DNA from: a virus
Taxonomy: Duplodnaviria > Heunggongvirae > Uroviricota > Caudoviricetes
Length of the DNA: 32,091 nt
Direction: 5' to 3' (one strand)
IMG/VR virus record: IMGVR_UViG_2609459797_000004
Coordinates: 1 to 32,091 of that record
Shown here: positions 1 through 32,091 of the stretch, piece by piece
How positions within the stretch are numbered: the stretch's first letter is position 1
Layout: every line of letters begins with the position of its first letter
The notes under the pieces: generated by a model
What the model was told of the DNA's origin: nothing
The model's database searches: none
Seen by the model: the letters and a program-made list of their open reading frames with translations, nothing else
Made by a program: the position numbers and the translations under genes

Positions 1-273
1 TTTGAGCATGGTGTTGAGTTGCGCTTAATCCAGCCGGGCAAGCCAACGCAGAACGGATTTATTGAGAGCTTTAACGGACGATTTCGCGATGAATGTTTGA
101 ATGAGCACTGGTTCAGCGATATCGTTCATGCCAGGAAAATTATTAATGACTGGCGGCAGGATTATAACGAATGCCGCCCGCACTCCACGCTGAATTATCA
201 GACACCGTCTGAATTTGCAGCGGGCTGGAGAAAGGGTCATTCTGAGAATGAAGATTCCGACGTTACTAACTGA
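1..273 (+). CDS. IS3-family transposase OrfB (DDE integrase core), C-terminal fragment, 5' end cut by window edge
   Basis: Frame 1 is open from base 1. The motif [26 protein letters not shown]...[16 protein letters not shown] is typical of IS3-family OrfB C-termini. Confidence 0.8.
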
Positions 274-302
274 GTGTTGTATCTAATCGTGGGGGCAGGT
301 CA
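1..302 (+). mobile_element. IS3-family insertion sequence, right-hand end (partial; continues left of the window)
   Basis: Transposase OrfB C-terminus reads to a stop at 271..273. The sequence ending near 302 reads from outside as TGACCTGCCCCC..., resembling an IS3-family terminal inverted repeat (TG...CA ends). Exact boundary uncertain. Confidence 0.55.
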
Positions 303-539
303 GCGGGTATGTGTGGAACATTTAAACAAATGTTTGCTTTTCAAGAAGCAACCCAGATGCCAGGCGGAGATGAATTTATTGAACGTTTTTTGAATACGGA
401 AATTTCTCGCCTAGGAATGTCACTTCAAGAGTTCATGAAGTTGTGCACAGATTCTATAGAGTCATACAATAAATTAAAAAGGATGTCAGAATAGCCATCC
501 ATGGCTATCGGGAGGTTAATATGGTAACAGTCGGTTGGA

Positions 540-2708
540 TTATTGTTGCCCTGCTTGTTGCTCTGTGGGCAAAGAATCGTTATTACTGAGAAAAGCGACA
601 ATACCAACGCGGGCTAGATTTTTCTTCTCGTCCGCTGATAGCGTATTTACCCAATCCCTATATGGTTTCACTTTCTGCATTGAAGCATCCACCGATTTCC
701 TAGAGGCTGGGGTGCTGGCGTGACCTGCGGCAATCCTTTTTGAGAGATTTTTAAAAGCCGGAGATGCTATTAATTCATCAGCGGCAGCCATTCTTGAGTT
801 TTTACCAGAACGGAGGAGGCTAAAGAGTCCCCCTGCCGTACCGGCTCCAGGCGCTCCGATGGCTGTGGTTAGCCCTTCTGCTTTAGCCACGTCTTTTCCT
901 ATTCCATATATACGCCCAAGCATTCCCTTTTCTCCTGCGAACTGATTCATCATCCGGTCAATTTGAGAGGAGGAATACACCTTCTCGCTGCCCACCCTTT
1001 GCATGCCAGAAGCCACCTCATAGATGTTTCTCAACCTACGCGTAGCCGGATAGCCAATTGCCCGGCTCAATGCCTGCATATTTGATTTGTTTCTTGATAG
1101 CCCTCCATACCACTTAACAAATCCAGGAACACCAAGTGACTGCCCGGGAGATTTAGCGAACGTAGTGAAAGCCCTATTCATTGCGGTGGCAACAGCTGGT
1201 TGCACCATGTCATCAGGAAGATTTGAAACTAGGCGACGGAAGTCACCGCCCTTTCCTTGAGACATATCGACGATAGCTTGCTGTAATTGCGGCACTATTC
1301 CTTTATCCAAGTCTCTGCCAAGATTTTGAACAGCGGCTGCCTGTACTGCGAATCTCTTTCTCCCGATCTCTCTAGCTAAATTCCATGTATCCTCTGCACC
1401 ATATTTGGCAGCAGCGGCTCCCTGATCTTGTATCAGTGCGCTTTCAATAATTCCAAGGTGCCGAGCGTCGATGCCGCTATATGGCCCTTTATCCATCTCT
1501 TTGCCAAGAGCCCTTCCAACCTGCCGTCGAACTGCATCAAGAAGACCATAAGTCGGGGCGGTGTTTGGGTCTATTTGTTCCAAGGTCTTTGACAGTTGAG
1601 GATATAGCGATTTTAGTTTTTCTAGCCCACCGACATCATCTGCAATATCCTCAATGGCGTTAGTGGTATGGGTGGTATCTACGGTAGCTCTTGTTGGAAT
1701 TTTTGCTCTAATTTGATTGTATAGAGTGTCTTCTTGGCGCTTCAGGTTTGATCTTAACTCCTCATAAGAGCTTTTTACCTTTTGATTGATAAAGTCCTTA
1801 TCAACACTCCCACCAAAATCATTAATAAATTTATCTGCCTGCTCTCCAAGCCTACTAATGGCCTCTCGCTGTGCGTGGAACAGTTTATTCCCTGGGGTTG
1901 CAGCTAAAGCATTTTCAAACGCGCGGTAAGAAGGGTTTCTGGAGTACATGCCGGGAGTTAAGGCATCCTCCATCCCAAGATTGCGGGCGGCCTGTAGCAC
2001 AGAATCATCTGGTGAAACGGCTTTCGCGAGAGCATTTAAACCAGATCTGTTTCCTGTTATTGGATTCACATCTGTAGCTTTCGTTGCAACCCTCGCCATT
2101 CCACTAAGTTCAGATGCCTGAGACATTTCTGCCGATGGAGGCCTAAACCTCTTCGTAACCGCACTGGCTGCTTTACTAATCACTGGAGATGCCAATTCAG
2201 CAATTGGACCAGCGGCAGCACCTATAGCCGCCCCTGTAGTTACATTGCCACCGGTTCCGTTAGCAACAACACCACCTTCAACCGCACCAAGCCCTGCGGC
2301 GGCAGCCAGCCTTGCCGCCCCTTTCGGAACCTGAGAAATAATCCCACCACCACTAACAAATGGCGCTGCTTGTCCAACAAACTCACCAACATCTTGTGCG
2401 GTTGATGGTTTTGCCGCTAACTTCTGCTGTAGAGACTGAATTGCGGCTTGCTCTTCTGGTGTCATATCCTGAAACAGGCCAACACCTTTACCAACATCCA
2501 TCAATCCACTGAGAACGCCATACATAAAACGGTCGAAACCGTTAGCATTATTAACAACATTTTCCTGTCTGGAATTTTCCTCTGGTGAAACCAAAGGAGA
2601 TTGCTGCTGTTCTGGTTGGGAATCAAGCACAAAGCCATCAGGAAGTTGTGAGTTATCAGGCTGTTCATCCAGAACAAACCCCTCTGGTAAACCTACATTG
2701 GTTGCCAT
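540..2708 (-). CDS. Internal virion/ejection protein, P22 gp16-like (722 aa)
   Basis: Last and largest of three consecutive ejection-protein-sized ORFs downstream of the tail needle, with a Gly/Ala-rich central segment. Assigned by size and position in the P22-like gene order; homology not verified. Confidence 0.55.
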
Positions 2709-4042
2709 TGTCCGTTCCTGTAAATAATTTTCTGACCAGTTTTAGGATTTTTCGCGGTCATACCTTCTCGAAATGTTTGACCGCCAGATGTTGCTTGTTG
2801 TGTCTGTTGTTGCGCAGGCTGCTGAATATCTTCATACAGCTTGGCTTTTCTGGATTGCAATTGCTTAGTTAGTCCGCTGGGGAGAGAATCTCCATAAGTT
2901 GAAAGATAATCATCCATTTGCTGGTTAAACTTTTCGCCTTCAGTATTTGCCATCAGTTTTGAGGTGTTGATTAAGTCTTGGACTTGCTCATTATTCAGCA
3001 TCTTGCCGTTAGATAATTGGCTAACATAGTTACCAAGTGTGCCAAATATTCCATCAGTGCGTTTTACCTGCACTTGCTCACCTTCGCGTACCACAGATTG
3101 CGGATCCAGCGATTTCATATAGTTGAAAATCATTCCCAACTGCGCGGCTGGAGTGTTGCGCTTCCCAAGGGCTTGTAGGTTGTCAGAAGCACTGCGCATT
3201 GCAGAATAATTCTTTGAGAACCCATTAATATCACTATTCAGATCTCGAACAAGTTTTGGGTCAATCTTTCCGCTTTCCTGTTGTTTCATCCCTAATTCCT
3301 GCAACTTCAGGGCTACGTTATCATTATGCATTTGTGCCCGCTGAGCCCTGTCTAGTTGAGCGTTTTGGATATTTGCCCATCCTCTCGCGTTCTCCATGTC
3401 AGCCTGACGGATGCTTTCATCCAATCGCCCCTTCTCAAGTTGGCGACCAACCATCTTATCCTGATAATCCAGCATTTTATCCGGACCAACAGCCCCTAGC
3501 GTCATAGTAGTCAGCATGTGTGATAGCTGCTCTGGATTCTGAATACCTGTCTGAATCATCCAGTCAGCATTCGCCCCCACGCGATTTAACCTGTCCTTGT
3601 TGTCAGTAATGAATTTACTGTAGGCTTCCGGTCCCTGAGAAAGAGCGACGTTAGCCCTCATGGCTAAATCGCCCATATCGTTGCGTTGCTGATCATTAAG
3701 ACCGGAAAACGCCTGTTGTGCCTGTGCAACAAACGCTGGATTTTCCTGGGCAAACTTAAATAGTCCAGATGGATCACCAGAAGCCCATGCATCAGCGTGA
3801 ACCTTATTGAACGCACTAATAGCTTTCTGTTGCTGTTCCTGATTGTAAATATCAGCAACTCCAGCCAGACCACGTAACGCGGTCAGGCCAACGTTATTTG
3901 CACCTGAGCGAGCCAGTTCATTGTTTTCGCGGATCAGACCAAGCGTTGCGTTAATGTCGCTTGCCTTTGGTGCATTCTCATTTTGCGTACCAATGCCAGC
4001 CAGAAAACCACCAGAATTAATACCCTGTTGCCACGTAGCCAT
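2693..4042 (-). CDS. Ejection protein, P22 gp20-like (449 aa)
   Basis: Position between the gp7-like and gp16-like ORFs; Q/N-rich protein of the expected size. Confidence 0.5.
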
Positions 4043-4052
4043 TGATTAACCC

Positions 4053-4745
4053 TTAAAACAGTGAACCAAGCAGACCAAGACCAGCACCAATACCAGCACC
4101 CCACGGAGTTGATAGCTCGAGAGCACTGGCTATGCCACCACCCAAAAGCGCACCGGATGCAGCACCACTAACCCCCTGCTGCAATGCTGACGGTCGGTTG
4201 GCGTTTGCCGCCGCCAGTGCTGCGCTTTGCTGCGAAATCTGACTCATGTTGTTGGCATATGTTTGCCCGGCGTTTGCCTGTCCCTGAAGAGCGCCAAGAC
4301 CGATATTTGCCAGGTTGTTGTAATTGTTCATTTGTCCAGATAGCCATTGCTGACCAAGCGTTGGTGCGATTGTTGCTAACTGATTACTGGTTGCGGTGGA
4401 ACCCAATCCACCTGTTGCTTCCGCTGCCGCCAGACTCTGATAGCGAGCCTGACCAGCAAGATCTTTATACTGCTGAGAGTTGTAATACTGGTTAAGCGCC
4501 TGACCTTGCCCTTCCAGAGACGATAAGTTCTCGAGGCTGCCGAGATACTTATCAGCCAGAGGAGTAAACGGTTTCAGGTTGTTCATGATGGTGTTGAACT
4601 GCTGATTTTGCAGGTCTGCGGCATACTTCTGAGCTTCTGCGGCATACTTTGCGCTTTTATCAGAACTGCCACCTTTCCCACCCTTTTCAGGGCAATAAGG
4701 TTCCTCGCCGCGCAGTTTTCTGCCCAGCTTAAATGCATATAACAT
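4053..4745 (-). CDS. Ejection protein, P22 gp7-like (230 aa)
   Basis: N-terminus MLYAFKLGRKLRGEEPYCPEKGGKGG followed by a Gly/Ala/Gln-rich hydrophobic tail; size and position match gp7. Confidence 0.55.
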   Translation of the reverse strand: MLYAFKLGRKLRGEEPYCPEKGGKGGSSDKSAKYAAEAQKYAADLQNQQFNTIMNNLKPFTPLADKYLGSLENLSSLEGQGQALNQYYNSQQYKDLAGQARYQSLAAAEATGGLGSTATSNQLATIAPTLGQQWLSGQMNNYNNLANIGLGALQGQANAGQTYANNMSQISQQSAALAAANANRPSALQQGVSGAASGALLGGGIASALELSTPWGAGIGAGLGLLGSLF

Positions 4746-4747
4746 GG

Positions 4748-5203
4748 CTATCTCCCGTGATTCAGGAAGTCGATTAGTTCTTCGCGTGTGGCGCTGTAAA
4801 ACGTCACGTCATCCACGCCTTTGAAGTATTTCTTGATGGTTCCTACACGCTTAAGGCCAATCATTGCGCAGTACATCTGCCCGTGGCGGAATTTGCGTGC
4901 AGCGAACGATGTGACGCACTGAACGGTGGTGTTAGTCAGAATGTATCGCCAGAACGCCAGCCCGATTTCCTTGCTGAATCCGCGAATCTCTGGCAGGTAC
5001 ATGGCGTGGCAATCGAATGTAAGCGGCTGAATCTCCTGATAGTAAACAATGCCGCCGAACTGCCCGTGCACGTTCACCTCAAAGTAACGGCAATCAGGTT
5101 TGTAGTCGTATCCATCACCGTTGTTGCTCCCGGCAATAATGTCAGGGTGATTTCCGACTGCTTCGATCAGGTCGATGTTTCGCGTTGGTTTGAACTGAAT
5201 CAT
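4748..5203 (-). CDS. Virion assembly protein at the P22 gene 14 position (151 aa), function unverified
   Basis: Start overlaps the tail needle stop (TAATG); sits between needle and ejection genes. Confidence 0.4.
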   Translation of the reverse strand: MIQFKPTRNIDLIEAVGNHPDIIAGSNNGDGYDYKPDCRYFEVNVHGQFGGIVYYQEIQPLTFDCHAMYLPEIRGFSKEIGLAFWRYILTNTTVQCVTSFAARKFRHGQMYCAMIGLKRVGTIKKYFKGVDDVTFYSATREELIDFLNHGR

Positions 5204-6051
5204 TACTGCTCCGCGATTATCTTGATGGTTGTGGCAGTAAACGCCGCACCATTTGACTGAATGGTTAACGTACTGCCATTTGTGGCAAGAAAGCCGTCTT
5301 TATCCACGCTGAAGAATGTAGCTAACAGGATGTTGTCGGTTGTTGTCGCCGCATTACGACTGCTGACCAACGTGTCAGGAACAGAGCCGGAAAAGGTTAG
5401 CTGCATTGACCTGTTGGCGGTTCCGCTGGGCCACGTCCCGACGATCGACAGCTTGAAGAACAAGGTTTTGTTCTCGTTGAACACAACCATCTTGTTGTTA
5501 ACAGTGTCGAAGAATGGTGCCAACGTCCCGGATGACGGCGTGAGCGTTTTCAGCAGGCTAACAAGGTTGGTCGGCGCTGTCGGGATGGTTACTGATACGC
5601 CAGAGTAAACAACCTCTGACTTCTTGCGTGTGGTTGCATACTCCAGAGCATCAATGCGCGTTTCATGGTCTGAAACCTGAGACTCCAGCGACTGAACTCT
5701 GGTATCAAGCGACGCAATATCGCTTTCATTCTGAGTGATTCGTGTTTCATGTTCCTGAAGAGTTGATTCTGCCTGGCTGATTCGCTCCTCATGATTAACA
5801 AGCGTTGCTTCCGCAGCAGAAATTCGCTGCTCATGATCAGCGAGAATCACATCCTGCTCATCGTTCCTGACTTGTGCATCATAAGCGCCCTGTCCGGCCT
5901 CGTTGGCCTTGTTAGCCACGTTACCAACATCAGTACCCTGTGCGATAACGTAAAGCAGATACGACTGCGAGAAGATATTGCGTGGAAGGACTGATGTGTC
6001 GAGCCGTGTAGCCTGAATGATTACCGGCACATTGAGATTCGAATCAGCCAT
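5203..6051 (-). CDS. Tail needle protein (P22 gp26 family) with C-terminal knob domain, Sf6/HK620 type (282 aa)
   Basis: N-terminal ~60 aa ([43 protein letters not shown]...[18 protein letters not shown]) closely match the remembered gp26 N-terminus, followed by heptad coiled coil and an extra ~100-aa C-terminal domain. Confidence 0.8.
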
Positions 6052-7469
6052 TACTCAATCCTTATCTGGCAGCCTGACAGAGTGACAGGTGACTTCGTGA
6101 TAACGCGCAATTTGAAGCCGACATTTTTCCTGATGCGCCCTACACGCTTCCACAAAACGCGTTTGTCGTAAACGAACGGTTCATTCTGCTCAATCATCTG
6201 CTCACGCCCGTAATTGATGCCGTCAGTGGTTGCAGAAAGGAACAAGCGGTCGGCGTACTGCGCAACACCAGTTGAAGATTCAACCTCAAGGTCGAACACT
6301 CTGGCGTTATCCGCTTTGAACAACGGAGTAAACAGCAGGTGTTCCTGTTGAAGCCCATACTGGCTGCTGATATCGAACTGCAATTTCCCGGTCACCGATT
6401 CCAGCTTATCGCCGCACGTTATTTGATTGCCTTCGTAAATGAAGTCGATAGCGCGGTACACATCGTCATACAGGCCTGTTTTCAGTACACACCATTGCGG
6501 ACCATTGGCACTTGAAGATGCGTCGTATACGAGGACATGGCGCGGAAGATGGATAATCAGCAGCTCATGAGCATCAAATCGCAGAGACTCCATTACGCCA
6601 TCAGCCAGTTCATCAGCAGTGTAGGAGCGTAGTATTTTCTCAATACTCGCGCTGGCGATTGGTGACACCTGACCGGAGCCGATGATGTATACAGACGGCG
6701 CACCCGTTGCCGGATTGCTGATGAACGCATACGAATCAGCAAACGGCGTTTTGCAGTAAGTCCCGGCGATGCCTTTTTGCACCATCAGTGATGGCTGTGC
6801 GACATACAAAGCTGCACCAACGGTGGTTGCACCAGTCAGGGAAAAATACTCAATCGTCGATGAACCAAAACAGACGATGAAGTCTCGCCATGTTCCGATG
6901 CCAATGATGCCGTCAGGCTGCGATTCTGCACGATATTGTGCGCTGTAGCGGTCAGGATGCGATTCGTCTTCAAGGTCAGTGATAAACCATGAATCAGTAC
7001 CGTCTTTTGACCACGCATAACGCCCACGTAAGCGAGTAATGTCACGAACCGAACCTAACTCATACTGCGTGAATCCGCTGTCTGTAGGCCAGTTTGAGAC
7101 GGTTTTAACCGTGCCATCATAGCGATACTCGACCAGTTGACCATTAACACCTACAGCCTGTGATGTTCGACCATGCGCCATTGATACGCGACCACTTCCG
7201 GCAACATCACCGACCTCACTTTCTCCTTTGTACAGCTTGCCACCACAGACGCGATAAACAGCACTCTGCGCCATGTTGTACTCGACGCCGCGAGATACAC
7301 CGTTCACATCAGAACGTTTTGCAATGCCCGGGAATGAGCGAAGATATCCGCTGCTGTTAAGGATTTCTTTTGGTGTAGCCAACATATTCACTGGCAGATA
7401 GTCGATATAGTCGGCGTTTCGAAAGTCTTTGCCGACACCTTTCATAAGCGGAAGTTGCTGAATCGGCAT
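6051..7469 (-). CDS. Tail hub/adaptor protein, P22 gp10-like (472 aa)
   Basis: Same length as P22 gp10 and located between the gp4-like and needle genes; stop overlaps needle start (TAATG). Confidence 0.6.
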
Positions 7470-7477
7470 TTATTCAC

Positions 7478-7960
7478 CTATGCGTTTGGGGTATCGCCAT
7501 CAATCATAGGGAGATAGCCTGGATAATATCGGTCAGATGTAAACACGTCATATTTATTACCCTGTCCTACAGGAAAATCTCCACGTCGTCGCATTGAAGG
7601 AACAACCAGAGTGTCGGTCATCAAGGCATCATATGAGCGTTGGGCGTTACTGAGAACTTGCGGAGTTGGCTCAAGGCTGTAATCAGATAGCATTCTCAGC
7701 AATAACTGATAGCCTACTGCGTGTTTGTATTTTCTTGGAAGACCTGACTCATCATCTGGTAATGGCTGCTCATCTCCAGTTGCGAAAGCGTAACCAATGT
7801 CGCCGGGGTTAATCATCCACTCGGACATCATATCTTCCAGATCATTTACACCATCTTCAATTGATTGCGGCTCAACATCAGTCAGCGATGCATTAGAAGC
7901 AATAGCAAACTTACGAAGCGCAAAAAGGACGATCTCACCCTTTGTCAGTACTGTTGCCAT
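7478..7960 (-). CDS. Head-completion/tail adaptor protein, P22 gp4-like (160 aa)
   Basis: Size and position immediately downstream of the coat region and upstream of the gp10-like gene. Confidence 0.55.
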   Translation of the reverse strand: MATVLTKGEIVLFALRKFAIASNASLTDVEPQSIEDGVNDLEDMMSEWMINPGDIGYAFATGDEQPLPDDESGLPRKYKHAVGYQLLLRMLSDYSLEPTPQVLSNAQRSYDALMTDTLVVPSMRRRGDFPVGQGNKYDVFTSDRYYPGYLPMIDGDTPNA

Positions 7961-8120
7961 TGTCTGCCGCCTTACGACCTCGCTTACTGGTCGGTTTCAA
8001 TTCATCAACTGAGGCAACAAAGCCCAACTTTTCGAAAAACTGGAAGTCTTTTTCTGCGATAACGGCCTGTACATGCCCGGATTCGTTATCTGCGGCAAGG
8101 AATACACTCATGCGATCCAT
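7935..8120 (-). CDS. Small hypothetical protein (61 aa) between coat and gp4-like genes
   Basis: AGGA ribosome-binding site 6-7 nt upstream of the ATG; follows the coat-gene terminator. Confidence 0.35.
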   Translation of the reverse strand: MDRMSVFLAADNESGHVQAVIAEKDFQFFEKLGFVASVDELKPTSKRGRKAADNGNSTDKG

Positions 8121-8130
8121 ATTGTTTCCT

Positions 8131-8158
8131 TAAAACATAAAAGGGGCGTAAGCCCCTT
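8131..8158 (-). terminator. Intrinsic terminator downstream of the coat gene
   Basis: On the minus strand, AAGGGGC-TTAC-GCCCCTT hairpin followed by TTTATGTTTTA, 5-30 nt after the coat stop. Confidence 0.55.
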
Positions 8159-8162
8159 GTTA

Positions 8163-9434
8163 TTACGGATTACCGAAGAACTGACCGCCCATGTGAGGGT
8201 TAAAGCACACATATGCAGGCAGTAAGTCAAAGCGCATTTTTTGCACGTTGGCATCGCCATCTGCGTATTTATGTACGCGGATGGAGAAACCTTCATATGT
8301 TGCAACAGCAGAATCAATACTGTGCAGTTTCGGCAGTGGGATAGAGCCAAGTCCACAGAAGAACTTGTTATAGAACAGGTTTGGCTTCATTGTCTGGCTA
8401 GCAGTGCCTACTACAGATACGGCATCGCCTGCCGCTACCTGACGACTTACAGAGTTGTACTGCGGGTTTGTAGTGTCATAAATCGGAACACCAGAAAGCG
8501 TAACCGTCACATCGCCACTGCCGTCTGAATCAGCATCAGCAGTAACCGTTGCAGTGAAGCTAATTGGTGTGGCTCCGTTATACAACGCCTGTTTGGTCTG
8601 CTGTTGCAGCCAGTAGGTATTGGTGAATTTAACCTGATCACCAGCTTTCAGAAAACCTGTAACGCTGGTTGTCGCTCCGGTCAATGTTACAGTGAACTGG
8701 TATGAGTCTTTAACTGCGTTATAGGTAACAGTTGGCTGTGTTTTGACTGTCAGTGTTCCGCCAAATGCCCCCTGCGTACGAGAGGCAAGCCCATTAGACA
8801 TCAGTGCGCGAATGCCGCCAAAATTGGTTGGGATCTGTGCATTCTCCCATGCAGTACGAACCAATTGATCTGAAGCGTGCAAACCAGTCTGCGCATCAGC
8901 AAGTCGCTGTGCAGACCATGGATCCATTACAGCATAGTTTTCACCTTCATTAACGCCGAGGTCTTTCAGGAAAGATGCTGTCTGCGCAACATCAGACCAT
9001 TTGGTGATTGGAGTATTGGGGCTACCAAGTGACAACGCACCGTTATTCATCATGAAGTGAGCAAGCTCTGTTTCAAGGTCGGTAACGATTCGCTGGCGAA
9101 CCGGCGCGAGAATTTCCTCCAGTTGGTTAAGCTTGATCGCTTCCTCCAGTTGCTGATATTCAACAGCAACAGTGATGTAGTTACCTACACGCCCCGTAGC
9201 TTTACCTGAGATCAGGTTGTTTTTATTTTGCCCTGAAATATCACCATTGGGAGTACGGAGGGATGAGAATTGATGCGGACGTTTAAAGCTAACGCTATCG
9301 CCAGTGCTGGAGTTGATTTCACCTGCCAGCAACTGACGGTCTACGGTTTTCGCCAGAACTAAATCTGACATAAAACCCGGAAGGAATTTTTTCAGAACGA
9401 TTTGACTGACGTTACTGTCGAGATTGTTAGGCAT
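8163..9434 (-). CDS. Major capsid (coat) protein, Sf6-type (423 aa)
   Basis: Position after scaffold in the P22-like order; size matches Sf6-type coat; followed by a strong terminator. Confidence 0.7.
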   Translation of the reverse strand: MPNNLDSNVSQIVLKKFLPGFMSDLVLAKTVDRQLLAGEINSSTGDSVSFKRPHQFSSLRTPNGDISGQNKNNLISGKATGRVGNYITVAVEYQQLEEAIKLNQLEEILAPVRQRIVTDLETELAHFMMNNGALSLGSPNTPITKWSDVAQTASFLKDLGVNEGENYAVMDPWSAQRLADAQTGLHASDQLVRTAWENAQIPTNFGGIRALMSNGLASRTQGAFGGTLTVKTQPTVTYNAVKDSYQFTVTLTGATTSVTGFLKAGDQVKFTNTYWLQQQTKQALYNGATPISFTATVTADADSDGSGDVTVTLSGVPIYDTTNPQYNSVSRQVAAGDAVSVVGTASQTMKPNLFYNKFFCGLGSIPLPKLHSIDSAVATYEGFSIRVHKYADGDANVQKMRFDLLPAYVCFNPHMGGQFFGNP

Positions 9435-9445
9435 TTATCTTTTCC

Positions 9446-10330
9446 TTATTCGATTTTTGCGCCGGGGCATAATTTGTTGAATTCGTCTTGTTTCGCATCA
9501 GCACCGCCACCACGTACTTCCGGCTCTGGCTTGATGGCTTTCTTTGGTTTTGGAGCAAGGCTTACCTGTTTGCTAATCTGCCCCAAGAGGAATGCTGCGC
9601 GAATTGGATCTGTCTCAGCGGCTACACGCTGGCGTAATTGCTGGCTCTTACCTAAGCCATAGGCGAGTAGTTCAGAGCCTTCGTCTGCACAGTGAATGAT
9701 GATTTCCTGCTGAATTGGTGGTAGCTCACTAAGAACAATGGCCTCCATTTCCTGATAATCTTTCACAGGAAGTTTGGCTGCCCGTTGTTTATGCGCTTCT
9801 ACCCTTTGCTGGAAACGCTGTTGGTATTCCTGTTGCTGACGTAGTTTTTGTTGCTGCTGCTGTTCGACACGGCCTTTTTTCTCATGCCAATCAGTCAATG
9901 CCTGTTCAAACGCCTGTTCGTCATAATCACACGACTCAAGAGTCGGTTTTGGTGGAATAGCGTCTGGTTGTGGTTGCTGATGTTCCGCAGGCTTGGCTAA
10001 TGCTTCCTCAAGCTGGCGGCGCAACTCACGGTTTTCTTTCTGTGTTTCTTTGAAGCCTTTGCGAAGATCTTTCACCCATTGCGGTGCAGGTTGCCCGTCA
10101 ATGTGATCATCATCGTCAGCGTTAAGCTGAATTTCTTCATCACCAATACGCAAGGCGTAATCTTCTGGTGTCTCTTCGGTTTTTTCAGGATCAGTTGCCA
10201 TCTCTTTTCCGTTGTCATCCTGGCTTTCATTCTCAGGCTGTGACTCTGTTTGGATGATGGTTTCTTCTGCATTTTCCTGTGTTTCAGACAGGTCAATAAC
10301 CTGACCGTCGATGATCAGTTCGTTTTCCAT
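9446..10330 (-). CDS. Scaffolding protein (294 aa)
   Basis: Highly acidic and Gln-rich helical protein between portal and coat genes. Confidence 0.6.
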   Translation of the reverse strand: MENELIIDGQVIDLSETQENAEETIIQTESQPENESQDDNGKEMATDPEKTEETPEDYALRIGDEEIQLNADDDDHIDGQPAPQWVKDLRKGFKETQKENRELRRQLEEALAKPAEHQQPQPDAIPPKPTLESCDYDEQAFEQALTDWHEKKGRVEQQQQQKLRQQQEYQQRFQQRVEAHKQRAAKLPVKDYQEMEAIVLSELPPIQQEIIIHCADEGSELLAYGLGKSQQLRQRVAAETDPIRAAFLLGQISKQVSLAPKPKKAIKPEPEVRGGGADAKQDEFNKLCPGAKIE

Positions 10331-10343
10331 TGATTACTCCTGG

Positions 10344-12470
10344 TTAACTCGGCATTAAGTCTGCCGGTGACTGTGGTGGTGACTGGAATTGCTGTTGTTG
10401 TGACTCGGCGACATCTTTCAGAAGGCGTATTGCCTCCATCACTGCTTTGTCATCGATGTTTCTGGCTTGAGCCAGTTTATAGACAGTGTTTGCCTGACTC
10501 TCCATCGCATCCTGCTGGGCAGTAAATGCTTTGATTTGAGTTTGAGCAGTTTCGTTAGTTGCTTTTTGCGCTTCTGCCTGCGCTGCTACCATTTGCGCCT
10601 GAGCGAGAACCATTTCAGGATTTGGCTGGCTTTGTGCTGCCATTTGCGCCTGTTGAACAATCTGCTGCTCTTTCTCATTGCGTGGTTTTGCAATGCCAGA
10701 TATCAGCAGTTGGTTTCGGTTGTACTCTTTGAAGTCATCAAGGCCTTCGCCATCGATATTGTCCAGAATAATACCCTGAATTGCCTGGCGCATTGGGTCT
10801 GTTGGAAGCATAGAGCTAAGGACATTTGTCAGTACAGAAACCGTTGCATCACGTCGTGCTGTGTAGCTTGGTCCAACATCAACCGTCACATCGTATCGAC
10901 CGACAGAAAGGTCATTTAACGCAACAACAGCCCCTGTTTGCCTGTCAACAACCTGTGCACTCAGGACAGCGATATCATCACTTCCATCTTCGTTAACGAT
11001 GCGCACTTCACGCTCTGAACCGTACACTTCACGAGCCATTGACAGCCATACTTCACCAGCGCGTTTAAGACTTTTCGCCATATTGTCCAGATAGATAAAC
11101 GAAGCCATATCTGCTCTGTTCATCAAGTTGTTAACCGTTTCCTGAGCAATATTACTTGGCATCTGCTGCATGGCCTGACTGCCGCCTGTAACCTCCTGAA
11201 TATCAGCACTGGTTTGCTGTAGTAATGCAGCCAATGCCTGATTCATAACCGCAGGCTGTGTATATCCTGCCGGGGTAGCTCCAGCGATAATGTTGCCAGA
11301 TTTATCTCTCACTTCGCGCAACGGCAAGAACGCTGGTCGTTTCTTGTTGCGAGCCTCCCAGTGCTTCTCAAGTCCACGAATTTGCTCCATGCCAACTATA
11401 GGGATCTGACCGGGGTCTTGCGCTGCAGTATCAGCCAGCATTGAAACCTGAAGGTTGTACAAACGCTGTGGATCCATTGCTTTTGCAATGTGCCCTTCGA
11501 CACGCTCAATGTCATCAATGAACCAGCGTTTTCCATAAACCGGGATGAGGGGGATATGCTCACCAGGAATACGACGAGGTTTCTCAAGGAAACCATCACC
11601 ATCCACTACGGATACATACACACGACGGCGCTTCACTGAGCGCCTTGCCACTTCCTGAAATCCAGCTATTGCCAGTTCATCTTCAATATCTTCAACCTGA
11701 TCACTGTCGTATGTTGCAATCTCTCCAGTGATTGGATGTCGATAACTGATGACGTCAACAGACTCTTTACGAACTTCGTAATACTTCGCTATGTAAATAA
11801 CATCTGCATCAAACCAGTCATATTCCCAACTGGTCATAGACGTTACATCCAGAGAAGAAGGAGGTTTCTTTCCGTATTCAGCCTCATATTTTTCAGGTGA
11901 CAACGAATACATGCAGAACGCCCACAACGCGTCAGATTTGTCGTACTTCTTAGCGTCAGGGTCAAACCACACAGAGCGCGACGGGTCGTATATTGGTTCA
12001 ATAGCAATACGCTGACGATCGTCCATTGGGTCGTATTCATTGACCAGCATAGACGTCAAACGGAAGCAACCGAAACCACCAGTAGCAGCGTCGTCAAATG
12101 CATTATCGCAAGCCTCACCGCCATCAGTTTCTTCGTAGTCAGCACGGAACAGACCATTTAATTTATTGGCTAACTCTTCGCTTGCCTCTCTGTCACCAGG
12201 ACGAAACTTAACGGTGATTCTGTTATTGCGGTATTCTGCAATGATGCGGTTAAGTTCAGTTGCTACCTTATTGATTTCAAACTTAGGATACTTCTCGAAC
12301 TGCTCATCAAGCTTAGTTCCAGCCGCCGTTGCTCCTTCCCATTGACCTCCGGGGACACGAGCAAACCTCGTAGCTTCAATGCACTTTTCGCGCACTTCCT
12401 GCTGTGGAGAATAGGCGCGGTCAAACCTGAGCATGATCCGCTCATGTTTTTTCTCTAATGTCTCTGCCAT
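10344..12470 (-). CDS. Portal protein, P22 gp1 family (about 708 aa from the internal Met)
   Basis: Motifs KRRRVY and GEHIPLIPVYG parallel P22 portal motifs; Gln/Ala-rich C-terminal barrel region. Start set at the Met of MAETLEKK, 2 nt after the TerL stop; the track ORF extends to 12542. Confidence 0.85.
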   Translation of the reverse strand: MAETLEKKHERIMLRFDRAYSPQQEVREKCIEATRFARVPGGQWEGATAAGTKLDEQFEKYPKFEINKVATELNRIIAEYRNNRITVKFRPGDREASEELANKLNGLFRADYEETDGGEACDNAFDDAATGGFGCFRLTSMLVNEYDPMDDRQRIAIEPIYDPSRSVWFDPDAKKYDKSDALWAFCMYSLSPEKYEAEYGKKPPSSLDVTSMTSWEYDWFDADVIYIAKYYEVRKESVDVISYRHPITGEIATYDSDQVEDIEDELAIAGFQEVARRSVKRRRVYVSVVDGDGFLEKPRRIPGEHIPLIPVYGKRWFIDDIERVEGHIAKAMDPQRLYNLQVSMLADTAAQDPGQIPIVGMEQIRGLEKHWEARNKKRPAFLPLREVRDKSGNIIAGATPAGYTQPAVMNQALAALLQQTSADIQEVTGGSQAMQQMPSNIAQETVNNLMNRADMASFIYLDNMAKSLKRAGEVWLSMAREVYGSEREVRIVNEDGSDDIAVLSAQVVDRQTGAVVALNDLSVGRYDVTVDVGPSYTARRDATVSVLTNVLSSMLPTDPMRQAIQGIILDNIDGEGLDDFKEYNRNQLLISGIAKPRNEKEQQIVQQAQMAAQSQPNPEMVLAQAQMVAAQAEAQKATNETAQTQIKAFTAQQDAMESQANTVYKLAQARNIDDKAVMEAIRLLKDVAESQQQQFQSPPQSPADLMPS

Positions 12471-12472
12471 GT

Positions 12473-13885
12473 TTACCAACCGGAGGATGAGGGAACGTAT
12501 ATTTCTGTTTCTTCGCGGACCAATGCCGGGCAATGCATACACATCATCAGCGCATCAGCCAGGTTAGGAGATGGAATACCGAGCTTCTGCTTCATTTCGA
12601 CCTTAGTCATAAGCTCCAGCTTCCCGTTATTATTGAATTTGCGCTGAATCTGCGTCAGTTCTGCAAACAGCTTCTCCAGCATCTTCTCGCCTATCGCTTC
12701 TTTGTCGAAACTCAGCATGTCGTCGGGGTCTGCATACTCACCATGAACAACCGCCCGATATGTCAGATACAGCCTGTCAGCCAGCGCGTAATAGAATTGC
12801 GCTCGCTTATTGCGGAATACATCGCCAATAGTGCGAACGTTGTCGCCCTGTACGACTTCATCGGCCCATGCTCCGGCCTGATACGGTGCATCTTCATCGA
12901 ATGGCGATTCGCTGCCCTTGAACATCGTGGCGGTGATTTTCTTGCCGGAGAACGCTTCCGTTGTCTGTCTGCGTAGCCCGGCACCAACACCATCACCATC
13001 CCACAGGTAGTGGTCAGCGCCGTCTTCAATCGCCAGCGAAGTAGCCCAGTCAGCACCATCGTTGATGTCCATCAGCAGACCTTCGGCAATGCGCTTAACT
13101 ACCGAGCCGTGGCGCGATGCGTAACCTTTAGCATCTGGCCCTGTATCTGACGGGTCATGTGCAGAAACAACAGCGCCTTTCGCTTTCCATCCGAGTTTCT
13201 TGTGCGCATCGGTTGCGGCTTCAAGCCATTCACGTTTGATGATTGCCATATCACTTGCGCTTACTGGCTCACCAAGCCAGATGTGACGATATAGTGTCGG
13301 ATTTCTGCGTTTGCACTCTTCCATCTCCAGACGGAGAACTTCAGGAAAGTGCGGGTTGTCGGTGTAGTTCACTGTCAGCAGGCAAATATCATCAGGAGGA
13401 TTTACGACGAATCGCTGATAGGTATCGTCGAGGATGTTCTTAGGGTTAAAGCTCACCCATATTTCTGAAAACGGCTTGCGGATGGTTGGTATCAGGATAT
13501 CCCATGATTCCTTCGTTACCGCTTCCGCTTCTTCCACCCAGCAGATATCAATGCCTTCGAGCGATTTAATCTTCGTCGGGTTGTTTTTGATGCCGTAGAA
13601 CATGAATTCAGCATTCGTTCCGAGATGACGAATCATGGAACGCTGAATTTCAAACTCAGCCGAATACCCTTCCCGCTCTATGGTGTCTTCAAGCAACCGA
13701 ATTACCGAATCGCTGATACTGTTTTGCAGCTCACGAGCGCAAAGTATGCGCACAGGCTGCCGACGCGCCGCTTCAACAAGCAGCCTCGCAATTGCCCATG
13801 ACTTACCGCTACCTCGACCGCCTTTGGCGACTTTGTAGCGATGCGCCTCAATGAACGGTTCAAAGATAGGATTAATCGAGGTCAT
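12473..13885 (-). CDS. Terminase large subunit (470 aa), Sf6 gp2-like
   Basis: Walker A motif VAKGGRGSGKSWA near the N-terminus; length and N-terminal sequence match the remembered Sf6 TerL. Confidence 0.9.
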   Translation of the reverse strand: MTSINPIFEPFIEAHRYKVAKGGRGSGKSWAIARLLVEAARRQPVRILCARELQNSISDSVIRLLEDTIEREGYSAEFEIQRSMIRHLGTNAEFMFYGIKNNPTKIKSLEGIDICWVEEAEAVTKESWDILIPTIRKPFSEIWVSFNPKNILDDTYQRFVVNPPDDICLLTVNYTDNPHFPEVLRLEMEECKRRNPTLYRHIWLGEPVSASDMAIIKREWLEAATDAHKKLGWKAKGAVVSAHDPSDTGPDAKGYASRHGSVVKRIAEGLLMDINDGADWATSLAIEDGADHYLWDGDGVGAGLRRQTTEAFSGKKITATMFKGSESPFDEDAPYQAGAWADEVVQGDNVRTIGDVFRNKRAQFYYALADRLYLTYRAVVHGEYADPDDMLSFDKEAIGEKMLEKLFAELTQIQRKFNNNGKLELMTKVEMKQKLGIPSPNLADALMMCMHCPALVREETEIYVPSSSGW

Positions 13886-14322
13886 TTTCCGAATAGAGTG
13901 CTCATCGGTGATGTTTCAATCTGGATTGCGCCGCCGTCTTTGCCTGTTAGCTCGTGATCAACCTTGTCGCGCCATTTATCCTTCTGTCGGTTCTTAAGCC
14001 AGAAGATGGCGGCGGTTGTATCAGGCGGGTAATACTTCTCAAGCGGAGTTTCGACAATTCTGTTTTCAATAACACGAATATCGATGTCTGGAGCCACGAA
14101 GCCCATAGCGCGTTGATAAAGACGGTCACTAACTTCTGCATCAGCGACGGCCTTACCCTTTTTTATGGACTCCGAAAACTTAGGATAATCAAGCTTCCAC
14201 TTGTTAATAGTTGACTCACTGACTTCAAAGAAATCAGCAAGTTCTGCATCGGTGTAGCCCAGCAAGCACAGTTTGCGTGCCTGTTCGGCATACGCCTCTT
14301 GATACTTTGTTGGGCGCGCCAT
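13882..14322 (-). CDS. Terminase small subunit (146 aa), P22/Sf6 family
   Basis: C-terminus ELTGKDGGAIQIETSPMSTLFGK matches the Sf6/P22 TerS C-terminus; overlaps the TerL start. Confidence 0.8.
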   Translation of the reverse strand: MARPTKYQEAYAEQARKLCLLGYTDAELADFFEVSESTINKWKLDYPKFSESIKKGKAVADAEVSDRLYQRAMGFVAPDIDIRVIENRIVETPLEKYYPPDTTAAIFWLKNRQKDKWRDKVDHELTGKDGGAIQIETSPMSTLFGK

Positions 14323-14324
14323 GT

Positions 14325-14567
14325 TTATGCTCCGGTAGTGAACAGGTCTAACGCTTCCTTCGATTTACGCACCGCTTCGATAGTGCGGGTCGTGATATCT
14401 GAATTAGCGCCGCCTGACTGGAAGTGAATTTTGAATAGCTCAAGCTTCAGCTCGTCAGTGCCAATGAACTGAAATGCTTCTTCTGCGGCTGCGTTCTGGT
14501 TCATGACCAGTTTGTAAATCTCTAACTGGAATTTCTGTTCTTCAGTCATGGGAATAATCTCTGCCAT
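14325..14567 (-). CDS. Hypothetical protein (80 aa) upstream of terminase
   Basis: GGAG ribosome-binding site upstream of the ATG; stop 2 nt before the TerS start. Confidence 0.4.
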   Translation of the reverse strand: MAEIIPMTEEQKFQLEIYKLVMNQNAAAEEAFQFIGTDELKLELFKIHFQSGGANSDITTRTIEAVRKSKEALDLFTTGA

Positions 14568-15014
14568 TGTTGGCTCCGTTTATCCGTTAAAAGGGATATC
14601 AGTTAAGTTATCCCGTGTAGGGTATAAGCCATTGTCGAGACCACTCATTGAATGGCCTCTGCAATAACCGATGTCTTTCCATCAGTCCGCCACCACAAAG
14701 AATCTTTTTTGCCATAAGGCTGGAGGTTCATCTTTCAGTGGCTGCCAGTGTTATTTCCCCACTTACTGGCTTGGGTTGTTTCGCGGTACTGCCGTAACTG
14801 GTTGCCCAGAATAAATTCCGGTTTCATTATCAAGCCCACCCGTAGATAGGCTTTGTAATGAACTGGCTCTTATCTCAACGCAGCCCCTTACCGCGCGCCA
14901 GATGCTCAACTTCAAGCATCAGCAATGAGATGTTTAATCTGGATTCACTCCAGAAGTGATCACCACCCTGTCTACAGAGCCAGATGTGAAGGATGATGAG
15001 TAAAATTATCGCTA

Positions 15015-15482
15015 TCATCGAAGGCATTGCGTCCTGATGTATTCCTGAAGAGTTCTCAGTGCTGTTTGGTCGCGGATAATTCCGTCCCGGACACCGAGAA
15101 CGTTTCGTCCAGCAACTGGAGAGAGTTCGACGGTGGCATCATTGCCCATGCCGGAGGCGCCGGAGGTTTCGGCTGAGGATGGCACAGGGCATTTTCCTTT
15201 GACGAGCACCCTGCCACCATTATCAAGCTTGCGACGAAGAGCATCATTTTCAGCTTTCGCATCAGCTAACTCCTTCGTGTATTTAACATCGAGTACATCA
15301 GCAGCACGCTGGCGTTGCTGCATGTCAGTAATGGTGGCGGTCGCCTGCTTCAGCTCACTGACTTTTTTATCACGCTGTTCTTTATAGGCGATGGCGTTAT
15401 CACGGTAATGATTAACAGCCCATGACAGGCAGACGATGATGCAGATAACCAGAGCGGAGATAATCGCGGTGACTCTGCTCAT
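15015..15482 (-). CDS. Rz: Spanin inner-membrane subunit Rz (i-spanin)
   Basis: [31 protein letters not shown]...[14 protein letters not shown] closely matches lambda Rz. The ATG at 15480..15482 overlaps the endolysin stop (ATGA); the track ORF starts at an upstream GTG (15494). Confidence 0.85.
15056..15262 (-). CDS. Rz1: Spanin outer-membrane lipoprotein Rz1 (o-spanin), embedded in the +1 frame of Rz
   Basis: Lipobox LIMVAGC followed by a proline-rich segment ([11 protein letters not shown]); fully embedded within Rz as in lambda. Confidence 0.7.
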
Positions 15483-15982
15483 TGCTGCCCCCACAAACAG
15501 ACTTCACGCTCAATCTCACGGCGAGTCATCAGCCCTTTCCATTGCTTACCGCCAGCGTATGTCCAGCGACGTAGCTGGTCACATGCGCCATTGATATCGC
15601 CCTGGTTGATTTTGCGAAGAAGCGTCGATGTTCTGAAATTGCCTGCGCCCACGTTATAGACGAACGAATAAAGAGCGCCGCGCGTTGTTTCCGGTATATC
15701 GACTTTGATGTACGGGTTAATTTGTCTGGCGACCGTGGCAAGGTCTTTATTCAGGAGGGCTTTGCATTCTGCTTCGGTATACGTTTTACCGAGCATGATG
15801 TCTTTTCCGGTATGTCCGTGACATACAGTCCATACACCAACAATATCTTTGTATGGTATGTAGCTGACACCTTCCAGACCATCGTTACCACTTGGCCCAG
15901 TGATTAACACAGATGCTATAGCAATAGCCCCGCCACTTATCGCCGCTATTACGCTATTTCGTAGTGCCGGTGACATTGCCAT
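15479..15982 (-). CDS. SAR endolysin (phage 21 R-type lysozyme, 167 aa)
   Basis: N-terminal weakly hydrophobic Gly/Ala-rich signal-anchor-release segment ([16 protein letters not shown]), then lysozyme body; near-identical to the remembered R21 sequence. Confidence 0.85.
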
Positions 15983-16157
15983 TCAATCTGTCCTCGCGCT
16001 CTTTGCGCTTGTAGTACCAGTTGATGCCAAATGTGCCGACAGTACAAAGAATACCAATGATGACAGCCCAGTCATTCAGGGAGAGAATGCCACCCATCGC
16101 AGTCAGTCCTCCGAAGCTGTAACTGAACCATTCTCTGATTTTGTCCATACGGTACAT
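15954..16157 (-). CDS. Class II holin (pinholin-like) with dual-start motif
   Basis: 67 aa with two predicted transmembrane segments and a charged C-terminus; starts M-Y-R-M (two Mets separated by a basic residue); overlaps the endolysin start. Confidence 0.65.
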
Positions 16158-16284
16158 GCTCTACCCCTTCATTGAGGGGATTTGCTCTATTTAATTAGGA
16201 ATAAGGTCGATTACTGATAGAACAAATCCAGGCTACTGTGTTTAGTAATCAGATTTGTTCGTGACCGATATGCACGGGCAAAAT

Positions 16285-16314
16285 GGCAGGAGGTTGTTAG
16301 CGCGACCTCCTGCC
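16285..16314 (-). terminator. Strong hairpin in the late leader (candidate tR'-like terminator)
   Basis: 10-bp perfect stem GGCAGGAGGT/ACCTCCTGCC with a 10-nt loop, followed on the minus strand by ATTTTG; lies between the Q-like gene and the holin. Confidence 0.4.
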
Positions 16315-16658
16315 ACCCGCTTTCACGAAGATCATGTGTAGAAGGCCGCAGCGTAACTATCACTGATGAATTCATGATAGCCAGTGGCTACTGCTCAGTT
16401 TGGATTGTGGCGACCGGTGCTGATCTCCGGTTTGCTGCAACTGCCTACAGCGGGCTACGTGGCCACACCGAATCCAGCGAAAGATTCTTGCCCTTACACA
16501 TCAGCCTGTGCATTCACCACAACGATAAGAGCACTGCGCGGCACCTTTCACCAATTCCGCGAGGTCTGCGGGTTCAATGCTCTTACCTGTTGTGCAAACA
16601 AAAAAAGCCACCGTTGCAACTTAAGAGTCACTAACGGCAGCTTACCCTCTAATTATGG

Positions 16659-17177
16659 CTAAATGGCTAATTGCATGTCAAGGCTTTTAACAGCAACATG
16701 CTTAACTTTCTCAACACGTTTACGCATTTTGAAAGCATTTTGCATTGGTTGGTACAAAACAAATAACGACGATTTCAGGATGTCGTCAATTTCGTTTCTA
16801 CAGGTTGCCAGTGAAGGTTTTCTCCATCCCTCGCCACCACGTCCACACATCTTGCGTGGCTTTGCAGTCGCGTGATAGTAGGATGCAATTGCTCGCTTTG
16901 ATGAACCATGAGCGTAGTAGCTGAGGAGGATGCCAAAGGCTTTCTTGTCAATGTACATGACGGAATCGACGACCTGAGAAATCAACATTCCATCATCATC
17001 ATTACACATTGGCCTTGTCATAACTCTTCCCGGCTCTACGCTCTCCATGAACTTCGCTATTACGCTGCTCATGCGCTTTTCCAGACGACCTGAATAAACC
17101 CATGCGCCCCAAAGTTCAAGCCAGCCATTCAGCCACTCGTGCTGCTCTTTGGTGAGGTTTAGTTCTCTTATGCTCAT
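16659..17177 (-). CDS. Putative late-gene antiterminator (Q-like, 172 aa)
   Basis: Last gene of the nin region, immediately upstream of the ~0.5-kb late leader and lysis cassette. Assigned by position only; sequence family not recognised. Confidence 0.5.
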   Translation of the reverse strand: MSIRELNLTKEQHEWLNGWLELWGAWVYSGRLEKRMSSVIAKFMESVEPGRVMTRPMCNDDDGMLISQVVDSVMYIDKKAFGILLSYYAHGSSKRAIASYYHATAKPRKMCGRGGEGWRKPSLATCRNEIDDILKSSLFVLYQPMQNAFKMRKRVEKVKHVAVKSLDMQLAI

Positions 17178-17362
17178 GGCCTTCCCCTTTTGCCCTGTTT
17201 GACCATCAGGACGCCGTTAACTATTACGTGACGCTCGCCTTTGCTGTCTCGGTTGTACTTGAGCACTGTTCCTCTTGCGCAGGAAAGCATCCTCGCCACT
17301 TCGGTCTGATTGCCTCGTGTCTGGATAAGAAGCTCTGGTATCGTTTGAATTGTGGCGTTCAT
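17174..17362 (-). CDS. ninH: NinH
   Basis: IPELLIQTRGNQTEVARMLSCARGTVLKY...HVIVNGVLMV matches lambda NinH. Confidence 0.8.
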   Translation of the reverse strand: MNATIQTIPELLIQTRGNQTEVARMLSCARGTVLKYNRDSKGERHVIVNGVLMVKQGKRGRP

Positions 17363-17721
17363 ACGCTCTCCAGTTCGGTGATTTTTATTCCAAGCCTTCC
17401 GCCTGGTACTTTCACGCCACGAATTACGCGAATGTCATCGAATTGCTCGTCGTCTTCCGCAAATCCGGCGTGGATAAGAGAGTCGAGTAAACCTTTCAGG
17501 ATGTTATCGAGGTCGCGGCGGCGGGAGTCTGGAACGTCTGCGATGACTTTGATGCGGAGTCGTGATTTGGTGAAAATGTCTAACTTGAGTTGGCGGATGA
17601 TTTGCTGAACGTCTTTTCGGTATTTCTGGCCTTTATCGCTGATGTAGTATTGGCTTCCCAGTCTTCGCCAGTAGGTATTCACCGACGGCGGGTATGGAAG
17701 CACAAACTGATATTCGTTCAT
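17359..17721 (-). CDS. rusA: Holliday-junction resolvase RusA (120 aa)
   Basis: PDSRRRDLDNILKGLLDSLIHAGF...GGRLGIKITE matches the RusA catalytic region; same length as E. coli RusA. Confidence 0.85.
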   Translation of the reverse strand: MNEYQFVLPYPPSVNTYWRRLGSQYYISDKGQKYRKDVQQIIRQLKLDIFTKSRLRIKVIADVPDSRRRDLDNILKGLLDSLIHAGFAEDDEQFDDIRVIRGVKVPGGRLGIKITELESV

Positions 17722-18008
17722 GGCTTAATCTTTCCCTCCTTCAGCAGTATCGCCTGCGTCCTGATCACGCCTTCGAGGTGGTAAAGTCTGGCGTCTTTGT
17801 TGTCGAGGTTATGGGTGCGTCGGTCGATTTCATCGTGACACGCGCTACAAGCCCATGCACCGATCAGGTCGTCAGGCTTCATTCCCGCTCCGCAAATTCC
17901 AGCCATCCGGTAATGTGCCAGAACTGTAGTTTCAGGATTGCCATTGCATATGCCGTAAATACGTACCTGGCATTCTCTGCCGCGTGCTTCTTTGCGTAGG
18001 TTAGCCAT
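17718..18008 (-). CDS. Cys-rich nin-region protein, YbcO/DUF1364-like (96 aa)
   Basis: Cys/His-rich (CQVRIYGICNG...CSACHDEIDR); lies upstream of rusA as ybcO does in DLP12-type nin regions. Confidence 0.55.
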   Translation of the reverse strand: MANLRKEARGRECQVRIYGICNGNPETTVLAHYRMAGICGAGMKPDDLIGAWACSACHDEIDRRTHNLDNKDARLYHLEGVIRTQAILLKEGKIKP

Positions 18009-18277
18009 TATGGTTCACTCCAGTAATTCTCAATTGCAGCAGCCATTCTCTGCATCCACTCAGCCAGCTTTAACGCGGCTTCTCTTTCAGAACCACATTT
18101 AGGGAAATCCTTCATTTCCATGCTGGCCTTATATGTTCTGAATGCCAGGTCTCCGGTAATAACCAGCTCCTGATCAAGCACAGAGCGTTTATTCCGGTGT
18201 TGAACGTAATAGACAGATTCAGTCCGCATTTCTTCTCTGTCTTTTTTGAAGGAAATAAGCTCAGAGAAATCACTCAT
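18008..18277 (-). CDS. Hypothetical nin-region protein (89 aa)
   Basis: ORF with ATG start; stop overlaps the next gene's start. Confidence 0.4.
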   Translation of the reverse strand: MSDFSELISFKKDREEMRTESVYYVQHRNKRSVLDQELVITGDLAFRTYKASMEMKDFPKCGSEREAALKLAEWMQRMAAAIENYWSEP

Positions 18278-18440
18278 CGTCTTCTTCCTCGTACATTGAG
18301 CTATTCGGATCGCTCATCAGCTCTGCGCAGCAGAGCTCACACACGTTAACTTCCAGCACATGCAGCTTCTGACCGCAGTTAGCGCACGTTAAAGCTCGCT
18401 CGACGCTTTCTTGTTCGTAACTTCGATTTGGGTCAATCAC
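18270..18440 (-). CDS. ninF: NinF-like Cys-rich small protein (~56 aa, GTG start)
   Basis: Not in the ORF track (below 60 aa). Minus-strand translation ...[50 protein letters not shown] matches remembered lambda NinF. GTG overlaps the NinE stop (GTGA); stop overlaps the next start. Confidence 0.45.
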
Positions 18441-18619
18441 CTTGTTTTCCTCGCACGTTCTCTAAGCCACCGGATATCCCACAGGTGAGCCGTGTAATTG
18501 AAGGTTTTTACGTCAGATTCTTTTGGGATTGGCTTGCGTTTATTTCTGGAGCGTTTCGTTGGAAGGTATTTGCAGTTTTCGCAGATTATGTCGGTGAAAC
18601 TTCGTCGCTGTCGTCTCAT
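18437..18619 (-). CDS. ninE: NinE
   Basis: [52 protein letters not shown] is near-identical to lambda NinE. Confidence 0.8.
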
Positions 18620-19026
18620 TCGTACCTCCTGTCGGTAAATCTGACACCCTGACCAATAGCCCAGGCTGTTGTGTACTCGATCAGACTTGCCATACGCTTC
18701 ACGCTCATCTGCGCGCTGCTTTCGCGAATGTTGACGTATTCGCCTTCAAGGCCGGGCAAAACATCAGCTTCCTGCTTTGTAGCCACTGCATGACCGCTTA
18801 TCAACAAAACCTTCCATTGTTCCGGTTTTAACCATTTTCCGCACCATTGAACCTGACGTGCGATATCCGCCAGCATCGCGTGAAATTTTGCGTTCTGGTC
18901 AAGGTTGCGCTTGTAGTCAGTAATGCGGATGGTAACTGGCTTGTCTTTATCGAGAGGAGTTGCGAGGATGGCGTTGATTGCGGCTTGCTGTTGTTGCTTA
19001 GTTCGGAGGAATATTGTTTGCTTCAC
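18616..19026 (-). CDS. ninB: NinB (Orf-family recombination mediator, 136 aa)
   Basis: Central region [24 protein letters not shown] parallels lambda NinB DQNRKLWACLGDVSRQVEWHGRWL; GTG start with AAGGAG ribosome-binding site. Confidence 0.75.
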
Positions 19027-19037
19027 TGAACACTCCT

Positions 19038-19229
19038 TTATTTTTTATGCCTGTAACCCCATTCTTCCAGCAACCTTGCGGCGTACCACCCAAGAAACAA
19101 AGGAAAGAACATTACAATGAGATATTCCCCGCCACGGTCAATGTTCGAAATTGACCAGATTACGATGTAACCAGTGCAGGACAGGAATATTACAAACCCC
19201 AAAAAGCTACTTCGTCGACTCATGCTCAC
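19038..19229 (-). CDS. Small membrane protein (63 aa)
   Basis: Two hydrophobic segments; overlaps the upstream ORF's stop. Confidence 0.35.
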   Translation of the reverse strand: MSMSRRSSFLGFVIFLSCTGYIVIWSISNIDRGGEYLIVMFFPLFLGWYAARLLEEWGYRHKK

Positions 19230-19546
19230 TCCTTCACTTTGATTCCAGCGGCGCAGATAGCCTCTACATCGCTTTCGTATTGCGATTCTGCACCTGAGTC
19301 ATAGCCAATGTGATAATCACCGGGAAGTGGGCCTTTCTTTGGCTTTTGCAGCTCAATCTCGATAGCTGCTCGCGATGCCTGCCATAAAGTCCACCACTCA
19401 TTTAAGGAGTGACGAATATCCATGCTTGAAAATGCGAAGTACCTATCACCATTTCTTGCCTCGGTTATCATCTCGAATGGTAATTTCAATTTTTTGGCAA
19501 CGTATTCCTCAAACTTCTTTCTTGATTCGTCCATATCACTCTCCAT
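19226..19546 (-). CDS. Hypothetical protein (106 aa)
   Basis: ORF with good codon periodicity in the nin region. Confidence 0.4.
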   Translation of the reverse strand: MESDMDESRKKFEEYVAKKLKLPFEMITEARNGDRYFAFSSMDIRHSLNEWWTLWQASRAAIEIELQKPKKGPLPGDYHIGYDSGAESQYESDVEAICAAGIKVKE

Positions 19547-19561
19547 CGATGATTTTTTGGG

Positions 19562-19744
19562 TTACCAATAATATTTGATAGTCGCCATAATTATCGGTAG
19601 CAACGCGCAGACGACTGAAAACCGTAAAACAAAACCTACCCCCAATATGCGATATGCATTATCCCAGAGAACAAAACTCATCATCAGAAGGAATCCATGA
19701 AAAATCGCGACAAGAAATAAACTACAAATAAATGCATTTACCAT
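19562..19744 (-). CDS. Small hydrophobic protein (60 aa)
   Basis: Almost entirely hydrophobic; first ORF after the post-helicase terminator. Confidence 0.3.
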   Translation of the reverse strand: MVNAFICSLFLVAIFHGFLLMMSFVLWDNAYRILGVGFVLRFSVVCALLPIIMATIKYYW

Positions 19745-19770
19745 CGGTACTTACCCCTCGCTCTTAATCC

Positions 19771-19800
19771 AATAAAAAAGGGCTACTGTGTAAATAGCCC
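19771..19800 (-). terminator. Intrinsic terminator downstream of the helicase gene (tR2-like position)
   Basis: Minus strand GGGCTA-TTTACACAG-TAGCCC hairpin followed by TTTTTTATT, about 28 nt after the helicase stop. Confidence 0.5.
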
Positions 19801-19827
19801 CTGTTATTAGCTCAGTGATGTAGATGG

Positions 19828-21204
19828 TCATACGTCCGCCCCTTGTGCATATCGTCTGCCACGCGCAGCAGGTGCATTTGATGCTGTGCAAATCTGTCTG
19901 GCTTCATCCTGGTCACATGCAACAAAGTGTCCGTTGCAGAACCGCTGGTAAACCGTACCAAGTGAGCCAAAACGGTTTTTCGTCACGATGATTTCAGCAA
20001 ATGGCGCGGCGCTACTGTTCTCGTCATATACCGCTTCCCGATAGAGCATGATGATTGAGTCTGCGTCCTGTTCAATGCTTCCTGAATCACGCAAATCTGC
20101 GTTTGTCGGGCGTTTGTTTGGTCGCTTCTCAACATCGCGCGAAAGCTGACTCAGGGAGATAACAGGCGTTTTCAGGTCTTTCGCCATCGCCTTCAGGCTT
20201 CCGGAGATGTGAGCAATTGCGAGGTCGTTGCGATCTGCTTTCGGCTTCTCAATCAGGCCAAGATAATCCGCCATGATGAGTGACAGGTTTGGATTTTCCT
20301 GTTTGTGCCGTTCTGCGATTGAGCGTATTTCTTCGACCGATAACCGCGAGGCATCGACTACCCATACATCCAAATCTGCAAGCTGACTCATGCCGTTAGC
20401 AACACGCGCCCAGCCTTCGTCATCCATCGATGCAGGATTTCGCAGTACGCTAACCGACATCCTCCCGGCGTTGGCAATGCTTCGCTCTGCAATCTGCAAT
20501 GCGCTCATTTCCATCGAGAAAATCAATACCCCGCGCCGGACGTCAGAACCAGGAATAACGCGGCTTGCAACGCCTTCGGCAATCTTCAGAGCCAGTTCGG
20601 TTTTCCCCATACCAGGACGAGCAGCGATTATCACCAGGTCTTCCGCGTTCATCCCTCCGGTGATGGCATCAAGTTCTTCGATTCCGGTCTTCAGGGTATC
20701 TGACTCTTCTCCGTTCCTCAGACGCCTGTCAAGCGTGTCAGTGTAGTCGGTGATGATTTCCCCTAACCGTACCGGTTTAACCTCGTCACGGGGCTTTCTG
20801 ATGGCTGAAAGACGCTTTACAAGCTCATCCATCGCCTGACTCGATGCGTCGATGGTTCCGCTCTGAATTGGTTCACGCATTTCATCCATGATTTCCAGCA
20901 CCAGACGGCGGTGATAGTTATCCGCGACCATTCCGGCATATCCCTTCAGGTTTGCGGCACTCGGGCAGTTTTTGCTGGTCATCAGGATTGACGTGAAATG
21001 CTCCTCTCCGCACGCCTCGGCAACCATCAGCGCGTCGATTAGGTTTCTGTTTCTCGCCTGCTTGCGGATAACCTCGAAGGCTTTCCGGTAGAGCGGAATT
21101 GAAAACGCTTCCGGCTCCAGCGTTGCCAGAACGTCGCTGGCGGTTGGTGTTAATCCACCAATCAGCAGGCCACCGATAACGCTCGCTTCGATATCCTGTC
21201 TCAT
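19828..21204 (-). CDS. Replicative DNA helicase, DnaB family (P22 gene 12-like, 458 aa)
   Basis: Walker [10 protein letters not shown], plus DnaB-type motifs [12 protein letters not shown] and [21 protein letters not shown]. Confidence 0.85.
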
Positions 21205-22022
21205 GCAATCCCCCTGTCTGCAAACTTCCCTTCCCGTACTCCAGTTAACGAATCTTCCCTCAGCAGGTAATCAAAATCAGCTGTCCAGCCCGTGTCGTTG
21301 TCTCCGAAGTAAAACGGCTTGGCCTGATGCACAAACGCCCTGACATACGCTCTGAAACCGTCCACGTTTGGCGTTTTCAGTTGCGGGATGATTTTCTTCA
21401 GGCGGCGTTTGCGTTTCTCGTTGACCGCAACAGCGTGTGGCAGTCTGTCACCGACTTCGGTGTTGTAGGCGTTCAGGAAGGATTCGTAGTCGATTCGTTC
21501 TGCCTTGCGACGTTCAGGTTTAACCTGCCCATCACCGCCCCCGTTAGGGGGTAAGGGGGTATTTGTATTTATTGTCTTTTGTATATTGTCTTTTGTGTTT
21601 AGCTGACTTGGCTTATACCCATTAGCCGACTTGGCTAATGTTTTATTAGCTGTTTTAGCTAATGTTAAGCTGTCCTGGCTAATCCACTGAGAAACCACCT
21701 TGTTCACTCCGATTTTCACGCCATCAGCAATGAGGAATTTACGCTCGATAAGCTGGCGCTTGGCAGCGCAAACATGAGTGTGATGAATACCTGTCATGGC
21801 TGCTATCTGCGTGTTTGTGAGTCGATCCATCGGCTTATTGAATCCGTATGTCTTGCGCATGATAGCGAGCATCACCTTCAACTGCCGGACGGTTAAATCA
21901 GCCATCAGCAGACTGTCGGTAATCTCGTTAGCAACGCGCATGAAACCATCTTCGGTATCTGCCACGCGATGCTCCACGACCTCCAGTTGAGGCCTGTAAT
22001 CAGCTAACTTAACGACGCCCAT
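21201..22022 (-). CDS. Replication initiator, lambda O-like N-terminal domain (273 aa)
   Basis: [36 protein letters not shown] parallels the lambda O N-terminal DNA-binding domain; contains an internal iteron/AT-rich block; stop overlaps the helicase start. Confidence 0.7.
21561..21683 (-). repeat. Candidate replication origin inside the O-like gene: AT-rich block plus four iterons
   Basis: Direct repeat ATTGTCTTTTGT at 21571..21582 and 21585..21596; 16-bp iteron variants AGC(T/C)G(A/T)(C/T)(T/C)T(G/A)GCTAAT at 21601, 21624, 21648 and 21668. Confidence 0.5.
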
Positions 22023-22170
22023 GTTTCACTCCTGCTTTGGCTAGTCTGTAAACACCAACAAGGCGCTCTGCGAACGCCCTGTTATTTGCTGCGGCTACCA
22101 CTAATCCCTCAGGTGAATCAGGGTGTCGAATCTCTTCTTTTTCCTGGTATTTCTTACGACGTTTTGTCAT
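22009..22170 (-). CDS. Small hypothetical ORF (53 aa) between cII and the O-like gene
   Basis: Not in the track (below 60 aa); GGAG ribosome-binding site 6 nt upstream of the ATG; very basic N-terminus (MTKRRKKYQEK); 3' end overlaps the O start. Confidence 0.3.
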   Translation of the reverse strand: MTKRRKKYQEKEEIRHPDSPEGLVVAAANNRAFAERLVGVYRLAKAGVKHGRR

Positions 22171-22202
22171 AATTACTCCTGTGGATTGATCCAGTAATTC
22201 CC

Positions 22203-22499
22203 TCAGAATTGCATATCAATTTGCTCAGAATCCTCGGTGGCAGCCGGGGATTTTTTCTTTGTGATTCCATCCAATGCATACTTAAAAGCCCTGCTAATCG
22301 GACTGATGTCTGATGCCATTCCGAAAGCACACAAGACCGAAGCAATAAATCTCCAGTCCGTTCTGCTTATCTTCGATTCATGACAGCCAATCATCTTTGC
22401 CAGACCGCGCTGGGTAAGCGTTGACAGGTTGATGAGTAAATCAGTTTCAGCGCGATCAATTTCTCGCTGTGTTGGCTTGCTATAACTTGCTTGTGTCAT
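22203..22499 (-). CDS. cII: CII-like transcriptional activator (98 aa)
   Basis: C-terminus KKKSPAATEDSEQIDMQF matches lambda CII C-terminus KKRPAATERSEQIQMEF; same size and position after cro/nutR. Confidence 0.7.
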   Translation of the reverse strand: MTQASYSKPTQREIDRAETDLLINLSTLTQRGLAKMIGCHESKISRTDWRFIASVLCAFGMASDISPISRAFKYALDGITKKKSPAATEDSEQIDMQF

Positions 22500-22536
22500 T
22501 TGTTAATTTTCCAATAGTGAATAGTTAGTTGAAAGG

Positions 22537-22629
22537 TATGCGTGGAAACGCATATGGCCTTAGTTGGTCAGATATCTTGGGGCTCGCTTTGTCAGCGACG
22601 TAGGACGAATGTCCATTGTGAAAAGAGCG
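22537..22629 (-). promoter_or_regulatory. nutR-like region: boxA-like CGCTCTTTT, boxB-like hairpin and tR1-position hairpin
   Basis: Minus-strand CGCTCTTTT (22621..22629), hairpin TCGCT-GACAA-AGCGA (22584..22598) and hairpin TATGCGT-TTCC-ACGCATA (22537..22554), all between cro and cII. Confidence 0.45.
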
Positions 22630-22636
22630 GTGTTAC

Positions 22637-22837
22637 TTATGCAGTTGTTTTTTTGTTACTTGGGAAGGGCTTTATTTCTTCCGCATAAACGCTTCCATCA
22701 GCGTTTATAGTTAAAAAAATCTTTCGGCCTGCATGAATGGCCTTGTTAATCGCGCTTTGATATACGCCGAGATCTTTAGCCGTCTTGGTTTGCCCAAAGC
22801 GTATTGCATAATCTTTCAGGGTTATGCGTTGTTCCAT
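22637..22837 (-). CDS. cro: Cro repressor, lambda type (66 aa)
   Basis: [66 protein letters not shown] differs from remembered lambda Cro at two positions. Confidence 0.92.
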
Positions 22838-22863
22838 ACAACCTCCTTAGTACAGGCAACCAT

Positions 22864-22927
22864 TATCACCGCTAGAGGTAAAATAGTCAACACGCACGGT
22901 GTTAGAAGTTTATCCCTTGCGGTGATA
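22864..22927. promoter_or_regulatory. Right operator OR1-OR2-OR3 with divergent PR/PRM, lambda type
   Basis: Three 17-bp sites: TATCACCGCTAGAGGTA (OR1), CAACACGCACGGTGTTA (OR2), TATCCCTTGCGGTGATA (OR3); lie between the cro and cI starts. Confidence 0.8.
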
Positions 22928-22934
22928 GATTTAA

Positions 22935-23651
<717 letters not shown>

Positions 23652-23682
23652 TTGTTTTATTTTTCACGTAATAGGATGATTT

Positions 23683-24024
23683 ATGACACAATTTCAACTT
23701 GCATTAATCGCTAGAGAAGTTGATGGAGAAGTCATCCATCTTCGCACCAAAGACGGATACATCAATGCCACCGCGATGTGCAAGTCTGCGGGGAAGCTAC
23801 TTGCTGACTATACACGACTAAAAACAACACAAGATTTTTTTGATGAATTATCACGCGATATGGGGATTCCCATATCGGAGTTAATTCAATCATTTAAAGG
23901 CGGAAGAGCAGAGAATCAAGGGACTTGGGTTCATCCAGACATCGCAATTAATTTAGCTCAGTGGCTATCTCCAAAATTTGCAGTGCAAGTATCGAGATGG
24001 GTGCGTGAGTGGATGTCAGGTTAA
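23683..24024 (+). CDS. KilA-N (APSES-like) domain protein, 113 aa, at the rex position
   Basis: AGGATGA ribosome-binding site; signature GYINATAMCKSAGK...DYTRLKTTQDF...GTWVHPDIAINLAQWLSPKF typical of KilA-N domains; co-oriented with cI. Confidence 0.7.
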   Translation: MTQFQLALIAREVDGEVIHLRTKDGYINATAMCKSAGKLLADYTRLKTTQDFFDELSRDMGIPISELIQSFKGGRAENQGTWVHPDIAINLAQWLSPKFAVQVSRWVREWMSG

Positions 24025-24063
24025 AGAGCGCCTGCCGAACTCCCTATCCACCTTAAGCGGTAT

Positions 24064-24442
24064 ATGACAAACCGAGGCAGAGTTCCTCATACGCACTTTT
24101 CTATGCTTAATGAACTGACGTTTAACTTGGTTGCGCCACTTGAACAGGCCGGATATACGCTGCCAGAAAAAATGGTCCCTGATATTTCAGAGGGTAGGGT
24201 TTTCTCGCAATGGCTCCGTGACAACCGGGGGGTTGAGCCGAAGACATTCCCAACATATAACCATGAGTACCCAGATGGCCGGACATTCCCGGTACGTCTA
24301 TACCCAAACGAATATTGCAGATTTCAAACAATACTTCAACGAAGTGTGGCTGCCTCAGTACGCTCCTAAATATTTTGCTGAACGAGACCAAAGGGCATTG
24401 ACGTTGATTGAGAAAATCATGCTACCTGACCTTGATTCCTAA
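24064..24442 (+). pseudogene. Interrupted coding region downstream of the KilA-N ORF (same frame to 24369, +1 frame to 24442)
   Basis: Frame-1 ORF 24064..24369 is separated from the KilA-N ORF by a single TAA. The protein-like C-terminal stretch that runs to the terminator is in the +1 frame (track ORF 24131..24442). May be a decayed gene or separate genes. Confidence 0.4.
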
Positions 24443-24450
24443 ATGTTATT

Positions 24451-24477
24451 CCCGGCCACAGAGCCGGGTTTTCTTTG
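24451..24477 (+). terminator. Intrinsic terminator after the cI-operon cargo
   Basis: CCCGGC-CACAGA-GCCGGG hairpin followed by TTTTCTTTG, 9 nt after the 24442 stop. Confidence 0.6.
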
Positions 24478-24628
24478 CCTCACGATCCCCCTCACCCAAG
24501 AACACATAACCAATTGTATCTATTTGAAAATAAATAGATACAACTCACTAAACATAGCAGTTCAGATCTCTCACCTACCAAACAATGCACCCCTGCAAAA
24601 AATAAATTCATATAAAAAACATACAGAT

Positions 24629-24690
24629 AACCATCTGCGGTGATGAATTATCTCTAGCGGTGTTGACATAAATACCACTGGCGGTGATAC
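24629..24690 (+). promoter_or_regulatory. Left operator OL3-OL2-OL1 with PL promoter, lambda type
   Basis: AACCATCTGCGGTGATG (OL3), TATCTCTAGCGGTGTTG (OL2), TACCACTGGCGGTGATA (OL1); -35 TTGACA at 24663..24668 and -10 GATACT at 24685..24690, directed toward the N gene. Confidence 0.8.
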
Positions 24691-24759
24691 TAAACACATC
24701 AGCAGGACGCACTACTCACCAGGGCGGTGAATATACAACGATTCGAATATGAATCTACG

Positions 24760-24774
24760 GCGCTGACAAAGCGC
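24760..24774 (+). promoter_or_regulatory. nutL boxB-like hairpin (P22-type GACAA loop)
   Basis: GCGCT-GACAA-AGCGC, about 75 nt downstream of the PL -10 and about 260 nt upstream of the N start. Confidence 0.5.
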
Positions 24775-25035
24775 AATAACCAAAGTGAACTTTGGGGTGT
24801 GGTGAAGCCAGCTAGTCACTGGCAAGTGCTTACCTACTGTTGAGCGGTGAAGCGCTCCCAACGCTAGCAATAGCGTGGACGAGATGGGGAGCCGCGGGCG
24901 ATAAGGCCGCCATAACGCGCACGTTGTCGCATGGAAAAATCACTGGGGTGCCGGTTATACCCCTCCGAATGAGACTCAACAAGCTGGAGCTAGACTACCA
25001 GCCACCACACCACCAAAGTTCATCAGGAGGTCTAT

Positions 25036-25419
25036 ATGACACGCAGAACTCAGTTCAAAGGCAATTCACGTTCTCGTCGTCGTGAGCGTTTAAAGGCAAA
25101 GGCATTAGCTAACGGCGTACTGGCCCGCGAAGAAGCAATAAGTTCAGAAGTATTACACCGCCCTACTCTAAGCAGAGCGCAGATTCAGGCTAAAGGTACT
25201 CACGAAACGCCTGAGCGCAAAGAAGACGCTAAGCCAATTAAGTTCATGGCACAGGACGTGATCTGGCAACAGAAAGAATACAGACGCAATCTGGAGCGAG
25301 CGGCCATTGTGTACGCGAATGAGTTTGGACATAAGCAACCAGAAACTGGTGTATGTCTTCCAAACGTAGCCATTTACGCGGCAGGCTACCGGAAATCAAA
25401 ACAACTGACAGCGAGGTAA
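25036..25419 (+). CDS. N-type transcription antiterminator, P22 gene 24-like (127 aa)
   Basis: N-terminal arginine-rich motif (RSRRRERLKAKALA); C-terminus CLPNVAIYAAGYRKSKQLTAR matches the remembered P22 gp24 C-terminus; GGAGG ribosome-binding site. Confidence 0.75.
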   Translation: MTRRTQFKGNSRSRRRERLKAKALANGVLAREEAISSEVLHRPTLSRAQIQAKGTHETPERKEDAKPIKFMAQDVIWQQKEYRRNLERAAIVYANEFGHKQPETGVCLPNVAIYAAGYRKSKQLTAR

Positions 25420-25422
25420 GTG

Positions 25423-25647
25423 ATGAATCAGACATACATTCCATCATGCTTGAGAAATCTGCCAAAGCAGAAAGCAAAGCCCCGCAAGCAAGCCATAAAG
25501 GACGCTAAGGCAGAGGTTATTGATCAAGCAATACAATTGCTCAGGGAGGAGTTAAGAAGTGGCAAGCTCGAAGGAATGATGATTCCCTATCAGCGCGGAT
25601 ATCTATCGGCGATTAGTAAGTTGGAAGTATTGAAGAGTGAATTATGA
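25423..25647 (+). CDS. Hypothetical early protein (74 aa)
   Basis: ATG 4 nt after the N stop; basic and helical; track ORF starts at the GTG at 25420. Confidence 0.4.
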   Translation: MNQTYIPSCLRNLPKQKAKPRKQAIKDAKAEVIDQAIQLLREELRSGKLEGMMIPYQRGYLSAISKLEVLKSEL

Positions 25648-26336
25648 ACTATCTGGAATTTCCGGATGGTTCATTGTTTTGGCAGCAAACCACTTATTTG
25701 AGAGGAATTAATATGTCATCAATCCGCTTAACTACGAGAATGAAAGAGGAAATCGCTCGTAACGCTTTAATTAAGTCTGGGGTTTTCACTGAACTTGAAG
25801 AAGTAACAAAGTTAAAGAACCAGCTTGCACTTGACGCCAGAGTTATTGCGTTTGGCGGTAAAAAGAAAACTGAGGAAGTGGATCAGTTATCATCCAAGTT
25901 GGTAGCTATAAGTGAAGAACTTGGAAAGATGGGATGTTCATTTTACTCATACGATGTTCGTTCTACTTCAATTTATCTGACTGTATCTGGCAGAAGGGTT
26001 GGATGGCTTTCATATGGGAAAGACGGCAACGGCGAAGATATATTGCTCCCTGCTCCGAACGAAGATAAATGCATGTTTAGCGCAGAACACGAAATAACAA
26101 AAAGGTTTGATGAAATCTGCGCATTGCAACAAAAACTTGAAGCCAAGAAAAAGGATATCGAATCAAATGTATGGGCTGCTTTGAACTCAGTCACAACAGT
26201 TAAGCGACTTATTGAGGTTTGGCCTGAAAGCAAAGAATTGCTACCAAAAGAAGCAGATAAAGCAAGTACAGCACTTCCTGCTTTACGGGTAGAAGATTTG
26301 AATAAGATGATTGGACTTCCTTCCGAGGCCGCATAG
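25644..26336 (+). CDS. Hypothetical early protein (230 aa), function unknown
   Basis: Start overlaps the upstream stop (ATGA); an alternative internal start MSSIRL at 25713 has a GAGG ribosome-binding site; ends inside a terminator hairpin. Confidence 0.45.
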   Translation: MNYLEFPDGSLFWQQTTYLRGINMSSIRLTTRMKEEIARNALIKSGVFTELEEVTKLKNQLALDARVIAFGGKKKTEEVDQLSSKLVAISEELGKMGCSFYSYDVRSTSIYLTVSGRRVGWLSYGKDGNGEDILLPAPNEDKCMFSAEHEITKRFDEICALQQKLEAKKKDIESNVWAALNSVTTVKRLIEVWPESKELLPKEADKASTALPALRVEDLNKMIGLPSEAA

Positions 26337-26350
26337 TCGGCCTTTATTTT
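26326..26350 (+). terminator. Intrinsic terminator overlapping the end of the 230-aa gene
   Basis: AGGCCG-CATAGT-CGGCCT hairpin followed by TTATTTTTGG. Confidence 0.55.
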
Positions 26351-26468
26351 TGGCATAAACAACATAATAAACACAGCACTGTGTATTCATTCCAACGAGT
26401 GAATACACGGAGCAATGTCGCTCGTAATTAAACAGGAGCAGACTTGTTCTGATTGTTGGAAATCTTCT

Positions 26469-26497
26469 TTGCCCTCCAGTGTGAGGGCAATTTTTTT
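26469..26497 (+). terminator. Intrinsic terminator immediately upstream of the next gene's ribosome-binding site
   Basis: TTGCCCTC-CAGTGT-GAGGGCAA hairpin followed by TTTTTTT; GGAGG ribosome-binding site begins 4 nt later. Confidence 0.55.
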
Positions 26498-26509
26498 GAC
26501 GGAGGATAT

Positions 26510-27478
26510 ATGAGTGAAGTAACAGATTTAGTTGTTATTGAAAAAGCAAATGCAATGACTGTATTTCAGTCTGCCGACCAGATTGAAGAAATCCTTCAAA
26601 AGGTTGAACGTGAAGTTATGTCCTTTGTGCCTGATATCACAACGGCAAAGGGCAGAAAGGAGATCGCTTCTCTGGCGTATAAAGTTGCGCAGACGAAAAC
26701 ATATCTCGATGGTCTTGGCAAAGACCTTGTGGCTGAACTGAAGGAAATTCCAAAGCTAATTGATGCCAACCGCAAGACAGTGCGTGATCGCCTTGATGAG
26801 CTGAAAGCCAAGGCGCGCCAGCCTCTTACTGATTATGAGGAAGAACAGGCGCGGATTAAAGCCGAAGAAGAAGCTAAGGCAGCAGCTGAAGCTCTCGCAA
26901 AGCAAATTGAGTCTGACCATGAAATAGCGATTTTGATGGATCGCGAATTTGACCGCCAAAGAGAAGAGGCAAGACTCAAAGCGGAGCAGGAAAAGCGAGA
27001 GCATGAAGAACGCTTAAAAAGAGAAGCTGAAGAGAAAGCCAGATCTGAAGCCGAAGCAAAGGCAAAAGCCGAAATTGAAGCAGCAGCAAGGCGAGAAGCA
27101 GAAGCTAAGGCCGCAGCGGAACGTGCAGAGCGTGAACGCATTGAAGCCGAGCAACGAGCACAGCGCGAAGAAAAAGAGGCAGCAGAACGAGCTGAAAGAG
27201 AAAAGCAGGCGGCAATTGAAGCAGAACGCAGAAAAGCACAGGAGGAGGCTGAACGAATCCGTCGCGAGGCTGAAGCAAAAGAGCAAGCCAGAATAGCAGA
27301 AGAAAAAAGAATCAAGGACGAAGAAGAGCGTAGAGCAAAGGATAAAGCTCACCGGAAAGAAGTAAATAACAAAATACTTGCTGACCTTATCAAGGTTGGC
27401 GCATCAGAAGATGTTGCTAAAAATATCATAACAGCCATCGTAAAAGGCGAAGTATTCGCAACAAAAATAACCTACTAA
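26510..27478 (+). CDS. Charged coiled-coil protein with TolA-like E/A/K/R-rich repeat region (about 322 aa)
   Basis: ATG at 26510 after a GGAGG ribosome-binding site; long central stretch of EAKA/ERAE-type repeats; track ORF starts at the upstream TTG at 26453. Confidence 0.5.
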   Translation: MSEVTDLVVIEKANAMTVFQSADQIEEILQKVEREVMSFVPDITTAKGRKEIASLAYKVAQTKTYLDGLGKDLVAELKEIPKLIDANRKTVRDRLDELKAKARQPLTDYEEEQARIKAEEEAKAAAEALAKQIESDHEIAILMDREFDRQREEARLKAEQEKREHEERLKREAEEKARSEAEAKAKAEIEAAARREAEAKAAAERAERERIEAEQRAQREEKEAAERAEREKQAAIEAERRKAQEEAERIRREAEAKEQARIAEEKRIKDEEERRAKDKAHRKEVNNKILADLIKVGASEDVAKNIITAIVKGEVFATKITY

Positions 27479-27502
27479 TAAAACCAACATAAGGAACCAC
27501 CC

Positions 27503-27634
27503 ATGATTTACGCAATCGCGGGAGGCGCTCGCATGGGTGCCTTCCAATTAAATGAATCTTTACTTGAACGAATCACCCGTAAATTACGTGACGGATGGAA
27601 AAGATTTGAGGTCTTATTATGCGCAATGAAATAG
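27503..27634 (+). CDS. Small hypothetical early ORF (43 aa)
   Basis: Not in the track; AGGAA ribosome-binding site; overlaps the next small ORF. Confidence 0.3.
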   Translation: MIYAIAGGARMGAFQLNESLLERITRKLRDGWKRFEVLLCAMK

Positions 27635-27771
27635 CCATCAATCACCAGATGCTTCGTGCTGCACAGAACAAAGCAGTAATAGCCAGATTTATTGGTGATT
27701 CAAAAATGTGGATTGAAGCAAATAAAGCGATGAAATCAGCTATCAACCTTCCGTGGTATCGCAGGAAATGA
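27619..27771 (+). CDS. Small hypothetical early ORF (50 aa)
   Basis: Not in the track; GAGG ribosome-binding site 8 nt upstream; stop overlaps the next ATG (ATGA). Confidence 0.3.
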   Translation: MRNEIAINHQMLRAAQNKAVIARFIGDSKMWIEANKAMKSAINLPWYRRK

Positions 27772-27878
27772 GTTTTACAGATAACTGGTCAGACGAAGAA
27801 TTTATTCGTCAGATGAAAGAAATGCTCAATCAGCACAAAGAACAGGAGAAAGATGATGATTCTGACTCTGAAAGATGA
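27768..27878 (+). CDS. Small hypothetical early ORF (36 aa)
   Basis: Not in the track; acidic; overlaps the start of the following gene. Confidence 0.25.
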   Translation: MSFTDNWSDEEFIRQMKEMLNQHKEQEKDDDSDSER

Positions 27879-28164
27879 GCGTGAAATATCGCAAATAATC
27901 GCAAGTTTTACTGATGAAGATTACGAACGAATCAACAGTGAAGTTGATCGCCTCTGCAAACGTTGCGACCCAATAAGCGAAATGCTTCGCTCATATAAAC
28001 CAGATGAACACACTAAGGACGCTATCGACTGGCTGGAAGATTATGACTGTAACTATCAGGAAAAAGCCGCTGAATGGTTCTGGGATGCAATAACCGAAAG
28101 AGTTAAGGCTGAATATGCCTTCGCAATATTCAAACGCAGACACGTTTATGGAGAAGCAGCATGA
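27853..28164 (+). CDS. Hypothetical early protein (103 aa)
   Basis: GGAG ribosome-binding site; stop overlaps the recT start (ATGA). Confidence 0.45.
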   Translation: MMILTLKDEREISQIIASFTDEDYERINSEVDRLCKRCDPISEMLRSYKPDEHTKDAIDWLEDYDCNYQEKAAEWFWDAITERVKAEYAFAIFKRRHVYGEAA

Positions 28165-29072
28165 GCAATATCGTTGAATTCGTTAAACAGCAAGAGCAGT
28201 TATTCTGCGGAGCATTGACTGAACAGACGGTGACATGGGCTAAGGAAAGCCAGTTTGCAATTCAGTATTTCCAGAAAAATGATTACCTGGCTAAAACAGC
28301 ACTGGCAAATCCAACCAGCGCACAGAACGCCATCATCAATGTTGCGGCGATCGGTATCACCTTAAACCCGGCTAGCAAACTGGCTTATCTGGTTCCGCGC
28401 GACGGCATGGTGTGCCTTGATATCAGTTATATGGGATTGCTCCATATTGCAATGGAGTCTGGTGTTATCTCATGGGGTCAGGCAAAACTTGTTCATGCTA
28501 ACGATACCTATGAGTCAAACGGGCTTGATAAAGCACCAACCCATAAATACAACGCCTTCGGTGATCGTGGTGATATTGTTGGCGTTTACTGCACAGTTAA
28601 GACGCCAGCAGGTGATTATCTAACGGAAGAGATGAGTCTGGCTGAAATTGAGGCTGTAAGGAAAACAAGCAAGGCAGCATTCAGCGATAAAGGACCATGG
28701 GTAAATCACTGGAATGAGATGGCGCGAAAGACGGTCGTAAAGCGTGCAAGCAAGTATTGGCCTAAGGCATCACGTCTTGATAGTGCTATTCACGTACTAA
28801 ACGAAGAAGAAGGTGTGTGGACTGAACCAGTTATGCCGCACAAATCAGAGGAAGATATCCGCGAAGATGAACGGAAACGACAGCAGGAAATTATGGAAAA
28901 AGCACAACTTCTTTGTGATGAAATGGCTCAGGCTGAAAACATGGATGATTTGAAGCGATATTTTGCAGAAGCATATCGCCTGACATCTGGAATGAAATTG
29001 CAGCAGAACGTACAAGCCATTTACATAGAATGCAAAGCGAAACTGGAGGTTGCCAGTGAGCAAACTGTATGA
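28161..29072 (+). CDS. recT: RecT-family single-strand annealing recombinase (303 aa)
   Basis: GPWVNHWNEMARKTVVKRASKYWP parallels E. coli RecT GPWVTHWEEMAKKTAIRRLFKYLP. Confidence 0.85.
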   Translation: MSNIVEFVKQQEQLFCGALTEQTVTWAKESQFAIQYFQKNDYLAKTALANPTSAQNAIINVAAIGITLNPASKLAYLVPRDGMVCLDISYMGLLHIAMESGVISWGQAKLVHANDTYESNGLDKAPTHKYNAFGDRGDIVGVYCTVKTPAGDYLTEEMSLAEIEAVRKTSKAAFSDKGPWVNHWNEMARKTVVKRASKYWPKASRLDSAIHVLNEEEGVWTEPVMPHKSEEDIREDERKRQQEIMEKAQLLCDEMAQAENMDDLKRYFAEAYRLTSGMKLQQNVQAIYIECKAKLEVASEQTV

Positions 29073-29538
29073 AATTGCCAATGAATACGCAAAATTGATG
29101 GATTCAGATTTAGAACCAGAGATGATTGCTGACACAATAGAAGGCATGGAAGGAGAATTTACCGATAAAATAGAGCAACTTCTTTCCGTCATTAAAAATG
29201 AATCTGGTTATGCTGAACGCCTCAAGGAAGAGGCAAAGTCACTGAATGAGCGAGCCGCAGTAATTCAAAATAAGATTGACAGCATCAAATCATATATAGC
29301 GTCATCGCTTGAAATGGTTGGCAAGAAAAATATTCGAGCAGGTATTCACCAGGTAACAATCCGCAAACCGTCAGAAATTGTAGAAATCATCGACTCAAGC
29401 GCCCTTCCTCCTGAATACGTTGAGTTCGAAACGACAATTAAAGCCGACAAACTGGCAATCAAACACCAACTAAAAGCAGGAATAAATATCCCCGGTGCTC
29501 AACTCAAAGTTGGGAAACCTTCACTTCTTATCAAATAA
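29056..29538 (+). CDS. Coiled-coil recombination-module protein, possibly Gp157-like (about 160 aa)
   Basis: GTG start 6 nt after a GGAGG ribosome-binding site; overlaps the recT 3' end. Family assignment from memory only. Confidence 0.45.
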   Translation: MSKLYEIANEYAKLMDSDLEPEMIADTIEGMEGEFTDKIEQLLSVIKNESGYAERLKEEAKSLNERAAVIQNKIDSIKSYIASSLEMVGKKNIRAGIHQVTIRKPSEIVEIIDSSALPPEYVEFETTIKADKLAIKHQLKAGINIPGAQLKVGKPSLLIK

Positions 29539-29549
29539 CGGTATCGCCT

Positions 29550-29864
29550 ATGAAAAAGACTCCATGGGAGAAATGGGAAGTCGATTTCTTGCGCGAAGTA
29601 GCGGCGACAATGCCAGTTGAAGTTATCGCTGAAAAACTGGAAAGGACTGAAAAAGCAGTTATGGCGAAAGCAACAAGGATTGGCGCTGACATTGTTAGCC
29701 GACTTCGTGGAAGACGCTGGACAAGAGCTGAAGTATCACTTTTCGGTAAGTTCTCCGCAGAAGAAATAGCAATTGCAACCTGCCGCTCAATTTATTCAGT
29801 AAGAGCTATGCGATACAAGCTAAAAAAACTTGATGAAGAAAGAGCAGGCATACGAATAAATTAA
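29550..29864 (+). CDS. Hypothetical protein with two similar internal repeats (104 aa)
   Basis: Two repeats of W(T)..EV..L...a.EEIA.....R(S/T)..AV, suggesting tandem helix-turn-helix-like units. Confidence 0.4.
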
Positions 29865-29880
29865 CAAAGAGGAATTTACC

Positions 29881-30045
29881 ATGAGAGGACTTGCATACAA
29901 TCCCGGCATTCTTCCGGCAGAAATGATTATTCGCCAACGCGTAAAGCCAATGCCATCGAGAGAGGAATTGCTTAAGAGAAATTCTTTTCCATCAGTGAAT
30001 CAAAACAAATATCTGAATGCGATGTGGCGGAGTGGAAAAAAATGA
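29881..30045 (+). CDS. Small hypothetical ORF (54 aa)
   Basis: Not in the track; AGAGGA ribosome-binding site; stop overlaps the next ATG (ATGA). Confidence 0.3.
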
Positions 30046-30626
30046 AACAAATGACACTAATTGAGATGGATGGTTTTCTGAAAGGCAAATGCATCCCAAG
30101 TGATTTAAATGTTAACGAAACAAACGCTGAATATCTTGTCCGTAAGTTCGGTGAACTTGAATCAAAACTAGAAACGGCGTTGCGGGAGTGTCGTTCTGCT
30201 GGAATCACGATTGATAACCTTGAGGCCAAGTGCGCGGCGCTGGCTGTGGAGAATGCGTGGCTGAATAAATTTATCGTACAGAGTTGCTACGTGTTTGACG
30301 GCGAGCAGGGTGAACTATCTGATGCGTATATCTGCGCAATAGACGGAAGGATGCCGCAAACCCAAGTCACCGACGCTTTTTTGGATGAAGTGAAGACTGA
30401 AGCACGCAAGGAGGGAGCTTACTTTGTGGCGAACAGAATGCTGGCTGCCTGGGAAGCTGGTTTTATTGATGATACTGCGAAGAACGCCGCGGATATTGCC
30501 AGGATGATTATTACCTCTACTGAGTTTATGGCTAATGCGCCGGAAGGCGATTTTGACCGCTCATTCTCTGATGGCGTTCTCGAAGATATCGCCGCCCAGC
30601 TTCGCAAAGGATGTGATCAAAAATGA
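30042..30626 (+). CDS. Hypothetical protein (about 194 aa), ea-region
   Basis: ATG at 30042 coupled to the upstream stop; shares the motif TDAFLDEV with the next protein. Confidence 0.45.
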
Positions 30627-31240
30627 CAATCACAAAACAACGAGTAGAAGAAATCATATCGCGCATTGAAATGTATGGGCATGGTGCAGGGTATACCGTT
30701 GACGAGGTTTATGACCTTGCTGTACTGGCGTTGAATTTATCAAATATCGCAAACCTTAAGCGATACGAGCTTGATATGGATGGTTGCGACTCGTTCGGTC
30801 AGGATTGTGGCGCTGACATGACTGAAGATCCTGATGGCGATTATGTCCTGTTTGATGACGTGGTTAAGTTGTTTGAGTTTGATACAACCACCAAGAAGTT
30901 AGAAACCCCAGCCACCGACGCTTTCCTTGCTGAAGTACTGGCGCAGGTGGTGAAATCGCCATCCAATGCCGTTCAGTCAGTAATTGCAGAGCGTCAACGC
31001 CATCAATCAGCTGAGGGATGGACGCCTGAGCATGATGACCAGTACAGCAAATCGCAGTTACTGTGGGCATCCTCATGCTACGTACTGAATGCCATCCATC
31101 CATTTAACCGCATTCCATTTGACTGGCCGTGGACACCAGAATGGTGGAAGCCGACAAATCCACGCCGTGACCTGGTGAAAGCTGGCGCACTTATTCTGGC
31201 CGAAATTGAACGCATAGACCGCCAGGAGTCCGCCCAATGA
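30623..31240 (+). CDS. Hypothetical protein (205 aa), ea-region
   Basis: ATGA-coupled start; contains TDAFLAEV; acidic. Confidence 0.45.
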   Translation: MTITKQRVEEIISRIEMYGHGAGYTVDEVYDLAVLALNLSNIANLKRYELDMDGCDSFGQDCGADMTEDPDGDYVLFDDVVKLFEFDTTTKKLETPATDAFLAEVLAQVVKSPSNAVQSVIAERQRHQSAEGWTPEHDDQYSKSQLLWASSCYVLNAIHPFNRIPFDWPWTPEWWKPTNPRRDLVKAGALILAEIERIDRQESAQ

Positions 31241-31743
31241 GCAACATCAACAAACAGGCGCTGCGTGAAGCGGCGGAGAAAGCAACGTGTGGTGTGTGGT
31301 CGCTCGAATATGGAGAGGAGAGATTTGATGCTGGTGATGCGCTAATTCATCGTGAAGTTGTTGGATATCTTCCCATTTGCAGAATTGAAGGAGCGCATCC
31401 AGAAAGCGGTTTCGATGAAGATTTCCAAATGGAACAGCAGGCCAATGCTGAATTCATCACCGCAGCCAATCCGGCTACCGTCTTGGCGCTGCTGGATGAG
31501 CTGGAGAAGATGCAGGCGCAATCGTCCAAATGGTGCGAAGCCTTCCATAAAGCCGTTTCCGTTGGCGCTCGGTATGAGGAGCGGATTGCTGAACTGGAAG
31601 CACGGGAAATATCGCTCCCAGAACGTAGCAGTATGCTTCATCGAACAGATTTTCACGAGGATTACCAAACGGTAATGGCATACAAAGTTTCTGAAGTCAT
31701 CGCTGCAATCCGCGCCGCAGGCATTCGCATCAAAGGAGAGTGA
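31237..31743 (+). CDS. Ead/Ea22-like protein (168 aa)
   Basis: NAEFITAANPATVLALLDELE matches a motif remembered from Ea22-like prophage proteins; ATGA-coupled start. Confidence 0.5.
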   Translation: MSNINKQALREAAEKATCGVWSLEYGEERFDAGDALIHREVVGYLPICRIEGAHPESGFDEDFQMEQQANAEFITAANPATVLALLDELEKMQAQSSKWCEAFHKAVSVGARYEERIAELEAREISLPERSSMLHRTDFHEDYQTVMAYKVSEVIAAIRAAGIRIKGE

Positions 31744-31824
31744 TATGAGCACTGGATGATATGGGCGCAGATAGCGCATGCAGACGTAACCAATATTCGA
31801 ATTGAAGAACTGAAAGAACACCAA

Positions 31825-31846
31825 GCCGCCTGATGGCGGTTTTTTA
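31825..31846 (+). terminator. Intrinsic terminator between the ea-region and the xis-like gene
   Basis: GCCGCC-TGAT-GGCGG hairpin followed by TTTTTTATT. Confidence 0.55.
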
Positions 31847-31890
31847 TTGCCTGATTTGCAGGTTCGATTCCCTATTCGGAGATAGCACTC

Positions 31891-32091
31891 ATGCAACACG
31901 AACTACAACCTGATTCACTGGTTGATTTGAAATTCATCATGGCTGATACTGGCTTTGGTAAAACCTTCATCTATGACCGGATTAAGTCCGGAGACCTGCC
32001 AAAAGCCAAAGTTATCCACGGGCGAGCAAGATGGTTATATCGTGACCATTGTGAATTCAAAAATAAGCTCTTAAGCCGCGCCAATGGGTAA
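31891..32091 (+). CDS. AlpA/Xis-family small DNA-binding protein (excisionase-like, 66 aa)
   Basis: LKFIMADTGFGKTFIYDRIKSGDLPKAKVIHGRARW fits the AlpA/excisionase HTH pattern; GGAG ribosome-binding site; last gene before the window end, where int would be expected. Confidence 0.65.
   Translation: MQHELQPDSLVDLKFIMADTGFGKTFIYDRIKSGDLPKAKVIHGRARWLYRDHCEFKNKLLSRANG

Follow-up and report, generated by a model that had tools for sequence, protein, structure and literature searches.

The window analysed here, a stretch of 32,091 bp corresponding to bases 3-32093 of the 70,294-bp draft contig JNND01000063.1 (assembly GCA_000700525.1), carries a P22-like prophage related to Escherichia phage vB_EcoP_Kapi1, in which an accessory gene coding for a 99-aa protein is interrupted by the insertion sequence ISSen4 next to the end of the contig. 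This arrangement is probably the outcome of a simple insertion of ISSen4 into the accessory gene, the left arm of the prophage being located on another contig. The absence of a tailspike gene from the window is most likely an artefact of the contig end, that is, of an assembly break within a multicopy repeat, and no deletion is observed. Both the IS and the type of prophage are known, and the case is one of an ordinary IS insertion in a non-essential prophage gene. A literature search by accession found no paper on assembly GCA_000700525.1. The coordinates of the relevant features are collected in Table 1.

Table 1. Features of the IS junction and of the prophage, in window coordinates
Feature	Position	Strand	Remark
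3'-terminal 302 bp of ISSen4 (IS3 family; full length 1221 bp)	1..302	+	contig end cuts left side
IS transposase, C-terminal 90 codons and stop codon (OrfB part)	1..273	+	rve_3, transpos_IS3
Outermost bases of right inverted repeat, GGGGGCAGGTCA, ending CA	291..302	.	terminus as in four other copies
GCGG, presumed right-hand copy of 4-bp target-site duplication	303..306	.	inferred, right flank alone in view
3' remnant, codons 37-99 and stop, of signal-peptide gene cut by the IS	303..494	+	includes ORF 309-494
722-aa gene at gp16 position (third ejection / DNA-transfer protein), intact	540..2708	-	98.1% identity to Kapi1_058
66-aa TorI-type excisionase gene, right end of prophage	31891..32091	+	corresponds to Kapi1_001 'excisionase'
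ISSen4 left-end sequence, TGACCTGCTCCCCGTTGATTAGT			
Codons 1-37 of the 99-aa gene, ending ...GCTAAAGTTGCGG			missing side of IS junction

The identity of the element is unambiguous. Positions 1-302 are identical (302/302) to the last 302 bp of the complete 1221-bp copies present in E. coli IAI1 and in phage mEp234, and other ISSen4 copies display 97.6-100% identity over the overlap. The IAI1 copy is annotated as 'IS3-like element ISSen4 family transposase, programmed frameshift', and the term 'programmed frameshift' also accompanies complete copies with an identical 3' end in E. coli genomes. Read in frame 1, positions 1-273 match Pfam families rve_3 (E=1.7e-32) and rve_2 (E=9.7e-7) as well as model positions 298-368 (of 369) of NCBIfam transpos_IS3 (E=5e-24), the latter as a partial match that, with no more than 90 residues available, scores under the whole-protein cut-off. 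The preliminary description of this DNA had placed the end of an IS3-family element close to the end of the virion module, and this is indeed the case, a distance of 237 bp separating the IS from the last of the virion/ejection genes; the element itself occupies positions 1-302 and not 1-540.

The right end of the IS, ...GGGGCAGGTCA (last bases GGTCA), falls at base 302 and is common to five copies including the one in the window, while the left end of three complete ISSen4 copies begins TGACCTGC. When the reverse complement of the right end is aligned with the left end TGACCTGCTCCC, 11 of the 12 outer positions match, and ends of the TG...CA type are present. Since two complete ISSen4 copies are bordered by 4-bp target duplications (TGCG and GCGC, respectively), a right-hand duplicate is expected directly after the terminus, and the GCGG found there is presumed to be this duplicate. 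The insertion site of the window copy was absent from the 5,426 complete E. coli genomes searched. The complete copy of phage mEp234 (PV340539.1, positions 2082-3302) adjoins bet in the early-left region and has no target-site duplication, its flanks being CTCG and CAAC; a deletion associated with the IS is thereby suggested for this laboratory phage.

Immediately beyond its terminus the IS abuts coding sequence. Translation from position 303 yields AGMCGTFKQ...KRMSE*, which agrees at every residue with positions 37-99 of a 99-aa protein known in intact form as WP_022630937.1 (E. coli 1506 and EC20) and as Kapi1_059 (phage Kapi1); at the DNA level, 235 of the 238 positions of 303-540 are shared with the uninterrupted locus of E. 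coli 1506. The gene has been cut after codon 37, and its signal peptide and upstream part are gone. It is convergent with the 722-aa gene, the insertion point being 237 bp from the stop codon of the latter, and a consensus scan of the interval between the two genes (494-540) found no terminator. The stretch of about 240 bp described earlier as AT-rich is thus real (237 bp at 303-539, with 39.2% GC vs 47.4% for the whole window), but it consists of the remnant of a disrupted accessory gene and a 45-bp intergenic spacer and is not empty DNA. Likewise, the 61-aa ORF at 309..494, which had been regarded as weak, exists and represents the in-frame 3' part of a conserved gene rather than noise.

The family of the 99-aa protein (phrog_19844, function unknown) is small: a search with the full protein gave 10 clusters at 90% identity, from prophages of E. 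coli and Salmonella. No IS chimera was present among these clusters, one of which is a frameshift variant. Neither Pfam nor NCBIfam had a match for the protein, and PADLOC returned a chance-level match only. An AlphaFold model based on a nine-sequence alignment consists of three helices (mean pLDDT 81.6), for which searches of PDB and BFVD gave no significant structural neighbour (best E about 1). The 99-aa gene accompanies, in each of the eight relatives examined, a protein of 722/728 aa that occupies the gp16 position and has no Pfam match, and it is absent from the two prophages checked whose 665-aa protein matches PF26808; the two genes look like a linked pair. As a weaker side reading, the 99-aa secreted protein could be a cognate periplasmic superinfection-exclusion factor, which would have been lost by the lysogen.

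On the other side of the spacer, the virion module is found in the canonical P22-like order (portal, scaffold, coat, gp4, gp10, needle, gp14-like, gp7 and gp20), with gene lengths equal to those in intact relatives. Precomputed Pfam assignments on the source contig comprise P22_portal, Phage-scaffold, P22_CoatProtein, P22_Tail-4, Phage_stabilise, Phage_tail_NK, DUF2824, P22_gp7 and Inj_translocase. The 722-aa gene comes after the gp7-like (PF25688) and gp20-like (PF16928) genes, and the exact protein is on record in one contig, JNND01000063.1. Its product resembles the gene 16 protein of HK620 weakly (23.8% identity, E=3e-8) and is also weakly similar to the ejection proteins of epsilon34 and CUS-3. 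It has no Pfam match at E<=0.01 and so does not match PF26808 (Phage_P22_gp16), the family to which the 665-aa proteins of other P22-like prophages correspond. The label 'gp16-like' previously given to 540-2708 is therefore appropriate with regard to position and distant similarity, and does not extend to a PF26808 match: the 722-aa protein is a positional analogue and distant relative of gp16 outside that Pfam family.

The remainder of the IS, which one would look for to the left of the window, is out of view, as base 1 is preceded by two contig bases (CC) and then by the physical end of JNND01000063.1. A further contig of GCA_000700525.1, namely JNND01000061.1 (257,840 bp), which was found via an 84-aa partial transposase ORF, ends within the same IS at the same offset, and the terminal 304 bases of the two contigs are identical. 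The fact that two contigs stop at the same base of a multicopy element implies repeat-induced assembly breaks at both ends; because ISSen4 is multicopy in this genome, the short-read assembler halted 304 bp inside the IS.

The second copy is also informative as to the arrangement of the locus. On JNND01000061.1 the IS has a clean junction 9 nt into yfcU, which codes for a fimbrial usher; in E. coli HS, a strain with an empty argW site, the corresponding point is 11.3 kb from argW. It is the right end of the IS that is present on either contig, and these two ends point outward, in opposite directions. Two inverted copies must therefore bracket yfcV...argW together with the left arm of the prophage, about 20 kb in all, in the manner of a composite element. 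A deletion by one IS that would have fused yfcU to the prophage was considered and rejected, both junctions being right-end junctions; an inversion or a more complex event would be compatible with them. The order and orientation of contigs 61 and 63 agree with the reference, which suggests that contig 62 (JNND01000062.1) may hold the intervening segment.

Comparison with relatives indicates where a tailspike gene should be sought. In tblastn searches of the window with the tailspikes of three relatives and with Int, Ant, Arc and Mnt of Kapi1, no match was obtained at E<=1e-3; the earlier statement that the window contains no tailspike gene is thereby borne out. The relatives examined were Kapi1, E. 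coli 1506, E. coli EC20 and five Salmonella contigs with a near-identical 99-aa protein (19 similar places were left out). In every one of them (8/8), the tailspike gene starts 2.4-3.6 kb past the insertion point, after the arc/mnt/ant genes, so that none would be expected within the window even without the IS. In the orientation of the window, Kapi1 presents the integrase, the tailspike (Head_binding), an HNH endonuclease, ant, arc, mnt, three small ORFs, Kapi1_059 and the 722-aa gene. The same order of 722-aa gene, 99-aa gene, arc/mnt/ant and tailspike is seen in E. coli 1506, EC20 and the five Salmonella contigs, and the integrase follows the tailspike in Kapi1 and E. coli 1506, the two argW-integrated relatives that were read that far. 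A tailspike gene displaced beyond the IS is likelier than one that has been lost. The view that the missing tailspike betrays a prophage defective for adsorption is unsupported, given that the window begins 2 bp from the contig end and that the tailspike genes of relatives are located well beyond this point.

The window and Kapi1 are colinear between positions 32819 (within Kapi1_059) and 91 (excisionase gene) of the phage record. The Kapi1 record begins at the att core, which adjoins the excisionase gene Kapi1_001, and many E. coli contigs have a 66-aa excisionase identical to that of the window at a distance of ~180 bp from dsdC. In relatives at the argW locus, the integrase is found at the opposite, argW-proximal end, and Kapi1 is known to integrate in argW (PMC8787464). 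Judging from the sequences of these relatives, the part missing from the window should be the left arm, comprising codons 1-37 of the 99-aa gene, immunity-I, the tailspike gene, intS and attL.

In one relative, an ENA metagenome contig (11128-18021), dsdC does not come next to the excisionase gene; its place is taken by genes for a second integrase, an AlpA-like protein and a primase. This resembles a tandem arrangement of the P22-like prophage with a satellite or PICI-type element, and mobilisation of a PICI by Kapi1 has been reported in E. coli MP1 (PMC11773190). Furthermore, positions 23683-24442 (+) of the window, just downstream of cI, contain a 113-aa KilA-N ORF followed by two short ORFs in other frames, and the gene calls of near-identical relatives at this region have a weak 'BstA_C' match. 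The region has the appearance of a bstA-like abortive-infection gene that is split or degenerate.

The arrangement probably arose as follows. A copy of ISSen4 transposed into a Kapi1-related P22-like prophage located between argW and dsdC. IS3-family elements move by copy-out/paste-in, and in the present case the element landed after codon 37 of the 99-aa secreted accessory gene. Such an insertion removes the promoter, the start codon and the signal peptide of this gene, and the virion and ejection genes stay intact. The rest of the prophage (arc/mnt/ant, tailspike, intS and attL at argW) most likely continues beyond the IS on another contig.

Several searches were directed at the missing left arm. 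The predicted left-junction ORF of 49 aa (37 codons plus IS read-through) had no candidate in a protein collection, a result that says nothing either way because the word index also missed the intact family. A search for the tailspike of the strain via the head-binding domain (PF09008) gave almost exclusively partial tailspikes, and the two that were looked up belonged to other assemblies. Nearly all of the top-scoring matches to this domain were truncated proteins of <200 aa located at contig ends, so that the conserved N-terminus of tailspikes seems to be a point at which draft assemblies of enterobacteria frequently break. In complete E. coli genomes neither IS junction was found, nor was a near-identical prophage, the best prophage match covering 72% at ~97% identity.

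Alternatively, the IS may mark a rearrangement, in which the left arm (immunity-I, tailspike and intS) was deleted or a segment was inverted between two ISSen4 copies; the tailspike gene would then be lost or no longer coupled to the late operon, with a defective prophage as the result. We consider this unlikely. It is true that no left-arm gene of the strain was found, that the second, inverted copy in yfcU would provide a substrate for inversion 11.3 kb from argW, and that the mEp234 copy, lacking a target duplication and standing beside a shortened early region, indicates that ISSen4 can accompany deletions. However, the failure to recover the left arm reflects the limits of the searches and not absence, and the right-end nature of both visible junctions rules out a one-IS deletion joining yfcU to the prophage. 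Moreover, the disrupted gene carries on in frame from a break that coincides to the base with the IS terminus, while the 31.8 kb of prophage in view, with intact virion genes as long as those of relatives, fit a recent and otherwise functional prophage. It is tempting to speculate that the two inverted ISSen4 copies have recombined with each other or are moving as a composite, which would uncouple the tailspike and integrase genes from the late operon and lock the prophage in place. If true, this would be a step towards domestication, but we hold such a scenario to be highly doubtful.

That the junction between IS and prophage is an assembly chimera, with no IS at this site in the real genome, is hardly credible. 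The junction is admittedly <=304 bp from a contig end and in a repeat, where misjoins occur, and no complete genome displays the same junction. Nevertheless, the switch from IS to prophage takes place exactly at the terminal CA of the element, and a chimera is not expected to respect a transposon end to the base. The junction is furthermore located inside a gene that is otherwise nearly identical to the uninterrupted locus (235/238), and the sister contig has an equally clean junction in yfcU.

With regard to the simple insertion, which is the best-supported account, the immediate effect is that the 99-aa secreted protein is no longer made. The transposase gene of the IS runs against the late operon, and the element is placed between this operon and the presumed tailspike gene; possibly, 1.2 kb of IS in opposite orientation would also lower tailspike expression through polarity. 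Neither the loss of the 99-aa protein nor a possible reduction of tailspike expression would be surprising, and no new question is opened by them. The case may rather serve as a caution: a prophage that seems to be tailspike-less at the edge of a window may owe this appearance to a repeat-induced contig break, and to call it defective is to over-read the sequence. The left arm is presumably still present, and the phage may be viable.

In its visible part, the element does not differ from ISSen4, an IS with IS407-type ends annotated in E. coli and Salmonella genomes, with which it shares the terminus, the rve_3 C-terminus and the sequence itself. The window shows only a quarter of the IS, whereas complete copies comprise 1221 bp with a frameshift transposase and 4-bp duplications. 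As to the attachment region, the recombination module of the KplE1 (CPS-53) / Sf6 / HK620 type has intS at attL and torI at attR. The window shares with this module a 66-aa TorI-type excisionase as the last gene, intS and both att sites being outside the window.

The closest comparison is with Kapi1 (MT813197; Lederbergvirus), to which the window is 97.6% identical at the nucleotide level over 303-2768 and with which it has in common a TorI-type excisionase gene at the att end. The likeness is mosaic, with exchanged or divergent segments as is usual for such phages: the immunity region (cI), the portal gene and portions of the nin and lysis regions are either different or no more than 64-88% identical. 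Kapi1_059 is intact in Kapi1 and interrupted in the window, and positions 32820-39436 of the Kapi1 record (genes 060-070, including tailspike and int) have no counterpart in the window. In addition, Kapi1 carries tRNA-Asn and tRNA-Thr between the Q and holin genes, whereas ARAGORN found no tRNA genes in the window, where this region corresponds to 15900-16700.

A precedent for an IS in such a phage is provided by Sf6. According to PMC5630979, which draws on Casjens et al. 2004, this Shigella phage carries an intact IS911, an IS3-family element of ~1.2 kb, situated in a non-essential gene of the nin region and oriented against late transcription; the phage is infectious, with a slowed life cycle. 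The resemblance thus lies in the presence of an IS3-family element in a P22-like temperate phage, in an orientation opposite to late transcription. The two cases differ in the IS concerned and in the module affected, which is the nin region in Sf6 and the gap between the ejection genes and immunity-I in the window, and viability, demonstrated for Sf6, would here have to be presumed. Since Sf6 is infectious with IS911, an IS of such size is compatible with a working P22-like phage.

Follow-up and report, generated by a model that had tools for sequence, protein, structure and literature searches.

A predicted lambda-style replication origin of the HK97 type within the initiator gene of a P22-like phage genome

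Positions 21538-21683 of the window, the 32,091-nucleotide stretch of viral DNA analysed here, very probably constitute the replication origin of an HK97-type lambdoid replication module, situated within the module's own initiator gene. The predicted origin comprises four dyad-symmetric iterons, an adjoining AT-rich block and a G+C-rich inverted repeat (Table 1), and it is already known both in kind and in sequence, being an exact copy of the long-sequenced and very common HK97-type origin. On the basis of homology with the lambda ori and its O protein, dimers of the initiator N-terminal domain would bind the four TTAGCC-N5-GGCTAA sites to form a bent nucleoprotein complex, which would strain the adjoining A-rich 39-bp block and cause it to melt. 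The initiator C-terminal domain would deliver the phage's own DnaB-type helicase to the opened DNA, and host primase and polymerase would continue replication. From the homology with lambda, we infer that binding, bending, melting, helicase recruitment and the start of replication would all take place at this site.

Table 1 Features of the predicted origin and of the replication module in which it lies (window coordinates)
Feature	Position	Strand	Details
O-like replication initiator gene	21201..22022	minus	273 aa; ORF, Pfam Phage_rep_O, megablast and HK97 annotation
Predicted N-terminal origin-binding domain, aa 19-113	21684..21968	minus	Pfam
Codons for aa 69-88	21759..21818	minus	Proposed specificity determinant; HHTH = aa 80-83
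Iteron 1 (first in gene direction)	21665..21683		Coding strand ATTAGCCAGGACAGCTTAA; frame 1, ISQDSL
Iteron 2	21645..21663		Coding strand ATTAGCTAAAACAGCTAAT; frame 0, LAKTAN
Iteron 3	21621..21639		Coding strand ATTAGCCAAGTCGGCTAAT; perfect 7+5+7 palindrome; frame 0, LAKSAN
Iteron 4	21598..21616		Coding strand ATAAGCCAAGTCAGCTAAA; abuts AT-rich block; frame 2, YKPSQLN
AT-rich block	21560..21598		39 bp, 20.5% G+C against 49% for the gene; proposed DNA-unwinding element
G+C-rich element	21538..21559		CCCCC-GTTA-GGGGG at 21538-21551 and second GGGGG at 21555-21559
C-terminal domain of O, aa ~166-273	21204..21527	minus	Putative helicase recruiter
DnaB-type replicative helicase gene	19828..21204	minus	458 aa; Pfam and annotations

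The replication module and its occurrence

An earlier note on this DNA had placed the repeats and the AT-rich stretch inside the coding sequence of the initiator, and this is indeed where they are found (ORF 22022..21201, minus strand). Amino acids 19-113 of the encoded protein match the Phage_rep_O family in Pfam (PF04492; E = 5.8e-33, 113.7 bits against a cutoff of 28.7). The helicase gene is located directly 3' of the initiator gene, with a 4-nt overlap with the stop codon of the latter, and matches the Pfam families DnaB_C (E = 1e-77) and DnaB (E = 5e-13). Its homologs include P (gp55) of HK97 and gene 12 of P22, while the Stx-phage counterparts of the helicase and the initiator are termed Eru2B and Eru2A, respectively. 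As judged from its gene sequences, the replication module, comprising an initiator and its own DnaB-type helicase, is of the HK97/P22 type and is not a lambda O-P pair. Upstream of the initiator gene are a small ORF, a CII-family gene and lambda-like cro and cI genes, and the window as a whole represents a P22-like (Sf6/HK620-type) phage genome.

Megablast comparison showed the DNA of the initiator gene to be 98.7-99.1% identical to the O gene (gp54) of HK97, the O gene of HK446 and gene 18 of ST104. Further carriers at this level of identity include mEp213, Nil2 and the Stx phages 1717 and 2851, with the Stx-phage copies of the initiator gene sharing ~98.7% identity. The N-terminal domain (N-domain) is 99-100% identical to those of HK97-type loci, and a 163-nt segment (21538-21700) is 100% identical to the corresponding DNA of HK97 and HK446. 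The specificity of the predicted origin is not new, as HK97 has the same origin-region sequence. HK97 has previously been listed as a distinct predicted replication specificity, with the ST104 protein being 98% identical to that of HK97 (PMC2629481). The origin is carried by 398-441 of 5426 complete E. coli genomes (~7-8%), where the region is annotated merely as 'replication protein', and no origin feature is annotated in the records of HK97 and ST104. A full-text search for the iteron strings of HK97 and P22, which did not extend to the original sequence papers (Backhaus and Petri 1984; Juhala et al. 2000), returned two papers, both unrelated.

The iteron sites

Four 16-bp repeats at a spacing of ~20-24 bp had been described in the earlier note, and a repeat finder reproduced them at positions 21601-21616, 21624-21639, 21648-21663 and 21668-21683 (start-to-start distances of 23, 24 and 20). 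Every one of these 16-mers forms the core of a dyad-symmetric site of ~19 bp with the core TTAGCC-N5-GGCTAA. The four cores span positions 21599-21682, and the best of the sites is ATTAGCC-GACTT-GGCTAAT at 21621-39. On the coding strand the sites start at nucleotides 341, 361, 385 and 408 of the gene, giving a spacing of 20, 24 and 23 nt, while 18 nt separate the start of the last site from CACAAAAGA. Using the pattern TTAGCCN5GGCTAA with up to two mismatches, six matches were found over the 32-kb window, four of which fall inside 84 bp, and this search located no second iteron cluster elsewhere in the 32 kb. The clustering was reproduced in none of 1000 dinucleotide-preserving shuffles (three or more sites within 100 bp), with a mean of 0.97 matches per shuffle. 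DnaA boxes are present in chance-level counts, with none within or beside the origin; the nearest, with one mismatch, is at 21063-21071. Separately, a perfect iteron-like palindrome at 3651-3667 was considered as a possible second O-binding site, but is probably coincidental, as it tracks gene 20 and not the replication type.

The repeats could be envisaged as the by-product of a peptide repeat in the linker of the protein (LAKTANK / LAKSANG), with no function at the level of the DNA, and the similar hexapeptides of iterons 2 and 3 are indeed read in the same frame. For iterons 1 and 4, however, the other two frames are used, and the peptides are ISQDSL and YKPSQLN; across all four sites the frames 1, 0, 0 and 2 yield unrelated peptides. 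The same frame pattern is observed in lambda, P22 and the other three-frame types examined. The occurrence of the same nucleotide repeat in three frames goes beyond any peptide repeat and thus indicates that selection acts on the DNA. Furthermore, the internal palindrome of each site is not required by a peptide repeat, the 20/24/23 spacing is kept in lambda and P22 despite wholly different peptides, and changes in the half-site go together with changes in a distant part of the protein. We consider a peptide-level explanation to be extremely improbable.

The AT-rich block and the G+C-rich inverted repeat

An AT-rich stretch with a tandem repeat had also been proposed to lie next to the iterons. 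The AT-rich block itself is real, while the description of the repeat requires amendment: the two copies of ATTGTCTTTTGT (21571-82 and 21585-96) are located 2 nt apart, giving a period of 14 rather than a strict head-to-tail arrangement. The same two intervals hold two ACAAAAGACAAT units, likewise with a 14-nt period. The block starts with CACAAAAGA, which is common to lambda, and shows a strong strand asymmetry, with the 40-nt stretch 21561-21600 comprising A27 C6 G2 T5 on the coding strand. Judged by nearest-neighbour energies, no other part of the gene forms a less stable duplex; the block also belongs to the least stable 0.1% of window positions and ranks as the fourth least stable non-overlapping 30- or 40-bp segment in the 32 kb. 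The CACAAAAGA start, the A-rich coding strand and a repeated CAAAAGA unit are retained in those iteron types where the AT-rich block has otherwise diverged, and the low duplex stability is also kept in these sequence-diverged types.

The C5/G5 repeat, which was absent from the features listed in the earlier note, extends the origin ~22 bp further left. It forms the right-hand limit of the origin as annotated in P22, and it is here that cassettes of N-domain and iterons meet different C-terminal domains (C-domains). A perfect hairpin of at least 5 bp, at an offset of 40-46 nt from the CACAAAAGA anchor, is present in 27/34 distinct relatives, as compared to 156/843 control segments with any such hairpin. 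Two loci (L065 and L080) incorporate a different palindrome, GTCATC-N4-GATGAC, at the same offset, which suggests that the DNA itself is constrained, and not only the Pro/Gly codons that it contains.

The single-stranded DNA fold of the origin greatly exceeds that of shuffled sequences in stability (z = -5.3); iterons 2 and 3 and the C5/G5 repeat form hairpins in it, while the AT-rich block is left unpaired. Such a fold, along with a terminator-like pattern on the plus strand (21620-21640), would also be expected if the palindromes function as RNA or single-stranded DNA hairpins, for instance as an antisense terminator or attenuator of O, as a regulatory RNA structure or as a signal for host defence systems. 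In the same direction, a preprint reports binding of the P2 OLD protein to the iterons of the lambda ori and proposes iteron hairpins as its trigger (10.64898/2026.07.10.737580). The terminator pattern, however, fits only one of the four sites: the sole match in the origin in a promoter/terminator scan was iteron 3's own perfect palindrome, followed by Ts. No family was matched in an Rfam scan of positions 19000-24000 at E <= 1. For hairpin formation complementarity would suffice, yet all four sites share a half-site, and this half-site changes along with the predicted helix 3 of the initiator. Hairpins that form after melting would be compatible with, and secondary to, a function as origin, and a role of the palindromes as hairpins in place of initiator-binding sites appears highly improbable.

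Iteron types among related initiators

A scan of viral contigs yielded 80 loci, with protein identities from 100% to 48%, of which three frameshifted or truncated genes were left out; the compared set represents the best 120 proteins and 80 loci of ~1600 homologs. The earlier note had suggested two checks, namely whether the repeats are conserved at this position in related O genes and whether the iteron types correspond with the O N-terminal domain. Both were borne out. Dyad-symmetric sites occur at the same position in all 77 analysable O genes among the best 80 loci. The TTAGCC half-site is found in the window, HK97 and loci L043, L044, L050, L055, L056, L063, L065 and L067, the N-domains of these loci being only ~60% identical to that of the window. 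A TTTACC half-site occurs in P22, GTTACC in L059, L060 and L066, GTCACC in L068-70, L074 and L081-84, TTAGCR…TGCTAA in L076-78, and TCCCTC in lambda. The two minor exceptions to the layout are a spacing of 20/24/24/17 in the GTTACC type and the presence of six sites in L077 and L078.

In a set of 50 distinct relatives, initiators of one iteron type share at least 58% identity in the N-domain (median 93%), while between types the median is 49% and the maximum 76%, with a slight overlap between the within-type minimum and the between-type maximum. C-domain identity, by comparison, has a within-type minimum of 37% (median 87%) and reaches up to 100% between types. In the compared sequences, the half-site type is thus seen to track the N-terminal domain of the initiator and not its C-terminal domain, although, given that these sequences are related by descent and recombination, the co-variation counts do not represent independent events. 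Recombinant forms are evident among the relatives. In L045 and L049-54, for instance, an N-domain and iterons of the P22 type are joined to a C-domain that is 98-100% identical to that of the window, while the Stx phages H46-53 match the initiator only at aa 144-273. One of these Stx phages, TL-2011a, has a different N-domain, an AT-rich stretch of its own and short CCGCACATGA repeats in direct orientation (~seven copies), and joins window-type sequence exactly at the C5/G5 block.

The chimera breakpoints at this block in L045, L049-54, the Stx phages H46-53 and TL-2011a, as well as the identity of a ~60-nt block between P22 and the window where the flanks are only about 60-70% identical, raise the possibility that the AT-rich and C5/G5 block is merely a recombination joint, with replication starting elsewhere or the palindromes binding another protein. 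A joint may, however, also be an origin, and in lambda this arrangement has been proven to act as one. Where the sequence of the block has diverged, its low stability, A-rich bias and CACAAAAGA start persist. The iterons moreover co-vary with the DNA-binding domain of the initiator and with no neighbouring gene tested, and the window contains no other iteron cluster. That the block serves only as a joint is therefore considered very unlikely, and its assignment to the origin is preferred.

A wider reading of these data, which we consider possible rather than probable, is that the O-family origins comprise a rigid scaffold with at least six or seven swappable specificity cassettes, which may follow a readable and re-engineerable recognition code, and that the C5-N4-G5 element may be both a hitherto unrecognised functional part of the origin and a preferred crossover point. 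The scaffold would consist of four dyad sites with the 20/24/23 spacing, followed after 18 nt by CACAAAAGA and, ~45 nt beyond this, by a G+C inverted repeat. If this reading of C5-N4-G5 is true, origin specificity and helicase recruitment would reassort at that crossover.

Initiator domains, specificity motif and helicase coupling

Amino acids 69-88 are nearly invariant in all TTAGCC-type initiators, even at ~60% identity, and differ in every other type. Every half-site type has a motif of four to five residues that does not vary within the type. The motifs at aa 79-83 and the half-sites with which they occur include IHHTH/TTAGCC, MAPTK/TTTACC, ISRPK/GTTACC, LPRQK/GTCACC, KHHTH/TTAGCR and LPVKR/TCCCTC, with HHTH common to two types, both of which have a TTAGC core. 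From these sequence correspondences we infer that aa 69-88 may represent the iteron-recognition determinant. Single-sequence AlphaFold2 modelling gave a mean pLDDT of 38 and was unusable, while the use of an alignment of 56 sequences (all at least 70% identical) increased this to 52.7. In the latter model (pLDDT 49-73 in blocks of 10 residues for aa 41-100), helices are predicted at aa 45-59, 70-77 and 81-93, along with a hairpin at aa 97-106 (strands 97-100 and 103-106). The aa 79-83 motif falls where the predicted helix 81-93 begins, which is the third helix in this helix-helix-helix-hairpin pattern. Foldseek comparison against the PDB gave a best E-value of 0.06, with no matches at E <= 0.001, and the weak top matches were mostly to winged-helix proteins of the MarR/CRP type, while a PDB sequence search for a relative of the initiator gave none at E <= 1. 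Considering the weak model and the non-significant fold matches, the assignment of the N-domain as a winged-helix domain with helix 3 as the recognition helix is provisional.

The iterons are encoded by aa 113-142 and the AT-rich block by aa 141-154, with the Pfam domain ending at aa 113 and the modelled C-domain starting from ~aa 179 (helical domain 179-264). The region aa 108-175 has the lowest model confidence (pLDDT < 50) and is the most variable among the relatives, which fits with the origin-encoding segment being a tolerant interdomain linker. Such tolerance would explain how a cis-acting site can sit in coding sequence. Across all pairs of relatives, the identity of the downstream helicase is correlated with that of the O C-domain (rho 0.68), as opposed to that of the N-domain (rho 0.09). 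This correlation fits with the C-domain as the putative recruiter of the phage helicase, but it may stem from physical linkage alone. The coupling is also loose, with the P22 helicase being 91% identical to that of the window and the P22 C-domain 61%.

Significance

Base-level annotation (21538-21683) is possible for the origin of a widespread module, which is found in many phages of the Stx-converting and P22-like kinds. Database records leave the region as 'replication protein', and the Stx-phage literature refers to the module as 'non-lambdoid' and notes no origin. From the iteron type it can be predicted which prophages in the same cell might compete for, or cross-activate, the initiators of one another, and the type also marks DNA that origin-sensing defence systems might detect. 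Nothing conceptual is added to the lambda model; the modest extension is that of an invariant layout in which the specificity is exchanged together with a short protein motif.

Comparison with known origins

The module of HK97 has the same origin, followed by the same DnaB-type helicase gene, and there is no difference of substance between the two. The window differs from HK97 in the setting of the module, which lies in a P22-like genome with lambda-like cI and cro.

In P22, an annotated rep_origin (NC_002371, 32840-32984, inside gene 18) begins at the first iteron, ends with CCCCC-N4-GGGGG and maps to positions 21538-21682 of the window, with the note in the record stating merely 'similar to phage lambda'. 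P22 shares with the window the gene family, the helicase partner and the 20/24/23/18 spacing, and the ~60 nt of the AT-rich and C-rich block are identical base for base. The gene 18 protein, however, is only 50% identical to the window initiator (N-domain 43%, C-domain 61%), the P22 sites read TTTACC-N5-GGTAAA where those of the window have TTAGCC, and helix 3 starts with MAPTK in place of IHHTH. The window does not fit the P22-type specificity, which is characterised by TTTACC sites and a gp18-type N-domain, and on account of the different half-site and the diverged N-domain a different origin specificity is predicted. P22 gene 18 has been reported to contain four repeats of ~20 bp unlike those of lambda, with related initiators binding their own in-gene iterons (PMC8022706).

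The lambda origin consists of iterons and an AT-rich tract in the middle of O, where the O-some forms and unwinding occurs at the AT tract (PMC7466680). As had been proposed in the earlier note, the arrangement in the window is that of lambda: the lambda iterons, likewise four dyad-symmetric sites of ~19 bp, are annotated at 39034/39054/39078/39101, with the same spacing of 20, 24 and 23, the same 18 nt from the last site start to CACAAAAGA and the same reading frames, and in both the origin lies in the initiator gene between two protein domains, the first of which is a Phage_rep_O N-domain. The suggestion that the iteron sequence itself differs from that of lambda also holds, with lambda sites reading TCCCTC-N5-GAGGGA, and the difference extends to P22. 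The lambda N-domain is 43% identical to that of the window, which does not fit the lambda-type specificity of TCCCTC sites with a lambda O-type N-domain. Further differences include the C-terminal domain of lambda O, which is unrelated (33% identity over 21 aligned residues, with no real similarity), and the recruitment of host DnaB through the P protein, where the window module has a phage-encoded DnaB-type helicase as partner. Lambda also has no perfect hairpin of at least 5 bp at the position matching C5/G5. The shared spacing, distance to CACAAAAGA and frames in the window, P22 and lambda indicate that the arrangement is homologous and not merely analogous.

The Stx-phage 'Eru2' module (Eru2A, 273 aa; Eru2B, 458 aa), with protein lengths and domain content that are the same as those of the window module, has been classed as non-lambdoid, with no mention of iterons, an AT-rich tract or an origin (PMC8044961). 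The present comparison shows the predicted origin of an Eru2 module to be built exactly like that of lambda.

Plasmid iteron origins, such as those of pSC101, R6K and RK2, resemble the predicted origin in that repeated initiator sites adjoin an AT-rich unwinding element. They differ in being located outside the initiator gene, in their unrelated Rep proteins, in having direct rather than dyad repeats, and in their usual dependence on DnaA.

Mosaicism and variation in the O-like initiator gene

The first approximately 20 codons of the O-like gene are common to related loci from viral contigs which carry different iteron types, including L045, with P22-type iterons, and L043, and this sharing suggests that the 5' end of the gene is a second recombination joint. 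The replication region of Escherichia phage TL-2011a (L085; 943-3387) encodes an O protein with an N-terminal, predicted origin-binding domain unlike that of the window, and in place of the dyad-symmetric iterons its gene contains approximately seven short direct CCGCACATGA repeats, with a C-terminal domain of the window type joined on at the inverted repeat CCCCC-N4-GGGGG (C5/G5 block). The DnaB-type helicase of this phage incorporates a LAGLIDADG/homing-endonuclease (intein-like) insert.

Further variants occur among the related loci. A 24-residue internal duplication within the N-terminal domain extends the L039 protein to 297 amino acids; the iterons are unaltered. Six rather than four iterons, with a spacing of 24, 24, 24, 33 and 23, are found at nucleotides ~370-515 of the gene in L077 and L078, and resemble those origins of lambda-type Stx phages for which six iterons have been described (PMC7466680).

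An iteron match outside the origin

A perfect match to the iteron consensus (TTAGCCCTCATGGCTAA) is located 18 kb away from the origin, within a gene 20-like injection-protein gene (see table). A perfect site anywhere in the window was observed in 7/4000 shuffles. The same site is present in HK620, ST104 and UPF_BP1, and with one mismatch in P22, and therefore tracks gene 20 rather than the type of replication module; UPF_BP1 carries it, yet has a P22-type origin. The match is thus probably a coincidence.

Features of the window discussed in the text
Feature	Position	Strand	Description
Gene 20-like injection-protein gene	2693..4042	minus	encloses the distant iteron-consensus site
Distant iteron-consensus site	3651-3667
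O-like initiator gene	21201-22022	minus
Terminator-like hairpin	22227-22254	plus	strong; 12 pairs, then a T-run
66-aa and 237-aa ORFs	22637-23651		arranged as a cro/cI pair

Putative immunity region and terminator-like hairpin

The products of the 66-aa and 237-aa ORFs presumably differ little from lambda Cro and CI, respectively. If so, the window would represent a three-way mosaic, combining P22-like virion genes and lambda-type immunity with a replication module of the HK97 type. The hairpin is antisense to the CII-family gene, at the end of that gene, and occupies the position at which the oop terminator is annotated in P22. It matches no Rfam family.

What the first reader, a model, noticed from the sequence alone, without database searches (positions are those of the whole stretch)
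22864..22880. Same single-base change in OR1 and OL2 relative to remembered lambda operators
OR1 reads TACCTCTAGCGGTGATA and OL2 (24649..24665) reads TATCTCTAGCGGTGTTG. Both have A where I recall canonical lambda having G (CTCTGGCGG), at the equivalent half-site position. The reference sequences are from memory, so this needs confirmation. Operator substitutions could change repressor affinity and immunity specificity.
Basis: partly seen in the sequence, partly recalled or inferred. Interest (0 to 1): 0.35.

Follow-up and report, generated by a model that had tools for sequence, protein, structure and literature searches.

The report
Common natural variants of lambda operators
Two lambda-type repressor binding sites in this E. 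coli prophage each differ from textbook lambda by the same one base, but these are common natural variants also found in wild phages that share lambda's immunity, so the finding is ordinary.

Summary
Compared with the lambda reference J02459, OR1 (22864-22880, minus strand) reads TACCTCTAGCGGTGATA and OL2 (24649-24665) reads TATCTCTAGCGGTGTTG. Each has A instead of G at position 8 of the 17-bp site, in the half-site that matches the consensus less well.

The interpretation, a possible change of immunity specificity, is not supported.
- OR1-8A occurs in HK97, mEp234, HK244, HK542, CL707, mEp332 and PhiR5_2, in 56 of 80 IMG/VR contigs, and in 178 complete E. coli genomes (G: 385).
- OL2-8A occurs in mEp332, in 9 of 58 IMG/VR contigs, and in at least 22 complete genomes (G: 553).
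- The same G/A polymorphism also occurs in OL1.
- mEp332 has A at all three sites, and a paper reports that it shares lambda's immunity group.
- CI differs from lambda CI at four residues and Cro at two. None lies in a recognition helix.

Position 8 of this half-site is almost the only variable operator position in the family. A 76%-identical outgroup has T, A and C there. The mirror position in the consensus half is invariant and is where the lambda vir mutation v3 (38007) lies.

Best reading: a near-neutral, weakly constrained operator position. A small effect on affinity is untested. The variants are already in published sequences, and interest is low.

The parts
22637..22837 (-). cro gene (66 aa); differs from lambda Cro by M12I and V55I
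   Evidence: ORF list; Pfam Cro PF09048, E=8e-34; comparison with lambda
22864..22880 (-). OR1, TACCTCTAGCGGTGATA; the position-8 G to A variant is base 22873 (lambda 38005), at -18 in the spacer of the PR promoter
   Evidence: positions relative to PR taken from the operator and promoter annotation of EF120460
22888..22904 (-). OR2, identical to lambda (TAACACCGTGCGTGTTG)
22911..22927 (-). OR3, identical to lambda (TATCACCGCAAGGGATA)
22903..22908 (+). PRM -35 hexamer, TAGAAG here versus TAGATA in lambda (changes at 22907 and 22908)
   Evidence: hexamer position from the EF120460 annotation; the variant is shared by 11-12 of 80 related loci
22938..23651 (+). cI repressor gene (237 aa); differs from lambda CI by T2A, K70N, R128K and S156Y
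   Evidence: Pfam HTH_3 and Peptidase_S24
23683..24442 (+). KilA-N-domain gene in the place of rexA/rexB. It is disrupted here by a stop codon at 24022-24024 and a 2-bp deletion between 24314 and 24315, relative to the intact 253-aa gene of phage PhiR5_2
24629..24645 (+). OL3, AACCATCTGCGGTGATG in this orientation; the outermost base (24645) is G where lambda has A
24649..24665 (+). OL2, TATCTCTAGCGGTGTTG; the position-8 G to A variant is base 24656 (lambda 35624), at about -42 relative to the PL start
   Evidence: position relative to PL from the EF120460 annotation
24673..24689 (+). OL1, identical to lambda (TACCACTGGCGGTGATA); other family members have A at position 8 here too
25036..25419 (+). 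N antiterminator gene (127 aa, not the lambda N allele), transcribed from PL

Best explanation
The window holds a lambda-type immunity module (cro, OR1-3, cI, a broken KilA-N gene in place of rexAB, OL3-1, then N) inside a P22-like mosaic prophage of E. coli. The two G to A differences are standing natural alleles at position 8 of the weaker-matching ('non-consensus') half of the CTGGCGG-type operators OR1, OL1 and OL2. This is the least constrained base pair of the lambda operator. CI recognises the two half-sites asymmetrically. Its N-terminal arm is ordered only on the consensus half, where the mirror position 8' is invariant and is the site of the virulence mutation v3. The monomer on the other half makes fewer contacts near the centre of the site. 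The switch therefore works as in lambda: CI dimers bind OR1/OR2 and OL1/OL2 cooperatively to shut PR and PL and to activate PRM, and Cro binds the same sites. Immunity specificity is that of lambda, and at most there is a small shift in intrinsic affinity at OR1 and OL2. What is shown: the sequence identity of the variants, their frequency, the pattern of constraint, and the lambda immunity of phages that carry them. What is inferred: that the effect on affinity is small, and that asymmetric contacts are the reason.
For: The reference comparison confirms the variants. OR1-8A is shared with PhiR5_2, mEp234, HK97, HK244, HK542, mEp332 and CL707, and OL2-8A with mEp332. In IMG/VR, OR1 is A in 56 and G in 24 contigs, OL2 is A in 9 and G in 49, and OL1 is A in 18 and G in 40, with all combinations present. 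The cI-derived set gives the same picture. In complete E. coli genomes, OR1-G is in 385 and OR1-A in 178, OL2-G in 553 and OL2-A in at least 22. Operators are otherwise almost invariant while spacers vary: 4 of 102 versus 20 of 106 polymorphic positions, p=8e-4. Outgroup L225 (cI 76% identical) has T (OR1), A (OL1) and C (OL2) at this position, while the consensus-half GCGGTG core of those three operators is unchanged. mEp234 and mEp332 share lambda's immunity group (PMC3442831). Lambda vir v3 is at 38007, position 8 of the consensus half (PMC3349717), and that position is invariant in every OR1, OL1 and OL2 sampled. In structure 1LMB, the N-terminal arm on the non-consensus half has no coordinates (PMC2194778). 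CI differs from lambda only at T2A, K70N, R128K and S156Y, and Cro only at M12I and V55I. The identical module occurs in at least two complete E. coli chromosomes.
Against: No binding or immunity measurement exists for this exact haplotype (OR1-8A, OL2-8A, OL3 outer base G, PRM -35 TAGAAG, and CI with T2A/K70N/R128K/S156Y). A is absent from position 8 in all 12 half-sites of lambda itself, so some cost in affinity is plausible. I could not retrieve the Sarai-Takeda values or the Degnan et al. 2007 text. The frequency samples are affected by clonal sampling and differ in which OR1 allele is the majority (IMG/VR: A; RefSeq complete genomes: G). The module's KilA-N gene is broken, so this copy may belong to a decaying prophage.
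Confidence: 0.85

Rival explanations
1. The substitutions change operator specificity, so this phage belongs to a new immunity group that is heteroimmune to lambda.
For: They are real changes inside repressor binding sites at equivalent positions, and CI also carries a change (T2A) in its DNA-binding N-terminal arm.
Against: mEp332 carries A at OR1, OL1 and OL2 plus T2A and is in lambda's immunity group, as is mEp234. The Degnan et al. phages, deposited as having lambda immunity specificity, mostly carry OR1-8A. The recognition helices of CI and Cro are unchanged, and 99 of 102 operator positions are identical to lambda. The link between T2A and OR1-8A is explained by their being about 65 bp apart, and Thr2 alleles occur with A at OL1 or OL2.
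Confidence: 0.03
2. They are partial operator-constitutive (virulence-type) mutations like those of lambda vir, weakening CI binding so that the phage escapes repression.
For: Lambda vir carries point mutations in OL, OR2 and OR1, and the OR1 mutation v3 is also at a 'position 8'.
Against: v3 is at 38007 in the consensus half and v1 is at 37979. The window's changes are at 38005 and 35624, in the other half-site. The alleles sit in resident chromosomal prophages in hundreds of genomes, which is incompatible with loss of repression. The consensus-half position is invariant.
Confidence: 0.03
3. The position-8 alleles are functional tuning variants kept by selection. They would shift CI or Cro occupancy at the three strong operators and so shift prophage stability or the induction set-point.
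For: The frequencies are intermediate at three paralogous sites, in both IMG/VR and RefSeq genomes, and all allele combinations occur. The operators are otherwise under strong purifying selection.
Against: The outgroup shows T, A and C at this position, which fits relaxed constraint better than a two-state optimum. There is no association with other features beyond physical linkage, and there are no functional data.
Confidence: 0.08
4. The recurrence reflects a mutational or repair bias, not tolerance. The A allele creates CTAG, and very-short-patch (Vsr) repair would convert CTAG to CCAG/CTGG at all three sites.
For: The A alleles create the rare tetranucleotide CTAG (18 observed in the window versus about 125 expected), and CTAG/CCAG polymorphisms also occur at three sites within cI.
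Against: The three cI sites are third-codon-position transitions, which are common anyway, and the direction is inconsistent because lambda itself carries CTAG at one of them. The outgroup has T and C at the operator position, which this mechanism does not predict.
Confidence: 0.03
5. They are sequencing errors or private decay mutations of a defective prophage.
For: The adjacent KilA-N gene carries a stop codon and a 2-bp deletion.
Against: The same bases are found in many independent phage isolates, contigs and complete genomes.
Confidence: 0.01

Closest known systems
Bacteriophage lambda OR/OL operators and the CI/Cro switch (J02459)
   Same: Same architecture with no insertions or deletions: three 17-bp sites at each of OR and OL, and the same PR, PRM and PL layout. 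99 of 102 operator bases are identical. CI is identical at 233 of 237 residues and Cro at 64 of 66.
   Different: G to A at position 8 of OR1 and OL2, and a different outer base in OL3. The PRM -35 is TAGAAG, not TAGATA, and the PR +1 base is C, not A. rexAB is replaced by a broken KilA-N gene, the N allele differs, and the backbone is P22-like.
Wild phages with lambda immunity specificity (Degnan et al. 2007 records EF120455-EF120461: HK544, mEp332, HK244, HK542, CL707, mEp234, HK106) and HK97
   Same: Same immunity module with non-rex genes between cI and OL. OR1-8A is present in mEp234, HK97, HK244, HK542, CL707 and mEp332. OL2-8A is present in mEp332. T2A in CI is the usual wild allele.
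   Different: No single named phage has exactly this combination (OR1-8A, OL1-8G, OL2-8A, OL3 outer base G), but 12 IMG/VR loci in the cI-derived set and 5 in the pattern-derived set do, and two complete E. coli chromosomes match the module at 99.9-100%.
Escherichia phage PhiR5_2 (PV340546.1)
   Same: It is the closest deposited phage over cro to OL: 97.6% identity over 2.2 kb. It has the same KilA-N gene in place of rexAB, the OR1-8A allele and the same Cro allele.
   Different: PhiR5_2 has G at OL2 position 8 and A at the OL3 outer base, an intact 253-aa KilA-N gene, and a CI without S156Y.
Lambda vir operator mutations v1 (37979, OR2) and v3 (38007, OR1)
   Same: Single-base changes inside CI/Cro operators; v3 also affects a 'position 8' base pair of OR1.
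   Different: v3 lies in the consensus half-site, which is invariant in nature, and lets the phage grow on lysogens. The window's change is the mirror position in the non-consensus half and is carried by stable prophages.

Membership tests
Lambda immunity group (imm-lambda CI/Cro/operator module) | CI repressor of the lambda type (HTH DNA-binding domain plus S24 autocleavage domain) with lambda's DNA-recognition residues | tested here: met
   Pfam HTH_3 and Peptidase_S24. The only differences from lambda CI are T2A, K70N, R128K and S156Y, none in the helix-turn-helix. T2A is the common wild allele.
Lambda immunity group (imm-lambda CI/Cro/operator module) | Lambda-type Cro | tested here: met
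   Pfam Cro PF09048, E=8e-34. The only differences from lambda Cro are M12I and V55I.
Lambda immunity group (imm-lambda CI/Cro/operator module) | Tripartite OR and OL made of 17-bp sites with lambda's sequences and spacing, overlapping PR/PRM and PL | tested here: met
   Gapless alignment to J02459. 99 of 102 operator bases are identical and the spacing is the same.
Lambda immunity group (imm-lambda CI/Cro/operator module) | Reciprocal cross-immunity with lambda in vivo | not testable with these tools
   There is proxy evidence only. mEp332 (A at OR1, OL1 and OL2) and mEp234 (A at OR1) are reported to share lambda's immunity group (PMC3442831).
Lambda vir-type operator-constitutive (virulence) mutations | The base change lies at an operator position where mutation is known to relieve CI repression (v1 at 37979, v3 at 38007) | tested here: not met
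   The window's changes correspond to lambda 38005 and 35624. v1 and v3 are at 37979 and 38007.
Lambda vir-type operator-constitutive (virulence) mutations | The phage cannot be repressed and grows on lambda lysogens | not testable with these tools
   Indirect evidence is against it. The alleles are carried by resident chromosomal prophages in 178 (OR1-A) and at least 22 (OL2-A) complete E. coli genomes.

The most novel reading that the evidence does not exclude
The G/A alleles at position 8 of OR1, OL1 and OL2 are not neutral. They would be small-effect 'tuning knobs', possibly acting together with residue 2 of CI's N-terminal arm (Thr, Ala or Ile), and kept at intermediate frequency because they set different CI occupancies, and so different prophage induction thresholds, in different hosts or niches.
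Probability: 0.08. Interest if true: 0.4.

Novelty: already known. Interest (0 to 1): 0.1.

Why it matters
It matters little for discovery. The variants are already present in published and annotated phage sequences (HK97 and the 2007 set of wild lambda-immunity phages) and do not define a new immunity type. There is some modest value. Laboratory lambda is only one of two common OR1 alleles in nature. Natural variation also singles out one base pair per strong operator (position 8 of the non-consensus half) as tolerant, and its mirror base as untouchable. That is an evolutionary echo of the known asymmetric recognition of lambda operators by CI. It also gives a ready-made set of natural alleles for anyone who wants to measure how robust the lambda switch is to small changes in operator affinity.

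Tried and rejected
(1) I tried to read Degnan et al. 2007 by DOI and PubMed id, Sarai and Takeda 1989 (PMC297874) and Benson et al. 1988 (PMC1203262). None is held, so I give no numerical ddG for G8>A.
(2) I looked for the per-position values in papers that reuse the Sarai-Takeda matrix (PMC2194778, PMC5481185, PMC11796464). They appear only as figures.
(3) I looked for expression data on residue 32 (lambda 38005) in the eLife PR mutant library. Only a G>T double mutant exists, and the row order of the data file does not match the mutant list, so I dropped it.
(4) The VSP-repair/CTAG hotspot idea is not supported.
(5) Co-variation between CI arm residue 2 and OR1 position 8 is explained by physical linkage and does not hold at OL.
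(6) My first cI comparison was in the wrong reading frame. I discarded its protein columns and redid them. The operator haplotype counts are unaffected.
(7) I searched for a literature statement that HK97 is homoimmune with lambda and found none in the held library.

Full report
WHAT IS IN THE WINDOW. Positions 22600-25450 hold a lambda-type immunity region, read in the opposite orientation to the conventional lambda map. In order it contains:
- cro (22637-22837, minus strand);
- OR1 (22864-22880), OR2 (22888-22904) and OR3 (22911-22927);
- cI (22938-23651, plus strand);
- a KilA-N-domain gene where lambda has rexA/rexB (23683-24442);
- OL3 (24629-24645), OL2 (24649-24665) and OL1 (24673-24689);
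- an N antiterminator gene (25036-25419).
The rest of the window is a P22-like (Sf6, HK620, vB_EcoP-611R6-type) phage genome. The immunity module alone is 100% identical to a chromosomal prophage segment of E. coli strain 1008S19 and 99.9% identical to one in strain EC2641, though the flanks in 1008S19 are different.

CHECK OF THE OBSERVATION. I fetched the real lambda reference, J02459, whose annotation marks operator-r1 at 37998-38014 and operator-l2 at 35615-35631.
- Lambda OR1 is TACCTCTGGCGGTGATA. The window has TACCTCTAGCGGTGATA.
- Lambda OL2 is TATCTCTGGCGGTGTTG. The window has TATCTCTAGCGGTGTTG.
Both changes are G to A at position 8 of the 17-bp site. The variant bases are window 22873 (lambda 38005) and window 24656 (lambda 35624).

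The window differs from lambda at 6 of 105 bases across OR and at 4 of 100 across OL. Only three of these ten differences lie inside operators: the two above and the outermost base of OL3.

THESE ARE COMMON NATURAL ALLELES.
- Named phages. OR1-8A is present in PhiR5_2, mEp234, HK97, HK244, HK542, mEp332 and CL707. Lambda, HK544, SfI and ev099 have G. OL2-8A is present in mEp332. The same G/A difference occurs at position 8 of OL1 in mEp332, ev099 and SfI.
- IMG/VR, less biased sample. I retrieved 80 contigs with a degenerate OR1-OR2 pattern (117 matched, 80 were kept). OR1 is A in 56 and G in 24. OL2 is A in 9 and G in 49. OL1 is A in 18 and G in 40. All allele combinations occur.
- IMG/VR, cI-based sample. 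A set of 80 loci found through cI, and therefore biased toward this window's cI allele, gives the same picture.
- Complete RefSeq E. coli genomes (5,426). I used allele-specific 55-mers in which every possible 28-base seed must cover the variant base. OR1-G is in 385 genomes and OR1-A in 178. OL2-G is in 553 genomes and OL2-A in at least 22.
Laboratory lambda's G at OR1 is therefore just one of two common alleles. OL2-8A is a minority allele, but a well-established one. Which OR1 allele is the majority depends on the sample, and both samples are affected by clonal over-representation.

IMMUNITY SPECIFICITY. [quoted passage not shown] I could not read that paper itself. [quoted passage not shown] The substitutions seen in this window are therefore compatible with lambda immunity.

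The proteins agree with this. The window's CI differs from lambda CI only at T2A, K70N, R128K and S156Y, and its Cro only at M12I and V55I. Neither protein has a change in its recognition helix.

T2A lies in the N-terminal arm of CI and is the usual wild allele. In the less biased sample it is strongly associated with OR1-8A: 55 A and 11 G for Ala2, against 1 A and 13 G for Thr2. The two sites are only about 65 bp apart, however. Thr2 alleles also occur together with A at OL1 or OL2. Physical linkage is therefore enough to explain the association.

WHY THE SAME POSITION IN SEVERAL OPERATORS. Only four of the 102 operator positions have a minor-allele frequency above 5%: position 8 of OR1, of OL1 and of OL2, and the outer base of OL3. 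In the spacers and flanks, 20 of 106 positions pass that threshold (Fisher p=8e-4). The chance that three of four variable operator positions fall in one paralogous class is 4.6e-4, or about 0.008 after correcting for 17 classes.

A genuine outgroup points the same way. This is a prophage in Enterobacteriaceae bacterium G50 whose CI is 76% identical. Its operators are recognisably homologous, and at this position it has T in OR1 (TACCTCCTGCGGTGATA), A in OL1 (TACCACTAGCGGTGATT) and C in OL2 (TATCTCTCGCGGTGTTG). The GCGGTG core of the consensus half is unchanged in those three operators. Across the family this base pair therefore takes all four values.

The mirror position in the consensus half behaves in the opposite way. 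It is invariant in every OR1, OL1 and OL2 sampled. In OR1 it is lambda 38007, the site of the classical lambda vir mutation v3 (PMC3349717).

This contrast fits the known asymmetric recognition of lambda operators. In the 1.8 A CI-OL1 structure 1LMB, the N-terminal arm of the monomer on the non-consensus half has no coordinates (PMC2194778). From my own recollection, not checked here, the arm on the consensus half contacts the central base pairs, and Sarai and Takeda (1989) measured smaller penalties for substitutions in the non-consensus half.

With respect to the promoters, the OR1 variant lies at -18 in the PR spacer, and the OL2 variant lies at about -42, upstream of the PL -35 hexamer (positions taken from the EF120460 annotation). 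I infer from these positions that a strong effect on either promoter is unlikely.

ALTERNATIVES CONSIDERED.
- A repair-bias explanation. The A allele creates the rare tetranucleotide CTAG, which very-short-patch repair would convert to CCAG/CTGG. CTAG/CCAG polymorphisms do occur at three sites in cI, but all three are third-codon-position transitions, and lambda itself carries CTAG at one of them. The outgroup's T and C are not predicted by this mechanism. I consider it unsupported.
- Virulence-type mutations. These are excluded by position and by the fact that the alleles reside in stable prophages.
- Sequencing error or private decay. This is excluded by recurrence in many independent sequences.
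- Adaptive tuning of operator affinity. This cannot be excluded without measurements and is my 'novel case', at a probability of about 0.08.

VERDICT. The suggested functional consequence, altered immunity specificity, is not supported. The feature is a pair of common natural alleles, already present in published sequences, at the most weakly constrained position of the lambda operator. Novelty: already known. Interest: low (0.1).

Noticed in passing
window 23683-24442: The KilA-N-domain gene that replaces rexA/rexB is intact in phage PhiR5_2 (253 aa) but broken here by a GAA to TAA stop codon at 24022-24024 and a 2-bp deletion between 24314 and 24315. The same truncated form occurs in E. coli 1008S19, where RefSeq annotates it as a 113-aa protein.
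   Followed up: partly
window 22903-22908: The PRM -35 hexamer reads TAGAAG where lambda has TAGATA (changes at 22907 and 22908), a poorer match to the consensus. 11-12 of 80 related loci share this. The effect on CI autoregulation is unknown.
   Followed up: no
window 22855, 22935, 22937: The PR transcription start base is C where lambda has A (22855, transcribed strand). The two bases at -3 and -1 before the leaderless cI start codon also differ from lambda. All are common variants in the family.
   Followed up: no
window 24645: The outermost base of OL3 differs from lambda (GATA to GATG in the window's orientation, which is position 1 of the consensus half). It is strongly linked to the OL2-8A allele 11 bp away.
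   Followed up: partly
window 22941-22943 (cI codon 3, mature residue 2): Residue 2 of the CI N-terminal arm is Ala here and in most wild relatives, Thr in laboratory lambda, HK544 and SfI, and Ile in the 76%-identical outgroup. The arm residue next to the critical lysines is therefore variable.
   Followed up: partly
loci L209-L224, L226, L228, L233 and others (genome-contig scan): cI genes 97-98% identical to this window's cI (consistent with lambda's own allele) turn up in assemblies of unrelated taxa such as Shewanella, Chromatium, Kitasatospora, Capnocytophaga, Pseudomonas, Paenibacillus and Bradyrhizobium. Several are on contigs of about 48.5 kb at roughly 1x coverage, which most likely means laboratory lambda DNA contaminated those assemblies. 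I did not check the individual loci base by base.
   Followed up: no
whole window: The window is a mosaic: a P22-like (Sf6/HK620-type) structural and replication backbone combined with a lambda immunity module and a non-lambda N. CTAG is strongly under-represented (18 observed, about 125 expected from base composition), and two of the 18 lie in OR1 and OL2.
   Followed up: partly
locus L250 320-1017 (E. coli 1008S19, NZ_CP147050.1): In the genome with the identical immunity module, an IS1A element sits just beyond cII and the N gene is annotated as incomplete. That copy therefore belongs to a degraded prophage with different flanks from the window.
   Followed up: no

Follow-up and report, generated by a model that had tools for sequence, protein, structure and literature searches.

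A probable decayed BstA-family abortive-infection gene in the rexAB slot of a lambda-type prophage immunity module

The gene that follows the cI repressor in the window, the whole stretch of 32,091 nucleotides of viral DNA analysed here (IMG/VR record IMGVR_UViG_2609459797_000004), is most likely a decayed member of the BstA family of prophage abortive-infection genes, and BstA-type defence has most likely been lost from this copy. An intact form of the gene would encode a BstA-family abortive-infection protein in the rexAB slot of the lambda-immunity module of a P22/Sf6-like E. coli phage. The window copy is broken twice, by conversion of Glu114 to a stop codon and by a 2-bp deletion, and a lysogen carrying it would be expected to make at most a 113-aa KilA-N fragment with no BstA_C domain. 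The rexAB slot of this lambda-immunity module formerly held a BstA-type defence gene, and a common public allele that is named only "KilA-N domain-containing protein" represents the decayed copy. Censuses of defence systems could miss such a locus or count it as active, and the result should be useful for annotation.

The original prediction described a 113-aa KilA-N ORF at the position where lambda carries rexAB, co-oriented with cI and provided with a good ribosome-binding site, followed by more coding sequence that ends just before a strong terminator. All of these elements stand (Table 1), with the spacer measured at 31 nt. The cI protein of the window is identical to lambda cI at 232 of 236 positions (98%), and cI lies upstream of the bstA-family locus, with which it is presumably co-transcribed. 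Coding-like sequence continues past the 113-aa ORF as far as a TAA at 24440-24442, and 8 nt beyond this stop codon begins a GC-rich hairpin whose stem spans 24451-24468, with TTTTCTTT behind it and an energy of −12 kcal/mol (z = −1.8). The same element is labelled "terminator" in the immunity-region records of HK542 and HK244, and no terminator-like site was found on the plus strand between cI and 24451. Between the terminator and OL/PL, the window and the lambda region downstream of rexB share ~94% column identity, whereas the lambda rexA-rexB DNA is wholly replaced in the window, such that only the flanks (cI, terminator and OL/PL) align. The bstA-family locus thus occupies the exact rexA-rexB slot of lambda. 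Around it lie cro on the minus strand (22637-22837), a PL-like promoter (24663-24691) and the N gene (25036-25419), and the remainder of the window is a P22/Sf6/HK620-like mosaic.

Table 1. Features of the cI operon and of the bstA-family locus in the window, with the differences from the intact allele.
Feature	Position	Strand	Details
cI repressor gene, lambda type	22938..23651	+	237 aa; Pfam HTH_3 and Peptidase_S24
Spacer between cI and the bstA-family gene, 31 nt	23652..23682	+	Ribosome-binding site AGGA at 23673-23676, 6 nt ahead of the ATG
Complete bstA-family gene, decayed; pseudogene of a 762-nt, 253-codon gene	23683..24442	+	DNA alignment with intact loci L002 and L003
Sole intact ORF; 113-aa product is the KilA-N / APSES-type DNA-binding domain alone	23683..24024	+	
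A for G (gene position +9)	23691		Synonymous
Premature stop	24022..24024	+	G→T at 24022; Glu114 GAA to TAA
Untranslated remnant, first two thirds of BstA_C	24025..24314	+	Original frame retained
2-bp deletion (TC or CT, relative to intact GAATATCTTGCA)	24314/24315	+	Frameshift, ~codon 212
Remnant of the C-terminal end of BstA_C	24315..24442	+	Shifted frame; ends at the original stop codon
C→T	24332		His→Tyr
Intrinsic terminator of the cI operon	24451..24478	+	Same as the element after rexB in lambda

What had been taken for a partner gene turns out to be the remainder of the KilA-N gene itself. A Megablast search recovered this DNA from 22 complete E. coli genomes and from phage PhiR5_2, and in E. 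coli D5 and PhiR5_2 it is annotated as a single 762-nt gene encoding a 253-aa "KilA-N domain-containing protein". Over the gene, the window and the intact allele share 99.3% DNA identity, with the four differences listed in Table 1. Translation of 23683-24444 in one frame gives KilA-N, an in-frame TAA, ~97 sensible codons and then a degenerate stretch, and the sensible protein ending (…LPQYAPKYFAERDQRALTLIEKIMLPDLDS) sits in another frame. The ORFs at 24064-24369 and 24131-24442 are two frames of one ancestral reading frame, and a separate partner gene was rejected. The two-part arrangement, for which a distinct system had been considered, results from a nonsense mutation and a frameshift within a single gene, where the sequence behind the TAA stays in frame until it is shifted by the 2-bp deletion. 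BstA-family proteins carry both domains in one uninterrupted polypeptide of about 250-310 aa, and so do the 253-aa proteins of D5 and PhiR5_2; the stop at codon 114 and the frameshift prevent the window copy from producing a BstA_C domain joined to KilA-N. Suppression of the TAA by a phage tRNA was also considered and set aside, since no tRNA was found in the window.

The suspected homology to BstA was borne out by profile searches with both the 113-aa product and the intact form. Within the 113-aa product, residues 13-112 score 95.8 bits on Pfam KilA-N (cutoff 23.8; E = 1.7e-27), far beyond chance. The intact 253-aa protein matches PHROG 6287, "BstA abortive infection system, replication inhibitor", over its full length (E = 1.8e-82), a profile on which BTP1 BstA itself scores E = 2.1e-150, and it matches the PADLOC BstA model over residues 120-237 (E = 2.5e-20). 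By BLASTP, its C-terminal domain is 29% identical to that of BTP1 BstA across 133 residues (E = 5e-15), and hhalign of a profile of 29 homologues against BTP1 BstA gives a probability of 97.8% (E = 6.8e-13), with profile columns 48-240 aligned to BTP1 BstA residues 66-280. The pieces present in the window map colinearly on the BstA profiles: the 113-aa ORF corresponds to PHROG 6287 positions 6-121, the middle piece (24025-24315) to positions 154-253 (E = 1.3e-33; PADLOC BstA, E = 3.2e-13), and the tail piece to PADLOC BstA positions 237-272 (E = 8e-4), the last also being marked "BstA_C (weak)" on public contigs. A large protein collection holds 2748 relatives across Proteobacteria, and among the matches listed most are ~250 aa long and the full-length ones carry PF04383 (KilA-N) and PF26567 (BstA_C). 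The name BstA_C for PF26567 comes from precomputed annotations; with the local Pfam copy, scans of the C-terminal pieces and of the intact 253-aa protein (the latter at E ≤ 10) gave KilA-N alone and no C-terminal match, and NCBIfam gave no match.

The locus shares with the BstA family an N-terminal KilA-N(-like) DNA-binding domain, DNA encoding a BstA_C-type domain homologous to that of BTP1 BstA, and a place just behind the prophage repressor gene, read in the same direction and ending in a terminator of its own. This is also the layout of BTP1, where bstA directly follows the repressor, so that the architectural argument of the original prediction agrees with the homology, and the placement of bstA after the repressor is strikingly conserved in the family (Owen et al., PMC8585504). 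Judged by sequence, the intact allele belongs to the BstA prophage abortive-infection family, and the window gene descends from a divergent, shorter subfamily of 253 aa with a canonical KilA-N domain. We found no experimental tests of members of this short subfamily in the literature searched, nor any later work on BstA mechanism beyond Owen et al. 2021.

A comparison with characterized systems brings out both the resemblance and its limits. Like BTP1 BstA, BstA-Ec and BstA-Kp (PMC8585504), the ancestor of the window gene combines a KilA-N-type N-terminal domain with a BstA_C C-terminal domain, and BTP1 BstA further shares with it PHROG 6287, the PADLOC model, a co-oriented position directly after the repressor and its own terminator. 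BTP1 BstA, however, is 307 aa long compared to 253 aa in the ancestral form, and identity in the C-terminal domain is only 29%. The ancestral N-terminal domain is a canonical Pfam KilA-N, which BLAST cannot align with the "KilA-N-like" domain of BTP1. In addition, unlike in BTP1 no aba-like direct repeats are visible, and the window copy is broken by the stop and the frameshift. The resemblance to lambda RexAB is one of position and expected role: the slot is identical, flanked on one side by a cI of 98% identity and on the other by the shared terminator and OL/PL, and the intact BstA-family form would by analogy be expected to provide a lysogen-expressed abortive-infection function. RexAB, however, comprises two genes rather than one, and the proteins are unrelated, with no sequence relationship. 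Homologues of RexA or RexB are absent downstream of cI, where Pfam, PHROG and PADLOC matches are to KilA-N and BstA only. Other KilA-N-type proteins, including P1 KilA, Ant/Bro-type antirepressors (KilAC/ANT) and the eukaryotic APSES factors Mbp1 and Bqt4, differ in their C-terminal part, which here is BstA_C. Neither a KilAC nor an ANT antirepressor C-terminal domain was found on the 253-aa allele (Pfam, E ≤ 10), and the C-terminal part is likewise not a RING/p28 module. The gene is not an antirepressor of the Ant/Bro/KilAC type.

The proposed function of the intact gene follows the model for BTP1 BstA (Owen et al. 2021, PMC8585504). The gene would be transcribed together with cI in the lysogen, and its protein would, by analogy with BTP1, go to the replicating DNA of a foreign phage and stop its replication, so that the infected cell dies without releasing progeny. 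An aba element at the 5' end of the gene itself would, by the same analogy, spare the carrier phage upon induction. The BstA homologues that have been tested are 42-48% identical to BTP1 BstA, compared to the 29% of the intact allele, which applies to the C-terminal domain only. In the window, the absence of BstA_C from the product means that the defence has most likely been lost. The family assignment in the original prediction of a BstA-like defence locus is thus upheld, but its other part, a working defence, is doubtful for a copy that lacks a joined BstA_C. Three points count against a reading as simple decay, namely the abundance of the allele, the existence of a second haplotype with the same TAA, and a stop codon that spares the whole of KilA-N, and these leave room for a retained role of the fragment or of the DNA. 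An aba-like activity of the 5' DNA, or DNA binding by the fragment, could survive in the window copy, though this is speculative and unlikely.

The broken allele is widespread. Counting the window, 17 sequences have it in identical form, 16 of them fetched independently from NCBI, ENA and IMG/VR. Ten long contigs of NCBI and ENA origin that encode the exact 113-aa protein match the window over all 760 bp of the gene region and have differing flanking genes, and the window haplotype is also found in RefSeq genome EC2641 and five IMG/VR contigs. In RefSeq the 113-aa product is WP_227164514.1, present in the two genomes examined. The exact 113-aa protein occurs on at least 1000 contigs (1970 index blocks), and the intact protein on 924. 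In an allele-independent scan of IMG/VR, codon 114 was TAA in 8 of 28 loci and GAA in the other 20, and about 5 of the 22 complete E. coli genomes with the gene carry a broken copy, a count that draws in part on identity classes. By contig counts, the intact allele is no more frequent than the truncated one.

Abundance of this kind need not reflect selection on the gene. Six of the ten contexts read are degraded prophage remnants of a single type, in which 55 aa of N and 154 aa of the integrase are left as fragments, and DnaB fragments also appear in the degraded remnants wherever upstream genes were called. In the recurrent remnant with the broken allele (loci L007, L009, L012, L014, L015 and L016), the 55-aa N fragment is fused next to RecT. 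This recurrence points to a cryptic prophage that has become fixed in a widespread E. coli lineage. Much of the abundance can be put down to hitchhiking, both with such a prophage and with the lambda immunity module. Derivatives of the window haplotype (L041, L043 and L005) have acquired further indels and substitutions, and other truncated products of 69, 81, 93, 144, 175, 176 and 239 aa are on record. Decay of this gene is ongoing and recurrent. Such a frequency of inactivated copies is in keeping with the view that prophages pay a cost for carrying abortive-infection genes.

The alternative to simple decay that best withstands these data is an antidote without a poison, in which the protein function has been lost and an aba-like DNA element at the 5' end still works, making the locus a relic used in counter-defence. 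With such an element, the phage could replicate in cells that produce the cognate 253-aa BstA in intact form. In BTP1, aba is a stretch of 63 bp at the 5' end of bstA, from −29 to +34, which acts as DNA, and 3' truncations of the BTP1 gene retain self-immunity (PMC8585504). The matching region of the window consists of the 31-nt spacer and the first ~34 nt of the gene. The interval from −32 to +45 is strongly conserved across alleles, and the window retains it with a sole change from the intact allele at +9 (23691). The abundant broken allele, moreover, coexists with a cognate intact allele in the same species. Against this, no aba has been defined for the 253-aa subfamily, and no CCCGCC-type or other terminal direct repeats were found around the start codon. 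The +9 change could itself inactivate the element, as single-base changes abolish the BTP1 aba, and the 5' end would be conserved in any event, given coding and ribosome-binding-site constraints and the allele's very recent origin. A perfect 7-nt inverted repeat (TCAACTT…AAGTTGA, 23694-23700 / 23717-23723) lies within the first 41 nt of the gene, a part that in BTP1 holds a portion of aba. The aba elements are homologue-specific, with no consensus known (PMC8585504). On balance, this reading is a possible one, though with the odds clearly against it.

A fuller version, an antidote-only allele that has shed the abortive-infection protein and kept the aba-like 5' DNA, and whose KilA-N fragment might in addition interfere with intact BstA, is somewhat less probable and should be regarded as speculative. 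If true, antidote-only carriers could replicate in, and be induced from, hosts with a cognate intact BstA, and the allele would be a natural cheater, or counter-defence form, of a defence locus of the poison-antidote type. Antidote-only remnants are in any case a testable question that is raised by this locus.

A further alternative is that the 113-aa KilA-N fragment has itself been selected, either as a DNA-binding regulator or as a dominant-negative inhibitor of the intact BstA of co-resident prophages. The position of the stop speaks for it. An AlphaFold2 model of P0001, a close homologue with 86% identity to the intact allele, has a mean pLDDT of 90.2 and a pTM of 0.55 and shows two domains joined by a lower-confidence linker at residues 111-120, where pLDDT dips to 69. 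In this model the stop is predicted to fall within the interdomain linker, and since codon 114 lies there, the 113-aa product should comprise the whole N-terminal domain and nothing more. The good ribosome-binding site has also been kept, the ORF sits in the cI operon, and the allele is very common. Other natural truncations (69, 81 and 93 aa), however, cut within the KilA-N domain, and abundance is open to the explanation by hitchhiking given above, with six of ten contexts being the same degraded remnant.

The same stop on other backgrounds could likewise be taken as a sign of selection. Codon 114 is also TAA on a second haplotype, where the preceding codon is GGC rather than the GGT of the window; this haplotype, carried by E. 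coli H5 and H6 and by one IMG/VR contig, lacks the 2-bp deletion and lies behind a different, XRE-type repressor (L006 from E. coli H6, 2561-3322; L035). Pairs of 113-aa and 113-aa proteins in Klebsiella hint at the same split. Compared to its nearest intact relative (L030), the H6 haplotype differs at five sites, all within a 75-bp cluster at gene positions 340-414, and it has the window-type base at four of the five. A short recombination tract that imported the stop would fit this cluster better than an independent hit, and better than repeated selection. Across alleles, the spacer is conserved together with the final ~25 nt (…TFG stop) of repressor genes that otherwise differ, as seen by comparing window positions 23625-23682 with the same region in L006, L030, L037 and L045, and this conserved segment looks like a recombination joint that may move the gene between immunity types. 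Selection for the fragment is, in sum, rather improbable.

The remaining alternatives can be treated briefly. If the locus were a working split system, KilA-N and BstA_C would be produced as separate polypeptides that cooperate. The C-terminal half is indeed open after the TAA in E. coli H6, and apparently in Klebsiella, where it is annotated as a separate 113-aa protein. In the window, however, this half is frameshifted, making a complete BstA_C impossible; there is no convincing ribosome-binding site ahead of the ATG at 24064, and among the best-scoring homologues listed nearly all are single two-domain polypeptides of ~250 aa. A split system is accordingly very hard to credit. That the gene is truly intact and its lesions are a sequencing or assembly artefact, which might be suspected from a frameshift beside short repeats and from the extra indels, typical of a noisy assembly, in the relative from strain 81, has next to no likelihood, as both lesions recur base for base in the 16 independently fetched sequences and RefSeq lists the 113-aa product. 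A decayed BstA-family gene is the reading that we prefer.

No Rfam families were found within 22400-25200. The cII gene (22203-22499, minus strand) is of the 98-aa type shared with EC2641 (WP_000189607.1), and the D5-type cII (1626-1919 of L002) encodes a 97-aa member of the lambda CII family; since the cII types differ though cI and cro are lambda-type, a mosaic boundary lies just right of cro. Directly after N, in the early-left operon, a 230-aa gene (25644-26336, plus strand) encodes a protein with nucleotide modification associated domain 5 (Nmad5; PF18757, E = 2.5e-71), which may point to a role in DNA modification or anti-restriction. A 341-aa ORF (26453-27478, plus strand) has a high content of Glu, Ala, Lys and Arg and a long region of coiled-coil-like repeats; it gives no Pfam match, and in related prophages it is annotated as "TolA" or "coiled-coil domain-containing".

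What the first reader, a model, noticed from the sequence alone, without database searches (positions are those of the whole stretch)
24022..24442. One reading frame broken by a single TAA and a +1 frame switch
The KilA-N ORF and ORF 24064..24369 are in the same frame, separated only by TAA at 24022..24024, and the 39 nt between them stay open. The protein-like C-terminal sequence (...NIADFKQYFNEVWLPQYAPKYFAERDQRALTLIEKIMLPDLDS) is in the +1 frame and overlaps the frame-1 ORF by over 200 nt. This pattern suggests a ~250-aa ancestral gene inactivated by a nonsense and a frameshift mutation, or assembly errors, or recoding.
Basis: seen in the sequence. Interest (0 to 1): 0.6.

Follow-up and report, generated by a model that had tools for sequence, protein, structure and literature searches.

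The report
Broken BstA phage-defence gene in prophage
This is a dead or truncated copy of a known prophage anti-phage defence gene (BstA family), broken by one stop codon and one 2-base deletion; the damage is real and common in E. coli prophages, so it is an ordinary pseudogene and not recoding or a sequencing error.

Summary
ORF 23683..24024 (113 aa, a complete KilA-N domain) ends at TAA 24022..24024. The same frame stays open into ORF 24064..24369, and the protein-like tail ending at 24442 lies in the +1 frame.

Intact 253-aa genes sit at the same locus in E. coli G1/2 and phage PhiR5_2. Against them (99.4% identity over the 811-nt stretch) the window has four changes:
- G->T at 24022 (GAA->TAA, E114*)
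- a 2-bp deletion at 24314-24316
- a synonymous A at 23691
- T at 24332 (H->Y)

The intact protein belongs to the BstA abortive-infection family:
- PHROG 6287, E 1.8e-82, full length
- PADLOC BstA, E 2.5e-20
- profile against BstA of phage BTP1, 99.1% probability

The cassette (23653..24450) exactly replaces rexA-rexB in a lambda-type immunity region, downstream of cI.

The same four-change haplotype occurs in about 27 independent assemblies that I read. Its exact 113-aa product is recorded on at least 1000 contigs. Assembly error and recoding are therefore rejected.

The TAA falls exactly at the domain boundary. It also occurs, without the deletion, on other allele backgrounds, where it appears to have arrived by short-patch recombination.

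Verdict: an ordinary but widespread pseudogene of a known defence gene. Low interest.

The parts
22938..23651 (+). cI repressor, 237 aa, first gene of the operon. The lambda immunity region (cro-OR-cI) is 96.3% identical in DNA to lambda, and that homology ends 1 nt past the cI stop.
   Evidence: Pfam HTH_3 and Peptidase_S24. blastn places window 22623..23652 against lambda 38255..37226 at 96.3%.
23653..24450 (+). 798-bp bstA-type cassette that exactly replaces lambda rexA-rexB (1402 bp).
   Evidence: Lambda homology stops at 23652 (lambda 37226, just past the cI stop). It resumes at 24451 (lambda 35824, 1 nt past the rexB stop).
23654..23716 (.). Position equivalent (-29..+34 around the start codon) of the 63-bp aba self-immunity DNA element of BTP1. 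This is inferred from position only. It contains the haplotype-private A at 23691.
   Evidence: Owen et al. 2021 (PMC8585504) map aba to 29 bp upstream plus the first 34 bp of bstA. No sequence similarity and no terminal direct repeat was found here. A23691 is unique to the broken haplotype.
23673..23676 (+). Shine-Dalgarno-like AGGA, 6 nt before the ATG at 23683.
   Evidence: Read from the sequence. Conserved in close alleles.
23683..24024 (+). Truncated ORF of 113 aa, a complete KilA-N domain, ending at the premature TAA.
   Evidence: Pfam PF04383 KilA-N, E 1.7e-27, residues 13-112 on profile positions 4-106 of 107. The product is identical to WP_227164514.1.
24022..24024 (+). Nonsense codon TAA (GAA->TAA, E114*; G->T at 24022), exactly at the boundary between the KilA-N and BstA_C domains.
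   Evidence: Alignment A1, site check. The hhalign match to BstA of BTP1 begins at residue 114.
24025..24315 (+). In-frame continuation encoding residues 115-211 of the ancestral protein (linker plus the first two thirds of the BstA_C domain). It is no longer translated from the native start. It contains the ATG at 24064, which has a poor ribosome-binding site.
   Evidence: tblastn residues 1-211 on 23683..24315. PADLOC BstA matches residues 120-237 of the intact protein.
24314..24316 (+). Junction of the 2-bp deletion (TC or CT lost from GAATATCTTGCAG), which shifts the remainder into the +1 frame.
24317..24442 (+). Last 41 codons of the ancestral gene plus the stop, now in the +1 frame. Carries T24332 (H->Y).
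   Evidence: tblastn second match. The gene caller's 55-aa ORF on identical loci is hit by PF26567 BstA_C (weak).
24451..24476 (+). Rho-independent terminator (CCCGGC-loop-GCCGGG followed by a T run), homologous to the lambda sequence just downstream of rexB.
   Evidence: Terminator scan. Lambda homology from 24451.
24663..24691 (+). Lambda-type PL promoter within OL, followed by N at 25036..25419.
   Evidence: TTGACA-17-GATACT. Lambda homology 24451..24730. Pfam N_peptide for 25036..25419.

Best explanation
Window 23683..24442 is an inactivated or truncated allele of a BstA-family prophage abortive-infection gene (KilA-N domain plus BstA_C domain, 253 aa when intact).

The gene is the last gene of the cI operon of a lambda-immunity, HK620/Sf6-like E. 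coli prophage. It sits exactly where lambda carries rexA-rexB.

Two real, inherited mutations broke it. GAA->TAA at codon 114 lies at the interdomain boundary. A later 2-bp deletion at codon 212 shifted the frame. The locus can therefore make at most a stand-alone 113-aa KilA-N domain and no BstA_C domain.

Inferred consequences:
- The prophage no longer provides BstA-type abortive infection.
- The 5' DNA segment, where BTP1 carries its aba self-immunity element, is still present.

The broken haplotype is young (almost no variation) but widely disseminated with the immunity module.
For: Shown:
- Two point lesions relative to intact alleles that are 99.4% identical and sit at the same locus.
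- Family assignment of the intact protein: PHROG 6287 'BstA abortive infection system', E 1.8e-82 over residues 1-252. PADLOC BstA E 2.5e-20 on residues 120-237. BLASTP against BstA of BTP1, 29% identity over 133 aa, E 5e-15. Subfamily profile against BstA of BTP1, 99.1% probability, E 6e-19, residues 114-251 against 152-301. PF26567 BstA_C on the +1-frame tail. Pfam KilA-N on residues 13-112.
- Locus: immediately downstream of the repressor gene, as described for BstA (PMC8585504). It precisely replaces rexAB. No promoter or terminator match lies between cI and the gene, and a terminator follows at 24451.
- The lesions are real. The same four-variant haplotype is present in every one of 35 loci examined that carry the TAA at >99% identity, from about 27 independent sources. 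The exact 113-aa product is on at least 1000 contigs in 1970 index blocks.
- Order of events. TAA occurs without the deletion on other backgrounds (H6/H5/L062, L139). A Klebsiella 113-aa form with an intact C-terminal ORF suggests a further background (its DNA was not read). The deletion was never seen without TAA.
- Diverged homologues are single intact ORFs of 250-273 aa.

Inferred: co-transcription with cI from PRM/PRE, by analogy with the lambda cI-rexA-rexB operon; loss of defence; retention of an aba-like element.
Against: - The defence activity of this 253-aa subfamily has not been tested experimentally. It shares only the C-terminal domain detectably with BstA of BTP1 and is shorter than the three tested BstA proteins.
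- PGAP annotates the 113-aa ORF as an ordinary protein. It contains a complete KilA-N domain, so 'pseudogene' may overstate the loss if that domain has its own activity.
- The broken haplotype is about as abundant as the intact one (at least 1000 contigs against 924). That is unusual for a neutral defect, although it could be explained by hitch-hiking or sampling.
- No aba-like repeat could be recognised.
Confidence: 0.88

Rival explanations
1. Selected truncation or gene fission. On this reading the stop at the domain boundary is not neutral decay. It is favoured because it removes a costly abortive-infection effector domain while keeping a stand-alone KilA-N DNA-binding protein and the 5' aba-like DNA. 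The result would be a prophage that escapes cognate BstA without paying for it, or whose KilA-N domain antagonises BstA. In alleles without the 2-bp deletion, the two halves might even work as two polypeptides.
For: - TAA lies exactly at the interdomain boundary.
- It is found on three read allele backgrounds (A*, H6*, L139) and probably a fourth in Klebsiella. In H6* it arrived within a 75-bp recombination patch: 5 of 5 differences from intact L060 fall in 24022-24096.
- The truncated product is recorded on at least 1000 contigs against 924 for the intact one. In IMG/VR, 9 contigs carry TAA and 23 carry GAA for the same flanks.
- Many other independent truncations exist in the family.
- Owen et al. 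note natural homologues containing only the N-terminal or only the C-terminal domain.
Against: - In the window haplotype the C-terminal half has also suffered a frameshift and a missense change, as expected for decay after inactivation.
- The A* haplotype is nearly invariant, so there is no signal of purifying selection on the 113-aa ORF: 1 synonymous change in the N-terminal part and a few changes in the C-terminal part, which is not significant.
- Abundance can be explained by hitch-hiking with a successful lambda-immunity module or by clonal sampling.
- The ATG at 24064 has a poor ribosome-binding site.
- There are no experimental data.
Confidence: 0.1
2. Sequencing or assembly artefact: the gene is really intact and the stop and frameshift are errors.
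For: A 2-bp indel and a single-base change are the kind of error some platforms make. Strain 81, one carrier, does show extra error-like indels in neighbouring genes.
Against: - The identical lesions are present in about 27 independent assemblies from different laboratories, countries and data types.
- They are always linked with two further substitutions.
- The deletion is not in a homopolymer.
Confidence: 0.01
3. Programmed recoding: stop-codon readthrough at TAA plus a +1 ribosomal frameshift near 24315 yields a full-length protein.
For: The frame stays open after the TAA, and the tail is readable in the +1 frame.
Against: - Alleles 99.4% identical have a plain sense codon and no shift.
- Diverged homologues are single ORFs.
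- TAA is an efficient terminator in E. coli (established knowledge).
- The shift site GAA-TAT-TGC has no slippery run, no in-frame stop and no upstream Shine-Dalgarno stimulator of the prfB type.
- Two independent low-efficiency events would be required.
Confidence: 0.01

Closest known systems
BstA of Salmonella prophage BTP1 (st313-td; Owen et al. 2021, PMC8585504), with BstA-Ec and BstA-Kp
   Same: [quoted passage not shown] - The C-terminal domain is homologous (99.1% hhalign probability; PADLOC BstA; PHROG 6287).
   Different: - The intact form is shorter: 253 aa against 307 for BTP1. BstA-Ec is about 298 aa, judged from the 897-bp coordinate span in the paper's Table S1; the length of BstA-Kp was not checked.
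- The N-terminal domain is a canonical Pfam KilA-N with no BLASTP-detectable similarity to the BTP1 N-terminus.
- No aba-like CCCGCC direct repeats were found.
- Defence by this subfamily is untested.
- The copy in the window is broken (E114* plus a 2-bp deletion).
Lambda rexA-rexB, the abortive-infection/exclusion genes of the cI operon
   Same: Identical genomic slot. The cassette begins 2 nt after the cI stop and ends at the sequence that follows rexB in lambda. By inference it is expressed in the lysogen with cI. Both are exclusion or abortive-infection functions.
   Different: No sequence relationship. One gene instead of two. A KilA-N/BstA_C protein instead of the RexA sensor and RexB membrane protein.
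Ordinary prophage pseudogenes (point-mutational decay of accessory 'moron' genes)
   Same: A nonsense mutation plus a frameshift, with a later missense change downstream. Several carriers are visibly degraded prophages: an IS1 insertion or missing replication genes in 1008S19, and truncated N in EC2641 and L009.
   Different: The prophage in this window looks complete in its regulatory and replication modules. The broken haplotype is unusually widespread.

Membership tests
BstA prophage abortive-infection family | C-terminal BstA_C domain homologous to BstA of BTP1 | tested here: met
   For the ancestral or intact sequence: PADLOC BstA E 2.5e-20; BLASTP E 5e-15; hhalign 99.1%, E 6e-19; PF26567 on the +1-frame tail. 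In the window the domain is split across two frames and lies downstream of a stop.
BstA prophage abortive-infection family | N-terminal KilA-N or KilA-N-like domain | tested here: met
   Pfam PF04383, E 1.7e-27, residues 13-112. PHROG 6287 covers residues 1-252.
BstA prophage abortive-infection family | Located downstream of the prophage repressor gene in the immunity region (frequent, not universal) | tested here: met
   The gene starts 31 nt after the cI stop, and PL/N follow. The arrangement matches BTP1.
BstA prophage abortive-infection family | A single intact ORF encoding both domains | tested here: not met
   E114* (TAA 24022..24024) and the 2-bp deletion at 24314-24316. The window copy is therefore a pseudogene or truncated derivative of a family member, not a functional member.
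BstA prophage abortive-infection family | A cognate aba DNA element overlapping the 5' end of the gene that suppresses BstA | not testable with these tools
   aba elements are specific to each homologue and are defined only functionally. No similarity to BTP1 aba and no terminal direct repeat in 23620..23780.
BstA prophage abortive-infection family | Confers abortive infection by blocking phage DNA replication | not testable with these tools
   Needs plaque, efficiency-of-plating and survival assays with the intact 253-aa allele and with the window allele.
Programmed recoding site (readthrough or +1 frameshift) | The recoding signal and split frames are conserved across diverged homologues | tested here: not met
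   In the top-80 IMG/VR sample of relatives, the 69 undisrupted copies are single ORFs of 250-273 aa. The split occurs only in near-identical haplotypes.

The most novel reading that the evidence does not exclude
The E114* stop at the KilA-N/BstA_C boundary may be a selected polymorphism and not neutral decay. It has been moved by short-patch recombination onto several allele backgrounds. In its A* form it is as common as the intact gene.

Prophages carrying it would drop the costly abortive-infection effector. They would keep the 5' aba-type self-immunity DNA and a stand-alone KilA-N DNA-binding protein. That would make them 'cheaters', or BstA antagonists, that can still replicate in hosts defended by the cognate intact BstA.
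Probability: 0.1. Interest if true: 0.6.

Novelty: already known. Interest (0 to 1): 0.22.

Why it matters
This matters mainly for annotation. RefSeq lists the 113-aa fragment (WP_227164514.1) as an ordinary 'KilA-N domain-containing protein' and leaves the remaining 420 nt unannotated. Defence-system finders would then either miss the locus or miscount it.

Recognising it as a broken bstA-type gene in the rexAB slot has two uses:
- It shows that the lambda immunity module exchanges abortive-infection cassettes.
- It shows that this cassette is often inactivated in nature, through several independent truncations.

If the loss proved to be selected, it would bear on the cost of prophage-borne abortive infection, and on whether aba-type self-immunity DNA can outlive its partner protein. 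Nothing found here demonstrates that.

Tried and rejected
- Rfam gathering scan of the whole window: no RNA family. tRNA scan: none.
- NCBIfam: no model for the intact protein.
- PDB by sequence: only marginal matches to the Mbp1 DNA-binding domain, E ~0.04.
- The local Pfam copy lacks BstA_C. Even BstA of BTP1 hits nothing in it, so the absence of a C-terminal Pfam hit carries no information.
- Search for aba-like terminal direct repeats around the start codon: none, only short inverted repeats of 6-7 nt that I regard as chance.
- Independent recurrence of TAA in the H6 allele: considered and rejected in favour of a recombination patch. All 5 differences between H6* and intact L060 lie within 75 bp. 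Given the first difference, the chance of that clustering is about (75/760)^4, or 1e-4.
- Test for purifying selection on the truncated ORF within the A* haplotype: too little variation to say anything.
The genome-contig scan for the TAA pattern found nothing.
- The antisense ORFs inside the region (24087..24224 and 24122..24391, minus strand) have no support in any annotation and were treated as chance.
- I did not run the large protein-database searches or structure prediction, because family assignment and domain limits were already clear.

Full report
**1. The observation**

The window has an ORF at 23683..24024 (113 aa) that ends at TAA 24022..24024. The next 39 nt contain no stop and translate as RAPAELPIHLKRY. 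The ATG at 24064 opens a 101-aa ORF in the same frame, since 23683 and 24064 are both 1 mod 3. A 103-aa ORF, 24131..24442, lies in the +1 frame and overlaps it by 239 nt.

On its own the pattern is weak. A 13-codon open gap occurs by chance about half the time. Most of the +1-frame overlap is also chance openness.

**2. Comparison with intact genes**

A megablast of 23660..24470 against complete E. coli genomes found 139 genomes with a related gene. Of these, 22 carry close alleles of 95% identity or more.
- Fifteen are 99.4% identical and 2 bp longer than the window.
- In E. coli G1/2 the stretch is annotated as one 762-nt gene for a 253-aa 'KilA-N domain-containing protein' (WP_000191544.1). 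In phage PhiR5_2 it is one 762-nt gene for a 253-aa 'hypothetical protein'.
- In both it lies between the cI repressor gene and N.

The DNA alignment and a site check show exactly four differences in the window:
- A for G at 23691 (codon 3, synonymous)
- T for G at 24022 (GAA->TAA, E114*)
- loss of 2 bp from GAATATCTTGCAG, with the junction at 24314-24316
- T for C at 24332 (His->Tyr in the ancestral frame)

tblastn of the intact protein against the window confirms this. Residues 1-211 match 23683..24315 with the stop as the only difference. The tail from residue 213 matches in the +1 frame up to 24439.

**3. What the gene is**

- The 113-aa product is a complete Pfam KilA-N domain (PF04383, E 1.7e-27, residues 13-112).
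- The intact protein matches PHROG 6287, 'BstA abortive infection system, replication inhibitor', over its whole length (E 1.8e-82).
- It matches the PADLOC BstA model over residues 120-237 (E 2.5e-20).
- I fetched BstA of Salmonella phage BTP1 by searching for its published 63-bp aba element. BLASTP gives 29% identity over 133 C-terminal residues (E 5e-15).
- A profile of 18 diverse members of this subfamily (A3) matches BstA of BTP1 with 99.1% probability (E 6e-19), residues 114-251 against 152-301.
- The gene caller's 55-aa +1-frame ORF on identical contigs carries a precomputed hit to PF26567 BstA_C. My local Pfam copy does not contain that model.

Owen et al. 2021 (PMC8585504) describe BstA as a prophage abortive-infection protein. 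[quoted passage not shown] It is encoded just downstream of cI and is strongly expressed in lysogens. Its self-immunity comes from a cognate DNA element, aba, which spans 29 bp upstream and the first 34 bp of the gene.

**4. The locus**

The window is an HK620/Sf6-like (P22-like) E. coli prophage with cII, cro, cI, O, a DnaB-type helicase, Q and N. Its immunity region is of the lambda type.
- Homology to lambda cro-OR-cI (96.3%) ends at window 23652, 1 nt past the cI stop.
- Homology resumes at window 24451, which corresponds to the base after the rexB stop codon.
- It then runs through the terminator hairpin (24451..24468) and OL/PL (promoter 24663..24691) to 24730.

The 798-bp cassette 23653..24450 therefore replaces rexA-rexB precisely.

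The scan found no promoter or terminator between cI and the gene. A good AGGA lies 6 nt before the ATG. By analogy with the lambda cI-rexA-rexB operon (established knowledge), I infer that the gene is transcribed with cI in the lysogen.

**5. Are the lesions real?**

Yes. The same four-variant haplotype, which I call A*, is present in:
- EC2641, 1008S19 and strain 81
- all 10 NCBI/ENA places returned for the exact 113-aa protein, which have different flanking prophage genes
- 8 IMG/VR contigs
- 5 further metagenome contigs

Across these sources the 798-bp cassette is almost invariant.

The intact 253-aa protein is recorded on 924 contigs. In IMG/VR the exact flanks occur with TAA on 9 contigs and with GAA on 23.

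No complete E. coli genome in the collection contains the whole window. The window is therefore yet another source. Assembly error is excluded.

**6. Recoding**

Recoding is excluded for practical purposes.
- Alleles that differ by four positions have a sense codon and no shift.
- Homologues down to about 41% identity are single ORFs of 250-273 aa.
- The shift site GAA-TAT-TGC has no slippery sequence, no in-frame stop and no stimulator.
- Two separate events would be needed.

**7. History of the two lesions**

TAA at the same codon occurs without the deletion in three other settings:
- the H6/H5/L062 allele, which is 96% identical to the window
- a mosaic metagenome haplotype, L139
- probably a Klebsiella allele, represented by a 113-aa N-terminal protein on 62 contigs paired with an intact 113-aa C-terminal ORF on 82 contigs (its DNA was not seen)

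The H6 allele is identical to the intact allele L060 over 23683..24021 and over 24101..24442. It differs at five sites, all within 24022..24096. That clustering indicates a short recombination patch that brought in the TAA, not an independent mutation.

I never saw the 2-bp deletion without the TAA. The likely order is the nonsense mutation first. The deletion, the H->Y change and the synonymous A23691 then followed on the A background. That is the order expected for decay of an untranslated 3' half.

**8. Wider pattern**

The same 90%-identity protein family contains many other truncated forms, of 69, 81, 93, 101, 124, 144, 175, 176 and 239 aa. IMG/VR adds W177* (L033) and a stop at codon 179 (L088). 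A G6 run at 24226-24231 gains or loses a G in several relatives.

This defence gene is therefore inactivated repeatedly in nature. That is compatible with a cost of abortive infection or with ordinary prophage decay. I cannot tell the two apart.

**9. Consequences (inferred, not shown)**

- The prophage can make at most a stand-alone KilA-N domain and no BstA_C domain, so BstA-type defence should be lost. The stop falls at residue 114, exactly where the homology to the C-terminal domain of BTP1 BstA begins.
- The frameshift also removes invariant or nearly invariant C-terminal residues (W223, Y231, F232, D236, A239, L240).
- The 5' segment that corresponds in position to aba (23654..23716) is retained. 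It contains the one substitution private to the broken haplotype (A23691).
- I found no sequence similarity to BTP1 aba and no terminal direct repeats. The paper says aba elements are specific to each homologue, so this cannot be judged by computation.

**10. Verdict**

The thing itself is an ordinary pseudogene or truncated allele of a known defence family, in a known type of location. The truncated product is already in RefSeq.

The only mildly unusual features are these:
- the abundance of the broken haplotype
- the stop lying exactly at the domain boundary
- the spread of that stop by recombination onto several allele backgrounds

These leave a small chance, which I put at about 10%, that the truncation is selected. 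Interest is low (0.22).

Noticed in passing
window 22623..23652 and 24451..24730: The immunity region is of the lambda type: cro-OR-cI is 96% identical to lambda and OL/PL is 92% identical. rexA-rexB is cleanly swapped for the 798-bp bstA-type cassette. The joints lie 1 nt past the cI stop and 1 nt past the position of the rexB stop.
   Followed up: yes
window 24730..25419: Lambda homology ends at 24730, just after the PL start. The N protein (25036..25419, Pfam N_peptide) lies outside the lambda-homologous DNA, so it appears not to be lambda N. A mosaic joint therefore lies inside the PL leader, before nutL.
   Followed up: partly
window 25644..26336 (+): The gene just downstream of N encodes an Nmad5 protein (PF18757, nucleotide-modification-associated domain 5; E 2.5e-71) in the early-left operon.
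   Followed up: no
window 24226..24231: A G6 run inside the dead C-terminal half is an indel hot spot in relatives: +G in L059/L109, -G in L007, and a frameshifted 239-aa form P0015.
   Followed up: partly
L003 (E. coli H6) 1525..2286; L062; L139: TAA at the same codon 114 occurs without the 2-bp deletion on other allele backgrounds. H6 differs from the intact allele L060 only by five sites within 24022..24096 (window numbering), a short recombination patch. L139 is a mosaic of A-type and H6-type segments.
   Followed up: yes
L033 and L088 (IMG/VR); proteins P0004, P0006-P0009, P0012, P0015: There are further independent truncations of the same gene family: Q176*, W177*, a stop at codon 179, and forms of 69, 81, 93, 124 and 239 aa, in E. 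coli, Klebsiella, Raoultella and Enterobacter. The gene is inactivated repeatedly.
   Followed up: partly
window 23691: The synonymous A (CAA for CAG, codon 3) is private to the broken haplotype among 57 loci compared. It lies within the stretch that corresponds in position to the BTP1 aba self-immunity element.
   Followed up: partly
L001 and L008 (EC2641, 1008S19) and L009, L011, L016: Several carriers of the broken allele are visibly degraded prophages. Examples are an IS1 insertion in place of the replication genes, N reduced to a fragment, and DnaB or Q genes placed directly next to cII. The prophage in this window keeps its O, DnaB-type helicase, Q and N genes.
   Followed up: partly
window 31836..32091: The right end of the window matches the region of the TorI-type excisionase gene (torI) seen at the prophage end next to dsdC in 1008S19. 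This suggests integration at the KplE1-type site.
   Followed up: no

Follow-up and report, generated by a model that had tools for sequence, protein, structure and literature searches.

What role, if any, is played by a perfect inverted repeat that lies between the terminator of a cI-cargo operon and the left operators of a lambdoid prophage? In the window, by which we mean the whole 32,091-nt stretch analyzed here, a repeat search placed the two arms of this element at 24514 to 24525 (TTGTATCTATTT, + strand) and 24532 to 24543 (AAATAGATACAA, + strand). The arms are 12 nt long, 100% complementary, and held 6 nt apart by a loop or spacer at 24526 to 24531 (no strand), giving TTGTATCTATTT-GAAAAT-AAATAGATACAA. 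The original prediction, made from the letters of the sequence, had described a perfect 11-bp repeat at 24515 to 24542, which is correct and corresponds to the inner 11-bp version of the 12-bp arms. It had also assigned the repeat to the interval that separates the cargo terminator from OL3, about 90 nt before the latter, and this too is right, with OL3 beginning 85 nt after the repeat as measured. The repeat starts 38 nt past the T-run of the intrinsic terminator Timm, and its center lies at −169.5 relative to the start of PL (24698), with a span of −155 to −184. When the window was shuffled 400 times under a first-order Markov model, perfect arms of at least 11 bp with a loop of 3 to 10 nt occurred at a mean of 0.08 per window (probability of one or more, 0.06), and perfect arms of at least 12 bp at a mean of 0.02 (P = 0.018). 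The real window holds one other such repeat, at 16284. The inverted repeat exceeds chance expectation and is positionally conserved in relatives.

The surroundings of the repeat are those of a lambda-type immunity region. The cI repressor gene (22938 to 23651, + strand) is followed in the rexAB position by a cargo gene for a KilA-N domain protein, which is disrupted here (23683 to 24442, + strand), and then by a Timm-type intrinsic terminator of the cI-cargo operon (24451 to 24476, + strand). The latter has a 6-bp stem made entirely of G-C pairs and a 6-nt loop (stem-loop at 24451 to 24468), with a T-run that extends to 24476. It is homologous to the Timm of lambda, found just downstream of rexB, and the records of HK544 and CL707 annotate Timm at the homologous place; in the HK022 record, the region carries no annotation. 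Timm was described as an intrinsic terminator immediately downstream of rexB, and its optimal termination was found to require the distal end of rexB (Thomason et al.). Beyond the terminator comes a spacer whose RNA is untranslated, C-rich, and G-poor (24477 to 24628, + strand), then the operators OL3 (24629 to 24645, mapped from the lambda annotation), OL2 (24649 to 24665), and OL1 (24673 to 24689), none of which is assigned a strand; compared with lambda, OL3 and OL2 have one base difference each. The PL promoter (24663 to 24698, + strand) has its −35 element TTGACA at 24663 to 24668 and its −10 element GATACT at 24686 to 24691. A scan for promoters and terminators near the repeat returned nothing besides PL and Timm, and the transcripts that would reach Timm and the spacer are those from the cI promoters.

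Comparison with phage lambda showed that the palindrome is the window's allele of an unannotated, AT-rich, imperfect palindrome at 35738 to 35767 of lambda, as judged by sequence alignment. The spacer between Timm and OL3 in lambda (J02459, 35652 to 35824) is homologous to that of the window and has the repeat in the same position and orientation. Identity is 93% over 265 bp by megablast (alignment to lambda 35560 to 35824), and 28 of the 30 positions of the aligned repeat are identical. The genome record of lambda has contained this sequence since the 1980s, and the window carries a two-base variant of it. In lambda, pair 7 is a T.G mismatch, pair 12 is missing, and the loop is 8 nt long, whereas the window version has 12 perfect pairs and a 6-nt loop because of 24520 C and 24525 T, where lambda has T and G. 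Two further differences lie nearby: the C-run after Timm is 5 nt longer in the window than in lambda, and upstream of Timm the window has the KilA-N cargo pseudogene where lambda has rexAB.

Both differences from lambda sit in the left arm, and each creates complementarity to the right arm. Template-switch "correction" of quasipalindromes is a known class of mutation in E. coli, and there, likewise, an imperfect repeat is made perfect by changes confined to one arm. Here, unlike in that case, an intermediate is present: a variant with T at position 12 and the T.G mismatch at pair 7 was found at three loci, and since it exists in other prophages, a single ordinary transition is enough to give the repeat of the window. 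By sequence, either mechanism may lie behind the perfect form.

The suggestion that the repeat be searched for at the same position in other lambdoid genomes gave a positive result, with counterparts in lambda, HK97, HK544, H-19B, VT2-Sakai, and more than 200 viral contigs. The perfect form, by comparison, occurs at 8 of approximately 229 sampled loci, and 3 of 417 E. coli genomes carrying the block are identical to the window over 100 nt. In lambda and most relatives, pair 7 is the mismatched T.G and the loop differs as well; no part varies more among relatives than the loop (GAAAAATA, TGAAAATT, TCAAAATT, GGAAAATA, and others). By these alignments, the perfect symmetry is a lineage-specific detail. 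Absence of the repeat from otherwise near-identical prophages, which had been named as an outcome that would speak against a role, was found in part. In 13 to 19% of the sampled relatives, a 12-bp deletion has removed the loop and the inner right arm, so that half of the repeat and the hairpin are lost from otherwise homologous blocks. Another 8 to 10% of loci combine G3>A with A27>G, which leaves a weaker hairpin of about −3.7 kcal/mol. In about 75 to 80% of loci, spread over about 5 to 6 operator types, the 11-bp stem is kept. Since it is deleted in some relatives and weakened in others, the repeat is not essential in whatever role it may have. A metagenome scan gave 2/120 real loci, and genome contigs scanned with a 17-mer from Timm yielded almost solely chance matches and contaminating lambda DNA in unrelated assemblies.

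The same comparison revealed the unit in which the repeat is inherited. Timm and the next ~95 bp, repeat included, behave as one portable conserved block that runs from Timm to an AGATCT site at 24564 to 24569 (24451 to 24569 in all, no strand). On its upstream side, this block adjoins at least 34 clusters of cargo ends, and on its downstream side 15 clusters, the latter being read by us as about 5 to 6 operator types, and the same cargo gene was found with at least four versions of the repeat in different prophages. Homology to H-19B, VT2-Sakai, and related phages stops near AGATCT, upstream of the operator-specific DNA, which indicates that the block travels with the terminator and not with PL. 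Alignment across these phages thus shows the block to be inherited independently of both the upstream cargo and the downstream operators. Its identity among phages, 73 to 95%, is ordinary for lambdoid mosaic segments.

The original prediction had offered two roles, a binding site for a dimeric regulator and a structured RNA element. The second is the better of the two, although weakly: a bias toward changes that G.U pairing tolerates speaks for it, and the lack of compensatory change and of an Rfam family speaks against it. The hairpin is the only substantial predicted structure in the spacer (z of −3.5 for the window and −2.6 for lambda), and the centroid fold of the spacer contains the AU hairpin, two stems of 4 to 5 bp, and nothing else. 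On the + strand, the first 13 hairpin-bearing variants have a predicted RNA stability between −7.8 and −9.9 kcal/mol in 11 cases, and the two that lie outside this range are the window (−11.6) and one other variant (−5.9). On the − strand, it ranges from −1.1 to −7.6 kcal/mol in the 12 non-window variants and is −14.0 in the window. Among 13 substitution events in the stem, a standard pair is kept on the + strand in 8 and on the − strand in 4. At A:T-paired positions of the stem, A>G is seen at 6 of 9 A's, whereas 1 of 9 T's shows T>C; this ratio was 6:0 and became 6:1 once loci were collected with anchors outside the repeat. The flanks of the repeat have no such bias. For preserved + strand pairing, the statistic was chosen post hoc and its value is marginal, with p between 0.018 and 0.15 according to the assumed share of transitions. 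Compensatory double changes were absent from the 11-bp stem, in which six pairs vary on one side, and shuffle controls were not exceeded. A search of the whole window against Rfam 15 gave no match at the gathering score, and a scan of 24300 to 25100 gave chance-level matches (E ≥ 2).

Several defined RNA functions were considered for the hairpin and rejected. It had been regarded as too AT-rich for a typical intrinsic terminator, and we agree: the window copy has two G-C pairs among its 12 and the lambda copy a single one, the terminator scan had no match there, and the stem is followed by CUCACUAAAC on the + strand and AUUGGUUAUGUG on the − strand instead of a U-run. By direct reading, it does not resemble boxB of a nut-type site, with no boxA-like CGCTCTT in 24476 to 24560, an AU-rich stem, and a loop of 6 to 8 nt; the block is common to phages annotated with different N proteins. 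Direct reading likewise set aside an RNase III substrate, for which the stem is too short, and a CsrA site, for which GGA occurs in the loop of some variants only. The consensus pause element (G-10, Y-1, G+1) was also absent by direct reading after the AU-rich hairpin, a point that counts against the Rho-linked reading given below.

The base composition of the spacer provides a different setting for the hairpin. The 78-nt segments at 24478 to 24561 have a C/G ratio of 4.4 to 4.6, the maximum among the 32,014 such segments of the + strand, for which the 99th percentile is 2.6. The stretch from 24544 to 24621 contains 22 C's and 5 G's and includes a chain of seven C's spaced 11 to 13 nt apart. 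The features that RhoTermPredict takes to define a rut site (at least 78 nt, more C than G, regularly spaced C) are present in the spacer, and its RNA, which lies beyond both Timm and the stop codon of the cargo gene, is untranslated and predicted to be largely unstructured. Moreover, the excess of C over G continues beyond the homologous sequence in H-19B, PhiR12_1, and SH2026Stx1. In composition, then, the spacer at 24477 to 24628 looks like a rut, or Rho-loading, region. Counting against such a role, a C-rich, G-poor composition alone predicts Rho termination weakly.

The best reading of the repeat, to which we assign a probability of roughly 0.35, is that it forms a dispensable AU hairpin on read-through RNA within a Rho-loading backstop. 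If it is active at all, the repeat would most likely act on + strand RNA, in transcripts that start at PRM, PRE, or cargo promoters and read through Timm. Such RNA is expected to fold into an AU hairpin of 11 to 13 bp amid ~150 nt of C-rich, G-poor spacer, and the spacer would serve as a Rho-dependent backstop behind Timm. In the lysogen, CI bound at OL may help the backstop as a roadblock, and the whole would serve to prevent lysogenic transcription from entering N and the early genes beyond it. The hairpin itself would merely tuck away the AU segment, free of C, that separates two C-rich halves, which would make it dispensable and fits the 12-bp deletion that replaces it; its perfect symmetry would have no function of its own.

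In this role, the hairpin would parallel boxB in the Rho-dependent terminator tR1 of lambda, which has the architecture rutA-boxB-rutB. Both tR1 and the spacer of the window consist of two C-rich, G-poor, unstructured tracts split by one small hairpin, and both lie in untranslated RNA upstream of a termination zone, which in the window is putative. The two have no sequence homology; the hairpin of the window is AU-rich and has no boxA or boxB features, and N binding is not expected. The window site lies behind an intrinsic terminator, whereas tR1 lies in a leader, and Rho dependence is in the present case a prediction. A second parallel comes from the rac prophage, where the Rho-dependent terminator trac acts on the PRM-racR transcript and keeps kil silent; trac is labeled "timm" in a plasmid name. 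Like the proposed backstop, trac stops a transcript from the repressor promoter of a lambdoid prophage, there from reaching kil. It differs in being located inside racR with no preceding intrinsic hairpin-plus-U terminator, and its action was shown experimentally, whereas the backstop of the window is proposed. Intrinsic and Rho-dependent termination have been reported to cooperate at 3′ UTRs.

A broader version of this proposal is that Timm is the first tier of a two-tier insulator and that the block following it is an undescribed Rho-dependent backstop with a CI roadblock at OL. From our analysis of the locus, we consider this broader version tentative and rather unlikely. P22 has a gap of merely 38 bp between c2 and OL3, without a terminator, and is uninformative for comparison of the repeat; since it manages with this arrangement, such an insulator is not a general requirement.

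The repeat itself matters little, being a two-base variant of a lambda sequence that can be lost without obvious consequence. What surrounds the palindrome is of more use: Timm, together with a tail of ~95 bp, makes up a standard junction module, which sits behind the cargo ("moron") slot that is most active in lambdoid prophages, and nowhere else in the window is the Rho-loading composition as strong as in this tail. Should the tail prove to be a Rho-dependent backstop, it would be an added layer that insulates the lambda switch from its own lysogenic transcription, and this would help to explain why such a variety of defense or cargo genes can be exchanged safely in the slot. Were the two-tier insulator real, any cargo gene could be inserted between cI and Timm without endangering the switch.

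Among the alternatives, the one that survives best is that the repeat has no function and is an old quasipalindrome in the spacer, kept similar through common ancestry and homologous recombination, with the Timm block being a junction frequently exchanged among lambdoid phages. The perfect form would then have arisen by one or two ordinary mutations or by template-switch correction of the quasipalindrome, and the location of both lambda differences in the left arm, complementary to the right arm, is what template switching predicts. The rarity of the perfect form, the multiple versions of the repeat beside one cargo gene, the deleted or weakened hairpins, the absent compensatory double changes, and a block identity typical of lambdoid mosaics are all consistent with this explanation. 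It has more difficulty with the retention of the 11-bp stem in most loci and across operator types, with the skew of substitutions toward pairs tolerated on the + strand, and with the extreme excess of C over G, which reaches past the homologous part and is not predicted by simple drift. We regard the absence of function as possible, if doubtful.

An architectural role in the DNA is unlikely. It would require that the left flank and left arm form an IHF-type core on the − strand, at which IHF or another nucleoid protein bends the DNA far upstream of PL, while the AT-rich loop and right arm act as an upstream A/T tract and the dyad symmetry is incidental. The candidate core ATACAATTGGTTA (24507 to 24519, − strand) overlaps the left arm and matches WATCAANNNNTTR at 11 of 13 positions; the spacer contains no match to the IHF consensus with one mismatch or fewer. 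Matches with up to two mismatches, which are no more than suggestive of such a site, fall in just two clusters between 24440 and 24700, at −81 to −96 and at −164 to −185 relative to the PL start, the second on the repeat and the first in what we take to be the IHF/UP region of PL. The best-conserved core parts, CAA and TTA, are intact, and in 86 unique spacers all four N positions vary against three of nine specified positions (Fisher, about 0.05), one of the three being an allowed R change. The right arm may be deleted with the core retained; the A/T tract, TTATTT, is situated within the loop and right arm, 8 nt upstream of the core on the − strand, and variants with the 12-bp deletion lack it.

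Against a site for IHF, the two mismatches are at WAT positions, and matches of this quality are common in AT-rich DNA. Specified core positions are substituted in 37 loci in all (C4>T in 18 and A6>T in 19). Spacing between the repeat and the −35 element of PL has two modes, 148 and 152 to 153 bp; they are half a helical turn apart, which argues against a DNA role that depends on phase. In addition, it is with Timm that the block is passed on, rather than with the segment carrying the operators or PL, and the strand-asymmetric substitutions in the stem are left unexplained by IHF binding. IHF/UP elements upstream of lambda PL were reportedly described by Giladi and coworkers between 1990 and 1998, the IHF sites L1 and L2 upstream of pL reportedly being named in the 1990 work, and an IHF site and UP elements in this region were reportedly treated by Michalowski and Little and by Cui and coworkers in 2013. 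The lambda elements and the window site are alike in being AT-rich with an IHF-like core of two-mismatch quality. The characterized elements reportedly lie at about −40 to −110, which corresponds to 24590 to 24660 here, whereas the repeat, at −155 to −184, is farther upstream and in a segment inherited with Timm.

A leftward promoter on the − strand is quite improbable. Here, the nearly invariant TACAAT (24513 to 24518) would serve as the −10 element of an antisense transcript into Timm and the 3′ end of the cargo gene or rexB; it agrees with the −10 consensus at 5 of 6 positions and lies where the block is best conserved, and the DNA upstream of it is AT-rich. However, a consensus scan of both strands from 23600 to 25100 found no promoter except PL, the hexamer is changed to TACATT in 19 loci, and the sole TTG-containing −35 candidate seen by direct reading (TTGTAT, 19 bp away and without a TG extension) is lost in the 12-bp deletion variants.

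The least probable reading is the first role offered by the original prediction, an operator at which a dimeric, sequence-specific regulator of phage or host reads two symmetric half-sites on duplex DNA: the perfect 12-bp dyad symmetry and the regulatory intergenic location favor it, but the perfect symmetry is confined to one lineage (in lambda and the majority of relatives, pair 7 and the inner pairs break the symmetry), one half-site is deleted in 13 to 19% of loci, and the half-sites span 24 to 30 bp against the 14 to 18 bp typical of operators for helix-turn-helix (HTH) dimers. By direct reading, the spacing does not fit the operators of LexA, CRP, TyrR, Fis, lambda, 434, or P22. A dimer encoded at the locus is very unlikely, since the block occurs with about 5 to 6 operator types and at least 34 cargo types, and no locus-encoded protein therefore co-varies with the repeat. 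The 6:1 excess of A>G over T>C also counts against a protein that reads duplex DNA, because dyad symmetry equates A>G in one arm with T>C in the other.

The repeat sits in an immunity region of lambdoid type, in which the + strand of the window corresponds to lambda's leftward direction. Lambda-type cro (22637-22837, - strand) and cI (22938-23651, + strand) are accompanied by a KilA-N cargo gene (23683-24442) where lambda has rexAB, an intrinsic terminator (stem-loop 24451-24468, T-run to 24476), OL3 (24629-24645), OL2 (24649-24665), OL1 (24673-24689), PL (-35 at 24663, -10 at 24686, start at 24698) and N (25036-25419). From 24451 on, the window shows 93% identity to lambda 35560-35824, and since this lambda segment begins one base past the rexB stop, the terminator at 24451-24476 is Timm; HK544 and CL707 carry this annotation. 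According to Thomason et al., Timm terminates the PRM and PLIT transcripts intrinsically, directly downstream of rexB, and depends on upstream context for optimal termination. The cargo gene is disrupted relative to the intact 253-aa ORF of phage PhiR5_2 by a nonsense TAA at 24022-24024 (GAA in PhiR5_2) and a 2-bp deletion after 24314, apart from which there are just 3 mismatches in 760 nt. The outermost base of OL3 (24645; AACCATCTGCGGTGATG vs ...ATA) and an inner base of OL2 (24656; TATCTCTAGCGGTGTTG vs TATCTCTGG...) differ from lambda, and the same changes are present in viral contigs with the window-type repeat.

Direct reading of 24514-24543 gave TTGTATCTATTT-GAAAAT-AAATAGATACAA, for which the repeat finder returned arms of 12 nt each, 100% complementary and 6 nt apart; the centre lies at -169.5 relative to the PL start. 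The perfect 11-bp inverted repeat of the original prediction (24515-24542) is the inner part of this element, and both its GAAAAT spacer and its location between the cargo terminator and OL3 were confirmed. First-order Markov shuffling of the window (400 replicates) gave, on average, 0.08 perfect repeats per window with arms of at least 11 bp and a 3-10 nt loop, and 0.02 when the arms were at least 12 bp; a pure accident is unlikely. The lambda counterpart, TTGTATTTATTGAAAAATAAATAGATACAA at 35738-35767, has eleven pairs, one T.G, and an 8-nt loop. Two bases of the left arm set the window apart from it (24520, C for lambda T; 24525, T for lambda G), and both produce the exact complement of the right arm. 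Three viral contigs carry only the second change, which places the window type a single transition from a known form. By this comparison the repeat sequence is lambda's own, long public, and the window copy is a two-base variant; no annotation was found at its position in the lambda record or in the Degnan-Little immunity-region records.

Homologous loci were gathered by BLAST and by IMG/VR pattern scans, with anchors placed around the repeat or leaving the repeat and its flanks free. The free-repeat anchor set held 228-229 loci with 86 unique spacers. The window-type repeat occurs in 8 of these loci, and a 12-bp deletion (TTGTATTTATT|GATGTAA) that takes out the loop and half of the right arm occurs in 44 (19%; 13% in a differently anchored sample). 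A further 17-18 loci combine G3>A with A27>G, which weakens the hairpin to -3.7 kcal/mol. At least four versions of the repeat are found among prophages that share the window's cargo gene. In E. coli, megablast detected the 100-nt block in 417 of 5,426 complete genomes, 3 of them identical to the window. One of the three, strain 81 (locus L309, NZ_CP088131 1495084-1499183), has a decayed prophage in which the LexA-family repressor gene is frameshifted, the antiterminator gene split and a neighbouring gene truncated. The proposed search for positional conservation in lambdoid genomes thus returned a repeat that is conserved in position, though imperfect or absent in many relatives. The C-run after Timm (24487-24499; CCCCCTCACCC in the window, GCCCCC in lambda) is an indel hot spot among relatives, in which the Timm-to-repeat distance ranges from 24 to 32 nt.

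Inter-phage homology starts a few bases ahead of the Timm stem and, in phages with other operators (H-19B, VT2-Sakai, PhiR12_1, phi419 and SH2026Stx1), ends near AGATCT at 24564-24569. Over 222 loci, 34 cargo-end clusters adjoin the resulting Timm block upstream and 15 clusters adjoin it downstream, which represent, by our reading, about 5-6 operator/PL types. This association of many cargo ends and several operator types with one block indicates that the repeat is inherited with the terminator. Judged from these junctions, it is not inherited with cargo, operators, repressor or N, and this pattern rules out partnership with a locus-encoded regulator. The repeat as a finding is ordinary: it is real and conserved in position, with no local regulator tied to it. 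The 12-bp deletion is nearly restricted to two operator types, named after collected loci, L247-like (37/44 loci) and L248-like (6/6 loci), and the hairpin is still present in a few L247-type loci. The cI-Timm slot is a very active cargo site, with at least 34 different upstream gene ends on one Timm block. In P22 (L311, 30893-31013) the c2 stop codon is just 38 bp from OL3, and both terminator and spacer are missing; not every lambdoid phage, therefore, has a lambda-style insulator separating its repressor gene from PL.

Folded as + strand RNA, the 164-nt spacer is predicted to form a single substantial structure, the hairpin (z = -3.5 in the window, -2.6 in lambda). Of the first 13 variants bearing the hairpin, 11 have + strand stabilities of -7.8 to -9.9 kcal/mol, the outliers being the window (-11.6) and one variant at -5.9 kcal/mol. 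On the - strand the values run from -1.1 to -7.6 kcal/mol among the 12 variants other than the window, which itself reaches -14.0 kcal/mol. The steadier + strand values arise because most changes give G.U pairs on that strand. In the free-repeat anchor set, 13 (position, base) events hit the stem, and a standard pair is kept in 8 on the + strand and 4 on the - strand; under neutrality 0.30-0.44 would be expected, a value that varies with the assumed share of transitions (p = 0.018-0.15). A>G occurred at 6/9 A:T-paired A's vs T>C at 1/9 T's, a bias not seen in the flanks. The structured RNA element that had been suggested is, weakly, the better of the two original ideas; neither a compensatory double change in the stem nor a known RNA family at the repeat was found. 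The pattern of substitution and stability is consistent with a + strand RNA hairpin and is no proof of one.

The stretch from Timm to OL3 has the strongest C-over-G skew of the whole window on the + strand. Within the spacer, 100-nt windows reach 29% C and 7% G (top 0.1%), and 78-nt windows have C/G of 4.4-4.6, compared with a 99th percentile of 2.6. Between 24544 and 24621 there are 22 C and 5 G, with a chain of seven C's at 11-13 nt spacing, a pattern that agrees with the rut criterion of RhoTermPredict. The skew persists beyond the homologous part in H-19B, PhiR12_1 and SH2026Stx1. Folding of the hairpin places two C-rich tracts side by side (95 nt, 37 C, 8 G); the C-free segment between them is also what the natural 12-bp deletion shortens. 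Two C-rich tracts split by a hairpin resemble the rutA-boxB-rutB layout of lambda tR1.

We tentatively propose, at a probability of about 0.35, a Rho/CI-roadblock model. Downstream of Timm, RNA reading through from PRM, PRE or cargo promoters would be untranslated, C-rich and largely unstructured, and Rho could load on it. In a lysogen, the polymerase would stall 85-150 nt beyond, at CI bound to OL3-OL1, and Rho would free it ahead of nutL, N and the early genes, the hairpin being a tolerated organiser and not an essential part. A precedent for termination on a repressor-promoter transcript is the rac prophage, where a Rho-dependent terminator on the PRM-racR transcript silences kil and its failure is lethal. 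Moreover, intrinsic and Rho-dependent termination have been reported to cooperate at 3' UTRs, and the upstream context of Timm is exchanged in every cargo swap. The one idea worth testing concerns the spacer, not the palindrome, with the Timm tail as a Rho-dependent backstop; this reading is rather unlikely, and would be of moderate interest if true.

Neutral inheritance of a repeat without function is possible, if on the unlikely side. The block is about as similar between phages as is usual in lambdoid mosaics, roughly a quarter of the sampled loci have lost the hairpin or carry it in weakened form, the strand-asymmetry and pairing statistics are marginal and post hoc, and the perfecting changes resemble ordinary mutation or quasipalindrome correction. 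An IHF-type site overlapping the repeat appears improbable. The - strand 13-mer ATACAATTGGTTA (24507-24519) matches WATCAANNNNTTR at 11/13 positions with CAA and TTA intact, an A/T tract lies at the usual distance, and among relatives 4/4 N positions vary vs 3/9 specified positions. Matches with up to two mismatches in 24440-24700 are confined to the repeat and to -81 to -96, where the IHF/UP region of PL lies. However, the core has two mismatches, its specified positions are changed in 37 loci in all (C4>T, 18; A6>T, 19), the repeat-PL spacing is bimodal (148 and 152-153 bp, half a helical turn apart), and the block is linked to Timm, not PL. Two IHF sites upstream of pL were reportedly given the names L1 and L2 by Giladi et al. 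in 1990.

Binding of a dimeric regulator, also suggested originally, is very unlikely: most relatives are asymmetric, many lack one half-site, and together the half-sites cover 24-30 bp. The substitutions are also strand-asymmetric, which is unexpected for a protein reading a symmetric duplex, and the block is not inherited with any locus-encoded regulator. An intrinsic terminator, already judged too AT-rich to be typical, is rejected on 2/12 G-C pairs, no U-run on either strand and a silent terminator scan. A - strand promoter with the near-invariant TACAAT as -10 is very unlikely, given the lack of a usable -35 (best candidate 19 bp away) and a negative promoter scan.

The Timm-OL block was also observed in contigs (genome_contigs) labelled Paenibacillus, Ancylomarina, Shewanella, Tardiphaga, Desulfovibrio piger, Chromatium, Kitasatospora, Capnocytophaga and Pseudomonas (loci including L129, L142, L160, L163, L164, L174, L177, L188 and L197). 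Their identity to the window is ~91% over 130 bp, the same as that of lambda's own copy, and they almost certainly reflect contaminating lambda DNA. Besides the repeat at 24514-24543, the window holds just one perfect short-loop inverted repeat, a G+C-rich element at 16284-16315 whose 11-bp arms (TGGCAGGAGGT / ACCTCCTGCCA) are 10 nt apart. A 22-nt inverted repeat at 26371-26418, 77% complementary with a 4-nt loop, is intergenic and follows the 25644-26336 ORF.

Follow-up and report, generated by a model that had tools for sequence, protein, structure and literature searches.

Independent assortment of orf74 and an Nmad5-family gene in the accessory slot after N of a P22-like lambdoid phage

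In the stretch of lambdoid DNA analysed here (32,091 nt, in the following termed the window), two open reading frames follow the antiterminator gene N, and the question arises whether they constitute a functional unit and what they may contribute to the phage. An earlier note had regarded them as one unit of unknown function, located where genes for host takeover or superinfection exclusion are classically found.

The PL region and the gene directly following N

The window represents a lambdoid phage or prophage that is P22-like and has lambda immunity. On the minus strand, the P22 portal, coat and injectosome proteins, terminase, lysozyme, Rz, Q, a DnaB-type helicase and replication protein O are encoded. 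Outside the interval 22.9-31.7 kb, the scan covered ten large ORFs, which represent P22-like structural, lysis and replication genes. From 22.9 kb onward, genes are found on the plus strand, which corresponds to the 'leftward' direction of lambda, in the order PL, boxB, N, orf74 and the Nmad5 gene. The features relevant to both ORFs are the following:

22938-23651, plus strand: cI repressor gene, which we take to be lambda-type, upstream of PL
24451-24468, plus strand: terminator-like hairpin between the ORFs at the rex position and PL
24663-24691, plus strand: PL promoter, TTGACA-17-GATACT, hexamers identical to those of lambda PL
24760-24774, plus strand: nutL boxB hairpin GCGCTGACAAAGCGC, read directly from the sequence
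25036-25419, plus strand: antiterminator gene N, 127 aa (Pfam N_peptide, 4.8e-15; PHROG 271, 5.2e-39)
25423-25647, plus strand: orf74, 74 aa from ATG or 75 aa from GTG at 25420, pI 9.7
25644-25682, plus strand: terminator-like hairpin with U-tract; 14-bp stem and 3-nt loop (stem-loop 25644-25674), then TGTTTTGG
25677-25702, plus strand: conserved mosaic junction TTTTGGCAGCAAACCACTTATTTGAG, unique in the window, with 0 occurrences expected by chance
25700-25706, plus strand: putative Shine-Dalgarno sequence GAGAGGA, 6 nt 5' of the Nmad5 ATG at 25713
25713-26336, plus strand: Nmad5-family gene, 207 aa, the true extent of the 230-aa ORF
26325-26352, plus strand: terminator-like hairpin with T-run (stem-loop 26325-26344), overlapping the Nmad5 stop codon; -11 kcal/mol, z only -1.45
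26469-26497, plus strand: second terminator-like hairpin with a T7 run (stem-loop 26469-26490), before the coiled-coil gene; -13.2 kcal/mol, z = -3.3
26510-27478, plus strand: gene for a 322-aa coiled-coil protein, downstream of Nmad5

The boxB sequence GCGCTGACAAAGCGC is of the type present in the nut sites of P22, and the C-terminus of N is similar to P22 gp24. The rex position is occupied by two ORFs matching parts of the BstA/KilA-N profile. No similarity to these ORFs was detected by tblastn with the BstA gene of E. coli 08A21CPO005. A promoter scan of the region found none besides PL. On the 3' side of the coiled-coil gene, the genes for cIII, kil, a PHROG 3486 protein, RecT and a Mu-Gam-like protein are located. 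Searching Rfam yielded a sub-threshold match to GcvB on the minus strand (24.5 bits versus 42), which was judged to be due to chance. The positions of PL and N confirm the statement of the earlier note that, within the PL operon, N is followed first by the two ORFs.

The smaller of the two, orf74, is a real and conserved gene. Its product, correctly described before as a basic protein of 74 aa, is matched by PHROG 5305 (E = 4.8e-38), and 41 homologues with 59-99% identity, mostly of 74 aa, are present in Enterobacteriaceae. The AF2 model is a helical hairpin (pLDDT 86) with helices at residues 21-45 and 56-73. Relatives were found neither in Pfam nor in PADLOC or the PDB, and none with a known function was detected by structure or sequence. 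The gap between the stop codon of N and orf74 is only 3 nt and no credible terminator is located between them. Therefore, orf74 should share with N the PL transcript that is produced prior to antitermination. Of 80 viral loci carrying orf74, 77 have N directly 5' of it. The gene is best described as a satellite of N, to which it is physically linked.

Extent of the Nmad5 gene and the hairpin and junction in front of it

The larger ORF (25644-26336) comprises 230 codons and its ATG overlaps the stop codon of orf74 in the sequence ATGA. The statement that its product belongs to no recognisable family has to be corrected. The Pfam profile Nmad5 (PF18757) is matched with E = 2.5e-71 and 240.4 bits, the cut-off being 27, over profile positions 1-206 of 206. 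PHROG 1965 is matched with 1.6e-82, and the RefSeq product name is 'Nmad5 family putative nucleotide modification protein'. The signature residues W170, P171, E172, E175, L176, P178, L196, N197, G201, L202, and P203 are present, at positions at least 85% conserved among 141 diverse members. Position 40 is occupied by Leu in the window protein, but by Glu in 80% of the family. The 141 aligned sequences are the full-length ones among 150 listed representatives; the family as a whole comprises 2,314 clusters (50% identity) in 1.84 billion proteins.

The Pfam match begins only at residue 27 of the 230-aa ORF, and comparison with other members indicates a shorter gene. Without exception, the 71 close homologues are stand-alone proteins with a length of about 200-210 aa and a start of the type MSSIRLT or MT.RLT (M-[ST]-x-[IV]-R-L-T), and the same applies to the 141 diverse full-length representatives. 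In lambdoid loci, all 81 matched gene copies consist of 207 codons from the same ATG, and the flanking sequence ...TTATTTGAGAGGAATTAAT immediately 5' of Nmad5 is the same in every listed context of these copies. The same length, 207 aa, is called by PGAP in E. coli PD7, which has an identical N-orf74-Nmad5 arrangement. From these data, the larger gene is real but was mis-delimited, the true start being the ATG at 25713 with its own ribosome-binding site. Of the coupled 230-aa protein proposed earlier, the ORF and the ATGA overlap are retained, whereas the length of 230 aa and the coupling are not. Ribosomes terminating at the UGA of orf74 may re-initiate at the overlapping AUG, so that some 230-aa protein could be made.

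Between orf74 and the 207-codon gene, there are 69 nt, which are made up of the hairpin and the junction sequence. The hairpin at 25644-25674 has a predicted energy of -20.8 kcal/mol (z = -4.9; none of 200 shuffled sequences was as stable), and it includes the stop codon of orf74 as well as the ATG of the 230-aa ORF. Judged as an intrinsic terminator, the structure at 25644-25682 has UGUUUUGG after the stem, only five of its 14 pairs are G-C, and the U-run is short. In lambda, tL1 sits just past N. The hairpin described here is a candidate analogue of tL1. The overall architecture is alike: PL, nutL and N are followed by a hairpin with a U-tract, through which N-modified polymerase would read. 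Unlike in lambda, orf74 is placed between N and this first candidate terminator, and would consequently be co-expressed with N. On the lambda paradigm, orf74 should be transcribed with N before antitermination and Nmad5 should need N-modified polymerase.

The hairpin is nearly invariant across 86 instances. The junction TTTTGGCAGCAAACCACTTATTTGAG precedes Nmad5 also in phages without orf74 and, in addition, at least 13 other gene families, unrelated to each other and none with a known function. In most orf74 phages, the frame beginning with ATGA has a length of only 20 codons, its TGA stop being part of the following Shine-Dalgarno sequence (GAGGTGA), and the gene after the junction has its own ATG. 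In phages without orf74 (PhiR12_1, HK542, Stx1a phages), only the junction half is kept, directly before the same Shine-Dalgarno sequence and Nmad5 start. Because the frame normally ends at this TGA and the junction half occurs alone, the 23-codon extension with its ATGA 'coupling' represents an intergenic hairpin plus junction, which in the window are open and in frame just by chance. The extension is matched by PHROG 37429, a family in which some of the members seem to be versions of another cargo gene that were over-extended in a similar way. A candidate tried and rejected was that the extension represents the 5' end of a deleted 106-aa gene; the frame usually ends at the TGA and the ATGs of the cargo genes are their own. 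The '230-aa' ORF may thus serve as an example of a hairpin-plus-junction stretch between genes being misread as a coupled N-terminal extension.

The same stretch could instead be an RNA-processing or regulatory element, or a mini-ORF of 20-23 codons (MNYLEFPDGSLFWQQTTYL...) might couple translation of orf74 to that of the next cargo gene. Such a mini-ORF would start at ATGA and usually end at the TGA which is situated in the cargo Shine-Dalgarno sequence and only a few nucleotides 5' of the cargo ATG, and its sequence is nearly invariant though it is non-coding for any known protein. However, a recent spread of the sequence, or its use as a recombination joint, would account for this invariance equally well. 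Moreover, a 1-nt deletion variant found in two loci keeps the hairpin but loses the reading frame, and the phages possessing just the junction half still express Nmad5 from the same Shine-Dalgarno sequence. This reading is considered improbable. The properties of the junction are those of the 'boundary' or linker sequences of lambdoid mosaics, 26 nt being found before at least 13 unrelated cargo genes and behind differing upstream genes. Shared linkers at module borders are the expected footprint of homologous exchange. No unusual difference from such linkers was apparent, so that the junction is a typical example and not a new kind. As a mark of a post-N cargo hotspot, it offers a compact place to seek early phage accessory functions.

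The two genes had also been described as bracketed by terminators. On the downstream side, this description holds, with stem-loops at 26325-26344 and 26469-26490. On the upstream side, it does not, as none is found between N and orf74; the strong hairpin at 25644-25674 is located instead between the two supposed partners. The hairpin at 26325-26352 follows Nmad5 in all listed variants, which account for most of the 81 lambdoid copies, and thus travels with the module. Nmad5 is a self-contained cassette of junction, Shine-Dalgarno sequence, gene and terminator-like hairpin.

Distribution of the two genes and the accessory slot after N

If orf74 and Nmad5 were an obligate two-gene unit, consistent co-occurrence in adjacent positions would be expected across genomes. 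Among 5,426 complete E. coli genomes, Nmad5 was detected in 209-211 and orf74 in 145-149, but the exact joint only in 12. About 94% of the E. coli Nmad5 genes are without orf74, and about 92% of the orf74 genes are without Nmad5. A similar picture was obtained with individual loci: orf74 is present in only six of about 80 Nmad5-bearing loci examined, with the geometry of the window in only three; Nmad5 lies within 3 kb in only six of 80 orf74-bearing viral contigs; and when the same N allele was used as the anchor, none of the 70 informative contigs contained both genes. The two genes assort independently and are not one unit. Nmad5 is not tied to one recombinase type either, occurring with Bet, Erf or RecT modules.

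These counts largely refute the notion of a translationally coupled operon with a 230-aa product acting jointly in host takeover or superinfection exclusion. The ATGA overlap is present, an open frame leads from it in phase into Nmad5, and the arrangement N-orf74-Nmad5 recurs in the 12 complete E. coli genomes as well as in three to four viral contigs, all of which would be in line with it. Against it, apart from the co-occurrence data, the N-terminal extension is absent from every homologue, the frame stops in most orf74 phages within the next Shine-Dalgarno sequence, and the hairpin of -20.8 kcal/mol encloses the AUG. In addition, PL being the only promoter found by the scan argues against expression in a lysogen. 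We regard a coupled operon as highly improbable.

Regarding the slot itself, the earlier reading proved right. On the 70 contigs with this N allele, the gene after N was that of a 156-aa PHROG 1636 protein in 32 cases, orf74 in 12, Nmad5 in nine, the gene for a 143-aa protein in about five, Ral in three, and others in the remainder. This slot is hypervariable with respect to its cargo. That it is a position for Ral-type cargo is also seen in a prophage of E. coli 1008S19, which shows 99% identity over 75% of a 4.6-kb probe (the shared parts being the cI region and the coiled-coil gene). Exactly where the window has orf74 and Nmad5, this prophage has Ral and only a remnant of N. Lambda Ral and the genes studied here are thus alike in position, Ral being the first accessory gene to follow N and, in the closely related prophage, preceding the coiled-coil gene, cIII and kil, and in being small, early and dispensable. 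They are unlike in sequence. Whereas Ral of E. coli 1008S19, used as a positive control, scored 1.6e-48 with the Ral HMM (PF11058), neither orf74 nor Nmad5 matched it at E<=1. Ral modulates type I restriction-modification, an activity that is not implied for orf74 or Nmad5.

The likeness to SieB of lambda and P22 and to other superinfection-exclusion genes of the PL operon is confined to the approximate genomic neighbourhood. No match to SieB in Pfam was obtained at E<=1 for either gene, and no defence-system HMM of PADLOC-DB v2, which covers defence but not anti-defence proteins, was matched at E<=0.1. NCBIfam contained nothing meaningful for either protein. With PL as the only promoter found, a promoter for lysogen expression was not detected, and nothing points to superinfection exclusion. 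Both genes are already catalogued in public databases, and their arrangement is ordinary lambdoid mosaicism. As a discovery, the pair of common genes carries little weight; the earlier interpretation is partly supported, being right on the slot but wrong in assuming a unit, translational coupling, terminators on both sides and the lack of a known family.

Structure, genomic context and possible function of Nmad5

The AF2 model of Nmad5 is confident (pLDDT 85). Three long N-terminal helices are followed by a small beta-sheet, a 32-residue helix and two short helices in which the WPE motif is located; a disordered linker then leads to a short C-terminal helix with L-N-x-x-I-G-L-P. Compared with BFVD, the model resembled other Nmad5 proteins only, and an enzyme-like fold was not found. 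Sequence and profile searches of all PDB chains gave nothing below E = 0.03 for Nmad5 or orf74. Conservation across the 141 diverse sequences chiefly concerns G, P, L, and W, along with R5, R43, T162, E172, E175, and N197, and no conserved set of His, Asp, Cys or Ser was present. This pattern, lacking a catalytic set, suggests a binding or adaptor protein rather than an enzyme.

Genomic context was determined for 80 diverse viral loci representing 31 Nmad5 clusters at 90% identity, with neighbouring ORFs being clustered. In about 34 of these loci, a fixed order was observed: PHROG 6784, a DUF2800 PD-(D/E)XK exonuclease, a gp2.5-type SSB/annealase (PF10991), Nmad5 and a family-A DNA polymerase, beyond which a VRR-NUC-like endonuclease is encoded. 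PF10991 is the family of Enc34 ORF6, which was shown to be an SSB; the neighbouring gene of the Nmad5 type is not mentioned in that paper (PMC5686142). In another group of the 80 loci, Nmad5 is located after an N peptide and/or an S24 repressor gene, as in the window, where it lies upstream of RecT and the Mu-Gam-like gene. Elsewhere, Nmad5 was found between ThyX and exonuclease, primase, Sak4 and SSB genes (a Schitoviridae phage), after a helicase-primase (eiAU), ahead of replication protein O, with RecT and exonuclease VIII close by (Vibrio phage Athena1), and between aGPT-Pplase1 and a thymidylate-synthase-like gene near a DNA polymerase (Yuavirus, PMC9476957). In Dhillonvirus, nmad5 is part of an inverted two-gene cassette inside the head module. 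The common denominator of these contexts points to DNA replication and recombination, not to base modification and not to host killing or exclusion.

The interpretation favoured here, with a probability of roughly 0.6, is that two independent mosaic modules occupy the accessory slot of the PL operon, Nmad5 being a putative non-catalytic accessory of replication or recombination. The first module consists of N and orf74, which should be co-transcribed before antitermination, and ends in the strong terminator-like hairpin. The second starts at the conserved junction and comprises its own ribosome-binding site, the 207-codon Nmad5 gene and its own candidate terminator; it would be read only when N carries RNA polymerase past the hairpin. 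Nmad5 may work via a conserved basic patch (R5, R43, K164/R165) together with the C-terminal WPE...LN..IGLP module, which may bind DNA or a conserved DNA-processing partner, such as SSB, an exonuclease, a polymerase or a host nuclease. The phage would be able to do without the gene, and among lambdoid phages it would belong to a large set of cargo genes that replace each other, Ral being a further choice for the slot. Taken by itself, the assignment of this class of function, optional in lambdoid phages, is made by analogy of context and is tentative, its chances being put slightly below even. The location of Nmad5 in exonuclease/SSB/polymerase modules nonetheless provides a concrete hypothesis for a large uncharacterised family (more than 2,300 clusters at 50% identity) with a reported link to Tmn defence.

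As the name implies, Nmad5 could alternatively modify DNA bases as an enzyme or be a cofactor obligatory for this process. The family owes its name to a survey in which DNA-modification systems were studied computationally (Iyer et al. 2013, as cited in PMC11846954), and the Yuavirus gene, flanked as described by aGPT-Pplase1 and the thymidylate-synthase-like gene (PMC9476957), would fit such a role. On the other hand, conserved catalytic residues and an enzyme-like fold are lacking, and most Nmad5 contexts are without modification genes. In the window, neither the PL operon nor the ten large ORFs scanned outside 22.9-31.7 kb revealed a modification enzyme. Proximity to such enzymes is what the family was named for, but its absence here does not cancel membership in PF18757, since it is a contextual feature and not a sequence criterion. 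For no Nmad5 member has a base-modification activity been reported in the literature found, and this function appears distinctly improbable.

The only experimental study of Nmad5 found in the literature deals with Dhillonvirus and Tmn (PMC11846954). There, nmad5 could be deleted and appeared toxic to clone; a single K-to-E change led to escape from the Tmn (KAP NTPase) defence, whereas the deletion did not. The DefensePredictor paper mentions NMAD domains only generically, and nothing relevant was found in the literature on mEp506/PhiR12. The escape residue K216 of PhiSMA8 aligns with R165 of the window protein, which lies within T-x-K-[KR]-L-I-x-x-W-P-E, the most conserved stretch of the family. 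One may go further and suppose that Nmad5 is misnamed, being a widespread phage replication/recombination adaptor, with a fold unseen in solved structures, that is inserted between the gp2.5-type SSB and DNA polymerase genes of many temperate phages; that alteration of its conserved basic patch (K164/R165 in the window protein) is what allows phages to escape Tmn; and that orf74 is a second immediate-early PL product; as a whole, this more specific version is possible but doubtful.

The Tmn results bear likewise on a role as counter-defence cargo unrelated to replication, in which orf74, as an immediate-early product, and/or Nmad5 would inhibit host immunity in a Ral-like manner. Ral filling the same slot in the related prophage, early expression of both genes from PL, and their patchy distribution, each being in about 3-4% of complete E. 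coli genomes, are consistent with this role. Furthermore, Nmad5 of lytic phages adjoins DNA-hypermodification cassettes, which are themselves anti-restriction devices, and mutations in Dhillonvirus nmad5 alter the Tmn outcome (PMC11846954). However, deletion of nmad5 left Tmn sensitivity unchanged (PMC11846954), and neither a Pfam likeness to Ral nor a match to a PADLOC model, of which the latter represent defence and not anti-defence, was found. In addition, the fixed position of Nmad5 between SSB and polymerase across many diverged clusters would be unusual for anti-defence genes with their fast turnover. Counter-defence as the sole role is therefore judged unlikely. 'Replication accessory' and 'counter-defence' overlap and are not cleanly separable by computation, as replication modules also hold anti-host genes.

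The Nmad5 proteins of Dhillonvirus (PhiSMA8/PhiSMS22) and of Yuavirus M6/SN1 share with the window protein the stand-alone size of about 200 aa and the signature T-x-K-[KR]-L-I-x-x-W-P-E...L-P...L-N-x-x-I-G-L-P. In Dhillonvirus, identity to the window protein is about 34% and restricted to the C-terminal half. The settings differ as well, with the PL early operon in the window, the inverted head-module cassette in Dhillonvirus, and a thymidine-hypermodification cluster in Yuavirus. The Dhillonvirus cassette fits neither a replication nor a counter-defence reading well.

Residue 40 and genomic contexts of Nmad5

In Nmad5, the 207-aa PF18757 family protein encoded at 25713-26336, residue 40 is Leu; at this position, Glu is found in 80% of 141 diverse members of the family. 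The residue is also variable among close enterobacterial relatives, where Leu, Arg, Glu or Gln are found (alignment A1). Two of the gene's arrangements in other phages are listed here.

L274:1164-7081, one of the diverse viral contigs (L254-L333): example of the fixed exonuclease-SSB-Nmad5-polymerase order
L085:3178-4297, Escherichia phage SM_A8 (Dhillonvirus): two-gene cassette of Nmad5 (254 aa) and a 104-aa gene

The first, consisting of PHROG 6784, a DUF2800 PD-(D/E)XK exonuclease, an SSB of the gp2.5/Enc34 type, Nmad5, and a family-A DNA polymerase, is present in about 34 of the 80 diverse viral loci, a replication/recombination context that is not reflected by the family name Nmad5. The Dhillonvirus cassette resembles a moron insertion in being transcribed opposite to its neighbours, the flanking portal, scaffold and capsid genes. 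No Pfam match was obtained for the 104-aa partner gene.

The cargo site after N

orf74, the gene for a 74-aa basic protein directly after N, is followed by a mini-ORF of 20-23 codons.

25644-25712, +: mini-ORF (MNYLEFPDGSLFWQQTTYL...), opened by ATGA at the orf74 stop

It is also seen in the orf74 viral loci (L089-L168), where a TGA inside the Shine-Dalgarno sequence of the following cargo gene closes it in most phages. Some of the gene calls in PHROG 37429 seem to run too far, through this mini-ORF. After the N allele of the window and the conserved 26-nt junction, the commonest cargo is a 156-aa protein.

L092:865-1335, and about 50 other loci: 156-aa protein, PHROG 1636 (MTKSWSVPFPESETE...)

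In its place, the same site can carry members of at least 11 other uncharacterised families, among them DUF7446 and a 149-aa protein (PHROG 3054) whose sequence shows visibly hydrophobic stretches. In several phages, the conserved downstream border of the slot is a coiled-coil gene, which goes by 'TolA', 'Smchd1' or 'coiled-coil domain-containing' in other annotations.

26371-26418, +: 22-nt imperfect inverted repeat, 77% complementary, 4-nt spacer
26510-27478, +: 322-aa Glu/Lys/Ala-rich coiled-coil protein, PHROG 1376

The inverted repeat sits between the two terminator-like hairpins 3' of Nmad5. A sub-threshold Rfam match to GcvB (24.5 bits versus 42) spans this area on the minus strand (26230-26430) and is probably due to chance.

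The rexAB position and the region before PL

23683-24369, +: two consecutive ORFs, 113 aa (KilA-N) and 101 aa, at the rexAB position
24451-24468, +: G+C-rich terminator-like hairpin, CCCGGC...GCCGGG, then a T-run
24514-24543, +: perfect 12-nt inverted repeat, TTGTATCTATTT/AAATAGATACAA

Judged from profile matches, the ORF pair appears to be a BstA-like gene that is split or has degenerated. The KilA-N ORF matches positions 6-121, the N-terminal part, and the 101-aa ORF positions 164-253, the middle part, of the 304-position BstA abortive-infection profile (PHROG 6287), and PADLOC reported BstA at 4.3e-12. In a near-identical prophage, the RefSeq annotation covers only the KilA-N part of the pair. 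Both the hairpin and the perfect repeat are located between these ORFs and OL/PL.

Follow-up and report, generated by a model that had tools for sequence, protein, structure and literature searches.

A probable copy of the lambda PreS sRNA module between two early-left operon genes of a lambdoid prophage

Genes and operon layout

The window analysed here is a DNA stretch of 32,091 nt (IMG/VR record IMGVR_UViG_2609459797_000004) that represents a lambdoid prophage, and within it the spacer between a 230-aa and a 322-aa open reading frame (ORF) was examined. The plus strand carries, in this order, cI, pL, N, a 75-aa ORF, an Nmad5 gene, the spacer, a 322-aa coiled-coil gene and, later on, RecT-like and Mu Gam-like genes. 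The lambda-type cI repressor gene (22938-23651, plus strand) is found just upstream of a pL-type early-left promoter (TTGACA-17-GATACT, 24663-24691, plus strand; 10/12 match in a promoter scan), and all plus-strand transcription across the spacer probably starts from this promoter. Between pL and N, a candidate nutL boxB hairpin, GCGCTGACAAAGCGC (24760-24774, plus strand), was read directly from the sequence, and we take it to resemble a boxB of the P22 type. The N-type transcription antiterminator gene (127 aa, 25036-25419, plus strand) was assigned through its matches to PHROG 271, anti-termination protein N-like (E 5e-39), and to Pfam N_peptide (56 bits, cut-off 27.9).

The gene upstream of the spacer (230 aa, 25644-26336, plus strand) encodes an Nmad5-family protein (Pfam PF18757, E 2.5e-71), a call with which the RefSeq annotation of matching genomes agrees. 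Downstream, a ribosome-binding site (RBS) and the 322-aa coiled-coil gene (ATG at 26510) occupy 26501-27478 on the plus strand; the protein belongs to PHROG 1376 (E 2e-110), a family of unknown function, and is named either 'TolA' or 'coiled-coil' by RefSeq in matching genomes. In RefSeq only these flanking protein-coding genes are annotated, while the spacer is left blank. Small ORFs across the spacer (an in-frame TTG at 26453 and several on the minus strand) were rejected as candidates, as they overlap the terminator and the hairpin described below and are not conserved as coding sequence.

Structured elements of the spacer

The original prediction placed an intrinsic terminator at the end of the 230-aa gene, and this element was recovered (T1, 26325-26353, plus strand). 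It consists of a stem at 26325-26344 (GAGGCCG-CATAGT-CGGCCTT, 7 pairs, of which 5 are GC) followed by TATTTTT, in other words a GC-rich stem-loop directly before UAUUUUU. Its RNA fold has an energy of -11.0 kcal/mol (z -3.2), and it overlaps the 230-aa ORF, whose stop codon falls into the loop. T1 is followed by a CA-rich linker, GCATAAACAACATAATAAACACAGC (26354-26378, plus strand), which is predicted to be single-stranded, being unpaired in the centroid fold, and which is conserved in lambda and Sf6. At the other edge of the spacer lies terminator T2 (26469-26497, plus strand), a homologue of lambda tL2a with a stem of 8 pairs at 26469-26490 (TTGCCCTC-CAGTGT-GAGGGCAA), a run of seven T residues at 26491-26497 and an RNA fold of -13.2 kcal/mol (z -4.3). 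A second terminator shortly before the next RBS had been anticipated correctly, except for the distance between the two: the T-run ends 3 nt, and not 4 nt, before GGAGG at 26501-26505. In the Sf6 record the counterpart of T2 is labelled 'terminator, homology to phage lambda; tL2A'.

Between the two terminators, the 9-bp inverted repeat of the original prediction, GTGTATTCA-N10-TGAATACAC, was located at 26381-26408 as the only occurrence in the window, with 0 occurrences expected (100 shuffles). The repeat is held within a larger RNA hairpin (H1, 26376-26413, plus strand), of which the contiguous 14-bp stem (26379-26392 / 26397-26410) encloses a 4-nt loop, CAAC. Positions 26379-26410 fold as plus-strand RNA at -17.7 kcal/mol (z -6.3) and, with the flanking pairs, H1 covers 26371-26418. 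For the plus strand of the whole 181-nt spacer a fold of -60.3 kcal/mol (z -5.4) was obtained, which none of 200 shuffles equalled. Since the spacer is kept in 2198 of 5426 complete E. coli genomes (about 40%) and in 332 phage records, this is not a chance arrangement.

Identification of a PreS homologue

The spacer is situated in the early-left (pL) operon, in sense orientation, after N and before the recombination genes, and this position matches the setting of the lambda sRNA PreS. This RNA, described in a 2024 preprint as LPR1 and there renamed PreS, maps between ral and ea10, on the minus strand of lambda at 34011-33924; it is Hfq-enriched, has a size of ~88 nt, is processed to ~68 nt and has a 3' end that corresponds to tL2a (bioRxiv 10.1101/2024.10.31.621285). 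Its expression is restricted to the lytic cycle, from the first 10-min point after induction, with none in the lysogen, and it has been reported both to activate dnaN translation by opening of the RBS and to repress alaS (bioRxiv 10.1101/2024.10.31.621285). Deletion of the seed led to 2-fold and full deletion to 4-fold fewer plaques, in an Hfq-dependent manner, loss of PreS lowered the phage DNA level and the phage yield, and the M1 mutation (CTG to GAC) abolished dnaN activation (bioRxiv 10.1101/2024.10.31.621285).

The boundaries of lambda PreS were taken from the cloning and in-vitro-transcription primers of its authors (5' GAGCAATGTCGCTCG..., 3' ...GAGGGCGATTTTTTA). Between these boundaries an 88-nt homologue was found in the window at 26410-26497 (plus strand), which aligns without gaps to lambda PreS at 83 of 88 positions (94.3%) and is therefore an LPR1 homologue by the definition of the authors, who ask for at least 92% identity with no more than 3 gaps (bioRxiv 10.1101/2024.10.31.621285). 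The five substitutions are located at 26428, 26440, 26455 (A>G, in the seed), 26489 and 26497, and the one at 26489 strengthens the terminator stem relative to lambda. The similarity extends beyond the RNA itself: in the alignment, positions 26343-26497 differ only slightly from the intergenic region between ral and ea10 in lambda and from the Sf6 spacer. Consequently, the spacer is very probably a prophage copy of the lambda ral-ea10 intergenic module that encodes the Hfq-dependent sRNA PreS (LPR1). What the original prediction had missed is that the 88 nt that run from the repeat through T2 match a trans-acting, Hfq-dependent sRNA already known from lambda; the sRNA locus, PreS at tL2a, has been described before, is met here in a further lambdoid prophage and does not represent a novel regulatory switch. 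A search of Rfam 15 gave no match at the position of PreS.

The PreS seed in the window, TGTTCTGATTGTTGGAAA (26445-26462, plus strand), was delimited on the basis of the seed-deletion and M1 primers and is identical at 17 of 18 positions to the lambda seed, TGTTCTGATTATTGGAAA, the A>G change at 26455 being the sole difference. The CTG triplet mutated in LPR1-M1 is intact (26449-26451). The change at 26455 turns an A-U pair into a G.U pair, both in the published pairing with alaS and in the predicted pairing with dnaN. The predicted duplex with the dnaN leader (RNAduplex) is formed at the same site by both RNAs, with -28.3 kcal/mol for the window and -28.6 kcal/mol for lambda; this site spans -46 to -11 relative to the dnaN ATG and falls within the 3' end of dnaA (MG1655). 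Only 0-1 of 300-500 seed shuffles were as good on dnaN as PreS of the window or of lambda. A divergent PreS allele, with the seed GUUCUGGUUA and a different terminator (an example is IMG/VR 2636415595_000006), is predicted to retain the complementarity to dnaN.

In both the minimum free energy and the centroid fold of the 88-nt RNA, the 5' part forms a predicted stem-loop (26410-26449, plus strand) in which GAGCAAU pairs with part of the seed (CUUGUUC). The processed form of ~68 nt would, judging from its reported size, start near 26430 and thus lose this 5' stem. At the 3' end, T2 combines a GC-rich hairpin with a poly-U tail, as does the tL2a-type, Hfq-binding module in which lambda PreS ends. 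From its sequence, T2 appears to be the 3' end of PreS as well as a terminator of the operon.

The hairpin preceding PreS

With its last paired base, G26410, the 14-bp stem of H1 reaches the 5' end of PreS. To compare H1 among phages, 126 loci with the PreS 5' segment were collected from IMG/VR and reference phages, and in all 126 of them a hairpin abuts the 5' end of PreS. Two alleles with different arms were present. Most of the loci carry the sequence of the window, while the minority allele, ATAGCAGATT-loop-GAGTCTGCTAT, has an unchanged geometry and is likewise followed by GAGCAATG. The alternative allele is also designated ATAGCAGA/TCTGCTAT. In a variant with GCTCCG...CGGAGC, a mismatch and a wobble have become Watson-Crick pairs, and the fold reaches -27.8 kcal/mol. 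Across H1 and the body of PreS, just 0.15-0.4 variant cells per nucleotide were counted (49 unique sequences); the main allele is too invariant for formal covariation statistics, and for this reason the comparison of alleles was used instead. Both alleles contain U.G wobbles, at the base of the stem and near the loop, which become A.C mismatches if read on the minus strand. As these positions pair only on the plus strand, H1 is to be regarded as a hairpin in the RNA made from pL, rather than as a symmetric DNA site.

These observations bear on the possibility that the spacer is pure transcriptional punctuation, in which two insulating terminators flank a repeat that serves as the operator for a DNA-binding protein at an internal promoter. 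Such an organization agrees with the fact that both terminator hairpins fit the intrinsic-terminator pattern and that the repeat is a near-perfect palindrome, unique in the window, and the presence of two palindrome alleles at one place could reflect two DNA-binding specificities. However, a scan of 26300-26520 on either strand revealed no promoter-like site, and neither hairpin allele comes with conserved -10/-35 elements suitably spaced from the 5' end of PreS, so that an internal promoter for PreS was rejected as well. Moreover, the arms reach as far as a 4-nt loop, with U.G positions that pair only as plus-strand RNA, the lambda RNA is seen only upon derepression of pL, from the first 10-min point, and the 3' half of the element is, in lambda, a validated trans-acting sRNA. 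We therefore consider it very improbable that the spacer acts as punctuation with an operator only.

Under the favoured identification as a PreS module, H1 most likely defines or protects the processing site from which PreS is released, or stabilises the upstream mRNA fragment. We infer the role in processing, as the lambda paper is silent on how the 5' end of the 88-nt RNA arises. The full lpr1 deletion made in lambda begins right after ...TGAATACACG, so that H1 stays intact in that mutant (bioRxiv 10.1101/2024.10.31.621285). The CA tract and H1 of lambda are located at 34012-34086. With 14-18 bp, the stem of H1 is short for a classical RNase III substrate, which counts against cleavage within H1, and the literature consulted contained nothing relevant on RNase III processing sites in the pL operon. 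One locus (L134) carries H1 in the absence of PreS, and a role of H1 that is independent of PreS is therefore possible. A more far-reaching proposal is that H1 is an obligatory and so far undescribed processing or stability part of the PreS module, with at least two interchangeable alleles, and that the divergent PreS allele (GUUCUGGUUA) has co-evolved towards the same dnaN site; we put this forward tentatively, and think it more probably wrong than right.

The upstream terminator and linker

T1 is poorly conserved among PreS loci, with stem strengths ranging from -0.4 to -16.5 kcal/mol. In lambda it is weak (-4.3 kcal/mol, versus -11.0 kcal/mol in the window), and the stem shows a compensatory change from C-G to A-U in one lineage and decay in others. 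The T-run and the CA tract were found in roughly 60% of 114 PreS loci, while in about a third of the PreS loci a different upstream gene, with a GAATAA end, directly abuts H1 and the CA tract is absent. Since T1 is weak or missing in many copies, including lambda, it cannot be essential. It is plausible that T1 is a gene-end terminator, one that is passed by N-modified polymerase, and it does not belong to the constant parts of the element. Judging from these sequence comparisons, T1 and the CA-rich linker together appear to be an optional upstream module, a gene-end unit that may have been brought in with the upstream gene.

The CA tract was also considered in relation to GcvB, either as a sponge or target of the R1 seed of this sRNA (cf. 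AgvB and SroC), or as part of a GcvB mimic on the minus strand. This lead came from a relaxed Rfam search of 451 nt, in which the minus strand at 26230-26430 matched GcvB (RF00022) with 24.5 bits (E 0.0019); the match was centred on the GU-rich R1 region, with hairpins on its flanks, and on the plus strand AACAACAU and AAACAC resemble the CACAACA target consensus (PMC4104026). Nevertheless, 24.5 bits is well under the gathering score of 42, and nothing was found at the gathering threshold. The duplex between the CA tract and R1 (-29.3 kcal/mol) is not above background, since 12.5% of all 84-nt windows of the sequence reached an equal or better energy, about one in three PreS loci lacks the tract, neither a promoter nor a terminator was predicted on the minus strand, and GcvB is unmentioned in the text of the lambda RIL-seq paper (bioRxiv 10.1101/2024.10.31.621285). 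An anti-GcvB sponge resembling AgvB was rejected for this pairing result and because AgvB is located at the pR' moron site and measures 51-60 nt, and the minus-strand mimic was rejected for its sub-gathering score and for the lack of minus-strand signals. A functional link of the spacer with GcvB is, in our opinion, extremely improbable.

Distribution and module boundaries

The phages that bear the spacer include Stx1 and Stx2 phages, HK633, CUS-3 and Sf6, and in Sf6 the counterpart is annotated as 'bsq4; boundary sequence' together with the tL2A terminator. Beyond the U-tail the sequence continues in at least four unrelated ways, and several different genes occur upstream. Variation within the spacer is concentrated in the loop and lower stem of T2 and at the junction with the U-tail. 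This pattern fits the term 'boundary sequence', and a functional RNA between exchangeable gene modules explains the conservation.

It could be argued that the spacer is only a boundary sequence that promotes recombination between lambdoid modules, and that it has no RNA function in the prophage studied here. The Sf6 annotation points in this direction, as does the sharp break of homology on both sides, where at least four downstream genes and several upstream genes are joined to it. Recombination alone, on the other hand, does not account for the hairpin geometry that is preserved despite different arms, for the complementarity to dnaN that is retained by the divergent allele with a different terminator, or for the 2- and 4-fold fewer plaques that seed and full deletions in lambda give in an Hfq-dependent way. 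We judge a boundary role without any RNA function to be highly improbable. The two roles are compatible and not exclusive: as a functional RNA conserved between unrelated flanking genes, the PreS module may double as a 'boundary sequence' whose homology lets lambdoid phages recombine into mosaics.

In the EHEC prophage Sp5 a copy of the module is present, with the hairpin and the start of PreS at Sakai 1254630-1254673. The EHEC Hfq-CRAC list (Tree et al. 2014, Table S2) contains no sRNA at this Sp5 copy; EcOnc20 in Sp5 lies upstream of N, and EcOnc22 (~85 nt) maps to the Sp15 tail region (Tree et al. 2014, Table S2). The absence from this list is consistent with an expression that is restricted to the lytic cycle.

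Proposed mechanism

The function proposed for PreS of the window, including Hfq binding, lytic-only expression and processing, is transferred from lambda and should be read accordingly. In the lysogen, the cI repressor would hold pL off and no PreS would be made, as has been shown for lambda. After induction or infection, N-modified transcription from pL would read through T1 and the spacer. By analogy with lambda, the 88-nt RNA (26410-26497) would then accumulate, ending in the tL2a hairpin and the U-tail (T2), and would be trimmed to about 68 nt and bind Hfq. Its seed (26445-26462) would pair with the dnaN leader in the 3' end of dnaA, by which the dnaN RBS would be opened and the synthesis of the beta-clamp increased, and alaS would be repressed in addition, the net effect being a support of phage DNA replication.

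Regarding the origin of the RNA, a cut at the base of H1 may free PreS from the pL transcript made under N antitermination. Here H1 could act through RNase III cleavage in its stem, or by stabilising the upstream mRNA fragment at its 3' end. The trimming from 88 to 68 nt may remove the 5' stem (26410-26449), in which part of the seed is held paired. A difficulty is that, should terminators be ignored by N-modified polymerase, a 3' end could form at T2 only through partial termination or trimming.

Polymerases that pass T2 under N antitermination would express the coiled-coil, RecT and Gam genes. The original prediction had made the downstream gene dependent either on N antitermination or on a promoter controlled at the repeat. 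The former part is in agreement with the pL operon, the N gene and the homology of T2 to tL2a, taken together with established lambda biology, while the latter found no support: a sigma-70-like site was predicted on neither strand of the spacer.

The identification of PreS explains the strong conservation of an intergenic 'boundary sequence' between unrelated genes, and it predicts that the induced prophage raises the beta-clamp synthesis of its host in support of its own replication. It leaves the current understanding unchanged, with the hairpin alleles and the divergent PreS allele as small, testable additions.

Comparison with known systems

A similar organization is known from DicF, an Hfq-dependent sRNA encoded between early-operon genes (dicB operon) of the Qin prophage, which is released by RNase and acts in trans on host mRNAs. 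The targets of DicF comprise ftsZ and others, whereas those of PreS are dnaN and alaS. The spacer gave no Rfam match to DicF, and the two RNAs have no sequence relationship.

AgvB and AsxR of EHEC prophages are, like PreS, phage-encoded and Hfq-binding short RNAs with a Rho-independent terminator (PMC4104026). They differ in that they map to the late region, at the pR' 'moron' site, as primary transcripts of 51-60 nt with a conserved 3' domain of their own of ~42 nt (PMC4104026). They act by sponging host sRNAs and are unrelated to the element of the window. Membership of the latter in this group was rejected, since it lies in the pL operon, has a length of 88 nt and carries tL2a as its 3' domain.

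In phage Sf6 (GenBank AF547987), the g34-g33 spacer with bsq4 is 96% identical to the spacer of the window, and the homology stops at the flanking genes. The bsq annotation denotes a recombination joint and says nothing on an RNA product. For T2, the direct sequence homologue is lambda tL2a, which opens the tL2 cluster of the early-left operon, and both terminators are found in an operon subject to N antitermination. Traditionally, tL2a was regarded as a terminator only, and it is now also the Hfq-binding 3' module of an sRNA.

Finally, the closest counterpart is lambda PreS itself, which differs from the window copy in that it is flanked by ral and ea10 instead of the Nmad5 and coiled-coil genes, and in that T1 is stronger in the window. 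The position in the pL operon, the length of 88 nt, the tL2a-type terminator, the hairpin immediately 5' of the RNA and the predicted pairing with dnaN are common to both.

The PreS seed and its relation to host dnaA

The PreS homologue of the window (26410-26497, plus strand; seed 26445-26462) contains a stretch, 26436-26468, that resembles an antisense copy of the final ~35 nt of dnaA in E. coli MG1655 (locus L123), the 3' end in which the dnaN leader, the predicted host target site of this sRNA, is located. Because the seed region is nearly antisense to the dnaA 3' end (CAAAGAAGATTT...AATCAGAACA), the sequence suggests that PreS may have originated through capture of host sequence.

Variants of the hairpin and PreS module

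Four IMG/VR loci (L126, L129, L132 and L136) carry a divergent PreS-like allele 3' of the same H1 hairpin (26376-26413, plus strand, in the window), with GAGCAATATCGCTCG as its 5' segment, GTTCTGGTTA(A/T)... as its seed and a different terminator, GCCGCTC...GGGCGGC followed by a T-run. This allele is predicted to pair with the same site in the dnaN leader at -25.3 and -26.7 kcal/mol, values reached by 2-3 of 300 shuffles. H1 can also occur as a module separate from PreS, since a further IMG/VR locus (L134) has the hairpin without the sRNA: there, GGAGCAAT is directly followed by the ribosome-binding site and ATG of a different gene.

The same hairpin and the 5' start of PreS were found in Sp5, the Stx2 prophage of E. 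coli O157:H7 Sakai (NC_002695.2, 1254630-1254673; L125), downstream of the Sp5 N gene. The Hfq-CRAC sRNA list of Tree et al. 2014 has no entry at this position, which is consistent with expression only after induction.

On the minus strand, 26230-26430 gave a full-length but weak alignment to the Rfam GcvB model, whose 24.5 bits fall short of the gathering score (42). This identity was rejected as a compositional coincidence, arising because the GU-rich complement of the CA-rich linker (26354-26378) is flanked by two hairpin complements.

The Nmad5 gene start and the immunity region

A 14-pair hairpin followed by TGTTTTGG (25644-25674) overlaps the stop of a 75-aa ORF and lies exactly at the Nmad5 start codon; it may act as a tL1-like terminator or in translational coupling. 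The region at 22938-25419 is a mosaic immunity region: it combines a lambda-type cI and pL with an N protein, probably of the 933W/H-19B type, and a boxB-like hairpin (24760-24774), presumably P22-type. In lambda, rexAB is located between cI and pL, whereas the window has there a KilA-N/BstA-N-terminal-like ORF of 113 aa (23683-24024) and, beyond it, a set of short, overlapping ORFs (24064-24442) resembling gene remnants.

Follow-up and report, generated by a model that had tools for sequence, protein, structure and literature searches.

An Agt-family protein of a lambdoid early-left operon with a long, charged, predicted helical stalk of variable length

The single genetic hint available for the phage protein family considered here comes from phi80, in which the GenBank annotation of Agt/Mog (PHI80_40, AFV29176.1) reads 'anti-toxin for Gam', 'modifier of Gam' and 'toxic without Mog', and in which the genes follow the order agt-gamL-recT-exo, with kil located two genes upstream of agt. 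In Pseudomonas phage D3 the order is orf53-erf-exo, with no recognised Gam beside orf53, and in lambda, erf and exo of D3 promote recombination in the absence of orf53 (PMC3945230), so that a protein of this kind would be at most an accessory. A literature search returned no study of the protein described below, and the available paper on Sf6 evolution deals with the nin region only.

When physical character rather than ancestry is considered, two other systems come close. TolA, encoded in the context tolQ-tolR-tolA-tolB-pal, has as its domain II a long helix rich in charged residues and Ala. The other system is that of the ER/K single alpha-helix (SAH) domains, found for example as lever-arm extensions in myosin VI and X; single-helix spacers are known mainly from eukaryotic motor proteins.

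The window analysed here is the whole of IMG/VR virus record IMGVR_UViG_2609459797_000004 (Caudoviricetes; 32,091 nucleotides). It encodes a protein, hereafter the stalk protein, that by sequence comparison is a member of the family comprising phi80 Agt, Sf6 gp33 and D3 Orf53 and corresponding to PHROG 1376. The features of the locus are collected in Table 1.

The gene and its relatives

The gene belongs to the N-dependent early-left operon, flanked by N/Nmad5 on one side and by cIII/kil/RecT on the other, and its 322-aa ORF runs from an ATG at 26510 to a stop codon at 27476–27478. This ORF is genuine and coding. Variable sites among near-identical alleles are distributed over the three codon positions as 28:28:85, divergent pairs display a third-position excess of about 2.3-fold that includes the centre of the gene, and all indels found among alleles are in frame; the repetitive centre is conserved as coding in relatives. 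The hairpin at 26469–26490 is the counterpart of the tL2A terminator annotated in phage Sf6, and expression of the gene should therefore need N antitermination. An alternative TTG start at 26453 would place this same hairpin inside the extended reading frame and is accordingly unlikely.

Table 1. Features of the stalk-protein locus (positions in the window).
Feature	Position	Strand	Remarks
Terminator-like hairpin with T-run	26325..26344	+	closes the upstream Nmad5 gene
Terminator-like hairpin TTGCCCTC...GAGGGCAA, then T7	26469..26490	+	directly 5′ of the stalk-protein gene
GGAGG ribosome-binding site	26501..26505	+	4 nt 5′ of the ATG; direct reading of the sequence
Agt-family CDS, 322 aa	26510..27478	+	same gene as Sf6 gene 33; PHROG 1376
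Conserved N-terminal helical head	26510..26845	+	residues 1–112
Spurious antisense ORF	26756..27004	-	
Spurious antisense ORF, 160 aa	26833..27315	-	Ser/Ala-rich
Central charged stalk	26846..27364	+	residues 113–285; one long helix predicted by AF2
Direct repeat D1, copy 1	26864..26890	+	GAAGAAGAAGCTAAGGCAGCAGCTGAA
Spurious antisense ORF, 112 aa	27014..27352	-	Phe/Leu/Ser/Cys-rich
About 8 degenerate 11-residue (33-nt) units	27089..27352	+	approximately RAEREx.EAAE; residues 194–281
Direct repeat D1, copy 4	27095..27121	+	89% identical to copy 1
Conserved C-terminal knob	27365..27475	+	residues 286–322 (about 37)
cIII-like gene	27503..27634	+	in mosaic block with the stalk-protein gene
kil-like gene	27619..27771	+	last of the mosaic block

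Nearly identical copies of the gene (98–99% nucleotide identity over 969 nt) are present in Sf6 (gene 33), mEp043, mEp213, mEp234, HK544, CUS-3 and IME10 (Orf53), those of the three mEp phages bearing the name 'TolA'. In the Sf6/mEp043 group it likewise lies behind a tL2A-type terminator and 5′ of cIII and kil, whereas the upstream neighbours and the recombination modules differ from those of the window, the latter being Erf/SSB/Abc2 in Sf6, Bet in mEp043 and RecT/Mu-Gam in the window. At a greater distance, phi80 Agt is 51% identical over 322 aa (E = 1e-64) and shares with the window protein its length of 322 aa, the head-stalk-knob layout and the early-left position 5′ of a RecT module, although in the N-terminal domains identity falls to 42%. 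Furthermore, agt is directly followed by gamL, instead of which the window has cIII, kil, a 103-aa ORF, RecT and the Mu-Gam-like gene; comparison of this 103-aa ORF, located upstream of RecT, with GamL indicated that the two are unrelated (E = 0.1). The window protein and phi80 Agt both match PHROG 1376 end to end, a group labelled 'unknown function'.

A search with the N-terminal domain against cluster representatives at 50% identity returned 4,957 of them at E ≤ 1e-3 and 3,439 at E ≤ 1e-10. Among the best 150 matches, the match lies at the N-terminus and the proteins are mostly shorter than 430 aa. A separate search with the N-terminal domain, like one with the knob profile, yielded mostly fragments. 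Scans of the window protein with Pfam, NCBIfam and PADLOC gave nothing meaningful, and 39 diverse members of the family likewise had no match in Pfam. The family thus amounts to thousands of clusters in Proteobacteria and their phages, without a Pfam model, a solved structure or a structurally similar protein.

Head, stalk and knob

Throughout the family the same layout recurs: a conserved head, a variable middle and a conserved C-terminus ending in I-x-Y. The head is marked by the invariant residues T45, R49, S54, K63, D67, G70, K78, D85, R88 and E110, by a near-invariant P105-L106, and by the motif T-x-K-G-R...S-K-T-Y-L-D...P-L-T-x-W-E; the window protein carries the motif, all ten invariant positions and the C-terminal I-x-Y. 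AF2 places head helices at residues 12–20 and 22–38 and one that starts at residue 46, which is broken at P80 in a second model. In the knob the stalk helix comes to its end and is followed by a G-x-S/T-E turn, a further short helix and the I-x-Y tail. Searches of solved structures by sequence, with the whole protein, the head profile or the knob profile, yielded nothing significant: the best match of the head profile was an ArfGAP (E = 0.31), and those of the knob profile were repeat or designed proteins and an insignificant match to RuvA domain III (E = 0.14). Foldseek searches of the PDB with both AF2 models reached best E values of 1.7 and 0.33, and matches in BFVD were only to unnamed members of the Agt family. 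A link to DUF1351 of Gram-positive phages was considered and dropped; the head gave no Pfam signal for it even at E ≤ 1, and Listeria phage A118 has no annotated DUF1351 for comparison.

The centre of the protein is dominated by a few residues (E 26%, A 23%, R 15% and K 11% over residues 113–300), and the DNA of this stretch is 71% purine. Over residues 150–285, 62% are charged, in near balance (E/D 32%, K/R 30%), and 24% are Ala. The preliminary description had portrayed this centre as low-complexity GAAGC/GCAGA repeats encoding heptads of a charged coiled coil. The first part of this portrait holds, since the centre is charged, purine-rich and repetitive and both words are enriched in it relative to the window (GAAGC, 21 vs. 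1.5 per kb; GCAGA, 11.6 vs. 1.6 per kb); as repeats proper, TRF and a repeat finder detected only weak, degenerate ones. The heptads have to be given up: residues 150–285 lack a 3.5-residue periodicity (z = 0.6 for LIVMFYW and -0.6 with Ala included), and the repeats are degenerate 11-residue units in which Ala and the hydrophobic residues follow an 11/3 periodicity (z = 3.8–5.6). What survives of the coiled coil is a long, charged, predicted helix; no sign of a canonical coiled coil was seen.

Opposite-charge pairs at i/i+3 and i/i+4 amount to 0.56 per residue (z = +4.8), and like-charge pairs are depleted (z = -4.9). The same holds for 114 family representatives, with attractive pairs at z > 2 in 90%, repulsive pairs at z < -2 in 95% and an ER/K/A segment of 40–161 aa, whereas heptad periodicity exceeds z = 2 in only 2% (n = 112). 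Such pairing is what one would expect either of a single alpha-helix of the ER/K type or of a hendecad helix that runs straight. AF2, run on monomers only, models the 322-aa protein with a mean pLDDT of 85 and helices at 46–175 and 187–295, and a natural 245-aa allele with a single unbroken helix at 80–218 (pLDDT 96–98). An intramolecular hairpin, considered on account of the break at 176–186 in the first model, was rejected: pLDDT at the break is below 50, and the break is absent from the 245-aa allele. The stalk, as a putative monomer, resembles ER/K SAH domains in its charge content of about 62%, the balance of E against K/R, the enriched i/i+3 and i/i+4 pairs, the absence of a hydrophobic heptad seam and the helix that is uninterrupted in the 245-aa allele, and departs from them in its Ala content, its 11/3 stripe and its 11-residue units.

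In an alternative, the stalk would not be a single helix at all but would belong to an oligomer of the canonical or hendecad coiled-coil type, in which two or three chains form a rod that serves as a scaffold. The 11/3 Ala stripe, present in 35% of family members, could indeed hold two or three helices together in a straight bundle, and head helix 46–112 is amphipathic (3.6-residue periodicity, z = 8.7). However, large hydrophobic residues are sparse between positions 150 and 285, at about one per 12–25 residues, 98% of the family share the lack of heptads, the salt-bridge pattern shows the strong enrichment typical of ER/K single helices, and the indels, with sizes of 13, 16, 18, 20, 26, 32, 47 and 53 residues beside those of 11, 22 and 77, do not all keep to one register. 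Such an oligomer is accordingly regarded as quite unlikely.

Variation in stalk length and antisense reading frames

Variation in repeat number among related prophages, which the preliminary description had proposed as a check, is borne out as variation in length, with alleles of 245 to 333 aa that are otherwise more than 95% identical. In 12 alleles the indels, all in frame, are confined to residues 119–240, with sizes of 11, 13, 16, 18, 20, 22, 26, 32, 47, 53 and 77 residues, and most of their junctions carry 5–12 nt of exact microhomology. The largest is a clear instance: the copies of direct repeat D1 at 26864 and 27095 bracket the 231-nt (77-codon) deletion of the 245-aa alleles, whose 77 aa equal the spacing of the repeat. 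Comparison of the alleles shows that stalk length shifts by in-frame slippage or recombination at short direct repeats, with the end domains remaining fixed.

The composition of the centre also accounts for the long antisense ORFs (Table 1), as had been suspected. When the sense codons of the centre were shuffled and the antisense open runs measured, the means were 165 and 124 codons against 171 and 129 observed, and 42% and 40% of the shuffles, respectively, reached the observed lengths. The antisense ORFs are thus artefacts of composition.

Genomic neighbourhood and possible roles

Among the lambdoid phages of E. coli, cIII and kil accompany the gene, and the adjoining recombination module is swapped freely; the shared block terminator-gene-cIII-kil (about 26350–27780) recurs in 57 related loci of E. 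coli phages, both of its flanks being variable. Outside the enterobacterial lambdoid phages cIII and kil are absent and the gene often adjoins an ERF or RecT gene, as in D3 and Vibrio phages; in one Vibrio phage the order is erf-x-stalk-protein gene. Across 78 species-level loci, with neighbours counted within six crude gene calls, a single-strand annealing protein (SSAP; ERF or RecT-type) was found in 49, and in 27 it was directly adjacent; YqaJ or PDDEXK exonucleases were found in 22 loci and SSB in 17. The other 29 loci have no recognisable SSAP nearby and no neighbour in common. Nearness to an SSAP could, however, simply reflect a shared early operon.

The reading tentatively favoured here is that of a soluble, cytoplasmic, delayed-early Agt/Mog protein that acts as a stiff spacer or tether and assists phage recombination or anti-nuclease functions. 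The protein consists of a head of about 112 residues, a stalk of about 170–180 residues predicted to be one long helix and a knob of about 37 residues; the stalk, as a stiff spacer of about 25 nm if fully extended, would set the distance between partners bound by the head and by the knob. As such partners one may think of SSAPs, exonucleases or Gam-type inhibitors of host RecBCD/SbcCD, and the protein would then be a non-essential accessory or modulator of the machinery acting on DNA ends and recombination. The phi80 annotation, according to which Agt removes GamL toxicity, points toward such a modulator role. Nevertheless, as a GamL homologue is present in only 1 of the 78 family loci and absent from the window, the role as stated for phi80 cannot be the general one. 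A bolder version, in which the family would be an unrecognised, widespread accessory of phage recombination/anti-nuclease modules, is considered unlikely: the stalk would be an ER/K tether of 20–30 nm, head and knob would bind different partners (e.g., an SSAP or Gam-type protein on one side and a host DNA-end enzyme or the replisome on the other), and stalk length would tune their coupling.

The company of cIII and kil suggests a different role, namely that of a host-takeover factor of the cIII/Kil type that binds a host structure (division, proteolysis or nucleoid) and is unrelated to recombination. The conserved mosaic block between variable flanks, the nearby kil of phi80, the 29 loci without an SSAP in the vicinity and the function of the D3 recombination genes without orf53 are all in line with this explanation. 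It nonetheless appears improbable, given that beyond the enterobacterial lambdoids the gene lacks cIII and kil and yet stands directly beside ERF or RecT genes (the 27 adjacent loci, D3 and the Vibrio phages), and that the phi80 annotation ties it to GamL. If this annotation is instead taken at its word, the protein would be a dedicated antitoxin or chaperone that binds and tempers a nearby Gam-type nuclease inhibitor, with the stalk being merely structural. The window does have its Mu-Gam-like gene downstream, and both Sf6 and mEp043 carry Abc2-type anti-RecBCD genes; but the supposed partners GamL, Mu-Gam and Abc2 are non-homologous in the face of a conserved head and knob, only 1 of the 78 loci has GamL, and D3 has no recognised Gam at that place, which makes this role rather doubtful.

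Finally, the protein has been likened to TolA, both in the preliminary description, which saw a resemblance to domain II and envisaged action at the envelope or as a molecular ruler, and by NCBI, which calls many copies 'cell envelope biogenesis protein TolA'. The likeness holds for physics and general composition, as in each protein a long helix is charged and rich in Ala, salt-bridge pairs at i/i+3 and i/i+4 are enriched and heptads are lacking, and by analogy with domain II the stalk may act as a spacer. It does not extend to homology, anchor, TolA_C or Tol-Pal context. The best 19-residue Kyte-Doolittle mean is 1.03, in the knob, compared with 2.45 for residues 14–32 of E. coli TolA; no signal peptide was found, and the N-terminus is acidic. 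TolA C-terminal domain III (PF06519) has no match in the window protein or in 39 family members, with E. coli TolA as positive control scoring E = 2e-38, and BLASTP (composition adjustment, single pairwise) aligned with TolA only 48 low-complexity residues at E = 0.03. Composition differs in that E/A/R predominate here and A/K/E in TolA, and the gene stands in a phage early operon rather than in tolQRAB-pal. With neither a membrane segment nor the TolA C-terminal domain, and with a low-complexity match as the only one to TolA, an envelope location is unlikely, while a ruler or spacer is compatible with the head-stalk-knob layout; a TolA-like envelope protein is extremely improbable, and TolA family membership is refuted.

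Correcting this label matters, since it is wrong on many copies and spreads a misleading function, and since the gene is present in 530 of 5,426 complete E. coli genomes, i.e., in about one in ten. Should the stalk not act as a spacer, the gene would be an ordinary accessory early gene. If it does, it would represent a natural, length-tunable protein spacer in a virus and, as a tether, an unusual bacteriophage case of a single-helix spacer. Phage Red/RecET-type systems are widely used in recombineering, and a confirmed single-helix spacer that connects recombination or anti-nuclease partners would add a new accessory layer to them.

Coding strand and operon context

The charged, repetitive ORF singled out in the preliminary description is a real gene, here termed the stalk-protein gene, whose start, stop and upstream GGAGG could be identified. 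A longer form initiated at TTG 26453 is unlikely, since its extra 5' stretch would contain a terminator-like hairpin at 26469-26490. Purines make up 71% of the DNA encoding residues 113-300 (E 26%, A 23%, R 15%, K 11%), codon position 1 being marked by G and positions 2 and 3 by A, and the GAAGC/GCAGA-type repeats reported for this centre are borne out by enrichments of ~14-fold and ~7-fold over the window average; repeat finders detect only weak and degenerate repeats. Variable sites among 71 distinct near-identical alleles fall at codon positions 1:2:3 of the plus frame as 28:28:85, and in pairs sharing ~60% identity the rate of change at position 3 is ~2.3-fold that at position 1 or 2, an excess also present within the repetitive centre of divergent pairs; by itself, this test cannot exclude one antisense ORF, which has its wobble phase in common with the sense frame. 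When the order of sense codons in the centre is shuffled, antisense open runs average 165 and 124 codons, and 42% and 40% of shuffles reach the observed runs of 171 and 129 codons; the antisense ORFs thus result from codon composition and are artefacts, as had been supposed.

The window is a P22-like or lambdoid prophage, whose plus strand carries, in order, N, a 75-aa ORF, the Nmad5 gene, two terminator-like hairpins, the stalk-protein gene, cIII, kil, a 103-aa ORF, RecT and a Mu-Gam-like gene. A single mosaic block (about 26350-27780) extends from the terminator through the stalk-protein gene and cIII to kil. Of 57 related loci in E. coli phages, 56-57 share it (47 over kil), with both flanks replaced and most of the remaining flank common to only 3-9 of them. 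A host-takeover factor of the cIII/Kil type is an unlikely reading of the stalk protein. The left edge of the block coincides with the annotated Sf6 boundary sequence bsq4, and the perfect inverted repeat may form a hairpin in the RNA or bind a protein at this mosaic boundary. Only about 7-9 of the 57 loci have the segment with the Nmad5 gene, which follows N and precedes the terminators in the early-left operon; it thus appears to be a swapped-in module. Further downstream, the end of the 103-aa ORF overlaps the RecT start via ATGA, which suggests translational coupling; its product, not related to GamL of phi80 (E = 0.1), may serve as a further accessory protein in recombination. The Mu-Gam-like gene starts (TTG call) 23 nt ahead of the RecT stop, so that RecT and Mu-Gam make up a recombination module, and no recognised exonuclease accompanies this module among the downstream ORFs scanned.

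Features of the early-left region surrounding the stalk-protein gene
Feature	Position	Strand	Remarks
pL-like promoter	24663-24691		
N	25036-25419	+	
Nmad5 protein ("nucleotide modification associated domain 5")	25644-26336	+	Pfam E = 2.5e-71
Perfect 9-bp inverted repeat	26381-26408		GTGTATTCA, 10 nt, TGAATACAC; between two terminators; no T-run 3'
GGAGG 5' of ATG	26501-26505	+	
Stalk-protein ORF	ATG 26510, stop 27476-27478	+	322 aa
103-aa ORF	27853-28164	+	PHROG 3486, unknown function
Mu-Gam-like end-protection protein	29050-29538	+	PHROG 253, E = 5e-54

A phage protein family with head, stalk and knob

The protein has no match in Pfam, NCBIfam or PADLOC, and matches PHROG 1376 ("unknown function") across its entire length. 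The same gene (98-99% nucleotide identity across all 969 nt) is gene 33 of Sf6 and is also present in mEp043, mEp213, mEp234, HK544, CUS-3, IME10 and Stx1a phages, whose records call its product hypothetical, "TolA", "cell envelope biogenesis protein" or "antitoxin"; 530 of 5,426 complete E. coli genomes carry it too. When cluster representatives at 50% identity were searched exhaustively with residues 1-118, 4,957 matched at E <= 1e-3 and 3,439 at E <= 1e-10; the 150 best align at the N-terminus of proteins that are mostly <430 aa. In a phage collection, relatives occur in phages of Pseudomonas, Vibrio, Klebsiella, Erwinia, Yersinia, Acinetobacter, Aeromonas, Sinorhizobium and others. The gene belongs to a known, essentially uncharacterised family: its own sequence was determined long ago, and one homologue has been named.

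An alignment of 39 diverse members, none with a Pfam domain, displays a three-part layout: a conserved head (residues 1-112) with invariant T45, R49, S54, K63, D67, G70, K78, D85, R88 and E110 and near-invariant P105-L106; a middle, or stalk (113-285), variable in both length and sequence; and a conserved C-terminus of ~45 residues ending I-x-Y, including the knob (286-322). Many relatives, including most members outside Enterobacteriaceae, carry between head and charged stalk a further conserved segment of ~60 residues (...ID.SWEEF...A..AKD.A...L...; alignment columns about 200-270), which has shrunk here to residues 126-160, the sole hydrophobic patch of the centre. The knob motif G-L-x-E-E-x-A-K...A-I resembles a small helix-turn-helix protein-binding module, and the knob profile matches RuvA domain III (E = 0.14) and a UBA domain (E = 0.75) weakly and without significance; neither head nor knob profile matches PDB sequences significantly.

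Residues 150-285 are 62% charged (32% E/D, 30% K/R) and 24% Ala, with opposite-charge pairs at i/i+3 and i/i+4 enriched (0.56 per residue; z = +4.8 versus shuffles) and like-charge pairs depleted (z = -4.9). The EAKA/ERAE heptads originally proposed are not found, as 3.5-residue hydrophobic periodicity is absent (z = 0.6; -0.6 with Ala included). The 11/3 periodicity of Ala plus hydrophobics (z = 3.8-5.6), together with the layout of residues 194-281 as ~8 degenerate 11-residue units of RAEREx.EAAE type, identifies the units as hendecads, and the stalk as hendecad and ER/K-like in nature. An E/D/K/R/A/Q-rich segment (40-161 residues, median 119) is present in 112 of 114 full-length representatives; of these 112, 95% show like-charge depletion and 2% heptad periodicity. 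A straight, oligomeric hendecad bundle, favoured by the 11/3 signal and by hendecad periodicity in 35% of these 112, is less likely, as salt-bridge enrichment in 90% of them points to a probably single helix. Across the family the stalk sequence drifts while its physical character is maintained, which suggests that a stiff and charged helix, probably a single one, is under selection.

What the AlphaFold2 (AF2) models have in common is one long helical stalk with a small helical head at one end and a small knob at the other. The window protein (mean pLDDT 85) is predicted to form helices 12-20, 22-38, 46-175, 187-295 and 300-311; the break at 176-186 (pLDDT <50) is not robust, because the stalk of a natural 245-aa allele (mean pLDDT 88.6; helices 46-74 and 80-218) is modelled as a single helix of 139 residues (pLDDT 96-98), the helix break falling at conserved Pro80. 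In the PDB, Foldseek finds nothing significant with these two models, the lowest E-values being 1.7 and 0.33, and BFVD matches are unnamed family members only.

Variation in repeat number among relatives, suggested earlier as a check, does occur. Twelve otherwise >95% identical alleles range from 245 to 333 aa through in-frame indels lying entirely inside residues 119-240, leaving head and knob unaffected: deletions of 1, 13, 16, 18, 20, 22, 26, 32, 47, 53 and 77 residues and an insertion of 11. Most junctions show exact microhomology of 5-12 nt, and the 77-residue deletion, recurrent in several clusters from E. coli and Salmonella, equals the 231-nt spacing between two copies of the short direct repeat D1 (26864-26890 and 27095-27121). 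This length variation is repeat-mediated.

Linkage to recombination modules

The family is frequently linked to recombination modules, with gene orders such as orf53-erf-exo in D3, agt-gamL-recT-exo in phi80 and erf-x-stalk-protein gene in a Vibrio phage. In a survey of 78 loci from different species, based on crude ORF calls, an ERF or RecT-type single-strand annealing protein lies within six ORF calls in 49 and directly adjoins in 27; other neighbours are YqaJ exonuclease (11), PDDEXK exonuclease (11), SSB (17) and Dam (15), and the 29 loci lacking such an annealing protein have no common neighbour. Six loci from Aeromonas and relatives conserve the order PDDEXK nuclease (DUF3799), ~350-aa RecT-like protein, stalk protein and often Dam methylase, the stalk gene being 3' of the recombinase, not 5'. 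Because erf and exo of D3 work as a pair in lambda with orf53 absent (PMC3945230), the family can be no more than an accessory in recombination by annealing proteins.

The phi80 homologue Agt (PHI80_40; 322 aa, 51% identical over the full length, E = 1e-64) is annotated in GenBank as "anti-toxin for Gam; Mog (modifier of Gam)", and gamL as "toxic without Mog". These annotations speak for a dedicated Gam-type antitoxin, a rather improbable reading; since GamL is absent from the window and found in 1 of 78 family loci, the family's general role, judging by gene content, cannot be GamL-specific. We infer that the stalk would be a spacer of roughly 25 nm holding two binding modules apart, whose partners would belong to the phage DNA-end and recombination machinery.

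The TolA label and the meaning of the family

The window protein lacks both the transmembrane anchor of E. coli TolA (19-residue hydrophobicity 2.45 in TolA, at best 1.03 here) and its TolA_C domain (E = 2e-38 for TolA), and its own N-terminus is acidic; BLASTP aligns 48 low-complexity residues (E = 0.03), nothing more. The missing anchor, the missing TolA_C and this low-complexity match rule out a TolA identity, and a TolA-like envelope protein is effectively excluded. Of the suggested resemblance to TolA domain II (A 43%, K 20%, E 16%), the physical pattern stands, namely salt-bridge enrichment without heptads, and homology does not. The name "TolA" is an artefact of composition, and the protein appears cytoplasmic in character because it has no anchor and no signal peptide. 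Worth recording are this misannotation, the large size of a family without any model or structure, and a conserved single-helix-like stalk of tunable length.
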